Shown here: piece by piece, positions 1-64,000 of the stretch
Numbering within the stretch: position 1 is the first letter of the stretch
Layout: each line of letters begins with the position of its first letter
From: Lytechinus pictus
Lineage: Eukaryota
Assembly: GCF_037042905.1 (NCBI RefSeq)
Contig: NC_087245.1
Coordinates: 28,088,001-28,152,000, forward strand
Direction of reading: 5' to 3'
Length of the DNA: 64,000 nt
Translations under genes and position numbers: made by a program
The notes under the pieces: generated by a model
Seen by the model: only the letters and a program-made list of their open reading frames with translations
What the model was told of the DNA's origin: nothing
Database searches by the model: none

Positions 1-1
1 A

Positions 2-3000
2 AATGTAGTTCCTTTCATAGACTGGAACCATCTTGTTTTAGTAATTAAGCCTTCCGATCAACAAGATGTATTTTCACTAAGATTGGCATTGATTGATTCT
101 GATGGTCTCACCAAAACTTGGGAAATAACCATTACTGAAAATATCTTTGTCTCAAGCTTCTATATTGTCTTTGGTCAATGGCTGCCAGGTGAGGATACTT
201 ACATTCCATCCCCTGTATCTCGTCCATTCCGTGGTTCCATTGACGAGTTTTACATCTGGAAGAAGGAGCTTTTGGTAACAGAGGTTCTTGCAAGATTGGG
301 CAGTAGTGTACTTCCTGGCCCAGCAGACCTTGTGGCTCTCTGGAAGTTTGATGAAGGTCAAGGGAACACGGCAACAGATTTGGTTAACCAAAAACAGTTC
401 ATGATAAGGCAGTACTCATGGAATGTAAGAACGCCCATATGGCAGTTTTCATCAGCTCCTATCAGCTTGTACTCTCCAACATATATTTTGCATAATCCTT
501 CTGAGTGGTTTCAGTCCTGTGTGGAATTGTTTGCGACGATCAGTTCCACTTGTCATTCCGTCTCAGATCAGATAGATGTTTATCTAGTTGCATGTGCAAG
601 GGACTATGCTTTGTCCAATTCTGAGTATGCAAGACTTGGGGTACTCCTTTCGTATGCAGACGTATGCCATCTGAATTCAGAATCTACACTGAGTTGGCCT
701 GCACAGGATCTTTGCAATTCCTTTGATGTTTATTTTCCTCTTTGGTATGGACCATCTTGTGAATCAAAGTGTTACTTCTCATTAGACACTGATTCACCAA
801 TATCAAACTGCACATGTTCTCCGGGAACTTGGGGAATTGAATGTGATTCATCCTGTGTAGGAGGTGTGGGGTCACATTGCAATGGCCATGGCACATGTTC
901 TCCTGCTAGTGGATCTTGTCAATGTGAGTCTAACTGGATGGGCAGCAGTTGCGATGTGTGTAGTCAAGGATGGTTCGGAAGTGACTGTTCCCTAACCGCC
1001 AGTAGAACCCCTGACATACCTCTGTCAAGGTGCTCCATGTACATCAATGGACATATCACTATGTTTGATGGTTCTGTCTTTGAATTTTCAGATACCAGTG
1101 ATATGGTTTTCTTCTCTTCCTCAGATATTGAGATTCAAATAAGGCAGATTCCTTGCAACGGTTTGCCATCATGCATCACAGCAGTATCATTTGCCACTGG
1201 CACAAGTCACATGCTTTTATCTGCTCCTCATTTGCAACAATCGGATCCAGTCATCTTGCTGAACAATGTCACACTGCCATTGGAAACTGAGCTATTTGTG
1301 GGATCTACTGGTTTTTCTCTTATCAGGGTTGCGGTTGGTCACTTTGAAATAAATGGACCAAATAACTTTAAGTTCAAGATATTAAGTCCCGGAGCTTACT
1401 TCAATTTAGAGGTTTTACAAACAAATTGCATCTTCTCTTCTGGACTTTGTGGTCCCTGTCAAGTAATGGCCACATCATGTGGTGATTCTCAAGCTCTGTG
1501 TGCAATCAATAATCTCGGCTTTGTTGCTTATGCATCACTCTACCCATTAAGCTTTTCATTATCACAACAATACGGTGCCAGCTATGTGAGATATGGACCT
1601 TCAAGTTTAATATATACACAGCTGTTGGCAGCATCTCAAGCTACCTATATCCCAGTCTTTGGGAGCCCTTCAGGTTATGCCTTACAGTTCTATGAAGACG
1701 GAATCATGAGTGATCCACTACCAAGTTTTTTCTCTGCTGGACGAACCACCACACTTCAATGGTATTGCAAATTCACAGATATTCCTGGGGGTACCTTGTT
1801 TTCTGCTTCAGAGAGCAAATCATTAGCGGTAACAGTAGGAGATGATGGTAACTTCTGGATTCATGCAGGATTCGAGTCCCAAACAACAGGCATCATTGCT
1901 CCACAGAATGACTGGTTATTTATCATGGTATCATACTCCTCAGATGATGGACAGATTGTCTTCTATTGCGTCAAGTCATCTGGTGCAGTGTATAAAGCTT
2001 CTTTGAACTTTTCTTTCAGGGTACAGCTTATTAGCCCTGGAGTTGTCCTTGGTATTGGGTCTTGGGTATTACCATCCACTGGTTCAGTGCCTTTGCCAAG
2101 AATGCAATTTCATGGAATGATTGACAACCTCATAATAACAAAAGACAGCTTTGTGACTTTGAATGAAGTACTGGTAGCCTGGAAACAGCAATTTTCCCCA
2201 GGTGACCCTTCTGTTGTTCTTTATTTGACCTTTGATAAGGGTACTGGTGCTAAATTCTATGATGCTGCATCTAGTATTCCATGGAATATTCCACAGAGTT
2301 TACATAGGAAACCATCCTGGGTTGTTAGTGATCTGCCGATCGTTCCCCAACCTGGGAGGGAGATTTTCACCCTCCAAGTTAGCTTCTCAGATGAAACCTT
2401 AGAAAAGGATGCCCTTGCAATATGTAGGGAACAAATTTATGATGGTCCTGTTGATCAGGCATGTGGAAGCTTAAGCGAATCAGCGCAATACCACTACCAA
2501 GCATGCTTGAGCATAATTGCCTCTTCAGGAAGGCTTCGACTCTCTCTGGATGCTACTCTGGATTTTTCAAGTGGTTGTCAAGAAGTGTTACATCTCCCTT
2601 CTTCACCTGCTCAACAGCTGTGCAATGCATTCACTGATACATTTTCTTGGCCATATGCTGGAAGTACCTGCAGTGAGCGATGTGTCTTTGGATACTTCAC
2701 AGACCACTGCATATGTGACCGAGGCTACTACGGAGCTCAGTGTGATCAGACCTGCCCCGGAGGACCCAACAACCCCTGCAACGCTCATGGATCTTGCAAT
2801 CCTGTGACAGGCCACTGCATGTGTGAACCCAACTGGGAGAGTGGAACTGACTGTACAACATGCTCAGAAGGTTATGTTGGAGAAGATTGCTCAATAGGCA
2901 TAGTTCCCCAACCCCCTTCCACAACATCCATATCTGTTGTCTGGCCTGACACAATAACTACTTATGCAGGACTTCAGGTGCCATTGATGTCATTTGGTAT

Positions 3001-3049
3001 CTTCATCATATCTGATGCTACTGCTCCAGGATTTCGTTTCTACTGTCAT
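2..3049 (+). CDS. Giant VWD/LamG/C8/EGF repeat membrane protein, coding exon A (5'-truncated by the window edge)
   Basis: The frame of ORF 83..3064 is open back to base 2 (NVVPFIDWNHLVLVIKP..., a LamG-type WxHL motif), so the exon starts upstream of the window. It ends at donor CAT|gtaagt (3049/3050, phase 0). Encodes the end of a LamG-like domain (GSIDEFYIW, LVALWKFDEGQG), then C8-like, EGF cluster, VWD (GHITMFDG), LamG-like, C8-like, EGF cluster and the start of a VWD. Confidence 0.9.
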
Positions 3050-3512
3050 GTAAGTTTGAATTGAGGATTATTTTTAAGGTGACAATTCCTACTGATGTAG
3101 ATTAGTGTTATAGGTTCCTTGCCCCACTTTGAATTATCTTATCCATGATGTTTGCCTACCATGACATTATTGTCCATAAGCAAAACTTGTATTCATCAAT
3201 CTTCACAGATGTTAAATCATATGTTCATAGGAGCATGTAAAAGGGTTAGACTAGTATGCCTTGCATTGTAAGGGCCAATAAATGTTTGAAACATTTATTT
3301 TGGAAGCGCACATAATTTTTCTATAGTAATGTGATACTGTTAAGGTTGCACATTCCCATCAGTTTTACCTTAAATACCAGTTTACATGTATTATGAAACA
3401 ATCTCAACTCCTTACAATAACTTGTGTAAATAATATGCATGTTAACAATTTTCTCTCAGTTTTATCATGAAGCAATTTATGGATTTCATGTGATGTACTT
3501 TTCTTTTTCTAG

Positions 3513-4456
3513 GTGAACCTTATTCCATCTCCTCAAGGATTTGTGATTCTTCTTATCACCTTCAGCCACAATGATGTGCGAATACGATTTCATCTCGATA
3601 GAAGAACACAGGAAGTGAATACAGTGGTAGGAGGTTTCCTCACACAGATTGATGATGTCATTACTAGAACCGATAGCCATGGCAATACTATCACCATCAA
3701 TCATCCGTCACCGGATCACTATGAGGTTGAGTGTGCGACTGGTTTGACACTGATGGTGATGGTCTCAGATGGCACACTTGGTGCAGAGATCAAGTTATCT
3801 CGAGGCGCTTGCTGTTTGGGTGGACCATCATGGGGAGGACTTGCTGGTTTTTGCCATTGCAGCCACAGAATTATAAAACCCACACATTTCTTCAATGAAA
3901 CCGACAGTAACTCAGACATCACAAAAAAAACCTTGGAATGGATGACAACAGATGATGTATCTTCAGGCAATGATTCATTTGAGTATGTGCTACCGGGGGG
4001 CTTTGCTGGATTTTCAATTAAGCTAAACAACTCATTAGTATATGTTGACTCAGTTGCAGCTTTCGTCAGCAATGCAATCACGATATCAATAAATGTGAAG
4101 TTCTGTGGCCCTGCTTGTGGAGGTGTCATCTTCGCATATGCTGGAGCATCCACCTTCCTCGTATCCGTTGAGACTTTTGTGACCCTCCATGTTGATGATA
4201 TCCTGTACTCAACTGATCTTCAACCTGCCATTGGGAACTGGACTCAAGTCAGTTTGCTCTATGATAGGTCAAACCTCGTTCTTCAAGTATACCTCCATGA
4301 CTTCTCAGGCTATGCAGCATGGCGAAGCATTCACCTTGATACAGATGTCTTTGAACCCCTTGGCAGTCTGGCTCTAGGAAACTGGTTTCCAGGTTCTTCA
4401 TACCCAAATCTAGGCATCTTTCATGGAGATATTGATGAGTTTACCGTTTGGGACAG
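3513..4456 (+). CDS. Same gene, exon B (rest of a VWD domain and most of a LamG-like domain)
   Basis: Pyrimidine-rich acceptor ttctttttctag|GTG, phase 0, matching exon A. Donor TGGGACAG|gtat, phase 2. Contains WTQVSL and FHGDIDEFTVWDR LamG/pentraxin-like motifs. Confidence 0.88.
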
Positions 4457-4498
4457 GTATTCTATTTTTTTTTTAATGTGTAATGTTCAAAGGAAGGT

Positions 4499-4830
4499 TT
4501 AACCTTAAAAAGTCTGGGCTACATGTATTTCGCTACCTAAGAAGACGGGGGGCTGATTCAGCCCCCCCCCCCCTTATAAATCTCGGCCATCGATCACATG
4601 ATCGCAACAAAAATTGGTACTCGCGCTACCCATGGCATAATCTACAAAACAGTAAGATAAAATTCTGCAAAAAATCTCATTGCCTATTAATTATGCTAAT
4701 TTATGCGCAAAATAAAAGTTTGCTCTAATTAACTAAATAATGCCCCTTTAAAAATGCTAAGTTCTGGTTCACAGACTTTATAGGGTTCTGATCAAATGTA
4801 CTTGAAAAAAATTCAATATCCCATTTATGT
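4499..4830. mobile_element. Possible end fragment of a piggyBac-type non-autonomous element
   Basis: Begins TTAA-CCTTAAAAAG, then a ggggggctgattcagcccccc palindrome. The other end was not found. Confidence 0.3.
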
Positions 4831-4831
4831 T

Positions 4832-5541
4832 TCTAGTTCATAAAAATTGGACATAAGGGTAATAGAGTATCAATGAGCATCTTGCCTGAGTTTTGGGTCA
4901 CTTGACCAAGGTCAAAGGTCATTTAGGGTCAACGAACTATGGTCATGTTGGGGGTAATTGTTGCATTGTCATCATAACTTTGAAAGTTTATAGATCTAAT
5001 TCATAAAACCTGGTCATAAGAGCAGTCAAGTATCACTAAACACATTGTGCAAGTTTCAGATCTTACGACCAAGGTCAAAGGTCATATAGGGTAAACAAAC
5101 TTTGGCCATGTTGGGAATATTTGTTGAATTGCTATCATAACCTTGAAAATTTATTGATGTAGTTCATAAAACTTAGACATAAAAGTAAGCAAGTATCATT
5201 GAACATCCTTGGTGAATTGTCAAATAACCAATGTCAAAGGTCAATGAAATTTGGCATGTTGGGGTTATTGTAGAATTGACATCATAACTTTGAATGTTAA
5301 TGTAGCTAGTTCATGAAACAAGGACGAAAGGATAATCAGATATCACTTATTGTTTTGCATGAGTCTTTTGTCACATGATCAAGGTCTAAGGTCATTTAGG
5401 GTAAATGAATAGAGTGTTTTATTATCTTCATGAATGGTGTTTTTGCTTAAATAATTATTCAATATTCATTTTCATATTCAGCACAGCTGCTATATTGAAT
5501 CGCATAATGCAGGCGAGACTGCCAGATGCGTTCCACTTGTT
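4832..5541 (+). repeat. About 4 copies of a ~160-bp tandem unit within an interspersed repeat (possibly Helitron/Helentron-related)
   Basis: ttcataaaa...catAAG anchors at about 4837, 5000, 5163 and 5310. AGGTCAAAGGTCA at 4909 and 5072 (period 163), with degenerate copies near 5231 and 5382. Ends ...ccacttgtt. Confidence 0.7.
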
Positions 5542-5590
5542 TTCAATATATATCTGTAGATATATATGTTTAAAGGAATTTGAGGGTATA

Positions 5591-5960
5591 TTTTTATGCC
5601 TCCGCCCTTCATAGGTGTCCATCCCGTTTCCATTCTCACATTTTTAAAGAAAGTTTGAGATATCAACTTCAAGTATGTTCATCCATTCTGATTGAAAAAT
5701 AACTGAATAGTTTTGTGGGTCATTAAAAGTAAAAAGTCCAATGTCATATATACTCGTAAATTTATTGTTCACATGACAACTTACAACCCTGGTCAAATAT
5801 GGTTTTGTAAGTGAGGATGATCTGATTAGATTTTTGGGTCACATTGTCAGAAGACACCAAGGTAGGAATTTGACAATTAAAGAAGTAATATGTAGTACAT
5901 TCTTCTTGTAATGACAGAGGCATAAATTCTTACTGCATATTATTGAGAATCCAATTGATT
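5591..5960 (+). mobile_element. DINE-1/HINE-like (Helentron-derived) non-autonomous element, degraded
   Basis: Starts TTTTTATGCCTCCGCC. Its subterminal inverted copy GAGGCATAA is at 5917-5925, about 35 bp from the T-rich end. Confidence 0.45.
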
Positions 5961-6108
5961 GAACTATGTGCATCAGCTTACAGAGCTATTCTGCAGAGCA
6001 GTATATTAAGTTATATTGCTAGCTTGTTTACAAATAAATCAATGAATGAATATTTTACCAATACTAAAATCCTTTGTTTATTGTCCTCATGCTTTATTTT
6101 ATGCCTAG

Positions 6109-6206
6109 GTTTTTAGATGAAGCTGAACTTCGAGCCCTTCTGAGAGCAAGTCCTCTGTCTTGCACCCCAAACTTGGTAGCTCAATGGAGATTTGATTCTT
6201 TGAATG
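6109..6206 (+). CDS. Same gene, exon C (98 nt; FLDEAEL...LVAQWRFDSLN)
   Basis: Acceptor atgcctag|G completes the split Arg codon. Donor AATG|gtatgt, phase 1. LVAQWRFD aligns with LVALWKFD and LTAFWPLD in the other repeats. Confidence 0.85.
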
Positions 6207-6252
6207 GTATGTGGAATTTCAAACTACTGACCATGAAATTTCTGTCTTATAT

Positions 6253-6545
6253 GGGGGCATTGTGGCACATTGGATTAGTCTTAGGTCTTGGGTTCAAATC
6301 CCAGCCATGGTGTACTTTGTAATACCTATGGTGTAACTTGTAGCGCCCTGCAATTGCATTGTGCTGCAATCAACCCAGGTGAGGTGTTCCTTGCAGTATT
6401 TAATTCCTTGAGATTCTTGTGCGCTTTAAAACGCCGCTAGGCTATTGTCAGGGTAATAATATTTATGTCCTCTGAAGCACATAAAGATGTTATATCATAT
6501 TGTGATGTGTTGTACAAGAACTATATGCATTGTTATTGTTTTGTT
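6253..6545 (+). mobile_element. Degraded tRNA-derived SINE
   Basis: Head GGGGGCATTGTGG, B-box GGTTCAAATCC at 6291-6301, body CAACCCAGGTGAGGTG, and a (TTG/TTA)-rich tail. Confidence 0.6.
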
Positions 6546-6726
6546 TTAGAAATGGGGATTTGTCAGAGTTATTGCATTTAATTTCCTTTTTTTTAGAATG
6601 TATGTTAATTGCAAGTACTTATATTTACACACTTTTCAGAATTGGCATTTTGATTGTGTTAATAGATCACAAGTTATAATGTTTAGTTGTTTATGCTCGC
6701 ATTTCTTAATCCTACATTTCCTCTAG

Positions 6727-6997
6727 GCGACATGATATTGGACTCGGTGTCTGATGTACCAATGCACCTGTCATCCCCTGGCTACCAATCTCCTGAACTT
6801 GTGACCTCTGACCTGGAATTGGATGTCCCAGGATCAGGCATACCTCCAGGAGAAGATTCTGCGTTAAACCTGCAAGGGACAGTAGTCACTGATGGCAATG
6901 GATTTGATGTCATTGATCCATGTGGGCAGGAAACCTCCGTAGGATCTTGGATTGAGGTTTTCTGCTCTGATATCATCTATTCAGGACCTCTTGGACA
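6727..6997 (+). CDS. Same gene, exon D (end of LamG-like domain, linker, start of C8-like domain)
   Basis: Acceptor tttcctctag|GC completes a Gly codon (phase 1). Donor GGACA|gtaag, phase 2. FCSDIIYSGPL aligns with ICREQIYDGPV and ICEMMFFEGPL. Confidence 0.85.
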
Positions 6998-7233
6998 GTA
7001 AGATTTTTTTTTGTGTGTTTTTTTTTATTTATGATATCTTTTCAGTTGAGATTTTTAATGCAAAATCAAGTAATGACCATTTATGTTTTGAAGCTTTAGA
7101 AATTCAGTAGTTTGCTGTTATTTCTGTATTTCTACATATTGATGATAAAATATAATGTTTATTCCTATTAACCACTATTAGTGTATCATTTTGATAATCA
7201 AACATAAAGCACATTTTTCTTTTTTCCTTTCAG

Positions 7234-8907
7234 GGAGTGCCAGCTTGGTCAGTCTGCCTCATTGGATGTCTATGTAGAATGCGTGAAGGCTCTTGAGAAT
7301 ACAAACAGCACTGAAGCAGCCCTACCAATCATCATCAGATATGCAGACTTCTGTCAGGCTACACTGTTATTATCTTTCTGGCCAGCTCAGACACTCTGCA
7401 ACAGGTTTGGAGATGCTCCATTCCCATTGTGGATCGGGGATGACTGCGACATCCAGTGTGTCTATGGTAACAAGGATCTCAATGACCGTAACATCTGCCT
7501 CTGTGATGCAGGCCACTGGAATGTATCCTGTGATAAGGTTTGTCCTGGTGGATCCAACAATCCATGCAATGGTATAGGTGTGTGCAACAGGCTGACAGGA
7601 CATTGTGACTGTCCAGTGAACTGGCAAGGAGCTCCAGATTGTTCTGTCTGTACTCCAGGATGGACTGGGGCTGGATGTGCTCTGTCTAAGATGCCCATCG
7701 GTCTTGGAGAGAGGATATCATCCATTGGCCTTTCTTTCATCACAACATATAATGGATTTACTTTCCAGTTTACCCACATTGGAGAGTATCAGCTTTTGGT
7801 AATAGGGCATCATCAATTTGGTCTTCAAGCCAAATTTGTTAATTGCTTTACACAAAAATCGTGCATGCAACACCTGGGCTTTTACTTTGGTGACAATGTC
7901 AATGGTTATGGGTCTGTAACAATAAGTGCTGGGGAGCATCCTAAAGACTTCATGTCTGTTAGATTAAATGGAAGATCATATGATCTGCATACCAATGTGA
8001 CCTTTGGGAATGCTGGGTACGTCTTTAGGAGACTATCCTTGACTGAAATCTTGTGCACTGGTCCAGATGGATTGAGGTTAACTGTGAGGTCATCTGGTTT
8101 GTACATCACACTTCAAACAGAATTACCTGAAATCCTGTGTGCTGTATCTCAGGGTCTTCTAGCAGGTGGTTGCTGTAACTCAAGCTCCAACTCCACATCA
8201 CCCTTTACCATCCCTATGCAACCTCTGAAATGTCCTGGCATCAGTGGTTTGGAAATAAACCCAGCACCTCTTAATGATTCTGACTATACCTATATCACTG
8301 ATGATTCCATACCTGCATGTCAAGATGGACAGGGAACAAGGTCATCCAATTTCAATGACCTCCTACATGCCTGGTTAATCAACAACTGTGAGTCTGTCAT
8401 CAGTTACCGTTCTTTGCTGATACAGCATCAACAGCAAATCGATTTCAATCTTCAGCTCAACCCTTCTGTCCTCTTCGTCAAGGAACTTATTTCCATTGCC
8501 CCTGTCAAATATGATGTCACTTTTGAGCTGTTTGTGAAACTTCTTGACCCTTATGGTGTAATCTTGTCGTTCTCACACTCCTCGACATTTTCCTTGTATG
8601 TCAATGGCACTCTTCATATCAACCTTGGGGGTATTGTTTACACAACTTCACTGAGGCTACAACTTCAAGCATGGTATAAGATTGTGGTAGTGTTCACTGC
8701 TTCAAGCAACAACCATGTCAACATCTATCTTGTGACTTCTACTCAAGATGTTTTCAGAGAAACGATTGATCTTCTTCATCACCCTGATTTCTTCAAGCAG
8801 GCTGGATACCTTGCACTTGGTTCTTGGCTTCCAAGCTCCAATGATGTAGGTGTTTCTTCTCTACCAGGTCTAAGGGGACATATTGATGATCTACGGATAT
8901 GGAATAG
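7234..8907 (+). CDS. Same gene, exon E (C8-like, EGF cluster, VWD, most of LamG-like)
   Basis: Acceptor tttttcctttcag|G completes a Gln codon. Donor TGGAATAG|gtatgt, phase 2. Motifs YADFC...WPAQTLC, CPGGSNNPCNGIGVC, FITTYNG and GHIDDLRIWNR. Confidence 0.9.
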
Positions 8908-9434
8908 GTATGTTATTATGTACATGGCTTTATAGAATTGATTATCTGTAAACAAACCTTACAGAGTTTGACCTGATGAATAAAACAGTTTTGATAAATC
9001 ACATTCATAGGACATTACTCACACAGTTCCGTTGCCTGTTTCTTAAAAAGTAAAAATCACATGAAATTTTTATTTCCATGTGGTATACATGTAAATCATG
9101 CTTCATAATACTTAATCAAATACAATGTTAAACCCTTTGTTTTCTCTCTTTTTGTTGATATCCACTTGCGGACAGACTTTTCCCTCTGAAACTATGTTGT
9201 AAACCATTTAACATGTGATCGATAGACACAATTGCATACCAAATTGTATGTATTTGACTTGTAATATAGAATAATAAAATAATTGTAATACATGATAGAA
9301 TGACACATGGTGTTCCGAAATATGTCACTGAGCATTGACTTTATACAGAGTATTAGTAACTTGTGTAAAGGCTACATGTAGCTTCATAAACTTTAGTAAT
9401 TCTCATTGCTCCTTTTATTTCTTTCCATTTGTAG

Positions 9435-12400
9435 AGCTTTCACCCCTGGAGATGTGGCTACACTTTGGACTACCATAATTCCAGATGATGCTGAGTTCCT
9501 GACAGCATTCTGGCCTTTAGATGAAGGACAGGGAGATGTTGCTGTGGACATTGTTCAAGGCATTTGTTTTCATATGCCAGATGAACCATGGTCACCATCT
9601 GTGTGGGTCACTTCGGATATCATCAATCCCAGCCAATCTGTTCCATTACCAGATAGTCATTTGAATGCCAGTATTAATGTTTGTTCAAGACTTTTCTTTA
9701 CTGATCCCTTGCATGGTGCATGCCAACCATTCCTTGGCCCAACCACAGCCTCGTACCATGATCTCTGTCTTCAAGCCGCCGATGATGCTGGAGAAGGAGG
9801 AGCATATAATGTTGCATTTGCATATGCTGATATCTGCCAAACGATTTTGAACCTGACCAGTTGGCCTGCCCAGCCACTCTGTAAAGAAGTTCCACACCTC
9901 AGAGCTGGTAGCCAATGCAAGGGTGATTGTGTTAATGGAGTAGAAGTCTCAGATGTTTGCTATTGCCATGAGGGTTTCTTTGGAAACCATTGTGAATTAG
10001 TTTGCCCCGGTGGCTTTGTAAAACCTTGTAGTAATCATGGAGTGTGTGATCCTCAAGGACAGTGCAGATGTGAACAAAACTGGCAAGGTTCTGTAGATTG
10101 TAGTACGTGTTCTGGCAATTGGGAAGGCATAGATTGTACACTAGTACATACATCTGTCCTGGTTGCTTCACAAGGTGGTCATCGAATCAATTACAATGCT
10201 TTGATAAGTGTCCATACCCAATATATAACATTTGATGGTCTGACTTTCTACTTTGGAGCAGTTGGAGAATTCTACCTTGTAAGAACTCAGAGTTTCCGGC
10301 TGCAAATACGCCAAGTCCCATGCTTCACTGAAGGTACATGTGTTGCAGCATTTGCAGTCTTCTCAGATGAAGAGCAGATTGTGTTCCATGCTCCTTACAA
10401 TAGTGGAGACGTGCCAATTCTCTGGCTTAACCATAGAATTATTCACATAAGCCAAATTGAGACTATGATAACCCAGCATTGGTTGCTACATGAGTTGCAA
10501 CAAGGAAAATACAAACTAACATTCCTAGAAGAAGGCTACTCTGTTGATATCCAAGTCATTAGAAGACATCTCCAACTAAGTATTTCATTACCACAACAAA
10601 CCTGTCAAGATTCTGAAGGATTACTTGGGAACTGTAACGGTGATGTCAGTGATGATTTTCGTGGACCTTTGAATTCCACCACTCAACAGGACATTAATGG
10701 AGAGATAGCCGACAGTTGGCGTGTACCAATCAATGAAAGCTACTTTGTACACTCCTATGGCCCATACATTGAAATGCCTATACCATCGGGAGCTATCTAC
10801 AGCCTTCGAGTTGACCACACTGGTGCTGTTACAACTCCAACAAATTTCACCATTAGAAATGCCACCTTGATTGAATCAATAACAATCAATTTCAGGATCA
10901 AGGTTCTCGCTGATGAAGGAGTTATAATTTCATTGAACTTTGGAAGAACAGTTACAATGTACCTTGTGGGTTCACATCTAAGAATATATGACAGCTTGCT
11001 CCACTATGATACAGCTATCGTACTTGCTGAGAATTTATGGATCCAAATCTATTTTGTTATCACAGCGAATGGTACCATTCGGTTATATGCCTTTACAGAT
11101 ACGGGTATCAGCAATTCATACACAACAAATATTGCATCCTTCCCTTCATTCATGGATGATTTCTACATATCCATTGGTCAGCACATCATACAGCCAACCG
11201 AGAATAATATTCTGTTGCTTTCTTCATTTGTGGGGGATATTGATGACTTGCGTTTGTGGTCCAGACAATTTCACCCAGCTCTCATTGACCAAGGAAGAAC
11301 GGTGAACTTATTTGCCAATGTTGACCAAGAATTCCTTATTGGACTGTACCGATTTGATTTCAGTTCTTCTAGTCACATGGATGATGTTCAAAGAATCAAT
11401 CTACTGAGTCCTCATGATCCCTGGCCAAGTCCTTGGACCATACCTTCTGACGCCAATGTTGACATCTCGATAGCGGATCCATTCGCAAGGACATTCAACA
11501 ATAAAAGTCTTGCCGCTGACGCAGTGGATATATGTTCTTTCCTTGACCCTAATAGCAATGTCAGTACATGGGATCTGTGTTCAAACTCGACAGAAGCCTT
11601 CCAAGGCTTTTTCCATTTATCATGCCTAAGGACAGTTTCAACCTCAAGATCTACAGATGCTGCATTTGCACTGATGTCCTCTGTGTTAGATTATTGCGCA
11701 ACTTTAAATGGAGAAAATGTCAGCTATGATGGATTATGTTTCATGTTAAGAAACAAAAGACTGCCCAACTGGTTGTTAGACCTGTGTGATGCATCATGTA
11801 TATATGGAACACCTGATGCTGATGGAAAGTGTTCTTGTCACAGTGGCTTTTGGGGAGTCAGCTGTTCCTTTGATTGCCCAGGTGGTCACTCTCATCCCTG
11901 CAATGACAATGGACAGTGTCTACGTGAAGGAATATGTGAGTGTTTACCTAATTGGTCTGGTGATGAATGCAATCAATGCAACCATGGATGGTCTGGTGAG
12001 GATTGCTCTCTAGGAATTGCTCGTATTGGAAATAGTCTGGAAGTCAACACACAGAATGCATATTTCAGCATGCATGGCAGGATTGTAACCTTTGATGGAG
12101 CTTCCATCTTTCTTCGTAAAGGCTACACATACAACATCCTCTCTGGTATCCATTTGGATCATCAGTTCAAATTGAAATTGAGGCTGTCAGATTGTGTGAA
12201 TGCTCATGGCTTCACATTATGCTATGATGCCATTTCTGTCAGCTATCACTTCCACACAATTACCATGAATGTCAACACCAATTTTCGTTTCGGAGTCGAT
12301 GTCTGGATCAATCATCACCTGATTGCATTAGACCATATTACACAAATCACTGAGAACTTCATCATCACAAGACTTAATATCATTCAGTATGAGATCAGCC

Positions 12401-15400
12401 TATCATCAACAATTCGAATCATTGTGACTGTTCATGAGAAAGAGCTAGAGATACAAGTCATTGCACCAACAGAATACTGCATGATTGAAGGATTATCGGG
12501 ACTTCTTTCTTCCTGCAACACCCCTGGTGAACTTTCAGATACATCATGTACTCTTTCTAGGAATGGCAGTACATCAAGCAACCAAAGTAGTAGTAACTGC
12601 TCTTTTAACGGCACACAGAGCAGCATTGATAACTATACATCTAGATTCATTGCACAAGAGATATACAATTCCGAATATGAGTCTCACCTAAACCTGCTAC
12701 CAACTCAGGGTGCTGGCTACTTCCTCTTCTTCAAGGACAGTATTGTTGTTTCTGCAGAGATGTGGAATTTCCCAACAGAGCTTTTTACTCTTGAAATGTA
12801 TGTTCTACCGCTAAGTGTTGATGGGGTTCTCCTGTCATATGGGACCAGTCAAGGGATATTTGCTTTACTTCTGTCCAACACCAGTCTCCAGGTATCTTAT
12901 GGAACCGCCTTGTATGACCTTGACCTTTATGTTGAGCTAGACGTGTGGCAGCAGATCACTCTTGTTTGGCATCAAAGTACCTTAATCCTGGAAATATATC
13001 TCTTCGATCTACAAGGTTCGATTAGAGTTAATGCTATACAGTTCCAATCAGCCATTTTCCATCTTGGAGGACATCTTGCATTAGGGCAATGGTATGCCCA
13101 TGTACCGTTTGATGCTCCAGCTCTACCAGCAGTTCCATTTGAAGGTGGCTTGGATGAAATCAGATTATGGACAAGGAGGACCAATCCATCTGTAGTTAGA
13201 TCAAGCTGGAAGTTCAATGCTGATGTGAATACACCAGACCTTACAAACCTGTGGAAGATGAATTCTGGAGTTGGGGATACTATTGTAGATGTAATTGGAG
13301 ACTACAACCTTAAGCCTGTGGATACCCATCTTGCATCATGGCAGATATCAGAGGATATCTACACCAGTAGAAATATTTTACCCTTTATCTTCCCTGTCTT
13401 CCGCACAGCCAATCTATCAGACCTGGCTCATACGCTTTGTCATCAAATATTTCTGCAAGGTCAGTTGTTTGAAAATTGTCAAGAACTTGATGACATTTTC
13501 TTCTCAAAATATCATACACAATGCTTATATGACATTTCTTTCCAATCTGATGTCAATGCTGCTATCCAGGCCACAATTGCCTTTGCAGATATATGTTTCC
13601 ATGAACTGACCTTGACAAGTTGGCCAGCACAATACCTTTGTAATACCTTCCAAGATAGAGATTTCCCATACTGGATTGGAAGCGAGTGCGACATCCCATG
13701 CTTGTTTGGAAAAAGGAATGATACAAACAGTGATATCTGCGAATGTGAAGTTGGCTACTGGAAAGATGACTGCAGTAGTCCCTGTCCTGGTGGTATCATC
13801 AACCCGTGCTCAGGACATGGATTGTGTGATAAACAGACAGGTCATTGCTCCTGTGATATTCACTGGTTGGGAAAAGTCAGCGACATGGAATATTATCCAT
13901 GCAATGAATGCTCTGAGGGGTGGATTGGCACTGATTGTTCTACAACCACTATTTACCACAACTTGACTGATACCAGAAATGAAGCAGTTGCCATCTTTTC
14001 GAGTGGTGCACATGTCACAATGTTCGATGGAGCAAGCTTACAGTTTGATATCCCTGGATTATTCAGTCTACTTTCTACAGCACGTTGCAGGATCAGCATA
14101 TTTGTGAAACCATGTAATGGTAGGACAGCCTGCCGTGAACTTGCAGAAGTATACATCTCCAGTGGGGAACAGCAGTTGTCTGTAAGAACTCATGGCAGTT
14201 CACTCCTTGTGACACTGTACTTTCAAGAAGTATGGACAGAAATGAGTGTTGGATCACAGCAGACCATGAGATTCGGGATTGGAGTTGACTTCAAGGAAAG
14301 TGGATTCATTTCTATCACTGTGATTGATGGCCTCACCATTGACGTAACACTATACGCAAATATGATGTCAGTGGTCTTATACATTCCTGAGAACATTGAG
14401 ACAGGACCTGATTCTCTTCTAGGATCCTGGGATTTTAACTGGCTCAATGATATCAATGTGGGCTATCCCTCTGCCGGAAATGATCTCGATTGGCTTCCTA
14501 TCAATTCCACATATTTTCAGGAATCAGTCTATTCTCAGGAATACATCAACAGCTTCATTGCCAAGTTCTACAGGATCGCTGTTGATGAGGTGAATTTCCA
14601 GCATCCCATGGCAGCAGCATTCACGAGTGGCAGTTTCATGCTACGCTTCCAAAATGGAATGTTAACTTTCATCGATCTTCCTTTGCTGGTTCTCAATCAG
14701 TTCAGTCTTCAGTTTTGGATCCGTGTTCATGACACAACCAGAGCGCATCAAACAGTACTCACATGGCACTCAAGGAGTCTGGTTGTTCATCTGGAAAAAA
14801 CAAACATAGTTGTAACTATTAACAATCGTGTCATCCGTACTACTCTATCTCTTTCAAGTGATGTCTGGTTCCACCTGGTAGTAACATGGAGAAACTATGA
14901 TGGAAGATTGATTTTGTATTTGTACAACTCCAATATTGATCTAACTTCTACTTTCCTTGTGTTTGGTGTCTCAACTGCACAACATCTTGAACTGCCTCAA
15001 ACTTTATCGATTGGACAATCCTCTAACGACCAAGGCACTTCACTTGGTGGAGACATTGATCAAATCATCCTTCAAAACAAACATATCAATGATGCCATTG
15101 CCAAGAAAATGAGGGATATCTACACAGATGAACTTTCAGAGGACATAGTGTTGGCAATTCCTCTTCAGGAAGGGATCGGTAATGAAACCATATCGAGAGG
15201 TCAGAATGGTTCTCAATTTGTTGGGCGTCTTGAAGGATTAACTGTACCACAATGGATGCCATCAGATGCACCCTTTTCTATATTACCTGACTATGCACCA
15301 GACTTCATACCTGAGGAATTTGAAAAAGAGTCATTCCAAATCTGTGAGATGATGTTCTTTGAGGGTCCACTCTACAGCAATTGCCGTGACCTTGAAAGCA

Positions 15401-15951
15401 CACATCATTTCTACTACGAGTCCTGTCTCGAAGACATTGCAGCAACGGGTAATCTCAAAGCTGGCAACATATCGGCAAATATGTTTGCTATTCTCTGTAA
15501 AGAAGCTTTGAACATCCCAGAGGTTCAGCTGTGTGGGTTTTACAATTACTGTCGTTACGAATCTTCAAGCCTTCTATGGTGGTGGTGGATACTACTGCTC
15601 ATTCTGCTCATTCTGCTCATCCTTATCACCATTGGTGTTTGTTTCTACCGGAAGTTTCAAAAAAATCATCCTGGAGGTCGATCAGATGGTACAGTGATGA
15701 GTGCCAAAGAGACGGACACGGATCAAGGCCCATGTCAAGGTGTATCCAGTTCATCAGGTTTTGTGTTTGGTGAACAAGCCAATGATGATTCCAGAAACAT
15801 CAAGGACCTTCTAGTAAAAAATTCAGAAGCTAAGTATGATATAGAGATGAGTGCCATAAAGACCGACAAAGATGGAGATTTTGTCTTTGCTGGACCATCT
15901 TATGCTGATAGTCAACACACTGATGAATCTGAAGATGATTTCCTTCATTAA
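9435..15951 (+). CDS. Same gene, terminal coding exon F (6.5 kb): three further super-modules, transmembrane helix, cytoplasmic tail, stop
   Basis: Acceptor ttccatttgtag|A completes an Arg codon, and the frame is open to TAA at 15949-15951. CPGG EGF clusters at about 10003, 11875 and 13783. VWD TFDG/MFDG motifs at about 10230, 12090 and 14020. Hydrophobic LLWWWWILLLILLILLILITIGVCFY at about 15571-15648, followed by RKFQK. Confidence 0.93.
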
Positions 15952-17457
15952 CTGAATGATTTGTGTAAATGACTGGTTTTGAATTCATAGACATATCCGT
16001 GTATTCATGATGGCTACATTAATTTTGCAGTTTTTTTTAACTTATTCATTTTTCCCCAATTTTTCATTATTTCACTTGTATGCAATCATGCAATTACATT
16101 TTTTTACAATCTATGAAAACCATCTTTTGTATATTAAAATGATTGTAATAATTTTAATTTTGATAAGATACCTTTGTATCTGTCCTTGATTTTCTAACAT
16201 TGAATGTAAATTTGTATTCCTTGATATATGTTTTCCTAATCTTTCAAAACTTATATGGTGGAGTTTTTTTCAGTTACATACATGTATATAACCAGGATTC
16301 GTCGTATTTCACAAATGTGTCTAATGTTTTCTTTATTTTTTGTTTGGGGGCTGTTTTTGTTTCTATACAGTTGGACATGTATGAATAATGAGATTGGTAG
16401 GATTTGAATTGTATTTTGTTTTCATTTTTCATTACATACTTTTTGTATATAACATACAATTTGAATAACTTTTCAGAAAGCTTGAGCAGATTGGATATTT
16501 CTATGTTATTTTCTTGAAATGTTCTTTTTTTTTAATGAAATTACAGTGCAAAATCCACTTTGGCAGACAAAAGGTGCCCCTCCACTTTCTTTGTCCAAGC
16601 CTGACATTCCGCCGCCTCAGCTTACATCTCGTAGGAGAATTAACAACAAAAAAATATTTTTAGAACTGTGAATCTAAACAAGAACGAGTTGATTAGATGT
16701 TATGTAATTTTCATTTATTTTCAGATGCCCTTATAAATTCTTTGGTTTGGAATTAGTGTGAACAAACTTTTTTTTTTAGTTTACAATTTCCTTAAACTTT
16801 CCCCCAATCATTTTGATGTAAAAAAAAAACCTCTTATGTGGTGATTTCTGAGTATAACAAGTTGAGAGATTCCCACTGATCTGTGTTGTATAGCTTTAGA
16901 GATATACAAAATCATTGAACAAAATCATAGCAGTCATGGTATTTCATTTCTACATGTATAACCAATTCATATGAATACATCTGTGACAACACACTTATGT
17001 TATTTTGTTAGCTGTTTGGAAGTTTTAAAGTGTGATATTTTAAATATGTTACATGAATGGGTTAATTAATGGCATGCCCTCTGGTAGCATGCCGCTTACT
17101 AAAAATGTGATCACCACTTGCTGATGAAAAGACCACACTTGAAAGAATAAGGTGTTTCCCCCACAGTGTGAAACACAATGTGAAATTACCTTCACACTGA
17201 TGAATATGAACATTTTAAAATGTGACTCGCGTTTTAACATAGTCCACAGTATGAAGTTACATGTATATTCACACTGTTAAATATCAGCATTCTAACAGTG
17301 AATCATTTTCTCATATTCCACACTGTGAACACTGTGTGTTTCACATATTCCAAACTGTGAACACAGTGTGTGACCCTGTTCTTTCCAGCAGGTGTACACC
17401 ACACACACATCACATAGGTGGAATAAACATGTGGCTGTTGTATACGTCAACAGCTAT

Positions 17458-18247
17458 GGGGCCCGTTTGCAATCAAGCAAAACTTTAACAATCAAATGCA
17501 ACATGATTCTTCAAACAATGAAACATGTGTATTGGGGACTTGCGCTTGATTTCTTGATTTGCTTTCAAAGGCAAGCATTTCTGAAACAGGCGCCTGGAGG
17601 CCCAAGGTCTTTAGGCATTCAGGATATAGAACACTGGTATGGTATCCCAGTATGGGGCATTATGTACTGGTCAGTACCATGTGATGGCTCGACCGTCTTG
17701 AATGTGCAATGTCTAAGGATTGAGATGAAGATATGCCACTGGCCCATATACTGAAGTCCAGTCTAACTTAGGCCATGGTCTAACTCTTTGTAAAATTATT
17801 GGAAGCCAAAAATATCAAAAATTATGTCTACATTCTATATTTTGTATGCTTACTGTGCTTTTTCTCCATGCTTTAGTGGTGAATAAGCTGCGTTAGCTAT
17901 TATTTTAAGACAATTATGAGATGTTCACATGAAAAATGAGTTGGTAAATTCAACCTGTATTGTGAAAGATTTCTGTCACATTTACGATTTACGACCAGAG
18001 TGTAACATAACTCAGAGTTCAGAATATTTGCCTTAGAGTCCTTTTTAGTGGCCTGTTTCATGAACGTTTCGTAATTCCCGCCTGACGCCATTTCTATGGA
18101 AAGCCAAGCTAGACAATACACATAATGGACAAAATACAATGCATTGAATTTGCATGTAGAAGGCATATCACAGCAATTGTTGTCCAACTTGGCTTTCCAT
18201 AAAGATTGTTTTGAGCTTGAGTTCTGACGTTTTCATGAGACAGGCCC
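17458..18247. mobile_element. Cluster of small PIF/Harbinger-like MITE relics
   Basis: The clearest unit is ~18049-18247, with TIRs GGCCTGTTTCATGAA / TTCATGAGACAGGCC and TAG/CAG flanks. Weaker units lie at ~17458-17595 and ~17741-18032. Confidence 0.5.
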
Positions 18248-18360
18248 CAGTCATCAAAATTGATCCTCTATCCCAGGCCTAAGTTTAAAAAAAAAACAAG
18301 CTATGAACTTCATTGACTTAAAATATATCCACATCAGCAATAGATATTGATCAGTCAAAT

Positions 18361-18448
18361 TCTGGATTTAGATTAAAATCCTAAAGATTCCATTTTAAAT
18401 CTGGAATTATTTGGATTCATATCGTAAAGATTTTAATCTAAATCCAGA
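18361..18448. repeat. Perfect 20-bp inverted repeat with 48-bp spacer
   Basis: TCTGGATTTAGATTAAAATC (18361-18380) and GATTTTAATCTAAATCCAGA (18429-18448). Confidence 0.8.
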
Positions 18449-18554
18449 TTTTCAACTGTCATTATTTGCAGCAGAGATTTGGATTTATTTTCAACCCTTT
18501 CCAATCCCGCATACACTACAAAGTACTTCTATTCGCATACCAATGTTTTCCATC

Positions 18555-18910
18555 AGTTTGCTCCATTGTATCTCATTGAATTGTTAACACCATATAAACC
18601 TGACAGAATGCTACGTTCAAGTAAAAAGTCATTAGTACAGGTCCCACATACTGTGACAAAGTCATATGGGGAAAGATCATTTTTACATGCAGCTGCTATT
18701 TCATGGAATAATCTGCCAGAATATCTTAGAAATATACAACCATACGAAAAGTTTAGAAATAGCTTGAAAACACATTTATTCACCATTTTGTAAACAATTA
18801 ATGTAAGAACCCAGTGCTCTCCACTCCTTCTGTAAAAAGTGCTTAGAGACATGCAACTTTGCTTATGTACTTTGCGCTATACAAAAACGTTTCATTATTA
18901 TTATTATTAT
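18555..18910 (+). mobile_element. 5'-truncated CR1/L2-group LINE 3' end (ORF2 C-terminus, 3' UTR, (ATT)n tail)
   Basis: Translates to APLYLIELLTPYKPDRMLRSS...YGERSFLHAAAISWNNLPEYLR...FRNSLKTHLF, typical of the L2-type ORF2 C-terminus. Followed by ...gcgctatacaaaa and an (ATT)n microsatellite tail. Confidence 0.85.
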
Positions 18911-19377
18911 TGATGATTTGTGAATCCCTATGTTGCCTGCATAAAAACCTATTCATGGGCCTATCAATCATATAAACGGAATTGCCAGCAAACCAGCATC
19001 TCCTGTGTGAGAATACCTAGATAAGAAACTCCTTTGGTTTTGAGAGATAGACTTCCAGATTTTGTATAACTACCTGACGTTATTAGATAAAAATATTGCT
19101 TACGTTTTGCTGCACTTATTTCCCCCTTTTTAATATTTGGATGTGCCTGTAATCACAGAATAATCTTTCATGTAATTTTATGACGACTTTTACTTTTTGT
19201 GTGTGTGTGTTTGTTGATTGGGCGTATTTACTCAGATTCATATATACATGGTCCATATCATTGCTTTAAAGTTAGAAGTTAAAAAAATGAGGTGCAAAAC
19301 TCATGTAACTTGCACCTCTCAGTATATGATTATGGTTTTCATTTATTTTGTATGTTTGAGTTATCTTTTCACGGATT

Positions 19378-20715
19378 AAGTAATCCAAATCGAGAGGGCT
19401 GAACTTCGGATCTTATCTTGGTAAATATTATAATCTCTACTCAAATTAATACCAATCAAATGAACATTACTATGTCACCAGTCATCCATCCTTTTCCCGT
19501 TAAACCGTATATTATGGAGCAGTTTCCAATAGCCTTTTCCTTTGTCTGTTTCTTGAAATTCAATGTTGATCTTTTATTGGATTGTATTTTTTAATGTTAT
19601 ATATTTGTTGTTTTAGTGTATGCCCTTTTGATTTATGTATTCATTCTTTGTAAATATTGATCTTTATCTCAGGGCCCTCAAGGACAGCAGTTTGATAACT
19701 GATGAGGCCACCCTGATTAAATAAAACTGAAAATAAAAATAAATAAATATTTAATTTTGTGAAATTATTCGGCATGGACATAATGAGAAACTCATCAGTT
19801 TTCTATTGATACCCTATTTGTGCCACCAATGACCGAATTATTTGATGTTGAAGACAACATGTGCAGATACCAATTTTTCCTAGTAATTTTTGGAATGAAG
19901 TGTTACTTGAGGCATTTCACTGAAATGATGAGTGATAGATTAATGTCTTATCATGGACCTGGTCTTATTCACCCACACCTTCAACATGTCTCCTCTCCTT
20001 TGAAATCAAAGCCGGAAGCGTGGAAGGATATCTTGGACAGCTCGTCTCACCAATGGCAAAGCCGGATCATTGTGCAAAGCATCCACCTCATATCGAATTC
20101 GGCCCTGCAAGTCATCAAGATCTTGGGGAGGAGTTGCGAAAACCTTATTTTTAAGTGTCCCCAAAGGAAATAATCACAGGGTGTGCTGTCAGGCGATCTA
20201 GTTGGCCGTTCAATGTCATGGTTGAGGGCAACAATTTAATGTCCAAAGCATTCTCTGAATCTATCAGGAATGATGTTGGAACGATGGGCAGGAGAGACGT
20301 CCTGAATCCACCAAAGATGCCTGCACACTCCTCACAACCGTCTCTCAAAATGTTGGTCCAAATGTGGTACGATCGCCTCGTTAATGATGTGCAAGTACAT
20401 TCACTTATTTACACTCCTTTGGAAGAAATAGGGTCCAATCAAAAGATTTTTGCCAGCTCAGGCATCGATGAAAGTATTTACATCAGCCTTTGCCTTTCAT
20501 CAAGTTTTCAAAAACTTGGAAAAAGTGGTCTCTGCATCTTTTGTCTTCAATATCAATTAATTCGGCCATGCGTAACGCAAATGGCACGAGGAGGGTATCA
20601 ATGGAAAGTTGATGAATTTTTCTTTCATGTTCATGCACAATAATGTCACAAAATTAAACATGATTCGAATATCAGCCCTTTAAATTTTGATTACCTTTTT
20701 TCTGAAACGCACTGT
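19378..20715 (-). mobile_element. Decayed, internally deleted Tc1/mariner-superfamily element, DD41D (rosa/Visitor-type), with ~200-bp imperfect TIRs
   Basis: Minus strand ~20390-19980 translates to LWWIQDVSPAHR...RPTRSPDSTPCDYFLWGHLKNKVF with stop codons and 41 residues between the two Asp. The right terminus reads TA-CAGTGCGTTTCAGAAAA on the minus strand. ~19750-19892 plus 19378-19416 mirror ~20510-20700. Confidence 0.85.
19430..19750 (+). mobile_element. LINE-like 3' UTR fragment with A-rich tail inserted in the left TIR of the DD41D element
   Basis: T-rich UTR, then gggccctcaaggacagcagtttgataactgatgaggccaccctg and a (TAAA)n-like tail. It interrupts the TIR homology. Confidence 0.55.
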
Positions 20716-21467
20716 ATATTGATGAATAAGACTGCTCTTATTATCGAATTGATGAGTTCAGAAAAAAGCAAAATATCGTTCAGAATATCAATATTCACTC
20801 TGAATCCCTTAAGGTTGGTAATCAATCCTGAAAGATTAGAAGGAAATAAAAGATGAAAGAATTTGATAATTTCTACCCTTGAATCCTTGCTCTCTTTTGA
20901 TACAAAAAAATTATACCCAAGTGCATAGTTACTATAACATATATAGTTTCTTTTTTATCAATTTCAATGGTTTTGAATGGTTTTCTGATTGGTACAGTGT
21001 AAAAAAAGTAAAGAATGTGTATGCAAAGTATTAATATGCTTTTACTTGCATGTTCTTTCTAATTTTCACATGTAAATTACAAAAATTAGCATATGTAAGC
21101 ATGATTTGACAGTTTCCATTTGATGTATTAGTTGAATTTGAAAATTACATCTTCATTGTTCAGGTCTACCTTTCTAGAGTCCATGCATGTATTAAACTTT
21201 GTTTTCATTTGTTTCATTTGCACCCGATACCTCTGCATGAATCTTATTGCGGGAGATGTGCTGAGAAAATTTATATACATTGCAATCCATGAAAAAATGA
21301 TGTACTGCTGATTTTTCTTCAAAATTTCATTTGAATTTGATAAGTATAGGATTGCTCATTCATGTATTAGTATTTACAGTAGCTTTAGATCACAGAAAAC
21401 TTTAAATTTCTTTTCTCCTAAAAGGTGCATGTTTCTATCCCTACCTCCAAAAGTGTGCACATATGCG

Positions 21468-21872
21468 CAGAGCCCTGGGAACGATTTTATTTTGGCTGGG
21501 GTGCTGAAGTTAATTCAACAAGCAAAAAAAGGGGGTTTCACTACAAAATGAAGGTCGTTTTGGTCCCAAGAAATTTGACAACCAAAAAAAAAGGTTTCAC
21601 TACAAAGGTCGTTTTGGTCCCAATAAAAATTTACATCAAAAAATGAATAAATAAAAGCTTTCACTACAAAATGAAGCTCGTTTGGGTCCCAAGAAATTTT
21701 ACAAGCAAAAAAGGGGGGGTTCAGCAAAAAAATGTTGGTCATTTCCCTTTCATTTATCCCATTTGCCATACCTCCCAGAATTCAAGGGGGTGCTGTCTAT
21801 GGAGAATAATACACGCAGCACCCCCTGGGAAAGTCTTGGAGGTGCTTCAGCACCCCCGCTTTCCAGGGCCAT
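21468..21872 (+). mobile_element. hAT-like MITE with three internal ~60-bp tandem units
   Basis: Ends CAGAGCCCTGGGAACG / CGCTTTCCAGGGCCATG with GGGGTGCTGAAG subterminal motifs. tttcactacaaa...gtcgttttggtccca occurs three times. The flanks catatgcg/cacgtgca could be a CpG-decayed 8-bp TSD. A related inverted fragment lies at ~23890-24020. Confidence 0.65.
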
Positions 21873-23029
21873 GCACGTGCAGGGTACTTTTGAAAAAATG
21901 AAGGAAAATGTAATTTTGCAGTCCATTGTCATATATGCATTTGATTTGTCATTTAGATATTGTGTAGGGTATAATGCATTAAATGGAAATTTCTTGATTT
22001 GTTATTTATGTATGTGTATTTTTGGTTCATTTTGATACCCTTCATTGATTGAAACGTATGGGGTTTTTTCAATAAAATATTGAATTTCAATTAATACAAC
22101 CGATTGAAACATCTCATTTGTAATTGTGTATTGTCTTTTACTAAAATGAAATAAGAACCTTGAAACAAGAAACTCTGTATGAGGAATTAATGAAAGCTGA
22201 ATTGGGTATTAAGTGCAGACTATCACTTGCCATTGTGCCTTAGATTTATTTTAATAAACGGCAGTGATTAGTGACTGTCATCTATGGAGCATTAAGGGAA
22301 TACCTTCTTATTCCAAGTTCATAATCATCGTAACAGACGAGATTTGATGACACTCTAGGGTTTCTACCAAGGATTTCGGGGTATACATGAAATATTGATT
22401 AAGGAAAGTACATTGACCTTTGGTGAGAGCACGCTTTCCTTTCATTATGAAATCTTTCATATCACGTACCAGACCTGCTTGTCGCATGTTTTGGTTATTT
22501 TTTAATACTGGAATATCTGGTATTATCCGGGTAGAAATAAAACTTTTAAACTGGTAATCAGTTTTTAGTATGTATAGTATTTTCATCATTCCTGAATATT
22601 ATTGATCTGATAAAAGTAAAGACGTATTTAATCATGATCTGTTTTAAGCTATTCGTGTTGTTGGATTGATTGACCGACAAACTGAATTCTTTATAGATAT
22701 GTAGTTGGCATGCACCAGACAAGTAAACGAAATTCAGGCCTATATGTAATTTCAAAAAGAAATATTTTGCACTTTCTTTTCGAAATTTGCGAAACGAATT
22801 CAACAATATGCTCGAAGTATTTAAGCTATAGATTGACTGCAATAGAGATATTGTCTAAGAAATAGTAAATTTAAAGGGGGATTCACTGTCTAGGGCCTCT
22901 AGGCTACCTTCTCCAGCCCCCCCCCTCCCTCCCCTTCACGTTGAAAGATGTACATGCATGTGAGGATTAGATAGCCATCTTCTCCTGATATGATTACAGA
23001 GGAAGATAACGATGAAATATTGCACTTCT

Positions 23030-23498
23030 CGCTCGCAGTATAGCATTGGAGAAACAGCGGGATTTATGAACGTGCCCACATCTTCCCGCTGCATCATGCG
23101 CAAAACTGAATAATAATTAACGTACGCACATTCATAATGCTCCAACTCGGTTTGAGCGGGTAAAACACAGCTGTCCCTTCAGGACCTACCATGTAAAAAT
23201 CCATATTTAAGCTATCATCAAGCAATGGGGCCATTGGAATTTGAAATTGCTCGGAGCATTATTCAGGTTCTATATGCCTCCCCCTTTGGACATGTGACAT
23301 TTTATTGTGGGTGTTGTAACGGAACTGAGGTTGATTTTTACACAGAGCGGGAGAAAAATGAATTTTATTTGGAATAATTGGACTCTTGCACGGCGCGTTA
23401 TTATCTCCTAGTAGGAGGGTAGGTCGTCATCATGTTTTCTTGGAAATAAGCCACAACTTTCAGAGCAGGGACAGAATTAAACGGTTTGAGATCTAAAG
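23030..23498 (+). other. Probable non-coding first exon (5' UTR) of gene 2; start coordinate approximate
   Basis: Consensus donor AAG|gtaagt at 23498/23499, preceded by a relatively CpG-rich, repeat-free stretch and a C-rich upstream tract. The downstream coding exon begins with an acceptor, so an upstream exon is required. Confidence 0.45.
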
Positions 23499-23662
23499 GT
23501 AAGTTATCGTAATATTGATGATTAATGAAGTAGGATGTTAAGCGGTTTCCGATCACCATTCTGGTGTCAAATTTGCCGGAAAGTGGGCTGTCGTATCATA
23601 AAAGGATGCATTGATCTCACGGGAAGTGGAATTGCGAGTTTATCATGATATTTGATGATTTC

Positions 23663-23667
23663 TCCCC

Positions 23668-23706
<39 letters not shown>
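23663..23706. repeat. Poly-C plus (CT)n microsatellite
   Basis: Direct reading. Confidence 0.9.
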
Positions 23707-23709
<3 letters not shown>

Positions 23710-26580
23710 ATCATGAGTTTGTCAGTAGTGGTTTCATGGTGAATACGAATAACGAGGTAATATGCGACAAATAATCACATACCATTATTGCGAGAGATAA
23801 AAAAGAATTTGCTATCATGGTATAAAACCACGTTTGTACTACATATGTCCTTTTTGTAATACATCTGATCACATGAAGTGCGATATCTTCTAGTTTTTTG
23901 TTTGATAAATTTCTCGGCACAGAAATAAGCGTCATTTTGTAGTAAAAACCTTTTTCTTTTCTTTTTTTTTTTTGTCAAATTTACTTCAGCACCCCCAGTT
24001 AAAAAAATTAGTTCCCAGGTAGATATAGATACCATATTGTTGTTACACATGATATACTTCTATCCCATTGTAGTATAATCATGTTTACATATATAATACA
24101 TTTTATTTATTTGTTCATTTTGGCAGGGACAGAGTTACATGCATATATATATAGCACCGAACCAGTTCCGTTTTCCCCTATATGAACAAGAAAGAGATAA
24201 GATTCTTACACTATACTACATCTTTGAAAATTTCTTTTCAAATTTCGCAAGGAAAATTACAATAGAAGATATACGAATGCATTATAAACACCCAGTTTGG
24301 CGCCTCTTTGCCCATGCCATGCTGAATTTTCATCATGATGAGCGGTGGCAAAAGCCCCAACATCACGGGTGATTGGGAATCGGTTCCTTTCTCTTCTTCA
24401 CTTCGCCTAACCTGAACGACTTAATGAAATAAAGGGGGCTTGGATAGAGACTCGATCGGTGGTAGAAGGTGCAAGGAAGCATAAATATGGGATTACCAAT
24501 AAGACGAATGATTATAAAGAGGTGCATTGGTCTGTAGTGATCAGAGGTTCAAGGGGAGGAATGGTTGGAGCTTCTCGTTTCAGGAAAGGAGAGAGACATC
24601 TTGTTACTTTTTTGCGTTATGTCTTGGTATTCGTTTTCTCTGTTTTTTTATTATGTAGGCCTACATTAATTTTGTATTTACCCGGCATGTCCATTATCAT
24701 GTTTTCTTTTTTTGTGGGGGTTCCTATTTTTCTTCCTAGTTTAGTGTGTTTTATTCATTTTTTAACCAGTTGTGGGCGGCCTCGGGACCATGCACCCCCC
24801 CCCCCCAAAAAAAAAATACACAAGGTAAGATTGGCTTAAAAGAAAAGAAATAAAAGAAGAAATGGTAAGAAAGTCGAATTCTTTGCTCTCTCGCGACTTG
24901 AGACGTTTATTTCACCTTTAAAATATTGACTTATTACCAAAATGAGCAGGCCTACGAAAATAACGGGTTCAATGTTTGACGGCTCCAGATCCCTTCTCAC
25001 CATTCAAAGGTATAATGATGGAGTCGAGCAACACTCAAAAGCATCGGAGAAATTGGAGAAGAGAAACTGGATGGTTTAAGATGTCTGCGTCAAATTAAAT
25101 TTGCAAATGATGAGGAGAAACACATTGACAGAAATGCGATGCAGGATGTGTGGGTAATCAGGAATAGAAACAAAATTCAATGAAGAGGAAGGAAATTATT
25201 GTGAATAAAAACATACATTTGCAAACTTCTTCTGTGGAAAAAGGGCAAAGTCAGACCTCGATATACAAAGGAAGCAGTAAAGGGTAAATTATTACGAAAG
25301 TAAGAAGGTTGTCAAAATAAATTTGACTTCCTTAATGAGATTGAGTCGATGGAAGAGGAGAGGGGATCGTGAATTGTATTCGGGTACACATACATGCAAG
25401 TAAAAGGGGCATTGTGGATATGTTTTTAAAAAAAGGGAATGGCAGCTTAGGTCTATTCTACTTAAACTGTTTTTAAATATGTTTTAAAATCATATTATCT
25501 TAAAAGAAAACGGAGCATAGCTTTAAAAAATGAAAGACTTTCCGTCAGTTTCTTATGTTTTTTGTTTGGGGAGTTATTTTATTTTTGTCAAGTAAACATT
25601 CTTTTTTTCCTGATTATGCTTTTCTCTTGACGGAATTGGAATAGGAATTATTTTCTTTGACAGAAAAAAAAAGGATTGAGAGGGGGGAAGATAAAGAACG
25701 AGCGGAGAGAAACAAAAAGAGTGGGATGGATAGGGAGAGAGACGGAGGGGGGAGAGATACCTGTAGAAAAGAATGAGAGCTTAATGCACATTACTGTGTC
25801 GTATTGGCAATGATAGATGGTGATGGAAAAAGAGACGCGGTTCTTGATCAAAGGAATTGACAAATGAATGAAGAGATGGAGACAGGTTGAAATGGACGTA
25901 AAGGTCAAGTGCTATAGGAAAGGTATTTTCTGGATAGAACGGCATTTTGGACTTGTCCCAGAATTGAATTGAGACCCTTTAGGGAGAGGCACTAAATTCG
26001 CATTTCGATCGAGGTAAATCGTTTATAACAGAAAAATACACAATGTATATAGGCCTATCAATATTTTGACCAAAGTATTACTTACATTTAAAAAAACAAA
26101 TTATATTTCCGTTTCAGTTGGCTTACATGCGTTCTTCTTCAAACTCAACGTAACGGATTTACAACTTTTAAACTCTTAAGGTAAAGACTGACTGTGAGAA
26201 AGGATTCATGTACGTGTTTGGGAGGGGGGGGGTCACTGAACTCTGCTGGGGTGTCAGGCGTCGACTATAATTATGTTAAAGGGAGAGAAAATGAAGAACC
26301 GTGCTTATTTTTAAATTCCTAATGCTCCTGTGGTTTATTATGATTTTTCACTTTAACCATTTTTTTTTCATTTCAATACTTTTGTATTTATAACAGAATG
26401 CACCAATATCCATTTTAGTATCCACTGCCTTATCCATTTCTGTGTTGTTATCTTGCGCCCTCTCGAGTTTTCTTGTAATTTGTAATCTTATGATCGAATC
26501 CTGTACGTTTTCCTCAAATGAGATCACCACATCAATGGCACATTAGACCTATAATCATTTAATAAGAAATTTATTCTTTA

Positions 26581-26805
26581 CACAGTAAAAACGCTGTTTA
26601 AAATATGTAAACAACGCTGTTTACTATATGAATCGCACAGTAGTTGTTAAACTTACAGTTTAAACAACCATGCTTAATTTATTGAGAATTGAATATTAGA
26701 AATCAAACTTTGTTGTTTAAGATTTTAAACACTTGTTAAATCTGTTTAAACAACTACTGTACGATTCATATAATAAACAGCGTTGTTTAAAAAAATTTAA
26801 CAGTG
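26581..26805. mobile_element. Palindromic MITE, EnSpm/CACTA-like (CAC terminus), right end eroded
   Basis: aaacaacgctgtttactatatgaatcgcacagtagttgttaaac mirrors gtttaaacaactactgtacgattcatataataaacagcgttgttt. Starts TA-CACAGTAAAA. Confidence 0.65.
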
Positions 26806-28662
26806 GCTAATTTTATATGGCGTCATTTCCCAAAGTCTTATCAGTAGCATACGCTACTTGTTCCGATATTTAAGCAATCTCTTTCCATTATATTTCTTTC
26901 TTTGAGTGTTTCCCCTTATGTCTCACTAAGATTGTCTCTTGCTATAATCGTCATTGTATGCAATTAATTAAACACGCTTAAAGACGTAATTTGACTTGTT
27001 TTTATAGGGGGCAACTTGATTCTTTATTTTGTGTTTCTGTGTATTCAACTAGTTCACTGGCGTGCTGTTTGCCCCCCCCCCCCCCCGATTTTCACTCAAG
27101 TTTTTCAATTCATAGTATATTCAATATATTTTTCATCGAACTTCCTCCACTATTTGGCGGTTTTACCTTTCTTTTACACAAATGTCAGGCTTTAGTACTG
27201 AGCAGTTGTTCGTTCTGCCTTTCAAAAAAGGTGAACTTATAAAAACTCGGCTCTCTTAGAATGTTTGCCCCACAACTCCATTAATCATATTGATATTTGA
27301 TAGAATATGTCTAATTATGGAGCTTTCTTTCGGGAAGAGATATGGTTTATTTTTTAGCAATATAAATGAGGCATTATACATTGATTTAATAACGTTTTTA
27401 AGATATTTGGTCATTTTAGATTTTTTTGTGAATTCTAGGCAACCACATTTCCATCAAAGTCTGTTCTATGTTGTAAATATTATTTAGTTTTTTAAGTTTA
27501 AATTAATTGTAAAATGAAATGAAAAGGTATTACATTGAGGTAAACCTGAAATATTTCGCATTTCATGTAATATAAAACAAAATATATACTGCATGTGTGA
27601 CGTCATTGGCTCCCTCATTAGATAAGATGTTTATTCGTCTTTCTATTTCTGTACATACATTTATGCAACAAAGGTGATTGCATTTGGGCAAGAAATGAAG
27701 GCTTCGGGTCTCCTGGTGCCACATAAATGTGACATAAATATATCTAAAACTGAAAGCTAAACAAAATAACAGTAACAAAATATTATACATTGCATAGAAG
27801 TATATTATAAGTGAAAATAGTGAATAAAACAACAAAATACATTATATTGTTTACAGGACATGAACTAAATGAAGAAAGTGAGAAATAATGAGATTAAGGA
27901 TAGTTAGACTGACGTAAACAGCACATGACAAAAGGTAAAACATAAGTCATGAAAAATGGAATTAGCTAATCCTCTTCTACATATCCTGTACAAAATAAAA
28001 GATGAATGAATAGATCAGAATATAATAATAATCTTCAATAAGGCTCCGATTCTAAAATAAAAGTAACTTATCTATTACAACTTACAAATATCAAGGAAGT
28101 AGATTACTACCGCCCATTATATGTGCGTAACTGTTTTGTGAAAATATGAGAAAATTAAAAAAAATCACGACTTTTTTTTATTTTACGTGCAATATTTTTT
28201 TAGCTGGTTTGATTTTCTCTATTTTATTTAGCTCTTGAAAGCGTTGGGGAAACCATGGAGATAATTTAATCTCCTTTGGGAAACGTTACTTCTAATAAAG
28301 GAGTGTCATTCGTTTTGGGGGACGGGAGTCATGTCTCCCCCCTCTCCCCCCCCCCCCCTCCCTCCCTCCCTTACTCTATATCTCCACACTTCTTGGACGG
28401 CCAAGTAATTATCCACTCTCTCTCTTTATTCCCTCTCCGCCACAAACACGCATGTGTGTTCATGTGTTTTTTCTCTTTCTTTCTCTCTCACATCCTCTCA
28501 TTGATCTCTTTGTTTTGCTATGACTCAACAAAGGCTCAAACCTGTATGTTCTGATCAATAAGATAATCTGATTTTTTTTCCGACTGTAAAATCGATATCT
28601 ATTTCAACTGCAGTAGAAGCCAATAGTTTATACTATTTTATTTCAATAATGATGTAGTTGTT

Positions 28663-28830
28663 CATGATGACATGATGATGGTGAGCATGGTGAGGAGGAG
28701 GATGATGATGATAATGATCATAATGATGAGGAGGAGGATATTTATTATAACCATAATAATTAAAATAGTAATGACGAAAATGATTGTAATGATGATGATG
28801 ATAGTGCTAACATAATAATAAAAAATATAA
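28663..28830. repeat. Degenerate (ATG/ATA/GAG)n trinucleotide tract just upstream of the gene 2 acceptor
   Basis: Direct reading. It accounts for the spurious Ile-rich ORF 28662..28844. Confidence 0.85.
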
Positions 28831-28970
28831 TAAGTTATTTTCAATCCTCACAACAAATTATTTGAATTTATTTCTTTGTATATTGTTTCACTCTTTTCAT
28901 TTCCATTGTTCCTCCTCCTTAATTTTCGATTTACAGACATTAAAGACTGGTCTTCTGGTGGCTTTTTGGT

Positions 28971-29684
28971 ATGGCAAACACTTTAGGAATCCGTGTTGTT
29001 CGACCGGTAACACTCCGAAAGTTTCATCAACCTGAGCTCGACCTTTCAGAGGAACGTGACACCGATCCTCTTTTATCGGCCAACAGAGTGCGCACTTCTC
29101 ATCAACGAATGGCAGGGGATTGTCAGCCAAGCAAATCGTGGAATGCACATTCAAATCCACAATCTCAGTCAAGCACTGTCGACCGTAGTACGCAAACACA
29201 CTGCACGGACGATATTCTACACACAGATTTTCTTATTCGGGGCACGGCTGCAGACGACAGAGTAGACATGCCAGTATCGTCTACACTCACACACTATTCC
29301 ATGCACAAAAATAGCCAGGATTTCTCGAATTTCGAGCCGAACTGCCCAAACTCGATGGACTATCACTCTCATGGTGGAACTTTAACCCATTCGTCTCCGT
29401 TTAACGGGATTAAACAAGCAGGATATGACACTTATGGTAGCGAGTTAGAGTATCGAGTTGGAGCGCCGATTCTCGGGGGAGATACTGGTAACGGTGGAGT
29501 TGGTAGCGGCTTTGGTGGCGGACCATTGCTGAAACAAGGTGGATCTTTGGTAGACGAGTTTGGACCCAAAGAGGCGCCACATAAACTTGGAAGTAGCAAG
29601 GATAGCTATACTAAAATGACGAGAGCGGTGACACAGAAACCCGAAGGAATCGGGGAATCATTAGCCTGGCTCAAACGAGAACTG
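28971..29684 (+). CDS. First coding exon (238 codons) of a FAM167/AARD-like (DUF3259-type) coiled-coil protein; 3' exon(s) not found in window
   Basis: Acceptor ttacag|A at 28936/28937, in-frame TAA at 28941-28943, then ggtATGG in good Kozak context. Donor CTG|gtgagt at 29684/29685, phase 0. The exon ends GIGESLAWLKREL, which resembles my recollection of the FAM167 motif IDEAxxWLRxEL. The remainder is low-complexity Ser/Gly/His-rich sequence. Confidence 0.7.
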
Positions 29685-29977
29685 GTGAGTACAGATCCCC
29701 CGATAGATCTTGATTTCACATGTATTTTATAATTTTGTTGAGGTTGATAAAAAAGTGTGTACGGTTGATTCATAATGGCATTAGTGTTTTTTCTTTCTTT
29801 GATTGGCGGTGTTATGTTTTTGCTTTTCATCTTAACAATCGAATTACATTAAAACAGACGTAGATCTATTGTGATATTTTTAATATAACTTAAGCGTAGA
29901 AGATTTTTATATGAATGAAATCAAAATATTCATAAAAGTTGAAAGAAAAATTATTTGAAGGTCGATCTGCATTTATT

Positions 29978-30058
29978 TAGCGCTTTGAGCCGTTATGGGA
30001 AAGGCGCTATATAAAAACTAGCTATTATTATTTTTTTATAATTATTTTCATCATTATT
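29978..30058 (+). mobile_element. Very short L2-type LINE/SINE 3' tail
   Basis: tagcgctttgagcc...gggaaaggcgctatataaa stem-loop followed by (TAT)n. Similar to the tail at 18840-18910. Confidence 0.55.
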
Positions 30059-30108
30059 TATAGGCATGTATGGACATTTATTACTGAAGACGAAATGGGC
30101 TTAGATAC

Positions 30109-31823
30109 CACTGGCGTAAATCCCGGGGGGGATGGGGGGGATATATCCCCCCCACTTTTCGAGGAGGGGGGGATGGCCTGTACAAACATCCCCCCACTTT
30201 TTACGAAAGAAATGAAAAAAAAATCACAAGAGATAATTGTTTTATTGGTGAAAATTCTTCCTGAAATACCGCTTAACACATAAAACAATGTTATTGAATC
30301 ATAAAATGCAAATAAAGAGCCAGTTCACAATTTCCAAACGAAATACTTATGTCCTTATTATAACATTGAAGAGAAACTCCCGTTTCTTCCAATTCATCAA
30401 TGTTGGGGTCTTTGGGAAGGGATTAAGATGGAATGTCAATTCTTTTTTAATGTAATCTCTAATAAAACCATTAAACCATCATGGGGTAAAAAAGATAATA
30501 ATATTGGAGGGGTATTTGCCATATGGACATACAGTGGCGTAACTACGGGGGGGGGGCATGGGGGGCACGTGCCCCCCCCCCCCCCCCAATCGGCTGACCA
30601 AAAAAAAAAAATGGGGAAAAGGAGAAAAGAGGGAGAAAGGAAGAGAAGCGTATAGTGGGTAAGAAAATATTATTCATTATGTTATATTATAATTATGTTA
30701 TGTTACATTACATAAGAATCATTTTTATCATAACTTCATGAAACATAATTTGCCCAGGGCCTACGTCTTCATTGTTCCTGTGCTTGCATTGTCTGTTAAC
30801 GAGATATATAATCCTGTTGTACTAAAACATCCCGTTTTCAAGTCAATATAAACCAAATATATTTCCTAGCACTTGAGTTATCATTGTTTTATGTAGTGAC
30901 ACATGCTTCTTTTTCATGACTCAAAAAGTGATTGCCCCATGTTAAGGTCTTCGTATATATGAAACATTTCCTGTCCGTGATTACATTCGCATTAGTGGAT
31001 TGGTGAGATATGTCTGCTCTTCATGAATTCCTAAAATCGGTCCTTAAAATGTCCCTTCTTCTGATCTGAATATCAAAAATTTTCAGCTCGCGCTTCGCGC
31101 TCGCATAATTTGGATATTGAAATACGTATGGTCCTAGTTAATTCCTACAAAGAAACCTTAGAAAGCCCCACTTCAGGTTTGAATTATCTAAATTTTTAGC
31201 TCGCGCTTCGCGCTCACCTCGCAATATTTGATTAGTGAGATGCGTATGATAATCATGATTGCAATGACTACAAAAAGTGTTTCATGTGTTCAGATGTAAT
31301 TCTTATAAACCAGCAAGCGCTTGGCACTCGCATTACATGACTATGGTGAGATATGCATACTCTTAATGGATTCCTAAAATATATTCCTCAAAATCTCGCT
31401 GTTTGGGGTCAAAATATACGAAAACTTCAGCTCGCGCTTCGCGCTCGTATTGTTTAGCGAGACAGGTACCTATCATGATTACACAAATTTGATTATAATG
31501 TCTCTTTTTAGGTGTGAATATAAAAAAAAATTAGCTCGCGCTTCGCGCTCGCATTATTTGATCAGTGAGATGCATATCCGTTTAATGACATTGTCCAGAA
31601 AATGTCTCTATTAGGTCAGTATAACTGGCAACTGAGCGCGCGCTCACTCAGTGATTCAAACATTTTGCTGGTGCCCCCCTCCCCAATGCCGTGATGACCC
31701 ACGGTACGCCACTGTGGACATATCAATGACAATTCCTTGCATATCTAAAAAACATGATTGCAAAAAAAAATGCCAAAATATTTCAGTCATCCCCCCACCC
31801 ATCAACACGGATTTACGCCAGTG
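30109..31823. mobile_element. hAT-type MITE (outer element, ~524 bp when the nested insert is removed)
   Basis: Perfect 15-bp TIR CACTGGCGTAAATCC / GGATTTACGCCAGTG. Perfect 8-bp TSD TTAGATAC at 30101-30108 and 31824-31831. Confidence 0.92.
30532..31714. mobile_element. hAT-type non-autonomous element nested in the previous MITE, with internal ~110-bp tandem units
   Basis: TIR CAGTGGCGTA / TACGCCACTG. Perfect 8-bp TSD TGGACATA at 30524-30531 and 31715-31722. AGCTCGCGCTTCGCGCTC recurs at about 31085, 31198, 31429 and 31533. Confidence 0.92.
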
Positions 31824-34800
31824 TTAGATACAATAGTTAAGCATGGGGTAACCAACCTTCTTGATGGTCAGAAGAGTGTGTGGGTTGTAAAAGGGCATAC
31901 AGACCTTCACTTCTAGTACAATTTAGAACCCACGTGAGTGACGTGACTCAAGAACGGAACAAAAAAAAACATGATTGGGTTTATACAGTGAAGCACATAA
32001 AGATTACTATATCACTTTTAATGGATCCCGTTTTATCAATAAACATGACAAAAACAAACTGACGTTTATTCAGCCCATTATTCAGGTACATTATTTCTGT
32101 TGTCAAGATCATTCAAGATGTGGACGTTGGATACTTAACTTTTAAGGGGTTTCTGTACCAAAATTATAAAGAAATACTACTCCCTGTTGATTTCATGTCA
32201 AACTGCGCTGTAATCACAAGAAGTGTTTTGGGGCCACTTTTTCCAGAAGGGCGTTGTGAAGCTGTTTGGATTGTTTAAAAAATTTGGGAGATAATGGCCA
32301 AGCGTATTCCACTGACAATTTTCCTTTGATGTATTGTGTTAAACTGGTAGTTTTATGCAGTTCGTCTCCGACATTCATTTGGGTGCGGTGACTGTGTTAT
32401 AAATGGAATGCAGGATTACGCCATTTTCACGATCTCTTTTTATTATTACATAAATCCCTCGTTCCAATTCAATCCTCTTCACCTCACTCTCACAAAGAAC
32501 ACCACTCTGAAAGAGATCCATGCGTGTCAAACAAATAACCTCAACGAATTCATTATTTCGGCACCGAAAAAAACCCACTCTTTCAAAAATGGGTAAGGAG
32601 CAAGCTACTTCCTGTGTAAAGACATGCAGTAGCACAGATTTATAAATGCAAGGATCATCTTAATACACAGTTTAACCAGCTTAGATATACGCCTACTGAA
32701 GATTTTCATAAACGAATGTGACAACTATATACAGCCCGATTTCGTGTTCATCGCATGCGATATTTATTTTGAGAAAGGAGATAAGGGACGATAAACGAGA
32801 TAGGCAAAGCAAACGTGATGTGATTATTAGCAGTAAGGTCATCTTATGGCAACCTTATAATGTTTTATTCCAAGTCTTGGCACGTTCCGTCTTTGATATT
32901 AGAGTGATTATTGTAGATTGAACTGTAAACATGATGTCGATCGAAATAAACTTATACAACACGTTTTACACGTATACATGTATACCTCGTACATTGACGA
33001 TAAAAAAAAAAGAAAGTTAAATAAGCAATTGAAAGGTTATAGGAGTGATCACCTTTTCCAAATGTTGCTTTTACCACTTTAAATGGTTCGATCCAACACT
33101 TACATTGTTGGATTCAGCTTCATGCAAGTTTGGATATAACATTTGGAAAAAATTGTCACTCCAACCTAGTTTCAATTGCCGATTTCTTTTTAATCCCAGC
33201 ATGTATTGCTTCCAAATAAAACAACAAAAATTTGCAGAGCTTATATTATATCTTGGCAGTATTTAATGTAAAACAGCTACAGCTGATATCTTGTGACAAC
33301 AGTTTAAACCGTAATGATCTTCGTCATCCTCCTCCGTCTTGGCAAGAAGTGATCCCAATCAGGCAGGTGCTGAGGAAGGATATGTACTTTCATCATCGAA
33401 TACACTACAAGAACACCGGTGTTGATTTAACTCGAGACCCATTTATGCATGTATAGGAACAATCCATGTTTCGAAGTTTTGACACAACACCAGTTTAGAA
33501 TCAAACCCTTGTTGATTGACTTTGTTTTAGACGCCTATTTGATGTTAGCCCAAAGTAAAACTGGTGATGTTCCAATAACTGTTTTGTGTTTTCCTGTAAG
33601 ACGCTGGGCTGGTATTAACACTGACTTTTGCAGTGTAGGCAGCTAATAAGTATTTTTGCAATACTTCTAAAGTAAATTGGAAGAGGATATACGCGTATTA
33701 TCGCGTATGATATCAGTGATTACAATTTCCTTCATATTTTAGAATTACAATTGACTCTGTCCAGGTTACAAATGCTTTGTCGATTTCCCCCATATGTCAA
33801 ACAAAATATATATCGAGGGGGTGGGTTAACGTCTCAAAAAAATAAGGAAACTCAAGGAAGATAGGTAGTTTTTTTGGTGTGTGGAAAATAGATGTTTGCA
33901 AAAAATTAGATCTTGTCACTATGAGCCCAATATTTTCAAATTAGATCGTTTATCATTCGATTTCTGTCACCGTACTCTGACAAAATGATGAGAAAGTTTG
34001 CACCTCGTTAGCTCATATATCTTATAATTGTCTTAAATATTGTAGGTATCTATCGTTGTAGGTATTTAACGTTCTAGAAACGAATAAGATGTTTTAATTG
34101 CTTTGAAATATGACATACATGGCACGTAGTCTTCGACCATGCAAATCTTTGTGCGGTGAAATTGCCTTATACGGTATATTCCTCTATACTTTAGGGTTTT
34201 TTTCCGTGCCAGCAAATTGGATTTTTGGCCAAGAGATCGGGAAGGATATTCGAGCAAAACTTCCGATTTTACAAGCTTAAATGGAATAGCCTGAATCCTA
34301 ACACATTTATCCAAACATAATACACCTAAAACTTGAAACGCGTTAGTTTATGGGTATCACGAGATCATTTGTTTTATATAGGCCTACATACAATATACAA
34401 GATATGTAAAATCAGCTTTATATTGTACTTATTTGATTTTATTCACTTCCCTCTTGTACTCGGAAATAATCGTTATCTACCAATTGTACTAATGGTGACG
34501 TTTAAGGTTCGAGATAATATGTAACTGAAAAATGATTATATACATGCCATCAATTCTGACTTGTCAATCAATTCCTACATGTTTAAAACTTCAGTTCATC
34601 CATCGTCCTCCGTTGAAATCAATTTAGTTCTTACGACCTAAGCCAAACGACAGCTTAGCTTGATTGATACAAATGTATTTTAACGAACAGTTAGGCAATT
34701 ATCATGAAGGAAATGCGTGTTTCTGTACGTTACTTTGAAGAGTTATTATACAGATTCATCCAGCTGTAGGCGAAGACCTTCATTTCTATAACCCAATCTG

Positions 34801-36507
34801 ATGAAATGCGTCCATCTCCCACACGATTTATATTTGGCAGATGGTTCTTGTATTGTAGCTACGAAGATAAATAATGTGCAGAAGAAGAATACATTCGTCA
34901 TCTCTAATGAGAGGAAATCACACTGTGTTTTCAGAGTCCATTCACCTTCTAGTACAGACATGATGAGTATTTGGATTAATAAAATCCTTCGCGGCCTTAT
35001 ACAGAGGAAGATTTGTGTTTCCTGTCTTTGATGATTACATCTTTATTTCAAAGCAGACGATCGTTTACAAGCTTAGATGAAAGGTTCACTCTTATAATTG
35101 GTTTTGATAAGAAAAAATATTGGAGTTCAATGTTACGGAGTTATTAGTTTTATAAGAAAAATATATATATATATATATTGTGACGTCACAGACGAGCAGT
35201 TCCTCCATTTGCCAGGTTATTTAAATTCCAAAAAGTGTCATTTTTCTCTTTAAAAAAATTGAAAGCGATTTTATGTGTGTTGTGGATGTATTATCATACA
35301 CATCATTCATACCTCATTTTATCAGAAAATATCATTATTCATGTTCCACTAAAAAGAAATGGAATTATTGAAATAAAAAAATTATGAGTTTCATCAAACC
35401 TTCATCATTTTTTGCGGATATTCCTGTTATTAATTTATCAAAATCAACTGTACGTCAGGGGGAACTCCCCTTTAACTAATCTTCCTCAAAATACGTGTCA
35501 AAAGTATAGGGGATGATTGAAGAGTTATTAAACAGAGCTCATTTAAATGAGACATCGATTTCGGTTTAAAGGTTTAAACGAGTTTAAATAAGCCGATTAA
35601 CAACAAAGTGCTGATCATCCTTACAAATTATGTTACAGGCTGACATAAACACTATAGGAAAGTATTATTGTTTGTTGTCTTTTCGGTAAAAGATACAGTA
35701 AACCATGTTGATATTCCGCGACTGGCATGATAAATTAATGCAGTAATTGAATCGTTTCAATTTAATTCATTCATATTAAATTCATCAAGGTGGATGATAT
35801 TGTGATGCTTGATGATTCACGAAAAGGAATGTAAATTTATAGGGCCTATATATATTATATAACACAATCAAGGTGAAGCTAATAAAGAATAAACTAAAAG
35901 TATGTATTATGTTATAGCATAACGACTATGATGTGTAGATCTTTGATAAACTTTTTAATCATCAGTTCGGAAATTGGATATTGAAATGAACATAAAAATG
36001 GCGTATGAAAGATTAACAAATTCGACAGTTAGGCTGTCCGTTAGATCACAACTCTTTGTAAAGCACCGTTTAAATTGAACTTAAAATCAGAATATGGATA
36101 TATAATCAGGGAGGTGGAATAATCAGTGATAATAACAAATACAAATACGTATGTTCATCCTTCAGGCCTATCCTCTTCGACCGGAAGCTAGTTGCAATAA
36201 GAGTTGGACTTACTATAAACATAACTTTTAAAATCAATCACAGTTCCCTTATGATGCCCCATTGATTGATTTAGAAATCAAGTTACGAATTATTCTTATA
36301 TAGTTGCGTTTGATTACAACTATTTCTGCAAAAGGGGCCTGACCAGGGACTTCCTTACCCGTGATCTAAGCTATAAGCCATGACCAAGGATATCAGCAGT
36401 GGTCTGTCTGCACTTGTTCTGACATGGTGTCTCTTAGTCATGGGACCTCCATTGTCCACTCCTCGTGCACCTGGTTTAGAGATGAGCACGTTTGTTATCT
36501 TCAAGAC

Positions 36508-36848
36508 CACTGCTGCATTTATGGGGGCGGGGGGGGGGGGGTCTTGGGGGCACTGGATCACCTCCAAATAATAATAATAAAAATCATAATAATAATAAAT
36601 AGTAGTAATAAATTAATGAATAAATAAATAACATAAATAAAAAAAGATAAGAAACAAAAATTAAAGTAAAGTAAATAAGCTGATCAGTGATGACGATAGA
36701 ATAAAATTCTGGATATTTTATTTAAAAATATGTCAAAAATTTGATTTTCAATTCAAACGGTCAAAAGAAATTTCGTTTAATATTTTAATCCGCTCGATTG
36801 TGACTATTTTGACCCCCCCCTCAAATGTTTTGACTCATTGCGCCACTG
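36508..36848 (-). mobile_element. hAT-type MITE
   Basis: The right end reads CAGTGGCGCAATGAGTCAAAA on the minus strand. TSD ttcaagac/tccaagac (7/8 identical). Confidence 0.75.
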
Positions 36849-37069
36849 TCCAAGACTGCCTATAAAGACGAGGAACATTCGTCATGTATTGCCTGATGGG
36901 AAGTAAGATTGGTTCCAATTCTCAGCAGGTGACTTTCATCATTCCATGCACAGCAGTTATCTGGATTGTAAACTTATACTGTATCTTTCCACGAAGATAG
37001 CGATGCCCCCCCCCCCCCCCTCTTTCATATTGGCAAGGCTTTAAAAATGGCTGTCATGACTGTCTTGAT

Positions 37070-37337
37070 CAGTGGCGTAATGAGCCAAAAAAATTGAGGG
37101 GGCTCGATATGACGTATCGCGTAAAATTAATAAAAAGTTGCAAGCGAGCGAGCAAATATTTCGCCTTTTTATTACAAAAATTTTAGTTTGTGATAGATTT
37201 GACATAATATTCTGAAAACAATATCATATTTCACCCTTATCCCTTTCCTTTTCTCTTTTTTTTTCTTGGTCGGGATTTTTTTTTTGGGGGGGGGCAAGAG
37301 TCCCCCCCCCCCCCCCCCCCCCATCTGTACGCCCATG
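37070..37337 (+). mobile_element. hAT-type MITE, same family as 36508-36848, opposite orientation
   Basis: Ends CAGTGGCGTAATGAGCCAAAA / GTACGCCCATG. TSD gtcttgat/gtcctgat (7/8 identical). Confidence 0.8.
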
Positions 37338-40151
37338 GTCCTGATTATCTATATAGGAATACATCACCATTCCTAATCAAAATTTAGAAGAAAAAAAAGA
37401 GCTGAAGATATCATACATAATCATGAGCAACATGCTTTAGTTGTGAACCGACTGCTTCGCTGTCATTTCGATGGCAGTGTGAACACCCCGGTGCATTTCA
37501 GAGGTTGTCAGTATAGAGTGCATTAATTAATTGGAATAGATAAACGTAGTTGTTCGTTTTATCCAAACAGAAGTCAACAATGTCGGTAAACTGATGCTGG
37601 ATATGCCTTGCCTGCCTTCCCCAACTTTTGCACTCAAGACTTGCCATGTGTGAGAGCGAACGCTGCATTAATAGATGTATGACTCATCGATAATTCCACG
37701 TCTTACCTGCATACACTGGCGAATATAATTATGAATGCTATTTCTGTTTGCATTCGGCTAGCTTGGAGCTATGGGGTAGTACGACCGAGTTATACCAATT
37801 TACCCACGATTCGAAAGTTTGAATAATATAGTTTGCAGAGCACCATGCAGCGTGTGATAATACAAGGCATTCTTTCACCCCCGACAACAGAAAATGCAAT
37901 TATTCATTATTCCACGAATAGGTGACCTTTGTATTGTGTGTTTTTGAAGTCAAAGACGTTGAGTTCATAAAGTAATAATGCCTTTTGATAATAATTCAAT
38001 TCAAGTAAATGATCCATTAGGTAACAGAGTGTACGCATGATGGAGATAGAGCTATGCCTTATGCTACTGAGTGTCGTATAATCATTATTATGAGCCAAAC
38101 GGTAATTAGAGGAATATTAACATCGGGATAACGAGAGTTATTAACCCCCAGAGTAAAGCTTTGCTGAGTGATAAGAGCGTATACCAGGGATTGTCCCTAA
38201 TAATTTATGTAGTTATGCTGCACACCTCTGCCAAGTATTATAGTTGCACACACAAAATGTCTTTATTTTTTATAAGGAATGACTTAATGGATATTTGCTG
38301 TTGAATGTGTACATTTACGAGAGTATGCAGAGAAGGGAGATTAATTATTGATTTTTATGAACTAATTACTTTGTATATTTTTTCTATTATGTACACATAC
38401 ATTTTGTAATTCTCGCTTTCGGTTTGCCAGGCTGTGGATTAAAAAAAAAAATTCCTTGTAAATTTCATAAAAGTCCTAAGTTGACAGTTAGGGTTTATAT
38501 CCTGAACTCGGTTCCCATCCCTCGCACCCAACTAATTTGCTCTGGGTACATAGTGCTAACTCAGTTAGAATTCGGCTTCTTTGCTGTAATAATCACCGGG
38601 CCAATTCGTAACAAGATTTCCCCCACACAGAAATCATAGCAAACAAACCCGGTAATTAGCTCTAATAGGCCCTCTTGTTAGCCCATATTCCCCTTCAATA
38701 ATTGCATTTCCTGGCCTTGAATACACCAAGTCCAGTGGAAATAAAAAGACGCATCCTCCTTCCAACTTTGCATCATTGATTTTGTGTCATCGCTGGTCTT
38801 CGTTCCATTCGGTAAGGTTTATCACTGTCGTATGCAAGGGTTTAATTTCTGGTCTGAGGTGGCCTCTCTGGGGTCAAATGGATTGATCTTTCGTTCAGGG
38901 GGTATAGGCCTTTAATTTGATATTAATTCATTCGAAATTATTGGCTTGGTTCACTCAAATAGAGACGGAATATTGTTTTCTGTTTACATCTGGAATGGAG
39001 ACTAGAATCTTGAGAGCGAATGAAGTTGTCGATTGACTCTTGGAGGGGAAGTACACAAATACACGATGACGTCACCATGATGGAATGTTGGTGGTCACAG
39101 TCTCCCGTCTCTTTTTTTTTTCGTCTCGATTGCTGGACTTGAAATCTTCTGAAGATGTAGATGCCTTTTCGTAGACGCGATGCCGTGGTTTTGGAAAGTA
39201 ATCTTAGAGATTACCCTAAAAGCGTATCCGAATTAATACTTACATAGTATATCTGTCTTGTCTATACATAGGCCTAAATAGATGTCGTAAGATATCCCTG
39301 TGGAATTTTCACCATGGTTACGGTGTTTCATCTTGATAAAGTTACTTCGCTGTAGATTCGTATCTACGTCATGTCATTAACACGAATATGTAGGCCTATA
39401 TTCCCAACTCGTAAAAATGTCATTTCTAAAGCTATATAGCGGGAAACTGAATAGGCTTGCTGTCTTAATCAATTCAAAGTTTACGATTGGTTTCTCGAAC
39501 GGGTAAAAAGTAGTAAATGTTTTTAGGCCAATAGAAAAGAGAAAGAATTGAGGCGTATATACTATACATACGGTCATTGGTTATATTATGTATTCAGGCC
39601 ACTCCCTACGTCATCAATGCGGGAAACCCGATGTATTTGTGCTATTCTTAGAATGAACAGAAAGTAATGGTGTGTTAATGTATTAACTGGGGGTGGAAAA
39701 CGTGTTGGCGGAGTGATCAGTTTGGGTGAATCTCCGAAATCTCCCAAAAGTCATATTCTCTCGCAGAAGTGCCTATAGTATTGCAAAGGAAAGCTATTAA
39801 TATGTATAGAGGTTGTGTGTATCGTGGAAATAATGCAAGATTTTCTGAAAAGATAGCGTTTTATTGTGTTTGAACATGGAAACGAAAACGTCACAGATGA
39901 CGTTCGTGTTATTTCTGTCAAAAGTCTGTTGTTAGAATGAAAAGGGATATGTTTAGTTATTGTTGGCACGAACGGAAACTGATTGGTAAATTATTACACA
40001 GATGTTAAATTAATGACATGTCACCCTTTTAAGGCCAAGCACCCACCGCACACCTTACGATTGGCATACGACCCGAATTTCGAAGAAAAAAATGTTATAA
40101 AAATGATGAGAAGATTTAATAAATCTTAAATACCGGTACAATATATCCAGA

Positions 40152-40248
40152 AATACATTCATATTGCCTTATTACATTCTTATTACATTTATATTGCCTT
40201 ATTACATTCATATTGCCTTATTATGCATTCGTGTTGCCTTATTACACT
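40152..40248. repeat. Minisatellite, ~19-bp unit (attacattcatattgcctt), about 4-5 copies
   Basis: Direct reading. Confidence 0.8.
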
Positions 40249-42227
40249 TTGCGGAAATTAATTTTAATCTCCCGTCTGACATTTTTGAAAGACGTCACCA
40301 TCACAAGTCATGTTTATTCAAAATTAATCATTCCTTTTTTGTGATACCCAACACGCTTATATACAGATTGAGTGATAGTCGAAACTCGAAACATCATCTG
40401 ATTCTGAGAGATAGCTGAAACACCCTAGTCTAGCCGAAGTTGGGTAAATCTTCCAAAATGTCGGTCATTATTTCAACACGCTACTACCACGATAACATTA
40501 TATTACTGAGTATGATCTGAAATTGTTATGGTGTGGATAATATGAAATAGAAATGTGTTTTAGTGGATTTGTTTTGGCGGTTTTACCTAAAAATATTTTT
40601 GGTTGAGGTCCCAATCAAAATTAGGCACCCTTTTTTTTGTCTTTTTTGTATAAAACATTTTTTTTTTTTAGTTTGGGACATTCTGACAATTTCGAGATGA
40701 TATCTTTGTTTGTAGCTTTCAGATTTATAATCTTTAAATTTGTAAGATGATTAATCAAATCAGTCTTTAAAGAAAAATATTAAGACTTTACTGAAAGCGC
40801 TAAAATATTCATCTGTGTAAAGAATCTTTTGGTAAAAAAAAAACGAACTGCACTCCACTTTGTAAGATTGGAATGCTAGATGATACTCCAATATGACTCA
40901 ATTTACTGAACATTTATCAAAGCTTTTTAAGGCTATAAATCTGTCCATATACATAACAATCTTTTATATTTCCCTGCATTTTGTTTACAGTGATATGATG
41001 TGAAATAGCAATCTGTTCACGATATAACACATGAAGGGTATATATATAATGAGCGTTTATGGGGTCAATCTTTTGATCTTTTCAGCCTATAATTTTCACC
41101 CTGCCCTGCCTGTAGATCCAGTTCCAAACTCCATCATTCATAATTGATATGTCTAATCATCACATGAGCTTATGACTGTACACTTCTGTCTAATACATGA
41201 CACGCATGAGCGTGGTTGGTCAATTAGCAGTCTTTTATCTATGGAATCTCATTAGGTCATTGTTTGTATTCAATTATTAATCAGCAGACAGCGACACAGG
41301 TCATACAGGAAGCAATGTGTTTGCTCTGTATCTTCCAAGAAAATAAATGATTCTAACCAGGTCCTGGTGCTCGCATGAATTCTTAGCCCGACATATTGCA
41401 AGGGACGTGAAAAAGGGGATTTGTTTCCTAAGACCAAAGAGTTCTCCTTGACAAAACTGATCATAATCGTTATGCATAAGTCTATGAGCGACTGAGGTAT
41501 GAAGTGCCAACAGAGAGCCCATTAGGCCTGTCATACTCGTCTCTAAAGTCATGATTTAACTTTGGACCCTAACCCCTATCCCAATAGATGCATTTTTTTT
41601 ACCGGTTATTTTTTTAAAGCATGATCTGTTTTGACGTTTTAGCAGGATACATGGTCTATTCTTGAATGTTTTTTCCAGAAACTATTCCCTGGCGGCATGG
41701 TGTATTAATTCGTATCCAACTTGCATCATACAGGCGAGTGAGGCGATCGCACGATTTTTCAATTATTAGGCCTATTATAATGGTCAGTATATCAGGGCAT
41801 TCGATAAGTTCCCAAAGTATGGTACAGATAATGTCCAAGGACGCCTAATCTCGACACACAGTTTTCATCTCTGTTAATTTTATTTTTTCTGGCATTTATG
41901 ATGTATATCCCTATGTTCCGTTTTGATTACAAGTCCTTGTCATGTCTGATTATAGACTAATGGACAGGAAACATATGATGGCCCGGGTGACGGTGACTCA
42001 ATGAGCTAGCTTGCATTCACAGAATTTTTATCAGTCATATTGTGTCTCATCCCCGGGTCTCATCAGTCCAAAGTTGAAACTAACATTTAGGGGTATGCCC
42101 CCTATAAGAAACCATACTAAACAGGGGCAAAGAATATGGTCCCACAGTCCTGTTAGAGCTTTGCTCATAGTATCCCATTTGAGTGTGTGTGTGTTTGTTT
42201 GTATACATATATTCACCTTCCTTCTTA

Positions 42228-42394
42228 TACATTGGTCACATTTGCTCTACGGCGGCCGTACGGCGAGTCGAAAACCGCCGTTTTAACATCTTTTGTACCA
42301 ACTACTGTACATATACGTGGTTTGAATTAAAATTAATAAAACGGCTGTTTTCGACTCGCCGTACGGCCGCCGTAGAGCAAATGTGACCAAGGTA
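42228..42394. mobile_element. Young palindromic PIF/Harbinger (Tourist-like) MITE, 167 bp
   Basis: ~55-bp near-perfect GC-rich TIRs (ttggtcacatttgctctacggcggccgtacggcgagtcgaaaa). TTA on both flanks (42225-42227 and 42395-42397). Confidence 0.88.
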
Positions 42395-45300
42395 TTACCA
42401 GTGGCAATCCGAATATATGCCTGACCAATGGGGGGGGGGGGTGACCACACCATTCGAAGTGTTTGCAACGCACACCCCATCCTGGAGCCTCAAATTGTTC
42501 TCTTCATGCAAAGGATCTTTTTGCCAAAAAAACATTCCAACACATCTCTTAGCAAAGACCTGTTTACATGGTTTAACCTTTTTTGAGCTACAAAATAAAA
42601 TTTTCTCGTCCCTTTATAAGAGCCTAATAAAAATGATTCTTGTGAGACCCGTGTGTTAAAATTACTCTTCTATTGTACCTGAACATTACCGAGGGCATCC
42701 CCACTGTCATCAGTGTCCTCCCATTCCGGAAATAATTTTGCAGGAGGTCCGGAATGGGGAGGGGGCTGCATTTCGTGACTTATAAAATGTAAATGAATGT
42801 GATGGATGCTCATGATGGCATCATCCATCGAAAAAAGCAGTAGGGATCCATTTTAGTGCCAGACAGTGTTGACAAGATAGAGCTCGATCTTCCTGAAACA
42901 TTGTTAACATCAAAACATGACCCCCGCGTTAAAATTTGATTGATTTCCCCCTGTAATCTTTGTCATTTAGGGCCTGAATATGGAATGCGATATATATTCA
43001 TATCTTCTTTTCACACTCATTAATTTTCATTTAATTTTATTTTTCATTTTCTAATTTTTTGCTATTTAGATATATTTTTAAACACGCCACTTGAAAAGTC
43101 CTTGCCGATACCTGCGCATGCGTATCGAGCCGAGACTGGGCAATCGTGGTTATTTTGTTTGTATACATTTTATGAAAAGAATGGTATGATCGATTGACCA
43201 TGTAGCTGCAATACAGGATTTAGCATCAAACCCTTGATCGACTATGCGTGAAAGTTTTTAATATGTTTAACTACCGGGAGATGTTTCATCATGGATCTTC
43301 AAACTAAAAATAAAATGAGCTAGACCCCTGGGATTGGAAATCTTCAGATCCTTCAATATTTGCCACGAGCCCGTAGCATATTATAGTGTAGTTTTACCAT
43401 TTTTGATGAATGTGGGAAGTTTCAAATAAATATAAATATTACTTATGGTAGCCACGTTGTAAGCAGTTTTCCCGTTGGATGTCTAAATCAGCGCATGCAC
43501 CCTTCATTCTTTCCATTCTGTTTCCTTTTCTTTCTCGTTTTCTTCGGTCTCCCGAGCTTTCTTGCACACCTCAAACACAAACCACATAGATCATCTCCTT
43601 ACCCTAATAAATTGAATTGAATCTCCTAAATGTATCATTTTCTACCCTTTCAAATGTCTGCTTACTCCCATTTCAAATAAGTTTAGAATGCACAGCTGTC
43701 AATGCTTGCAAGCATTTCCATTTCCAAACCACGCTGCCGGGCGCCAAATAATATTATTGATTTTACCCCTCCCCATGTCCGTTTCGCTCCCCTCAGGCCT
43801 ATAATTATGTTCATCCCTTTCCCGTTCCGGATACTCATGCACGATTCCTGGCTCTAAAACTGTAATCACCCCCCCCCCCCCCTCCATTTTAATACAACGC
43901 ACCCATTCCCTCTCAATCCGGGTACCCCCATGTACGATTTCAGGCTCTAAAATTGTAATTAGTTTTCTATATTAAAAACGCCTGCCGCCTGATTATAGGG
44001 AGCAAACACTCTTAGTTGCTCTCTAAGCAAACGTAGCGCGTATGACTCTTCTGGGATATCATTTTCAAGCAAAGGTGGACTAGTGCCAAAGATAATTAAT
44101 GTAATAATCGCATTCCATGCAAACCAATAATTCGGCTTCTTTCTATGTTATCAGCCTGTACTAGTAAATTGTTTATACCCCCAATCATCAGAAAATTCTT
44201 GGGTCATAAACTGTACCCCCATTATTTTTCCGCGATATGATTGATCATCCGTATTGGCCAAAAGGCGGATATAGAAGGAGGCCTTGGTCAGGGGTACAAT
44301 AGGGCTTGTTTGTCATCTGTCCACAGATCTAGTACCGATACAGAGTAAGAAAACCTATCTGTCCCTTTTCATTTTATATTTGTTTTGCCTTGTTTGTGAA
44401 AAGGAAGAGAAATGATTCATTTTGTTTAATACAGAATACATCTGATTTGGGGAAAACTTTATTACATTTATCACATTATTTTAGAAGCGCGAGTCGTAGA
44501 CTCATTTCTTATAGCAAAAGGTATAAGCGTATATATGTTCAGATCGCATAGGGAAGATGCATATCTTTTTTGTGGGGTATGTGTTTGATTCTCACATCTT
44601 AACGTGTGTCAATGCGAGAAGGTTCCATTAGACCTTAAACCTCCTTGGTCAAAGCAGCAAGATGCATTGTCACGATTACGATGCGCGTACTAATTAATTA
44701 ATAAGTCCAAAATTTACATTGGGATCCAAGTTCCGGCGGAATGACGGAAAGAGTGTAGATGGGGGAGGGGTCAGGAGATGCTCTTTATCTTTAAGATGCC
44801 TTGTCATCTTCATCTATAGACCTATGTCCACGATGCCAGTGACATAGCGTTGTGTCCAAATCCTTCGCTAATTGAACCACATCCGCCCTTTATTCAAACA
44901 GAGAGTAATGAACCTACCTCACTAATTAGATTCCCAAATGACTTCTTATTTTCTCCAAGGTGCCATTAGGATACCTTTGTTTAGTTCAAGGAGCGTCATC
45001 TATAAGCATGTCCAATTCTTGTACCATTCAAATGCGTGCAGATATTGCAGTTTTCTGATTCGTCAAGTACATCGATGAGCGTTATGAGCGTTATCATGGA
45101 CGAAGTCCTATTGTAACGATGATAGAGTGTGGAAGAAATTCTGATATTCCAAAATCTATATTTTTCTTTTTCTTGGCTTGTGTCCCCCCCCCCCCCCCCC
45201 CATTCTTACTGCAGAATTCAGGTTGGCGAAAACACGTATACACACGCAGATAATACAATTTAGAGCATTTCAGACCAATTCAGACACAAAGTGCTGTTTC

Positions 45301-46535
45301 ATCAGCATGCAAAGTTCGAAGATTTATCTCTCCGATAAAAGCAACATAAAACTTTGTGAATTTGTTGGCAACATGAGAAGGGTCAATCTATTACGGGGAG
45401 AATAACGGCACGCGACACCCGTGCCTGTCCCTCTAGAAAACAGCTGCATACCTCTACCAATTTCAAGATGTACGTCACCATGTCAGAGCCTATTAAGAAT
45501 CGTTTAGAACTATGCCAAGCACACATCGTTTTGTCTTGGACGGTCCTGATGAAAAAGATGATCTATATGTTTTGCTTACCATCACAATGTGAAAAAAAAA
45601 TACAATTTTGATGAGTCAAATTTTATCATAACAATTTTTTTGGTGATAAATTAGAGAAAAAATAGTAATATGGTATATATTATTCAATGGGACAAATTCA
45701 CAACCCTTTTGGGCCCAGGCATCGGAACCCCCTCCCCGTATATATACACACACGCAGGCACGCACACAAATAAAAAGATAAATAGATTAGAATATGATGC
45801 CCGTATATATTGTATTCAGCAATTTAAATTCCTCTGGTCTTTGACGGCACATGCAGCTAATTAAGGCAAATATCACCGAGTTGATTGTGATTGTTTCGTC
45901 GCAGAAATCTGGGATATCGGTGAAGTTTTAAAGTGTTTTACTACATTAAGCATGAGGAGTTGGGGGAACGGAACACTCTGTAATTCACCATCAGCTTATT
46001 TTCGCCTTCCTGTGTGATTAGAGGTCCTCCTTCTCCACATCTATTAATAAGACTTTGAATTTCTAGTGCTTATCACATGCTCAAAAGCTTACGAGTGGGA
46101 CTATACTCGGGCTAATATGGCTAACTGGAGGAAAATCGGATCTTCTGCAGAGGTTTTCAGGAAAGAAGTAAAGCCGCAGAGTATAAGAGTAGATTATCAA
46201 GTTAAACTTAACATGTCTTGCAGAGTATTAGCTATAAGGGGCCAAGGATTAGAAGTGAAAACGGTAGCTTTCTGCAAGCCATCTTCTCTCTCCCTAGTAT
46301 AAATGCAATTTGTCTGCGCGCTTGCACTATTTTCATCCCTCGTGTTTTTTTTAACTTCAGCATGTCACAGAAGTTCTCATTTCATCCCGATGAATTGCTA
46401 TAATGAAAATGAAAACAGTGACAAAGACGTAAAATCAGATACCAGTACAATACAGAAACGTTCAAAAACTAATCCAACTTTCACGTCGAATGGATCGGTG
46501 TTTTCAGTAGGTGTAGTTATGAATATGATTTTTTT

Positions 46536-46889
46536 TTCATTTTCTGACAACCATTTTCTTTTCAAATGAAGATTGTATCACAATTTTCCCACAATTACAT
46601 GTGCTTGTGTTTCCTCTCGGGAACATGACTGTTACCAGGCATGTTTGTCAGTCCTACTTGATTTCGTGAAATAGACCAGCAATTAAAATTAAGTGTTTGA
46701 AAGTCGGAATATTCATTCTCTGACAACCATTGCCTTTTCAAATGAAGATTGTATCACAATGTTCCCAAAATTACATGTACATGTGTTCCTCTTTGGAAAT
46801 AGATGATTTGTTACCAGGCATGTTTGTTAGTCCTACTTGATTTCGTGAAATAGACCAGCAATTAAAATAAAGTGTTTGAAAGTCGGAAT
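46536..46889. repeat. Local tandem duplication, 2 x ~177 bp
   Basis: ttcatt(t/c)tctgacaaccatt...aagtgtttgaaagtcggaat occurs at 46536-46710 and 46712-46889 with scattered differences. Confidence 0.9.
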
Positions 46890-49800
46890 GCTGTTTATAT
46901 GTATAATATTAAGTTTCTCACCACGATATTAAGACTTGCTTTAGGATCCACAAATGAAAGATCTTGGATCATTAGGTCTATGCTTTTGTTTATAATGTCA
47001 GGTAGATTAAGATGATCGAACATGGTATGAAAGAGGTTGATATCCACGGAAGATTGAATAGTTTCTTGGATATCGCATGCCACATGATGTGGAACCCCCT
47101 GAAATCCCCATCACTTTTTGATCGCATTGAAAATATTTCCCCGACATCCCTCTGAAAATGAGGATTGGCTTTTTTTTATGTGGATGAAGGCAACTTTAGA
47201 CGGCTACAAGAAAGCCTGCCCATAGTATAATGGCCAACTGCTATTAGACATGTTAGAGAGCTTTAGTTGCAACAGCTATGGGATTCTCGTCTGGAAAACC
47301 CCGAAGAATGGTCGCATAGCATTGTCATCTCTTTGTCATATTTATTCATTCGTGGTTCCTGTTTTTGTCCACATTCTTTGGCAGGCAGTACACTATTCAA
47401 ACGTTAAACCACCAAATATCACACAATATATTTCGTGTTTACCTGTCGCATAAAAGAGTTATTTCGGGAAGCTGGCATGGAGAGAACAAGAGACTTGCAA
47501 CGGCGTCATGAATAGCGAGTTGCTTTTGCAGATCATCATCAGAAAATTATCAGTGCAAAGAGTGCTTTTAATATTGTTTGCTAATGGTACACTAGTTTGC
47601 TGTTTATCATGTCATTCAACACCCCCCCCCCCCCTAGTAGCCTCTCCTCTCTGAGAAATAGCGTTCGATGATTATCCCTTATTTTGAAATTAATGAATGG
47701 GAAAGCCCGGAAATACATGTAATGCCTTGTCGACAATACTAACCGTTAGGAATGTGCTGGAATAATAATGTTAAGTGGGGTTGTGGTATTTGTAAATCGG
47801 TCTCTAATAAACATTAAAATGATTATCATGATTACATAAAATAGGACCAAGCCAAATAGAGGAATGAACAATCATGTTTTTGTATCAATTCACTCTCTTT
47901 AATCTATATTTACCATGCATTTCAGTGAGAGAAACGGCGCCGCAAAGCATTGTGCAAGGTCGTCTTTGTATGTCTTCATGGCTTCACCACTTACAATTCC
48001 CTGATATGACAATGGAATACAGATAGAGAAAGGGTGCGATGTAAACGTGAAAGTCCCATCAATAGGGACTTTTCGCAATGCAACGGGGATGAGCCCAAGA
48101 ACAAAGCAATTGCATTGAAAATACCCTCACATGACCATGAACAGCTGTGAGGTCTTTGTCAAAAATTGGTGAACCATCAGAATAGTAATTTCGTCGTAAG
48201 TTTCTGAGCTTACGACAAATTGCGAATATGTCGTTTATCCAGAGTCATGGACGAAATTGCTGCTCTGATTCACCATCTCTCGACAAAGACTGCTTTGTTA
48301 TGGAGGGCGTTGTACAATACATTTTCTATGTTCCCGAATACGTCGTGCGCCTTGGTGGAGAAAACCCCGTGATGTTGAAACCATATCGCAGAAGACACCA
48401 GACCAGTCTATCTTCGTGAAAGCTTACTGATATCGTTTACCATTTCTTAGGTGGGAATGTAAAATTATCGTTGCATTTTGAGCATGGGCAGGTGGGTGTA
48501 ACTCCAGTCAATCATACTTAGTCCACATTAATATACGCTATTATGAGGTCACATTATACGGTCATTGTCGTTCTGTATTTTAGTGAAAGCATAACACGTA
48601 CAAAACTGAAACGATGTTAGACTGCTTCTTTCGATAGAATTGGACAAAGGTGCGCCGCTTTACTTTTTTTGGCAATTATCCGTCTGTACTTTATGTTTAC
48701 TCTTTTATAACCTTGATAAATACTCGCCAAGTGCACAAACATGACAAACGTGTTTATGTTTTCATGCCTCACACCTTGCTTCCTCTATTGACATCCCTTT
48801 AGAATGTTTTGAAAAGGTATGCCAATACATGAACGAGAAATATTGCAGAAGAAAAGGATATCAGTTTTTGCATCATTGGGTATTTAATCATACACGGATT
48901 GATGATCATGGTGATTTTCTCACCATTATGAATGTTCAATATGCCTTCAATTATTTTGGAAGTATTCGTCAAAATTATAACAATTATATCGACAATGTGG
49001 TAATCTTCTTTCTCAGCGGGTAGTTTCTGTAAACGTGTCTCACCACGTGTTTACCAATGTCTAACCATATCAATAAAGGAAGGAGGGAATTATTTCTTAT
49101 AATTAATATACATAGTCGTACCACGACCATGCGTTGGATCCGATGGCCGGAAGGTGCGGGCACACCCAGTATTAAAATTGCAACAACAAAAAGAAATAAA
49201 ATCTAAATTGGCTTCTGTCTGGTCTGAACCATGAACCTACTAGATGAATGCCTAAACCAGGTATATACCATGGACATGATGGAGGTCCAGAGGAAAGTCT
49301 AGACTGCGGACATACATGTATTAGTACGTCCAGACCAAGTCTATATACCAAAGCAGAATGGGATGTCGCCACATCATCGTCACAAAATGGAGTTACATGT
49401 ACCTCCATTGTGCAAGGGAATCGCTTAGAAGGATCCATGTCTACACAGAGGGCTCTGGTCCTCTCAACATGCCGACTGGTTCCCTGGTCTATCATGATCA
49501 TTTCTATATCTACAATTTCCAAGTCATAAGCATTGTAGCCTGACATATAGCTTGTTTAAGCCAGATAACTTGCGCAGACCAGGCACAAATATCCATCTCC
49601 CTGGTCTTGACCAAAGTTCTAATAGGTTCAATTTAGTGTACGAGATCATGGACCTACAAATAGGTCCAGGCTGAGGAGGTATACTTGTCTACTCTAAATC
49701 CAATGTTGTACATGCCGGGTGCAGTCCATGGCGCTCCAATCCTATAAAGTATTATCCTATACGTCACCATCGTCATGAACATGCTTTCTCTTTAGATGAC

Positions 49801-50089
49801 TGGGGGTACATCATTTTTATGTGTATTTTTGGTTTGGGTATAATACAGGAGTGTTGTCTCTTTATATGCAGCAGGAATCAGGAATTAAGTTTCCATGGTA
49901 CTTGATGTTCAGGATGATGTCATGCACAGTCATTTTCTCCCATCGATTTCAAAATTACCCCCTTGAATAAATCAAATTGATAAATTTGCGATTTCCGACC
50001 CCGACAACTTAATATGTGAAAAAAAGTGAAACTGTCGAACAGAGATGCCGTTGCAAATACAACACTTCTTTCTTCAAACAATGCTTCAG

Positions 50090-50195
50090 GGTATCATTTC
50101 ATGAAACAGTGAGTGATTGTAAATTCCTGTCTCTCATTGGCTCATAAAATAAGACTAAAAATAAGTCTGAGAATATTTGCTTCATGAAACACTCC
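50090..50195. mobile_element. Small degraded PIF/Harbinger-like MITE
   Basis: cag-GGTATCATTTCATGAAAC ... GCTTCATGAAACACTCC-cag. TIR core shared with the 57134 and 61461 copies. Confidence 0.55.
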
Positions 50196-53100
50196 CAGGT
50201 CTCATAAGGTTTATTTTGAAAACGGTTTGTTTGGTGTACTGGTTGGTCATAAGAAGTTAAAAAATTACGTCATAGATGTATTTTCTTCAAGGTTTGACAT
50301 CTTCCAGAATTTGGCAGTACATGAGCTATTTCCAGAGTATGGTGCTGTCTGTAATGATAAGATATTATGAAGTTGAACATATTTCATTAGTTATGTCATG
50401 TTCTAAATGACTTTAATGCTGGGATTAAGATAGGATGGAGTTATGTAATTGTCAAGAAAAATGGGTAACATAGTCATGTCGGTTTAATGTGAGTCCTTGT
50501 TTTGACGATAACAGGAAATTTCAGACAATTTGATTTGGGATATATTCCGGTTTATCCACCTGAGAAGAGGGAAGGTTTTGACAAGTATGTCTGGAAACTT
50601 GTCATTCCTGTCTCCTCCACTAATCAAACATCACTCTAGAATCCGGGCCCAGGAAAGTTAGGCAAACTCCAAGGAACTTTGGCTCAAAGAATGAAGCATA
50701 TGATATATCCATTTCTGAAAGGAACTGTCTATAAATAAACTTGGATACACAGGGGGATACATGTGCATGATATTTTCACAGACGTGCCAAACTCCTAATT
50801 TTTGTTGGTAATATTTGCGTCTATCGCCTGATCTTAAAAATATTTGGAAATTCAGAGTGAAGTTATGTGAATTGATTTTTTTTCATAGATCTTAAAAATA
50901 TTTGGAAATTATCAGTGTGAATTTCCCAAGTGAACATTTTTGTAAGTTTACATACAGGTATAACACGGTCTATATTGTATAGTTTTAATATTCGCTAGTT
51001 CCTTGTCGAGGTGTTGTCTGTCACGGAAAAGTACTAAATGTATTTCCAATATCATGATTTTACAAATGTTTCGCTTTCCATTACGGAAATTCCCTGCTTT
51101 AAAGAGGGCAGTCACTTGGCCTATGCATGCAGTCATGCCGTTCTTAATTCGGACCATACAGACAGTACCATGTTTTTAATGCATGGACCACCCATTCCTC
51201 GGCTAAATTTAAAGCCCTATAAAACCGAGAGACAATTAAAAGGAAAGTATTATACCTCAGTGTGATTCTTTTCATAATTTTCTGATATCCTCTTTGTGTG
51301 GGTTGATACCCTTTGTCGAAGTCTCTTTAAATCTACCCTGGTGATTTTATTGGTATGATTGGCTATTGAATGAGTTCATGACTCAGTCTGACCTGTTGAC
51401 AAGACCGCAAACATGGCAAAGAGGGTCTCCAACAGCTGAACAATGGGTTGAATTTGTTACCATGGTATTTAGTGGGTCATTTAAAAAAATAATGCATTAT
51501 TAGATTATGTAGACCGAGATCAGTTGAATTGTGAACTTCTAGCTCAACATTCATGGGCAAGGAGCGGCACGTTTCCATGATCAAATCCATGAGAAATGTC
51601 CTCTGAAATGTTCATGCTCCTGGTTGTAATCGGACTCAATGCCATCCTCCAGAAGAAGATGCAGACCATTCGTTTCATGTATAGATACATGGTTTCATAC
51701 ACATTGCAGATAAACAATCAATGAAACATTTCATTGTGAATGGATTCATTATACCACGCCAGATTATTTTGATTTTTCCGACTTACGTAGATTGATTGAT
51801 TTTTTAATGGTTCTATCTGTTCGGCTCCAGGTCACCCCCGGGTTTGGCGAGATGATTCTATTGTGTGTCCAAATGGCAGGATGTTCGCTTGATGAAGTAT
51901 GAATAGATGGGGCGTTTGTGGTTTCAAAATCATTAGGAAATGAATTATTATTATTCCAGTCCTGAAATGTTTCAAAGATAGTATTGGGAAGTATAATGTT
52001 GGCGGAAATGTAAACAGAATATATACCTAAAGAGGTTACTGATTTATGGTGTGATTATCCCTGAGCCTTGGCATTGAGGAGGTCGAGCGAGTGCCAATCC
52101 TCTCAGAAATACATGGCAGTATGAACACCCTTGTAATTATAAAGTTGTTTAGCAGAATTTTGGCGATAATATCAGACATCAGCTTGGATCCTATGACTTA
52201 TGTTAAATATATATTCCTGTGTGTGTATATATCGTATAATCGTTAGCGAGCGCCACATTTTTTTTCTTCCAGTAAAATCAGGATATCAGCCATGATCAGA
52301 GGTACATTATTTGTTTTTATCTTCTGGGGAAGAATGATTTTTACTTCACATTTTTTTCATATTGTGTATGTTTTTAATGCAGTATATTATTTTGTTACTG
52401 TTTGCGTTTAACATCGTTTATTCAAAAGTGAATATGACTTCTGTTTAATTATTTTTACGCTATATATTTGGGGTAAAATTGATAATAATTATTTTTTTAA
52501 AGTCATGTTGGATTGATATAAATGTCATATTTGACATAGCCTATTCCCAAGTATTCTGATTCAATTCTTAACATGACCACAGTCAAATTATTGACCCAAC
52601 CATGTTACGTAATAGCGTCACTGATCTAATCATCCAACTAGACTTGTCATCATCAATATTAATTACATTTCCTTAATCAAGAAGATCTAACTCATGTATG
52701 TATTCCTCTGAAACAAGATGCTGACAAGTCTGATAACATCGGGCGCCTTTATGAAACCTATGTAGCAAAAAGTAATGAAATCGTATTTTATTGGCGAATT
52801 TTGGTTTGTAATTGTAAGGCTGTACAGTTTAGGAAATAAGTGGTCAGATAAAGCGTCTGGCTGTCTTGACCACCGCAAATGATTCCACAAGATAACGATA
52901 CAGTCAACATTTGATATCATGATGCTGATTGAGTATCATATCATTGTACATGAATAACATATGCACAGTTTGATATGTGATGCTCTAATGGCCCTTTATA
53001 TGTTCTTTTGTACGTTTTTTTTTACAAAGTACAAATGGCTAAAATGTGCTACTCCCCAAAAAATATTGGTCGAAATGGCATTTTGAACACTGTTGGTACC

Positions 53101-54604
53101 CTTTGCCTACCATGTAGCTTGACCAACAAGGGTGGAGCAATAATTTGTTGGTCGTGCTTTGACCAACTGGTATTCAAAACACAAAATAGTTCGACAAAAT
53201 CGAGAGTTTACCCAATTATTGAGATAAACTTGGCCCATTGATTAATGAAAAAAATTGTCAAATATTATAAATGATGTTCAACTGTCATGTTGCAGAAATT
53301 CAAGTGTCATTGCTCCAGCAGTGATGGAAAATCCTAGTATATACCCCACCTAACACAAGTAATAAACCTGCAACCAGTTATGAATTAAATGAATTATGAC
53401 GTATTGTAACCATTAAGATAGAGTATTTTTTTACAATACGTTTGTGTGTGGGGGGTGTGTACCAGATGGCAATTGCCATTTGGTAATTTTCTTATTTGTC
53501 TAGATGAAAATTACAGATCACCTCTGCGTCATCTCATAAGCTAGGGAATCGTGAAAACACATTGTCCAATGTTTTAAACATTCACTCTCTGTAAGACATT
53601 ATTAGTCACAGCACGGCCTACATGCATCTTCACAGACTAACATTCCATTTTCCCCTTGTAATTCAGTTTAGCCAATATTTCTCAAATTTATTACAATATA
53701 ATCATGTGCAGTAGGCCTAAAAGGGAGAAATTTTGTCTTTTCTCTTGAAGAAAAATAAATGTAATTACACAGAAGAAGCATGGGATAAACTTTGATTATT
53801 TTGATTATTTTGTGACGAATAGAGAGTCATGGCCAAATAAACTTGAGGGGAAATAAAGGTCTGTACTTTTTACTTTATGCAAGGAATAATCAATGCAGCT
53901 CACACTCATGACAATACCTATTGACAGCATTCAAGGCTGTATGACCACTCTTTCTTGCAAGTCCAGGGTGTATATTCCCTTACCTTACCCGTCTGCCCAT
54001 GGAGATATTTCCTGTTCCTACAACCCAATGATTGCTGGTGTACTGGTTTGAACAATGAAGATTTTTATACAATCAATGATATCTGTATCTGTGATTTCCT
54101 GCAAACAGACAGGTATTACACAGCATAAAAAGTGTTATCCAGTGTACATAGAGGACCAAACCAGTCAGTTTACACCGGTGTTAGATTTACAGTAGTTCAA
54201 CACCCATGGTGTTATTACAACACAATTGGTTATTACGTAAACACTATTAGGTGTTATGTTCAAACTCTATCAGTCTACATGGTGTCATTTCAACACCTTA
54301 GGATGTGGTCCTGTATGGGAACACCAACTTGTGTCTTTTTAACACTCTAGTTTTTGCACTTTGTACTTTTTCTTTTTTGCGATCCATCCAATTATACCCG
54401 TCAGTTTCTTGAGAATCTCCAAAAATCCTCACCCCGAAAACCAATTATTACATAATCTATTGTACAAGGTATTTCCCTAAAGAATTTCTAGACTTCTTTG
54501 TGGCGACATGGTTGAGTTGATTCCAGTTTGTTATTGCTAGTTTTGTTTGGAAGCCAATCATGACAATAGTAACAGTAATCATTGATATAATGAGCAAGCC
54601 TTAA

Positions 54605-54794
54605 AGGGGAAGTCCATCCCACAAAAAATATATAAACGAAAAGAGAAAATAATGTTTGGTGTGGGGTCAGCTGTCGTAACCTTCCTATTTTAAATCTTAT
54701 TTAGATTAAATCTTCAGATTAAAGCTGTACTCGTTATTATCTCTCTTTATGAAAAAAAAAATCAAGTCAACTCTTTCTTTGGATGGACTTGCCT
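54605..54794. mobile_element. Kolobok-like MITE relic
   Basis: TTAA-AGGGGAAGTCCATCC ... GGATGGACTTGCCT-TTCA. Confidence 0.6.
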
Positions 54795-54914
54795 TTCAAT
54801 GTGGAAAGGCGCATGCAGCGCTTCAGTCCTTAGTCTTGATTGGATGATATTGTTTCCCTGGGCACTACGACCTATTAAAGTATCAAATACCCTATAAAAT
54901 AGTCCGAGGGCGTA

Positions 54915-55157
54915 CACTCTAAATTACAGGGATTTAAAATTAGTCCACATGGACTGTAGTTAGGGACCAATCGAATTCCGGATTTAATTGAATCCTTCAG
55001 ATTCCTTTTTTAAATCTCGAAAGATTTAAATTTAATTTGAATTTAAATCATTTGAGATTTAAATTTAAGTCTTTAGGATTAAAACAAAATCCAGAAATCG
55101 ATTGGTCCCTAACTACAATCCATCTAGACTTATTTTAAATCCCTGTAATTTAGAGTG
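54915..55157. mobile_element. Fully palindromic MITE with CACT termini and TA flanks (EnSpm/CACTA-like or Tc1-type)
   Basis: CACTCTAAATTACAGGGATTTAAAAT mirrored by ATTTTAAATCCCTGTAATTTAGAGTG. Symmetry continues to the centre. TA on both sides. Confidence 0.88.
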
Positions 55158-56084
55158 TACCCACCCCCTATACCAGAGGGCGTATCGACCCCTCCCCCCT
55201 CCCCATCTCCGCCGATCGCCTTCCCAGGTTCTGATAAACTCGGGGTATCACCTTTTAGAGCAAAATCGTGCACCCCTCTAATTGTTCGGTGCCCATCACC
55301 CTTTATCAAATACTATTTACAAACAAGTCATGGGAGAAATATTTCTCACCCAATAATAAAACCCAACTTACCATGAAACATGCACGTAACTGATGGGCTT
55401 TGGTGCGAATCAAAACGGTTTACCATTTTTTTATTATTCTAAGGGGGAAAGACACTGAAATTCTCTCTTGTGATAGAAATATGTATATTAGAGGGAGAGA
55501 GAGATAGAGGGAGATGTATGTGGGTATGTGAGAGACAGAGAGGGAGAAAGAGGGGGGGGGGGTAATATGCCCACGATAGCTTGAAAATATCAAATATAGT
55601 CATTTCAAAAACAAATATTGGGAAAAAATATGATCACAAACATATCGACCAATGTGACACAGAGTGGTCATGCATGGTAATTAGTATGTATATTTCCTTG
55701 CCATGCTCCAAGGTCATTTTACGATGATTTGTTTTGGACTTGATCAGACACCGGTCAAGATAACATCGTAAAAATTAATTGAGCCCATCCAGGTAAACAT
55801 TACAAACAACTTCTGAGACAGAGAGAACAGAGCGTCCATCGCCCCTGTGCAGCCTTCGATGCTGACCGTGAGGAAATTTGCTTAATTGATACACAGTTTA
55901 TCAAAGATAATTTTAATTATGACTTCCCTTACTTTCACTATAACCTGAACAGATGCGTATTTAATAGACTCATGATAAATTTTGATGAAATCCACAAAAT
56001 GTTTTTTCTTATGTTTTTTTTTTTTACTTTAATAGTACGGTCACAAAGGCGAAACCAACGCAAGACACACGGTTTATTTCCATG

Positions 56085-56464
56085 TGGAATAATGCCAATT
56101 CGTCCAATTACCAACTCGTCTACTATGCAAATGGTCTAATTGCCATTTCGTCTACTCACCATTTTTTTCTTCTAATAACCAGTTGGTACAATAGCCACTT
56201 GATCCATATACCATTTGGTCTAATTTGACTAAGTGTTAATTGGGCGAAATGAATGAAAAGAAAGTGGGTATTAGACCAACTGTTATGAGACGAAATGGTC
56301 ATAGAAGAACTGGTGATTATTTGACCAAATGGTTATTGGACCAAATAGCTGTTAGACGAAATGTTGACAGATGGAATTGTATTAGAGTAAATGAAGGTAG
56401 ATGAATGAGAGTAGACCATGTGACGAGTTGACGAAGTGGTAATAGACGAATCGGCAGTTCACCA
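56085..56464. mobile_element. Foldback-like element built of ~15-bp periodic subrepeats
   Basis: The left arm repeats ttcgtcta/ttggtcta and the right arm repeats tagacgaa/tagaccaa. Ends tggaataatgccaattcgtc / gacgaatcggcagttcacca. Confidence 0.7.
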
Positions 56465-57133
56465 GACAGTTTGGAGCTAATCATACCACTTGTTGGTTTG
56501 GAGTCTTGTTTCGTTGACGAGACTGTATAAGAGAGTGCTCATTGTATCTCTTTGATATCAGTGTATTCAATAGATTTTTGTTGGAAGATTCATCCCTAAT
56601 TCCCTTTGGTATTTCTTGTGCGTTTCAAACATGAAAAGAAATACCTCTGTTGAATTCTTCGCATAGTTTCGCCCTTATAATATTTGGAGAATATACCGCA
56701 TGGTGTCTGTCTTAAAAAAAAGGAATCGAAGTTTGCTTAACTTGTGTTAGTAGAATGGATTGCGCATTGTGTCAAGAAATAAATCCTTGATTTAATGCTC
56801 TCGAAGATTCAAATCGATTGTTCTCAAAAATAGCTTTTCGAGTAAATAAAAGACATTGGACGTCATATTTAACATTCGAAGGATGTGAGAGCATTAAGTC
56901 ACACCCTTTTCCAAATCCCCCGGTTTTATCGACTTTGAAGTTTCATGATGGTTATACGTTAAAGGATCCATATCAAATTGACATATCTCATCCAAGTTTG
57001 TTTCCGTTTATAGCCCCCGTAAACACAAATCTTAACGATTAATCGTACAATCAATTGTAGGATTGATTGCGCAAAGTGACCCATGTAAATATCCAGCTAC
57101 TATTGACTTTTCAATATTGCGCATAAGGACCTG

Positions 57134-57270
57134 GAGAGTGTTTCATGAAGGACTTGTAGGACGTTTTATCCGACAAATACAATAGTAACAGTACCTCTCA
57201 GCCAATCAGATTCAAGGAAAGTTGTCAGATCTGACAACTTGTCGGACAAAAATGTTGATGAAACGCTCTC
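57134..57270 (-). mobile_element. PIF/Harbinger-like MITE (137 bp)
   Basis: TIR GAGAGTGTTTCATGAA / TTGATGAAACGCTCTC with CTG on both flanks. Reverse complement of 61461-61606. Confidence 0.82.
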
Positions 57271-60200
57271 CTGACCACATCCCGACCTTTGATTGGATGA
57301 AAGTTTAGATCCCCCTAAACGGAGGACGGGAATTGGTACCCGGATGTGGCTGTGTGTTTGCGGGGGAAGTGACTTGCGCAGACTGATGGTGTAAAACAAA
57401 TGTATAATATATTGTATTTTCGGATGGGAAAAAATACATTCTCTCGCCCATGTCAAGTGGGAAAATCAATACATATTTTCTTTGGGGGGGAGGCTATTTG
57501 TTTTTACCCTTCACCCTATCTGTTTGAATTATTTGTAAAAAAAAATGTCCTTTTTCCAGAAAACATTGAAGCAGATTCTTACCCAGGTAGGACTCTGACG
57601 GACCTGCATGCTTCCACTTCCTTTGCCCCTCCCCTGCATCTATCTATATCATTATCTGTCTATTTCACGATCTACCCACCTATCTATCTATCTACCTTTT
57701 ATCTATCACTTTATCTATGTGTTTATCTTTCTTTCTTTCGCTCTCCCTCTCTGTCTCTCTTCTGCCTGTGGCTCATTGTTTTGTTTCATTTGTTCCCAGA
57801 CGTTTAGACTCTTTCATGGATGATATGAGCAAGGCGGGAAGCTGAGACAGTATGTGACATTCTCATTTCCTATTCGCAAGGTTGATTGGAAGGCGAATGT
57901 TCATGACGTATTTAAATATATCTAGATATCATGGCTGGCACCTTGTCCAGGTCAACCAAAGTTATATTCAAGTTATTACCCCAATCGGTTACTGGAGATA
58001 CTCTCAAGAATTCATGATAGTTGTTCAAAATCACAAGAATGCATCAGCAGCAACGGGCAGCGCAACAAGTTGCATAAAATTTGCGAGGGTCGACATTGTT
58101 CACAAACAAAACGTGTCGTTTCTTAAAATACACCAACGTCCTTGCCGAGGGTTTAGAGTCTGAGACGTTGTATTGTGATCGGATAAATTAGAGGAAGGTG
58201 GATAAATGTTGGGAAAATATATGGTTCACGTTATCCCTTTGATGCTTCAAATGGCATTGATAGGGGTACATGAATAAAGCCATATGAGCAAATGAAGAGT
58301 TGGACTGCTGAATGAAGTCTGTCTAGACCCAGCACAAACATGGGAACTGAATACCGCACCAAGACCGTTCCAATACTGCAACCAATCAGTAATAATGCTC
58401 GAATATCCTAGTCCCCTTCAAATGTTAAACGATCATAAGCCTAAGTTAAATATCAGGTTATAGCGTTTCAGTTTTTCGGTTGTGTTCACAAAAAGGTTAT
58501 GGGTGATATGCATCTTAATTTTTGTAGATAGGATGATATAGAAGCTCTTGATCTTAAACTAAGTTTATGAAGTTTCATAAGTGGTTATTCGAAATTTTGA
58601 AGAAGTAAACCATATTTTACACGAGAATACTTTTCTTTTTCTTTTTATTTTGTTTATATTTTTCCTCATTCTATTTTTGCTTAACTATTTTCAGAGAGAA
58701 ATAGGCCCATTTGTGTACCGATAATATATTTTCTTTGTAATACATTATTTCACTGAAATAAGAGTTTGGGTGGTCCTTTCAGGACCAACACTTGCCCAAG
58801 ATAGATACATGGTGTACCGTGAAACATACAAGTACTACACGATACATTACTTAATATGTTGTTTTTTGTAGGGGCGACAATTAGGTCACACAACAATCAC
58901 GTCTTTCGGGTCTTGTAAAATGTCATTCAAATTTGAGCAATTCCCTCCTTCCTCCTTCCCCGATAAAATCCATGATCTACAACTGAAATCGAATATGATT
59001 GATTGGCTTTATAAAGAGTAGAAAATTATATGACAGTTCTGCAGAAGTAGGAGCGAATGGTGACAAAAGTCTCTAAAATCGTAGGAACGTTATTTAGCAT
59101 GGTGATTGATGGCAACTTGCAATAGTTTGAATTATATGTACCGATTTGTTATTCTCATTTCCTTCCTTTCTATCCTGGTGAATCAGATATGAGAAGGAAA
59201 ATCCCCTTGACCGTATAATACCATTTTATTTTACGATGTCAATGAAATCCCTTGACATCACGCAGCAATTTTGAAGACCAAGGTTCGAGCGATGTAAATT
59301 TAGGTTTACAACACGCAATATTGTTTTTCAGAAAGAAAATCATATTGTTGCTGATATGCGACGGGATGTAGACATGTAATTGTTAGCGCTTTACTCGTCA
59401 TGCAGTAAATATTTCATATTTCTCCCCCACAAATCCTCAAATATTCTAATCCCATTGTTTCCTGTCATTTCTTTCCTGATCTTTCTCGAGTTTGACATTC
59501 TTTTGCCGCCTTCATTTTGACCAACGTTGGTTAGCAAACACAGACACAATGGGCTGCCACCGCTCACTGCATTCCGGAGTTGGTATGTCGAAATCCACGG
59601 TGGGTGTGCTCTGAAGTTTCACATCGCATGAATAGAATTGACGATTAATCGGTAGTAAATATAACAAACCTTGACATGCTTTTATCTGTATGAAATAGTC
59701 ATTAGGTTTTATCCGATTTTGATATCAACGTGTCACTTTTGATGTCAAAGTTATCATAAGATCAGCTTTTACCCTCGGTTGTGCAGATGTTGGCATTGGA
59801 CTGTATTATATTTCACTAAGCCTGGCCTAGGCCCAGCCTAAGTACGTGATTTTAGTTTTAGAATAGAAACCCCATCATGCTCACCGAGTGTACAATCTGA
59901 ATCCATCAACTCCTGACTTTATTGAAAAACGTCCGTAGAATTATAGGTTTGATAAATGATTAGACACTTATCACACAGATTTGGATAATTATGTTATCAG
60001 TTCGTTCACAGGCACATCAGGACGACTGATATTCACATGAATAACAACTCGGTAGATCAAAACATGATTGATTCACTCTGTAAATTGAACATTTTCTTTA
60101 TCCATGAAGAAATACAAAGAAACACCTTGAAATGGTCTTAATTATCATTATATTCTCGATCAACATTAAATTGGCGCTATGACGATAATCTCCCATCAAG

Positions 60201-61460
60201 GGTATTGCGAGGTCATCATTAATTTTCCACACAAAAAAATACGAATGGGTTTTTTATCCTTTTGAACTAAACTGATCATAAGATTGGTCTCTTATAAATC
60301 TGCAAAATTGCTAGAATATTAAAGGGCACAGAACAATAAAGTCCCATGCCCTCAAATCGAGGGTAATGCTGACTAATAACTTTCAGAAACGGTAATAGAT
60401 CATAGCTCCCATGCTCATGTGATTGACCCAGAGTATCTTCCTATTCATTTGTTATAGTTTCAAATAGTTTGAAACTAATCGTAAAATTGCTGAAAATGGC
60501 ACATTTCAGTCTAGCTGACGGGAAGTGAGCTTCCAACCCTCCCTAAAATACATGAAATACATTTACTAGTACTATGAAAATGTATGTCAGATTGAAAGGA
60601 ATCTTTTGAACCTGGAAGGAAGATGATAAATACTCGGAAAAGGTTAAACACTCAACGGAAATTTACGTCATTAGTTGCATAACAATGTGTTAGTATATAT
60701 TATGACCAGGAATAATTTGTGTCGGATGAATCCGCTATGTTCTTATTCTCCAGGTACCGACTTGATATTTTGATTAATTTGTTGCTTTCTTCTGCAGTCA
60801 TAATTCGCATAATACATTTGCCCACAACATAATAAAAAATAACGTGACCTAACAAGGAATGTCGTTTATATTCTGAATTCAATTATTATATCCCTTTGAC
60901 CAGGTAAACTTCTTAAAATACATAATTTACATTCTGGAGTGACAATGATTATGACTGTCTTGCATTTGTTCTAAGTCATTATAATGTCACTTTATTGCAT
61001 ATCGGATTTCCGATATTGACTGTTATCATCAACAGACAATGTCATGTCCTTAACCTTAGGCTCGTTGGGTTTTCATTCTTCCTCACTTTTACTCCATAAC
61101 AATGTACATGGAATGTGTGTTTTAAATGGGGGGGGGGGTGACCTGGGTTGTTATTCTATTTAATACAAACGGCAAAATCATTATTTTACTCAGTATTCTG
61201 CTTAAGTAAAATACTTAATCTATAGTATCAATACTTTCAATTAATATCGATCCTGGTGATTTTATGAGTGTATAGAAAAAAATATCAACAACAAAATTGT
61301 GTTAGCGATAGCCTGTTTCTCAAAATGGACAGTCCATTTCATCCATGGAGCTCTGTTTGTAGTAGCTCCACGTTTGATCTATATAGAATTAGTAGTTGTA
61401 TAGTTGGGTTCTGTCGAGAAAAAGGATAGATCCTCAATGATATAGCCAGGAAGAGATCAG

Positions 61461-61606
61461 GGGAGCGTTTCATCAACATTTTCATCCGACAAGTTGTCAG
61501 ATCTGACATCTTTCCTTGATTCTGATTGGCTGAGAGGTACTGTTACTATGGTAATTGTCGGATAAAACATAACTTGTCGGACAAAGTCCCTTCATGAAAC
61601 GCTCCC
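61461..61606 (+). mobile_element. PIF/Harbinger-like MITE, same family as 57134-57270
   Basis: TIR GGGAGCGTTTCAT / ATGAAACGCTCCC with CAG/CTG flanks. Internal ccgacaagttgtcagatctgaca and ctgattggctgag are shared with the other copy. Confidence 0.82.
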
Positions 61607-62293
61607 CTGGAGGGGGTGGTGGTTACTTGTCAGACCCGAAGTCAAGTCTGGGAGTATTAACTCAAATCCCTCTATCCTACTTCTGGACTTCCGAGGGAAG
61701 TCAAGATGCGAGTGATGAAAAATTGGCCGTAATTCGTGTTTCCTTCGCTCGGTCTGAAACATTTCAGGAGAAGCCAAAAGGGCTGAGCCTTATTGAATGC
61801 ACGTGAGATTTTGTCCTTAGGTCGTACCTTAGCTTAAAGGTACCTCAAACGAATTCTATCCTCGAATTTTGCGATTGTCAAGATTGTGATCATGGGTAAC
61901 AATATAAAGTTTGCATGCCCCATTTGGCATTTTCATATATCTGATCACAGAGCGTTAGTTTACAAACTGAATACATTTGTTGTTGTCAAAATGAGTTGAA
62001 ATATCAGATATCTCTGACCTTAGTTTTATTACAACGATAGGTTTCTAGGTTTCTACTCTTTTTAGATTGTCAAGAAGGTTTTATTTAATTGCATATGCCA
62101 CATATGATATTTCTATCAAAATGAAACTAAATCATAAGTGTTTTTTTATTACATGGTAAATTTTTTTTTTAAGGTCGAATTAGAATTGAAAGTTGATCCT
62201 TCATGATGTTAATGACCCCACCTTAAAATATGGCCTCCTGTAATCGAATGAAGAAACGTGGCTCAAGAGACGCCGTACCCGGTACTGTTATAT

Positions 62294-62354
62294 TTATGGA
62301 GCAGAATATACTCATAACCATGATAACGAGTAATGAGTATATTCTGCTCCATAA
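62294..62354. repeat. Perfect 22-bp hairpin with 17-nt loop
   Basis: TTATGGAGCAGAATATACTCAT (62294-62315) and ATGAGTATATTCTGCTCCATAA (62333-62354). Confidence 0.88.
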
Positions 62355-63354
62355 GCATATACCAACGTTGGATGCAGCAACGGTTTATTGATATCATATT
62401 ATTTAGTAGAAGAAAAAAAACCTATCGACATCGGCAAAAAAATGTGGTGAAAATTTGACTTGCCTCTAAAATGTACCCGATGTAAGAGCAAAATGAAATA
62501 ACTCGATAAAGGTGAAAATTCCCCGTAAATTGCTACTGAGTTTGATACCAAATCTATTTTCCAAAGCACGAAAATAGGAAATTGCCCCCAATACAGAAAT
62601 TCCTAACTTTGATGTCTTTAGGGAGCGTTTAGCATCGATTTTTTTCAAAGTGAAAAAATGGCTTTCACCACGATGGTGGTGCGACTAGAGCCGACTAAAT
62701 TGGGACCGTCGTGATTAATGTACAGAACAAACTGCGACCATGGACCTTAAACTACATGCTACAATCAACTGCTCGCAAGGTCAATCCACCCATCCACCCT
62801 CAAAATGAATGAATAAATAAAAAAAAACTAATGAAAATAAATAAATTAGTCGGTCAATGAATATATCAATTCATACATTAATAGATAAATGAATAATTTA
62901 AAAATGTAAATTATGAATTAAAAAATGAATGAATAAATGACTAAAATAGAAAACAAGTAAATAAATTCACAAAAACACTGGTAAAAGCAATTAATAAAAT
63001 AAAAGTTACTGATTTTGTAAGCAAAGTGAGCAGACGTGACCAAATAAGATATCAAAACAAGGCAGTAGACAACAAATCAATAGGGAAAGAGAAGACTTCA
63101 ATCCATTTGTTTCTTGTACAGAAGAAGCTTGAGATATGACTCATGACAAGGGCAGTGAAGCCAATTTGGTTTGGAATCCAGGGATCCTAATCGTACAGGA
63201 GATGGAAAAGAAACCCTATTGATATGTTTGTTATATCTCAACTGCCTCTTTTCTTTGTTTTCTCCTCTCTCTAAAGTATAGAACCTTATAAAATCTTGTT
63301 CCTCTCTTTCTGATTTTGATTTGTCGATACGCCCCCTTTTGTGCCTTCTTGTTC

Positions 63355-63400
63355 CTTCACCCCCCTTCCCCTCCCCCTCTCTCTTTTTCGCTCTGTCTGT

Positions 63401-63431
<31 letters not shown>
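63355..63431. repeat. Pyrimidine tract / poly-C plus (CT)n microsatellite
   Basis: Direct reading. It accounts for the ERER-rich spurious ORF 63098..63601. Confidence 0.85.
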
Positions 63432-64000
63432 GATTCTCCACTTTCATCCTTCAACATGTCTTTCACGAAGTACGATCCCCATTCAAAATTCGTCGCTGTC
63501 TTATTCTGAAGTAAAAAGGCTGGCGCATGTCTGCGCTGAAGCAGTATTGTGGTCATGATAGAGTATGACTTTTGGAGCACATTTAGTGACGGTTCTGACA
63601 AAAGTGATTGTTCAATAATTAATTGATTTAAATTTCCAGAAACTACTGTGATATTGTAGTTTTTATTCGTAGCTAGGAGTCATAGAATCATTAAAATATG
63701 AAATGAGAAAAATTGAGGAAAAGGTTATTTAATTTGAATTATGCTGATCTTGTTTTCATAAGTTAAGATATATTTTTACTTACTAAACTAAGGATGACCT
63801 TTTGTCAGCACCCAACATCGTATATCCAACTTTTTCGATGGCGTACCGTTTTTTTTTTATTCCTTGATTCACTCTGATGTATTTTGCAAGCCGTATCCTT
63901 TTATTGTAATTCCCCAGCCGCATTTATTGTATATAACTATTTTTATTATCTTTATTAATAAATTAATTGAATTGAACAGGGTTTAAAGAAGTTTGGCGCC

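Follow-up and report, generated by a model that had tools for sequence, protein, structure and literature searches.

The window (the whole 64,000-nucleotide stretch analysed, from Lytechinus pictus contig NC_087245.1, positions 28,088,001 to 28,152,000) holds only the final fifth of a gene that a model built from the upstream genome extends to 112 exons, 212 kb, and 20,746 amino acids (aa). As the first-pass annotation had proposed, six exons in the window splice into a single frame. All have AG/GT ends and compatible phases, and together they form a 12,552-nt open frame that translates to 4,183 aa plus a stop codon with no internal stops. The same annotation held that the gene continues upstream; it does so for about 196 kb, and the model adds 106 exons outside the window. 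Features are given in window coordinates except for the first, which is in contig coordinates.

About 27,891,900-28,081,900: 106 further modelled exons upstream, encoding a signal peptide, ~30 predicted beta-helix repeats, an EGF array, and a small domain
2..3049, + strand: in-window portion of a 7,872-nt exon with its start 4,822 bases before the window; carries the last part of module 3, module 4 (anchor at 854), and the beginning of module 5 (anchor at 2753)
3513..4456, + strand: exon; in module 5, remainder of the VWD and the greater part of the pentraxin/LamG domain
6109..6206, + strand: exon of 98 nt, inside the LamG domain of module 5
6727..6997, + strand: exon; end of the LamG domain and first part of the C8-like helices of module 5
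7234..8907, + strand: exon; end of module 5, then module 6 from its EGF (anchor at 7541) through its VWD to most of its LamG domain
9435..15951, + strand: final exon; end of module 6, modules 7 (anchor at 10003), 8 (11875), and 9 (13783), transmembrane (TM) helix, tail, and stop codon
11875..13782, + strand: module 8, the example with a predicted structure; EGF-like unit, VWD, pentraxin/LamG insert, helical C8-like domain, EGF-like unit
About 15577..15655, + strand: single TM helix; the cytoplasmic tail after it is acidic and 98 aa long

The whole 7,872-nt exon encodes modules 1 to 4 and the start of module 5. We placed the exon at 6109-6206 by hand from its phase and a conserved W-x-F-D motif; the automatic model had picked 6305-6378. 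For each of the five introns in the window, between 16 and 50 homologues have a best alignment that crosses it, the 4,805-aa protein P0001 among them. The helix at about 15577-15655 is the sole strong hydrophobic segment in the window, in agreement with the single TM helix claimed earlier, and the topology is type I. No recognised domain, including any signalling or uptake domain, was found in the tail, and no C-terminal PDZ-type motif was evident in it by eye.

The repeated module

The CxGG anchors of the EGF units lie 633, 639, 645, 624, and 636 codons apart, as first described. A seventh CxGG, at 3813, sits within a VWD and was ruled out as an EGF anchor. Local alignment of the six anchor-to-anchor units gave scores of 151 to 546 in all 15 pairs, whereas the best scores of shuffled units were 46 to 68 (20 shuffles per pair); the repeat pattern is therefore not due to chance. 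Pfam recognised VWD, Laminin_G_3, and teneurin-type EGF in the open reading frames of the window but neither a C8 nor a TIL model.

Nine modules were counted across the gene. The predicted structure of module 8 (pLDDT 85.5, pTM 0.83) comprises a VWD (aa ~59-235), a pentraxin/LamG insert (aa ~279-497, about 12709-13365), and a C8-like domain (aa ~512-577). It matched the D assembly of MUC5B (Z 24.1, rmsd 3.6, 289 residues aligned, model residues 53-631) as well as those of VWF (Z 21.8), MUC2 (20.9), and FCGBP (20.9). The ~220-aa insert matched pentraxin/LamG folds at Z 17 to 20 (Limulus SAP-like 18.1, PTX3 and NP1 17.9, SAP within 17-18). Profile searches returned MUC2 (E 9.9e-13) and NP1 (E 4.7e-7), and Pfam VWD matches had E values of 5.9e-22 and 9.4e-30. 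These results suggest that each module forms a single mucin/VWF-type D assembly into which a pentraxin/LamG domain is inserted between VWD and C8. A helical domain is predicted after the insert, though without a Pfam C8 match, and the MUC5B match range covers that region. Thus, of the domains assigned earlier to the repeat unit, VWD, LamG, and EGF were recovered by Pfam, and the C8-like assignment is tentatively supported by the predicted fold. The modules are only 20-26% identical to module 7. Several VWDs retain a GLLGxCN-like loop ending in D, which resembles the Ca-site loop. The pentraxin family signature is absent from the module consensus.

The module superposes on the units of gel-forming mucins, VWF, and FCGBP from the VWD through the helical and Cys-rich end. 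PMC4948705 describes contiguous VWD-C8-TIL units in those proteins. By Pfam and structural comparison that contiguous arrangement is absent here: the insert splits VWD from the C8-like helices, EGF-like units follow, and nine such units are membrane-anchored with no TIL match. The membrane mucins MUC4 and SUSD2, with the order NIDO-AMOP-VWD-EGF-TM, similarly have VWD and EGF adjoining one TM helix, and GDPH, the MUC4-type self-cleavage motif, occurs in the membrane-proximal VWD of homologues P0001, P0002, P0155, P0166, P0188, and P0214. In contrast to both groups, the whole 20,746-aa model has no GDPH anywhere and no PTS region (S/T/P peak 36 per 100 aa). Pfam also found neither the NIDO nor the AMOP domain of MUC4 and SUSD2 in the pieces scanned.

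The predicted upstream rod and the probable continuity of the chain

From N to C terminus, the model encodes a signal peptide, ~30 glycine-rich repeats of ~400 aa, ~49 EGF-like units, the nine modules, the TM helix, and the tail. The rod formed by the glycine-rich repeats makes up ~63% of the protein and the modules the membrane-proximal ~28%, with the EGF array between them. Hydrophobic segments occur only twice in the model, as the signal peptide at one end and the TM helix at the other, and its sequence contains 629 Cys and 204 N-glycosylation sequons. Neither catalytic nor signalling domains were found in any piece scanned with Pfam and NCBIfam. The model was corrected by hand in four places (the first exon, 6109-6206, a spurious 29-nt exon at -38234, and a skipped exon at -73534), and further small errors in its N-terminal part are likely. 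One gene thus appears to encode a ~2.2-MDa type I membrane glycoprotein of ~20,700 aa. The upstream extension that had been suggested as a check yielded a signal peptide and a full module count. The super-module described in the first-pass annotation was the correct unit, but as a picture of the protein the array was incomplete.

The rod comprises ~13,000 aa of repeats with long glycine-rich loops. Structure prediction for one portion (aa ~10,900-12,070) gave a parallel beta-helix (pLDDT 88.9), with structural matches to HMW1 (Z 18.0, rmsd 4.6, 256 residues aligned), EtpA (15.2), HxuA (13.7), tapirin (13.5), pertactin (12.3), fungal Awp1 (11.3), and antigen 43 (10.8). The closest folds to the predicted rod thus seem to be those of secreted or surface adhesins. 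However, polysaccharide lyases and tailspikes appear in the same list at Z 9 to 12, and likeness to a beta-helix fold is therefore not proof of adhesion. Foldseek gave no match at E <= 0.001, Pfam no family above cut-off for the rod pieces, NCBIfam no match for any of six proteins, and the PDB no sequence match. Like TpsA and autotransporter adhesins and fungal Awp proteins, the predicted rod would be a surface-displayed parallel beta-helix. The likeness to these adhesins is one of fold alone, at 8-13% identity; no TPS secretion domain, beta-barrel translocator, or family sequence match was found with NCBIfam, Pfam on rod pieces, or the PDB, and the rod is instead anchored through the EGF units, the VWDs, and a TM helix of eukaryotic type. 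An ALK/LTK-type fold, considered from the glycine runs, found no support in the fold-match lists, although absence there is not exclusion. In the ESM Atlas a rod piece fell at 0.95 with unnamed clusters, mostly eukaryotic and most commonly from Mollusca but also bacterial, and it also matched one cluster that has G8 on 41% of its members. For the small domain all ESM Atlas matches were below 0.9, a lead only.

The EGF array scores far above the Pfam cut-offs for teneurin EGF (EGF_TEN, 219.5 bits), but it has ~49 units compared with 8 to 18 in teneurins and tenascins. According to PMC11401434, human TNX has 18 EGF units, and tenascins, which belong to chordates, contain FN3 and fibrinogen domains. 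No NHL, YD/RHS shell, FN3, fibrinogen domain, or heptad region was seen in the pieces scanned here. Unlike both groups, this protein is type I (signal peptide and C-terminal TM) rather than type II or secreted, and unlike tenascins it ends in a TM helix and tail rather than a fibrinogen domain.

It is also possible, though improbable, that the locus comprises two or more adjacent genes, an upstream secreted beta-helix protein and a separate EGF-module membrane protein, as publicly annotated. Public records of relatives are indeed in pieces (Ptychodera XP_070533134.1 and XP_070533132.1, Nucella KAL8620494.1 and KAL8620495.1, Dreissena under several DPMN numbers), PTSG_13036 of Salpingoeca rosetta stops just before the EGF array, and aa 1-6,870 have neither homologue nor RNA support here. 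Best alignments of homologues cross only 29 of the 111 modelled junctions, all lying downstream of aa 6,900 and not including any of the six at aa 9,944-10,322. However, the final repeat of the rod lies together with the opening units of the EGF array in a single exon, and likewise in a single Ptychodera protein. All six upstream introns tested in the EGF array region are spliced in RNA-like contigs (depth 2-9, with the splice-joint contigs all from one study and their RNA nature guessed). In another organism, P0314 is a single 7,665-aa open reading frame that runs colinearly with aa 12,915-20,586, from the end of the rod to the TM helix, and P0154 spans aa 14,289-20,611. Alignments of nine homologues bridge the 14.5-kb intron at aa 6,955, and the repeat motif carries on across both sides of the 27-kb first intron. 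Among the 95 rod-region introns, 72 lie within one continuous repeat-profile match and 23 outside it. A single signal peptide and a single TM helix in the model also argue against separate genes. Raw RNA run X15, about a quarter of which was read, gave no exon coverage, and run X1 gave exon pieces without splice joints. Homologues, RNA-like contigs, and folds show the architecture of aa 6,870-20,746; the inclusion of aa 1-6,870 in this chain we infer from the gene model.

Relatives and copy number

All 10 module matches and all 20 rod-repeat matches in the genome lie within this locus, and no paralogue was found among the best candidates, which were the ones scored. Relatives occur in Salpingoeca, Actinostola, Dreissena, Nucella, Ptychodera, and Apostichopus, labelled only as hypothetical or uncharacterised. 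Rod identity is 44% in PTSG_13036, 48% in Dreissena, 50% in Ptychodera, and 51% in Actinostola, with an overall range of 44-52% among choanoflagellate, anemone, mollusc, and hemichordate proteins. The best-conserved rod repeats are 44-72% identical, compared with about 24-35% for the module region in distant relatives and 52% in the closest. All nine Ptychodera modules best match the module of the same number, as do seven of seven in Nucella, the seventh weakly; P0001 matches by position for just some modules. A quick module tree agrees with position-specific orthology, with long branches and 16 of 36 forks open. Sequence comparison thus suggests a deeply conserved, single-copy gene that predates animals.

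Environmental relatives have one pentraxin-bearing module followed by plain VWD-C8 repeats. A prokaryote scan left two loci out of 92 pattern matches. One, L059, looks like a mis-binned eukaryote contig; the other, L060, encodes a 1,070-aa Verrucomicrobia protein with 30% identity. The two are too little for a claim of gene transfer or its direction. A metagenome scan with P0215 found one 2.9-kb contig carrying the EGF array only, and P0220 was rejected as a VWD-only match. The literature searched, the main texts of chiefly open-access papers, contained no description of the family and did not name PTSG_13036 or any other accession that was looked for, in keeping with the earlier failure to recognise a named protein with this repeat unit. 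A ~16,000-aa oyster protein labelled Tenascin-X may be the orthologue; the literature search gave no confirmation.

Possible roles of the surface filament

From its architecture, we propose that the protein is a structural tether of the cell coat (glycocalyx), a long surface filament, and put the probability of this at about one half. The first-pass annotation had already suggested a cell-surface filament, which we judge likely; the rod and EGF array were invisible from the window. From tip to membrane, the filament would start with ~30 repeats folded as a rigid rod of parallel beta-helix, continue through an EGF spacer held by disulfide bonds and nine D assemblies, each bearing one pentraxin/LamG domain, and end in the TM helix and the short tail. 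On microvillar or ciliated surfaces, the rod may extend far outward and cross-link to its own copies or to surface glycans, while the beads would anchor and space it close to the membrane. At ~13 rungs per repeat (counted by eye) of 0.48 nm, 49 EGF units of ~2.5 nm, and 9 beads of ~8 nm, its length would be roughly 0.35-0.4 micrometre. Drosophila dumpy, ADGRV1, and usherin are likewise very large single membrane-anchored extracellular tethers, with ZP/DPY, Calx-beta, and FN3 repeats; to our knowledge, none has a beta-helix rod or D assemblies.

Conservation of module position is more in keeping with a fixed structural role than with a variable receptor. Together with single copy and the conservation of the rod, it weakens the variable pattern-recognition array suggested earlier. 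Another possible role is that of a capture adhesin or lectin, in which the rod and nine pentraxin-like domains would bind glycans of bacteria or algae at feeding or barrier epithelia and pass them to phagocytosis or mucus. The resemblance of the rod to glycan- and cell-binding adhesins, the pentraxin folds of the inserts, the bacterivores and suspension feeders among the named relatives, and the faster divergence of the module region than of the best-conserved rod repeats are all consistent with capture. However, there is no paralogue expansion, module order is fixed among bilaterians, the pentraxin signature is missing, and the tail lacks a recognised signalling or uptake domain, and we consider this role rather unlikely. 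Usherin, ADGRV1, and tectorin act in hair bundles as mechanical links, and such link proteins also contain VWD and LamG/pentraxin domains. By analogy, the protein might link cilia, microvilli, or cells of collar-type sensory cells, for which a type I tether of fixed length and module order would be suited and the low, patchy RNA signal would suit a rare cell type. With no PDZ-type motif evident in the tail, and FN3, cadherin, and Calx-beta absent from the pieces scanned, such a link has a small chance of being correct. Gamete recognition, also raised earlier, seems very improbable. VWD arrays build zonadhesin and egg-coat proteins, and the divergence of the modules within the gene could represent diverged lectin-like domains, but recognition proteins that are specific to a species usually change quickly or through homogenised repeats, whereas this gene is single copy, its modules keep their orthologues and positions across phyla, and its rod is ~50% identical in a cnidarian and 44% identical in a choanoflagellate.

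A further reading is speculative, and we give it low odds. A ~200 nm bacterial-adhesin-type beta-helix would have been fused to a mucin-type D assembly before animals originated, as an ancestral choanozoan filament of filter feeding and the collar complex. It would help to build the flagellar vane or collar mesh of choanoflagellates, and marine invertebrates would have retained it on their ciliated epithelia, still encoded by one giant gene. It would have gone unseen since annotation cuts the gene into pieces, and the environmental relatives would represent a pre-mucin stage. Choanoflagellate vane filaments are about 3.5 nm wide, proteinase K-resistant, and of unknown composition (PMC9671500).

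If the model holds, this protein is among the largest encoded by animal genomes. It would be the product of a single-copy gene older than animals, ~63% of it outside any Pfam or NCBIfam family in the pieces tested, that databases carry as split hypothetical proteins. Each part has a known fold, but neither a 13,000-residue beta-helix of the adhesin type nor a D assembly with an inserted pentraxin domain is known to us from any animal protein, and the literature search turned up none. The gene is a concrete candidate for the makeup of fine surface meshes in choanoflagellates and on invertebrate ciliated epithelia, with an orthologue in a genetically tractable choanoflagellate, and it bears on the origin of mucin D assemblies.

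Extent and layout of the gene

The six exons in the window splice into a single frame of 12,552 nt and 4,183 aa, with no internal stops and AG/GT ends throughout, as the first-pass annotation had proposed. The EGF anchor positions and codon spacings that it gave were reproduced, as was the tandem repeat (all 15 unit pairs aligned at 151 to 546, versus 68 or less for shuffles) and the single transmembrane (TM) helix, at approximately 15577 to 15655 and followed by a 98-aa acidic tail. Its domain calls stood in part. Pfam recognized VWD, Laminin_G_3, and teneurin-type EGF domains in the window open reading frames (ORFs) and gave no match there to C8 or TIL; the likeness to C8 comes from the predicted fold.

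The gene had also been said to continue upstream, and it does. In 300 kb of upstream DNA (host genome, 812 Mb), exons were chained in phase with a codon-model and splice-site search. The final model, which includes four hand corrections, comprises 112 exons over 212 kb (62,241 nt; 20,746 aa), so the gene as modelled is about five times larger than its window portion. No plus-strand candidate exon above the score threshold was left over.

Exons of the gene (negative coordinates lie upstream of the window; window exons have AG/GT ends)
Back to -196074, +, about 95 glycine-rich repeat exons upstream of the EGF-rich exons
-20706 to -10200, +, EGF-rich exons
-7395 to -6122, +, two small exons directly before the first window exon
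-4822, +, upstream start of the first window exon
2 to 3049, +, first window exon within the window
3513 to 4456, +, window exon
6109 to 6206, +, window exon
6727 to 6997, +, window exon
7234 to 8907, +, window exon
9435 to 15951, +, window exon

The upstream extension that the annotation called for ended at the exon at -196074, which carries the sole signal-peptide-like segment in the upstream model, and brought the full module count to nine. The modelled order is signal peptide, rod repeats, EGF array, a domain of about 100 aa, nine modules, TM helix, and tail. The rod comprises about 30 repeats of 317 to 557 aa (median pairwise identity, 27%) and ends near aa 13,050. The EGF array has 292 cysteines in 1,732 aa, the 100-aa domain matched no family, and the modules are 602 to 645 aa each, the last slightly shorter. 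Among the best-scored genome matches, both rod repeat and module mapped to this locus alone.

Non-repeat insertions interrupt the rod at aa ~276 to 400, ~3,540 to 3,680, ~4,500 to 4,660, and ~5,720 to 5,780. By eye, three resemble small beta-sandwiches (discoidin or galactose-binding-like) and one a furin-type cysteine repeat; none had a Pfam match in the exon frames tested. A 14.5-kb intron holds transposase frames on both strands at -71741 to -69993 (L009/L008), which by eye we take to be Tc1/mariner-like; near-identical peptides face each other, suggesting a fold-back copy. The same intron has, on the gene's strand at -68952 to -66481 (L008), an 824-aa frame that by eye resembles a LINE endonuclease plus reverse transcriptase. 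Other introns of the gene hold a long C/T-rich low-complexity tract (approximately -9150 to -7995; L002), a trinucleotide microsatellite (approximately -119940 to -119270; L013), and a two-copy 163-bp tandem repeat (window 4904 to 5205). A two-copy 179-bp repeat lies at window 46536 to 46889. A 262-aa S/T/G-rich frame without a Pfam match (window 28944 to 29732, +) could be an exon from a gene lying downstream.

Continuity of the chain

We consider a single chain of more than 20,000 aa probable (roughly 85%). Most of the evidence for aa 6,870 to 20,746 favors one chain. One exon holds both the final repeat of the rod and the opening units of the EGF array. A 23.8-kb contig carries P0314, one ORF of 7,665 aa that runs colinear with aa 12,915 to 20,586 (31.7% identity), and Ptychodera XP_070533132.1 spans aa 14,289 to 20,611 (34.6%). 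All six introns within -20706 to -11766 were seen as joints no more than 3 bases from the modelled sites, five reading GT..AG, in contigs of runs X2 and X3, which are about 96% alike, come from one study, and are guessed to be RNA. These contigs extend beyond the acceptor at -20706. On the other side, X15, the one raw RNA run, of which about a quarter was read, had no exon coverage.

With queries taken from the later parts of the protein, a homologue's best alignment spanned 29 of the 111 junctions and none of the six at aa 9,944 to 10,322 or those upstream of aa 6,900. The support for placing this unspanned rod region in the chain is internal: of the 95 introns in the rod region, 72 lie within an unbroken match to a repeat profile (source, aa ~10,900 to 11,740 plus homologues), and the motif carries on across the 27-kb first intron. 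That the locus instead comprises several genes appears improbable.

Predicted folds and novelty

A 1,171-aa rod piece, folded with 70 sequences, gave an almost all-beta model (pLDDT, 88.9) with long glycine-rich loops. Its best structural matches were parallel beta-helices (HMW1, Z 18.0; EtpA, 15.2; HxuA, 13.7; tapirin, 13.5; pertactin, 12.3; fungal Awp1, 11.3), then lyases and tailspikes (9 to 12). Foldseek gave no match at E ≤ 0.001, and the rod pieces searched matched no sequence family.

Module 8, folded with 42 sequences (pLDDT, 85.5; pTM, 0.83), matched MUC5B (Z 24.1; alignment of 289 residues across model positions 53 to 631) and VWF, MUC2, and FCGBP at Z 20 to 22. Residues 279 to 497 resemble pentraxin/LamG domains (Z 17 to 20). 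From these ranges, we read the module as a D assembly that holds a pentraxin-like insert between VWD and C8 and in which EGF-like units would replace the TIL and E of mucins.

Mucins, VWF, FCGBP, MUC4, teneurins, tenascins, and the bacterial adhesin families all share folds with the protein, but for each of them a defining test was negative. As the annotation had supposed, no named protein is known to have this repeat unit: the relatives identified carry no characterized name, and no description of the family was found in searches of article full text; supplements could list pieces under automatic names. Passages of PMC12549020, PMC11401434, PMC6337334, PMC7853314, and PMC11452194 do not describe it. 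The architecture of the family is, in our assessment, new in kind and assembled from folds already known.

Relatives, age, and putative role

A search with the rod exon at -31892 scored 7,998 candidates, of which 1,175 proteins matched; the named relatives among the best 120 are Salpingoeca rosetta PTSG_13036 (44%), Actinostola (51%), Dreissena (48%), and Ptychodera (50%). The module profile found 388 representatives at E ≤ 1e-30, a count that includes proteins with LamG or VWD alone in common; among the 20 looked up, those named to species were from Ptychodera, Nucella (two), and Apostichopus. Named relatives are labelled hypothetical, uncharacterized, or VWFD-containing, and several are adjoining pieces of a single locus.

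The same-numbered module was the best match for all nine Ptychodera and all seven Nucella modules (the seventh weakly), and for part of those of P0001 (4,805 aa). A quick tree is consistent with position-specific modules. The ordered layout therefore dates to the bilaterian ancestor at least.

P0215 and P0218, from JGI metagenome contigs, have the small domain, preceded in P0215 by EGF units, and a single module carrying LamG, which clusters with module 1 (support, 86); numerous plain VWD-C8 repeats, in which Pfam recognizes C8, come after it. Their source may be a unicellular relative of animals. Choanoflagellates are reported to have VWD with C8 and without TIL (PMC4948705). GDPH is kept in the last VWD of several homologues and is absent from this protein.

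In P0223 and P0231, plain VWD repeats come first and LamG-bearing modules after them; these proteins may be the membrane-proximal portion of the P0215/P0218 type. P0220, an unnamed 7,101-aa ENA protein, is another giant TM protein. It consists of ten repeats of ~700 aa, all of which contain a VWD with GDPH and, by eye, parts resembling AMOP, sushi, and IPT, in a SUSD2/MUC4-like array; it was rejected as a homologue because the likeness is confined to VWD. The S. rosetta protein has two mutually similar rod insertions (aa ~1165 to 1400 and ~1830 to 2060), beta-propeller-like by eye, that do not align with this gene. A contig filed in a Polyangiaceae metagenome-assembled genome (L059:31-2343) encodes, after a trinucleotide microsatellite, a segment with 52% identity to the animal-type rod and is probably a mis-binned eukaryote contig. 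A 1,070-aa Verrucomicrobia protein (L060:228-3440) has a signal-like start and shorter forms of the glycine-rich repeat and adjoins a 2,144-aa repeat-rich surface protein.

The signal peptide, one TM helix, 204 N-glycan sequons, a length and order fixed from early in animal evolution, and lack of a catalytic or signalling domain in the pieces scanned point to a tethered structural filament, which we estimate would measure 0.35 to 0.4 micrometre if extended. We give about even odds that the filament acts as a tether of the cell coat on surfaces bearing microvilli or cilia. A role as a microbe-capturing adhesin seems unlikely, one as a sensory link less likely again, and gamete recognition very improbable. 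The choanoflagellate flagellar vane consists, according to PMC9671500, of ~3.5-nm filaments whose composition is not established and whose resistance to proteinase K is read there as pointing to carbohydrate or glycoprotein. Because vanes extend micrometres, the protein would be at most a part of one, and the vane is a candidate site for it.

Follow-up and report, generated by a model that had tools for sequence, protein, structure and literature searches.

Repeats resembling D assemblies, with a LamG domain between VWD and a C8-like module, in a predicted giant membrane protein of Lytechinus pictus

We analysed 64,000 nucleotides of the Lytechinus pictus genome (contig NC_087245.1, positions 28,088,001 to 28,152,000 of the forward strand; hereafter the window) and found that the segment 10183-12015 on the plus strand encodes repeat 7 of nine in a 6,375-residue type I membrane protein. 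The best explanation, to which we assign a probability of about 0.72, is a giant surface protein of modified D-assembly repeats in which a LamG domain is inserted and a C8-like module is still docked. Such a protein would begin with an EGF stalk, followed by nine VWD-LamG-C8like-(EGF) repeats, a single transmembrane helix and a tail in the cytoplasm. In every repeat the D assembly would be modified: a LamG3/pentraxin-like sandwich whose termini lie next to each other would sit in the VWD-to-C8 linker, the C8-like module would have lost some cysteines and still pack canonically on its own VWD, and EGF units would stand in for TIL-E in connecting one repeat to the following one. The array would be an ordered rod of fixed count; the protein would project far from the cell, and several LamG heads could bind glycans, matrix or a partner cell. 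We regard the structural reading of the repeats as probable; a role as a long tether at the cell surface or an adhesion receptor, in which LamG would give multivalent binding to glycans or matrix, we infer tentatively. At the level of sequence comparison, the domain order, the C8 homology, the nine position-specific repeats and the membrane anchor could be shown.

Results

The locus is animal genomic DNA with introns and not a single open reading frame (ORF). Spliced at their AG/GT ends, six exons give a continuous reading frame of 4,183 amino acids that is open at the 5' end. This gene model is identical to residues 2193-6375 of P0219, a database protein of 6,375 aa, hence the existing gene model uses the same splice sites; as P0219 has nine repeats, 10183-12015 is the seventh. 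The exons and the features that follow repeat 7 are:

2..3049, plus strand: exon, 5' end open; end of repeat 3, repeat 4 and start of repeat 5 (first part of the gene model matching P0219)
3513..4456, plus strand: exon; covers, in repeat 5, the remaining VWD and the bulk of LamG (AG/GT ends, one open frame)
6109..6206, plus strand: short exon inside LamG of repeat 5
6727..6997, plus strand: exon; completes LamG of repeat 5 and opens its helical module
7234..8907, plus strand: exon; remainder of repeat 5, then the VWD of repeat 6 with the bulk of its LamG
9435..15951, plus strand: last exon (6.5 kb); end of repeat 6, repeats 7-9, transmembrane helix, tail and stop (low sense-strand RNA reads)
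12037..13947, plus strand: repeat 8 (VWD-LamG-helical-EGF); its helical module has WPAQYLC and one of the two best Pfam C8 scores
13972..15564, plus strand: repeat 9 (VWD-LamG-helical, without EGF), directly before the membrane
15571..15648, plus strand: predicted transmembrane helix (hydropathy scan)
15649..15951, plus strand: acidic cytoplasmic tail of about 100 aa, without a C-terminal PDZ-type motif

According to sub-profiles, the window protein reads L-H-e, five V-L-H-e units and a final V-L-H, followed by the membrane helix and tail (V, VWD; L, LamG; H, helical Cys module; e, EGF). In three RNA runs chosen by species label (about 6% of reads), first-mate depth over the last exon was low on the minus strand (0-1.1) and zero on the plus strand, which fits sense transcription under the usual library convention; intron repeats filled the joints listed, and no splice-junction read was among these.

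Several further observations concern the locus. The introns at 4456/4457 and 8907/8908 lie at the same LamG site in repeats 5 and 6, after a conserved W.R that follows G.ID, which hints at duplication of an intron-bearing unit or at parallel gain. Intronic high-copy repeats at 4400-6400 draw very deep coverage from elsewhere in the genome. At 15576, where the membrane helix begins with a run of Trp, a contig of RNA run X1 carries a six-base in-frame insertion that is probably an allele. A 262-codon open frame at 28944-29732 on the plus strand, without a Pfam match, is probably an exon of a neighbouring gene.

Repeat 7 itself comprises the following parts:

10192..10782, plus strand: VWD with post-VWD helix and linker; Ca-site-like D/N set kept, GDPH absent (Pfam PF00094; model residues 4-200)
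10789..11457, plus strand: inserted LamG3/pentraxin-like beta-sandwich of about 223 aa, first and last strands adjacent (fold matches, couplings)
11503..11787, plus strand: reduced C8-like helical module; Cys at module positions 451, 466, 481, 505, 519 and 535 (model helices, C8 profile match, couplings)
11788..12015, plus strand: EGF/laminin-EGF-like units replacing TIL-E (Pfam EGF_Teneurin, EGF_2)

Its motifs start at 10228 (TFDG), 10618 (GLLG), 11038 (WIQI) and 11233 (GDIDDL), and the helical Cys run extends from about 11533 to 11787. The original prediction had placed a beta-rich domain of about 220 aa between the VWD and a helical Cys module; this order holds in all six VWD domains of the window, and the insert of repeat 7 (module residues ~203-425 of the predicted model) proved to be LamG3/pentraxin-like. 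In the family the VWD exits to LamG in 261 of 268 transitions, a count biased toward that order, as the set was retrieved with a profile of the same module. Pfam found VWD, LamG3 and teneurin-type EGF in the last-exon ORF, the VWD (PF00094) scoring above cut-off at residues 271-421 of ORF 9406-15951 (whole-ORF E 5.9e-22). The proposed replacement of TIL/E by EGF-like units agrees with the EGF families and the absence of TIL in these Pfam results, and the expectation of about five C8 cysteines agrees with the exactly five Cys in the helical core of 189 of 226 family modules.

Repeat 7 is divergent, and two motif claims fared less well. Its helical module ends in VSYDGLC where WPAQ.LC had been expected; WPAQ..C occurs in 4/7 window helical modules, and W stands at that position in 92 of 226 family modules. 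The LIGLYRFD stretch is present as described but is a degenerate form of the family motif W.F.EG.G, and the LamG of repeat 7 lacks EG.G. Four D/N positions, picked from what we take to be the VWF calcium site, are all kept in repeat 7, in none of the other five full window repeats and in 28/226 modules. Two observations concern VWD cysteines. The strongest coupling in the family (module positions 6/148) reflects an optional VWD Cys-Cys pair present in 54/226 repeats, mostly repeats 2-4. The VWD of repeat 9 (13972-14463) has three Cys, one of which may be unpaired.

The inserted domain was recognized mainly through its fold. PF13385 scored 42.3 bits for the whole last-exon ORF, and the LamG of repeat 7 alone matched weakly (14.8 bits, E 0.031). 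With the whole repeat as query, the ESM Atlas yielded leads to LamG3 only (0.80-0.81), and phmmer of the repeat against PDB sequences returned only EGF-type and chance matches. In structural comparison of model residues 200-428, the nearest folds were the PAPP-A LamG (Z 18.8), a putative carbohydrate-binding protein of Bacteroides and pentraxins (Limulus pentraxin, Z 17.6), with Z 16-19 and rmsd of about 3 A overall. Furthermore, the couplings 208-419 and 210-417 join the first and last LamG strands, as an inserted domain needs.

Subsequent in the chain is the helical module, which is, on the evidence of profile comparison, a reduced C8 homologue below the definition of C8 by eight conserved Cys (given in the portion of PMC4948705 consulted). 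Pfam C8 (PF08742) matched three of the seven window modules with E of 0.002, 0.0024 and 0.042, all below cut-off (23.7 bits, against a top score of 18.8), and gave no match for the helical module of repeat 7. In the ESM Atlas the top matches of the repeat 8 module were C8 clusters (score 0.94, 180 shared features), with a recognition value of 1985, below the threshold of 2300. A profile of the seven window modules retrieved no C8-containing chain from PDB sequences. A further link came through hybrid relatives, P0079 (Owenia) and the JGI proteins P0086, P0087 and P0092, which hold one or two LamG-inserted repeats among other VWD units, these neighbours being either ordinary VWD-C8 units or VWDs in which no C8 was detected. 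Three hybrids have a Pfam-positive C8. When hhalign compared the profile of 214 family modules with a profile of 21 helical modules from three hybrid relatives, each coming after a VWD with no LamG between and seeded from Pfam-positive C8 stretches, the probability was 86.9% and E 4e-6 (reversed control 2.5%). The C8 similarity that the original prediction called for is thus found in hhalign, in the Atlas clusters and, below threshold, in Pfam. Four Cys are aligned, and two Cys between the third and fourth are absent from the family module. In addition, direct couplings over 226 repeats rank 466-505 fifth, 451-481 eighteenth and 519-535 seventy-ninth, which implies a three-disulfide pattern. 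The hybrid proteins are possible intermediates in the origin of the module.

Docking of the C8-like module, a fixed LamG position and an ordered repeat-to-repeat geometry are predicted from structural models. AlphaFold2 modelled one 611-aa repeat (52 sequences) with pLDDT 91.2 and pTM 0.90, the module helices lying at 441-454, 471-488 and 492-508, and two repeats (43 sequences) with pLDDT 87.8 and pTM 0.82. Mucin and VWF D assemblies ranked first in structural alignment of the one-repeat model (MUC5B 8oer_B, 267 residues, 2.8 A, Z 25.8; MUC5AC 9gvj_B, 287 residues, 3.6 A, Z 25.3). In the two-repeat model, repeat 7 aligned with MUC2 D3 over 244 residues at 2.8 A (model 2-563), though the next VWD was available, and with VWF D'D3 over 251 residues at 3.4 A. 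Alignments by VWD only (FCGBP D10 and vitellogenin rows) cover 160-169 residues, thus the 244-287 residues aligned here include the helical part in the D-assembly superposition. Because the aligner also reports about 520 residues at 16-25 A for two repeats, aligned length alone is no proof, and docking was read from aligned length together with rmsd in low-rmsd rows only. With this joint superposition at 2.8-3.6 A in both models, the C8-like module is predicted to pack against the outer side of its own VWD sheet in the canonical position with LamG looped out of the chain, as had been proposed.

Every listed D-assembly entry has a release date in or after 2019, later than April 2018, which we take to be the training cut-off of the AlphaFold2 weights used here, and two models built on alignments that differ, though they overlap, both show the docking. 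Both points speak against the view that the helical module is C8-derived and placed non-canonically, as in FCGBP D10 or mainly on LamG, so that the models would reflect AlphaFold2 bias. FCGBP D10 (8qci), in which the C8 is perched on top of the sandwich (PMC10880436, in the part consulted), served as an internal control and gave a VWD-only alignment (163 residues, model 12-205). According to the same part of PMC10880436, AlphaFold2 put the C8 of D10 in the canonical position in four of five models and so differed from the crystal, which means that it may lean toward canonical packing and favours the non-canonical view. FCGBP D10 has a cleaved GDPH, however, which is absent from every window repeat (and DPH from all of P0219). 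Inter-domain covariation leaves room for non-canonical placement, as the top MI z-scores of 5.8 (V-L), 6.3 (V-H) and 5.6 (L-H) have no clear excess over shuffle maxima of 4.4-5.9 and the top pairs involve near-invariant columns; so does the loss of the two cysteines that hybrid C8s have after the third aligned Cys. His13 and Asp484 occur together in 55/226 modules against about 31 expected, an excess that is no more than suggestive of canonical contact, since kinship can also give it. One VWD-LamG coupling, 80-289 (rank 9), was dropped owing to V/I/L exchange in both columns. We consider non-canonical placement unlikely.

A permuted unit, helical-EGF-VWD-LamG, in which the helical module docks on the next VWD, is suggested by distance along the chain, about 75 EGF residues separating the module from the next VWD and about 240 residues separating it from its own. 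Nevertheless, arrays start with a VWD, and their last element ahead of the membrane is a helical module, with neither EGF nor VWD between the last helical module and the membrane in any of 31 membrane-anchored members, and the first VWD and first helical module jointly superpose on MUC2 D3 in the two-repeat model. We therefore regard permutation as very improbable and retain canonical docking on the module's own VWD.

The original prediction pictured loose beads on a string. A freely hinged LamG or repeat pair would be expected to give a pTM of about 0.55-0.65 (our estimate from the TM-score formula). The pTM values of 0.90 for one repeat and 0.82 for two exceed this and thus suggest a confident placement of LamG and of the neighbouring repeat, in a compact ordered rod rather than on a loose string. 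A disulfide-linked polymer former of the mucin or VWF type would fit the closest structures, which are all mucin, VWF or FCGBP D assemblies. Against it stand the membrane anchor, the lack of a PTS region in residues 2-4059 of the window part and a two-repeat geometry unlike tandem mucin or VWF assemblies (rmsd 16-25 A). Moreover, the 22 Cys of repeat 7, an even number, are all placeable in intradomain pairs, and since no Cys is spare, covalent polymerisation of the mucin type is unlikely; overall, we hold a polymer former to be the most improbable reading.

A profile search of 1.84 billion representatives returned 202 proteins at E up to 1e-30, many lower matches being EGF- or LamG-only, and 226 repeats were cut from the matches listed, minus 15 near-duplicate cluster members. 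Members include Ptychodera flava XP_070533132.1 (hemichordate), Nucella lapillus KAL8620494.1 (snail) and Owenia fusiformis CAH1775849.1 (annelid); a search for near-length homologues found none among 5,725 candidates. All five members with both an EGF stalk and a membrane helix, one being the gene's own record, have nine VWD and nine LamG. In a quick tree of 44 repeats with long branches, each of window repeats 4-9 falls together with the Ptychodera repeat of the same number, as do several repeats of Nucella, and 102 of 129 adjacent repeat pairs keep a +1 register against the Ptychodera protein. By these sequence criteria the family appears old and position-conserved, its repeat number and order predating the split of molluscs and hemichordates.

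The ends of the relatives vary. Tails ending in S/T-x-hydrophobic (class I PDZ-type) occur in 8 of 31 members, against a background of 2.8%, in sequences that are related and non-independent. GDPH is found only in the last, membrane-proximal VWD of eight relatives (P0025, P0055, P0080, P0215-P0218 and P0220), five of which also end in a PDZ-type motif; one of four GDPH matches in the 226 modules lay inside an EGF unit and was not counted. In the longest relative, P0199 (7,665 aa), the first VWD is preceded within residues 1-2060 by a Gly-rich N-terminal part, an EGF-like stalk of about 1,900 aa and a small domain poor in Cys; the true N-terminus of this protein may lie further upstream.

Discussion

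The family shares with the canonical D assembly of VWF, MUC2/MUC5AC/MUC5B and FCGBP the VWD fold, a C8-like helical module, the predicted VWD-C8 packing and the tandem repeats. It differs in the LamG of about 223 aa between VWD and C8 in 6/6 window repeats, in a five-Cys instead of an eight-Cys C8 core, in EGF instead of TIL-E, in the type I membrane anchor and in another repeat-to-repeat geometry. Hence the family resembles the D assembly but falls outside it in VWD-C8 adjacency, Cys number and TIL-E. Unlike gel-forming mucins and VWF, the window part (residues 2193-6375) has a membrane helix, no VWA or CK match and no gap the size of a PTS region, the domains covering residues 2-4059 with no gap above about 80 aa.

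Several other proteins combine some of these domains. The precomputed match PF26129, which we take to be the VWDE helical domain, is present in 10/10 long family members, in a database listing that gives no position. VWDE likewise has a VWD with teneurin-like EGFs, being a proposed extracellular-matrix glycoprotein of VWD and EGF repeats (PMC7390686 and PMC9117669, in the parts consulted); the nine VWD-LamG repeats and the membrane helix distinguish our family from it. MUC4 and SUSD2 are, similarly, type I membrane proteins with a VWD near the membrane. MUC4 is cleaved at GDPH, and the GDPH of the eight relatives lies in the corresponding last VWD. SUSD2 is also cleaved at GDPH (PMC10880436, in the part consulted). 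In contrast, the window gene has no GDPH and has nine repeats with LamG, and NIDO, AMOP and Sushi had no Pfam match in the four large window exons or the scanned relatives. The LamG of PAPP-A, the pentraxins CRP, SAP and PTX3 and the PTX-like domain of ADGRG4 share the fold of the inserted domain (Z 16-19, about 175-200 residues), which differs from these LamG3/pentraxin-like domains in being embedded inside another module and has 12-16% identity with them.

What the LamG domains do bears on the biological reading. With the structure as predicted, LamG could also be a structural spacer or a strut between repeats, and the protein could serve as a link or ruler by virtue of its length and stiffness. 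Conservation in LamG is highest at Gly, Trp and motif residues of the kind usual in the core of this fold, the pTM values imply a fixed geometry and the repeat number is nine in all five near-complete members, all of which suit a strut. On the other hand, the closest folds include ligand-binding domains (pentraxins, the PAPP-A LamG and the putative Bacteroides carbohydrate-binding protein), and the position-specific divergence of the repeats fits distinct partners. A purely structural role is nearly as likely as LamG binding, and both remain tentative assignments; we slightly favour the tether or adhesion receptor with LamG-mediated binding.

USH2A and ADGRV1 are giant hair-bundle link proteins with LamG/pentraxin-like domains and C-terminal PDZ-binding motifs, and their repeats are FN3 or Calx-beta, not VWD. 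By analogy, the family shares with them a very long single-chain surface protein and, in the 8/31 members mentioned, the PDZ-type tails; the window gene differs in having no PDZ-type ending. A speculative and rather doubtful extension is that rigid nine-repeat filaments, made of D assemblies interrupted by LamG, serve invertebrates as mechanical links of fixed length that join cilia, microvilli or cells, like USH2A/ADGRV1 in vertebrate hair bundles, with intracellular anchoring by a PDZ-binding tail, with membrane-proximal GDPH cleavage in one subgroup and with the hybrid proteins recording the origin of the module.

A repeat protein of VWD-LamG-C8 type was undescribed in the titles and abstract openings of the literature searched, mostly in non-subscription journals, and within two of the three files that supplement PMC4948705, the only place with laminin/pentaxin terms is Fig S5, the FCGBP_N collection. 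D assemblies are usually seen as an uninterrupted VWD-C8-TIL-E block. Our results suggest that the linker of the VWD-C8 core can accommodate a whole domain, and that this core can carry repeated LamG heads as a scaffold with neither TIL nor polymerisation through disulfides. They also bring to notice a large conserved surface protein of invertebrates whose separate domains are already annotated in domain databases and which was itself previously annotated only as uncharacterised.
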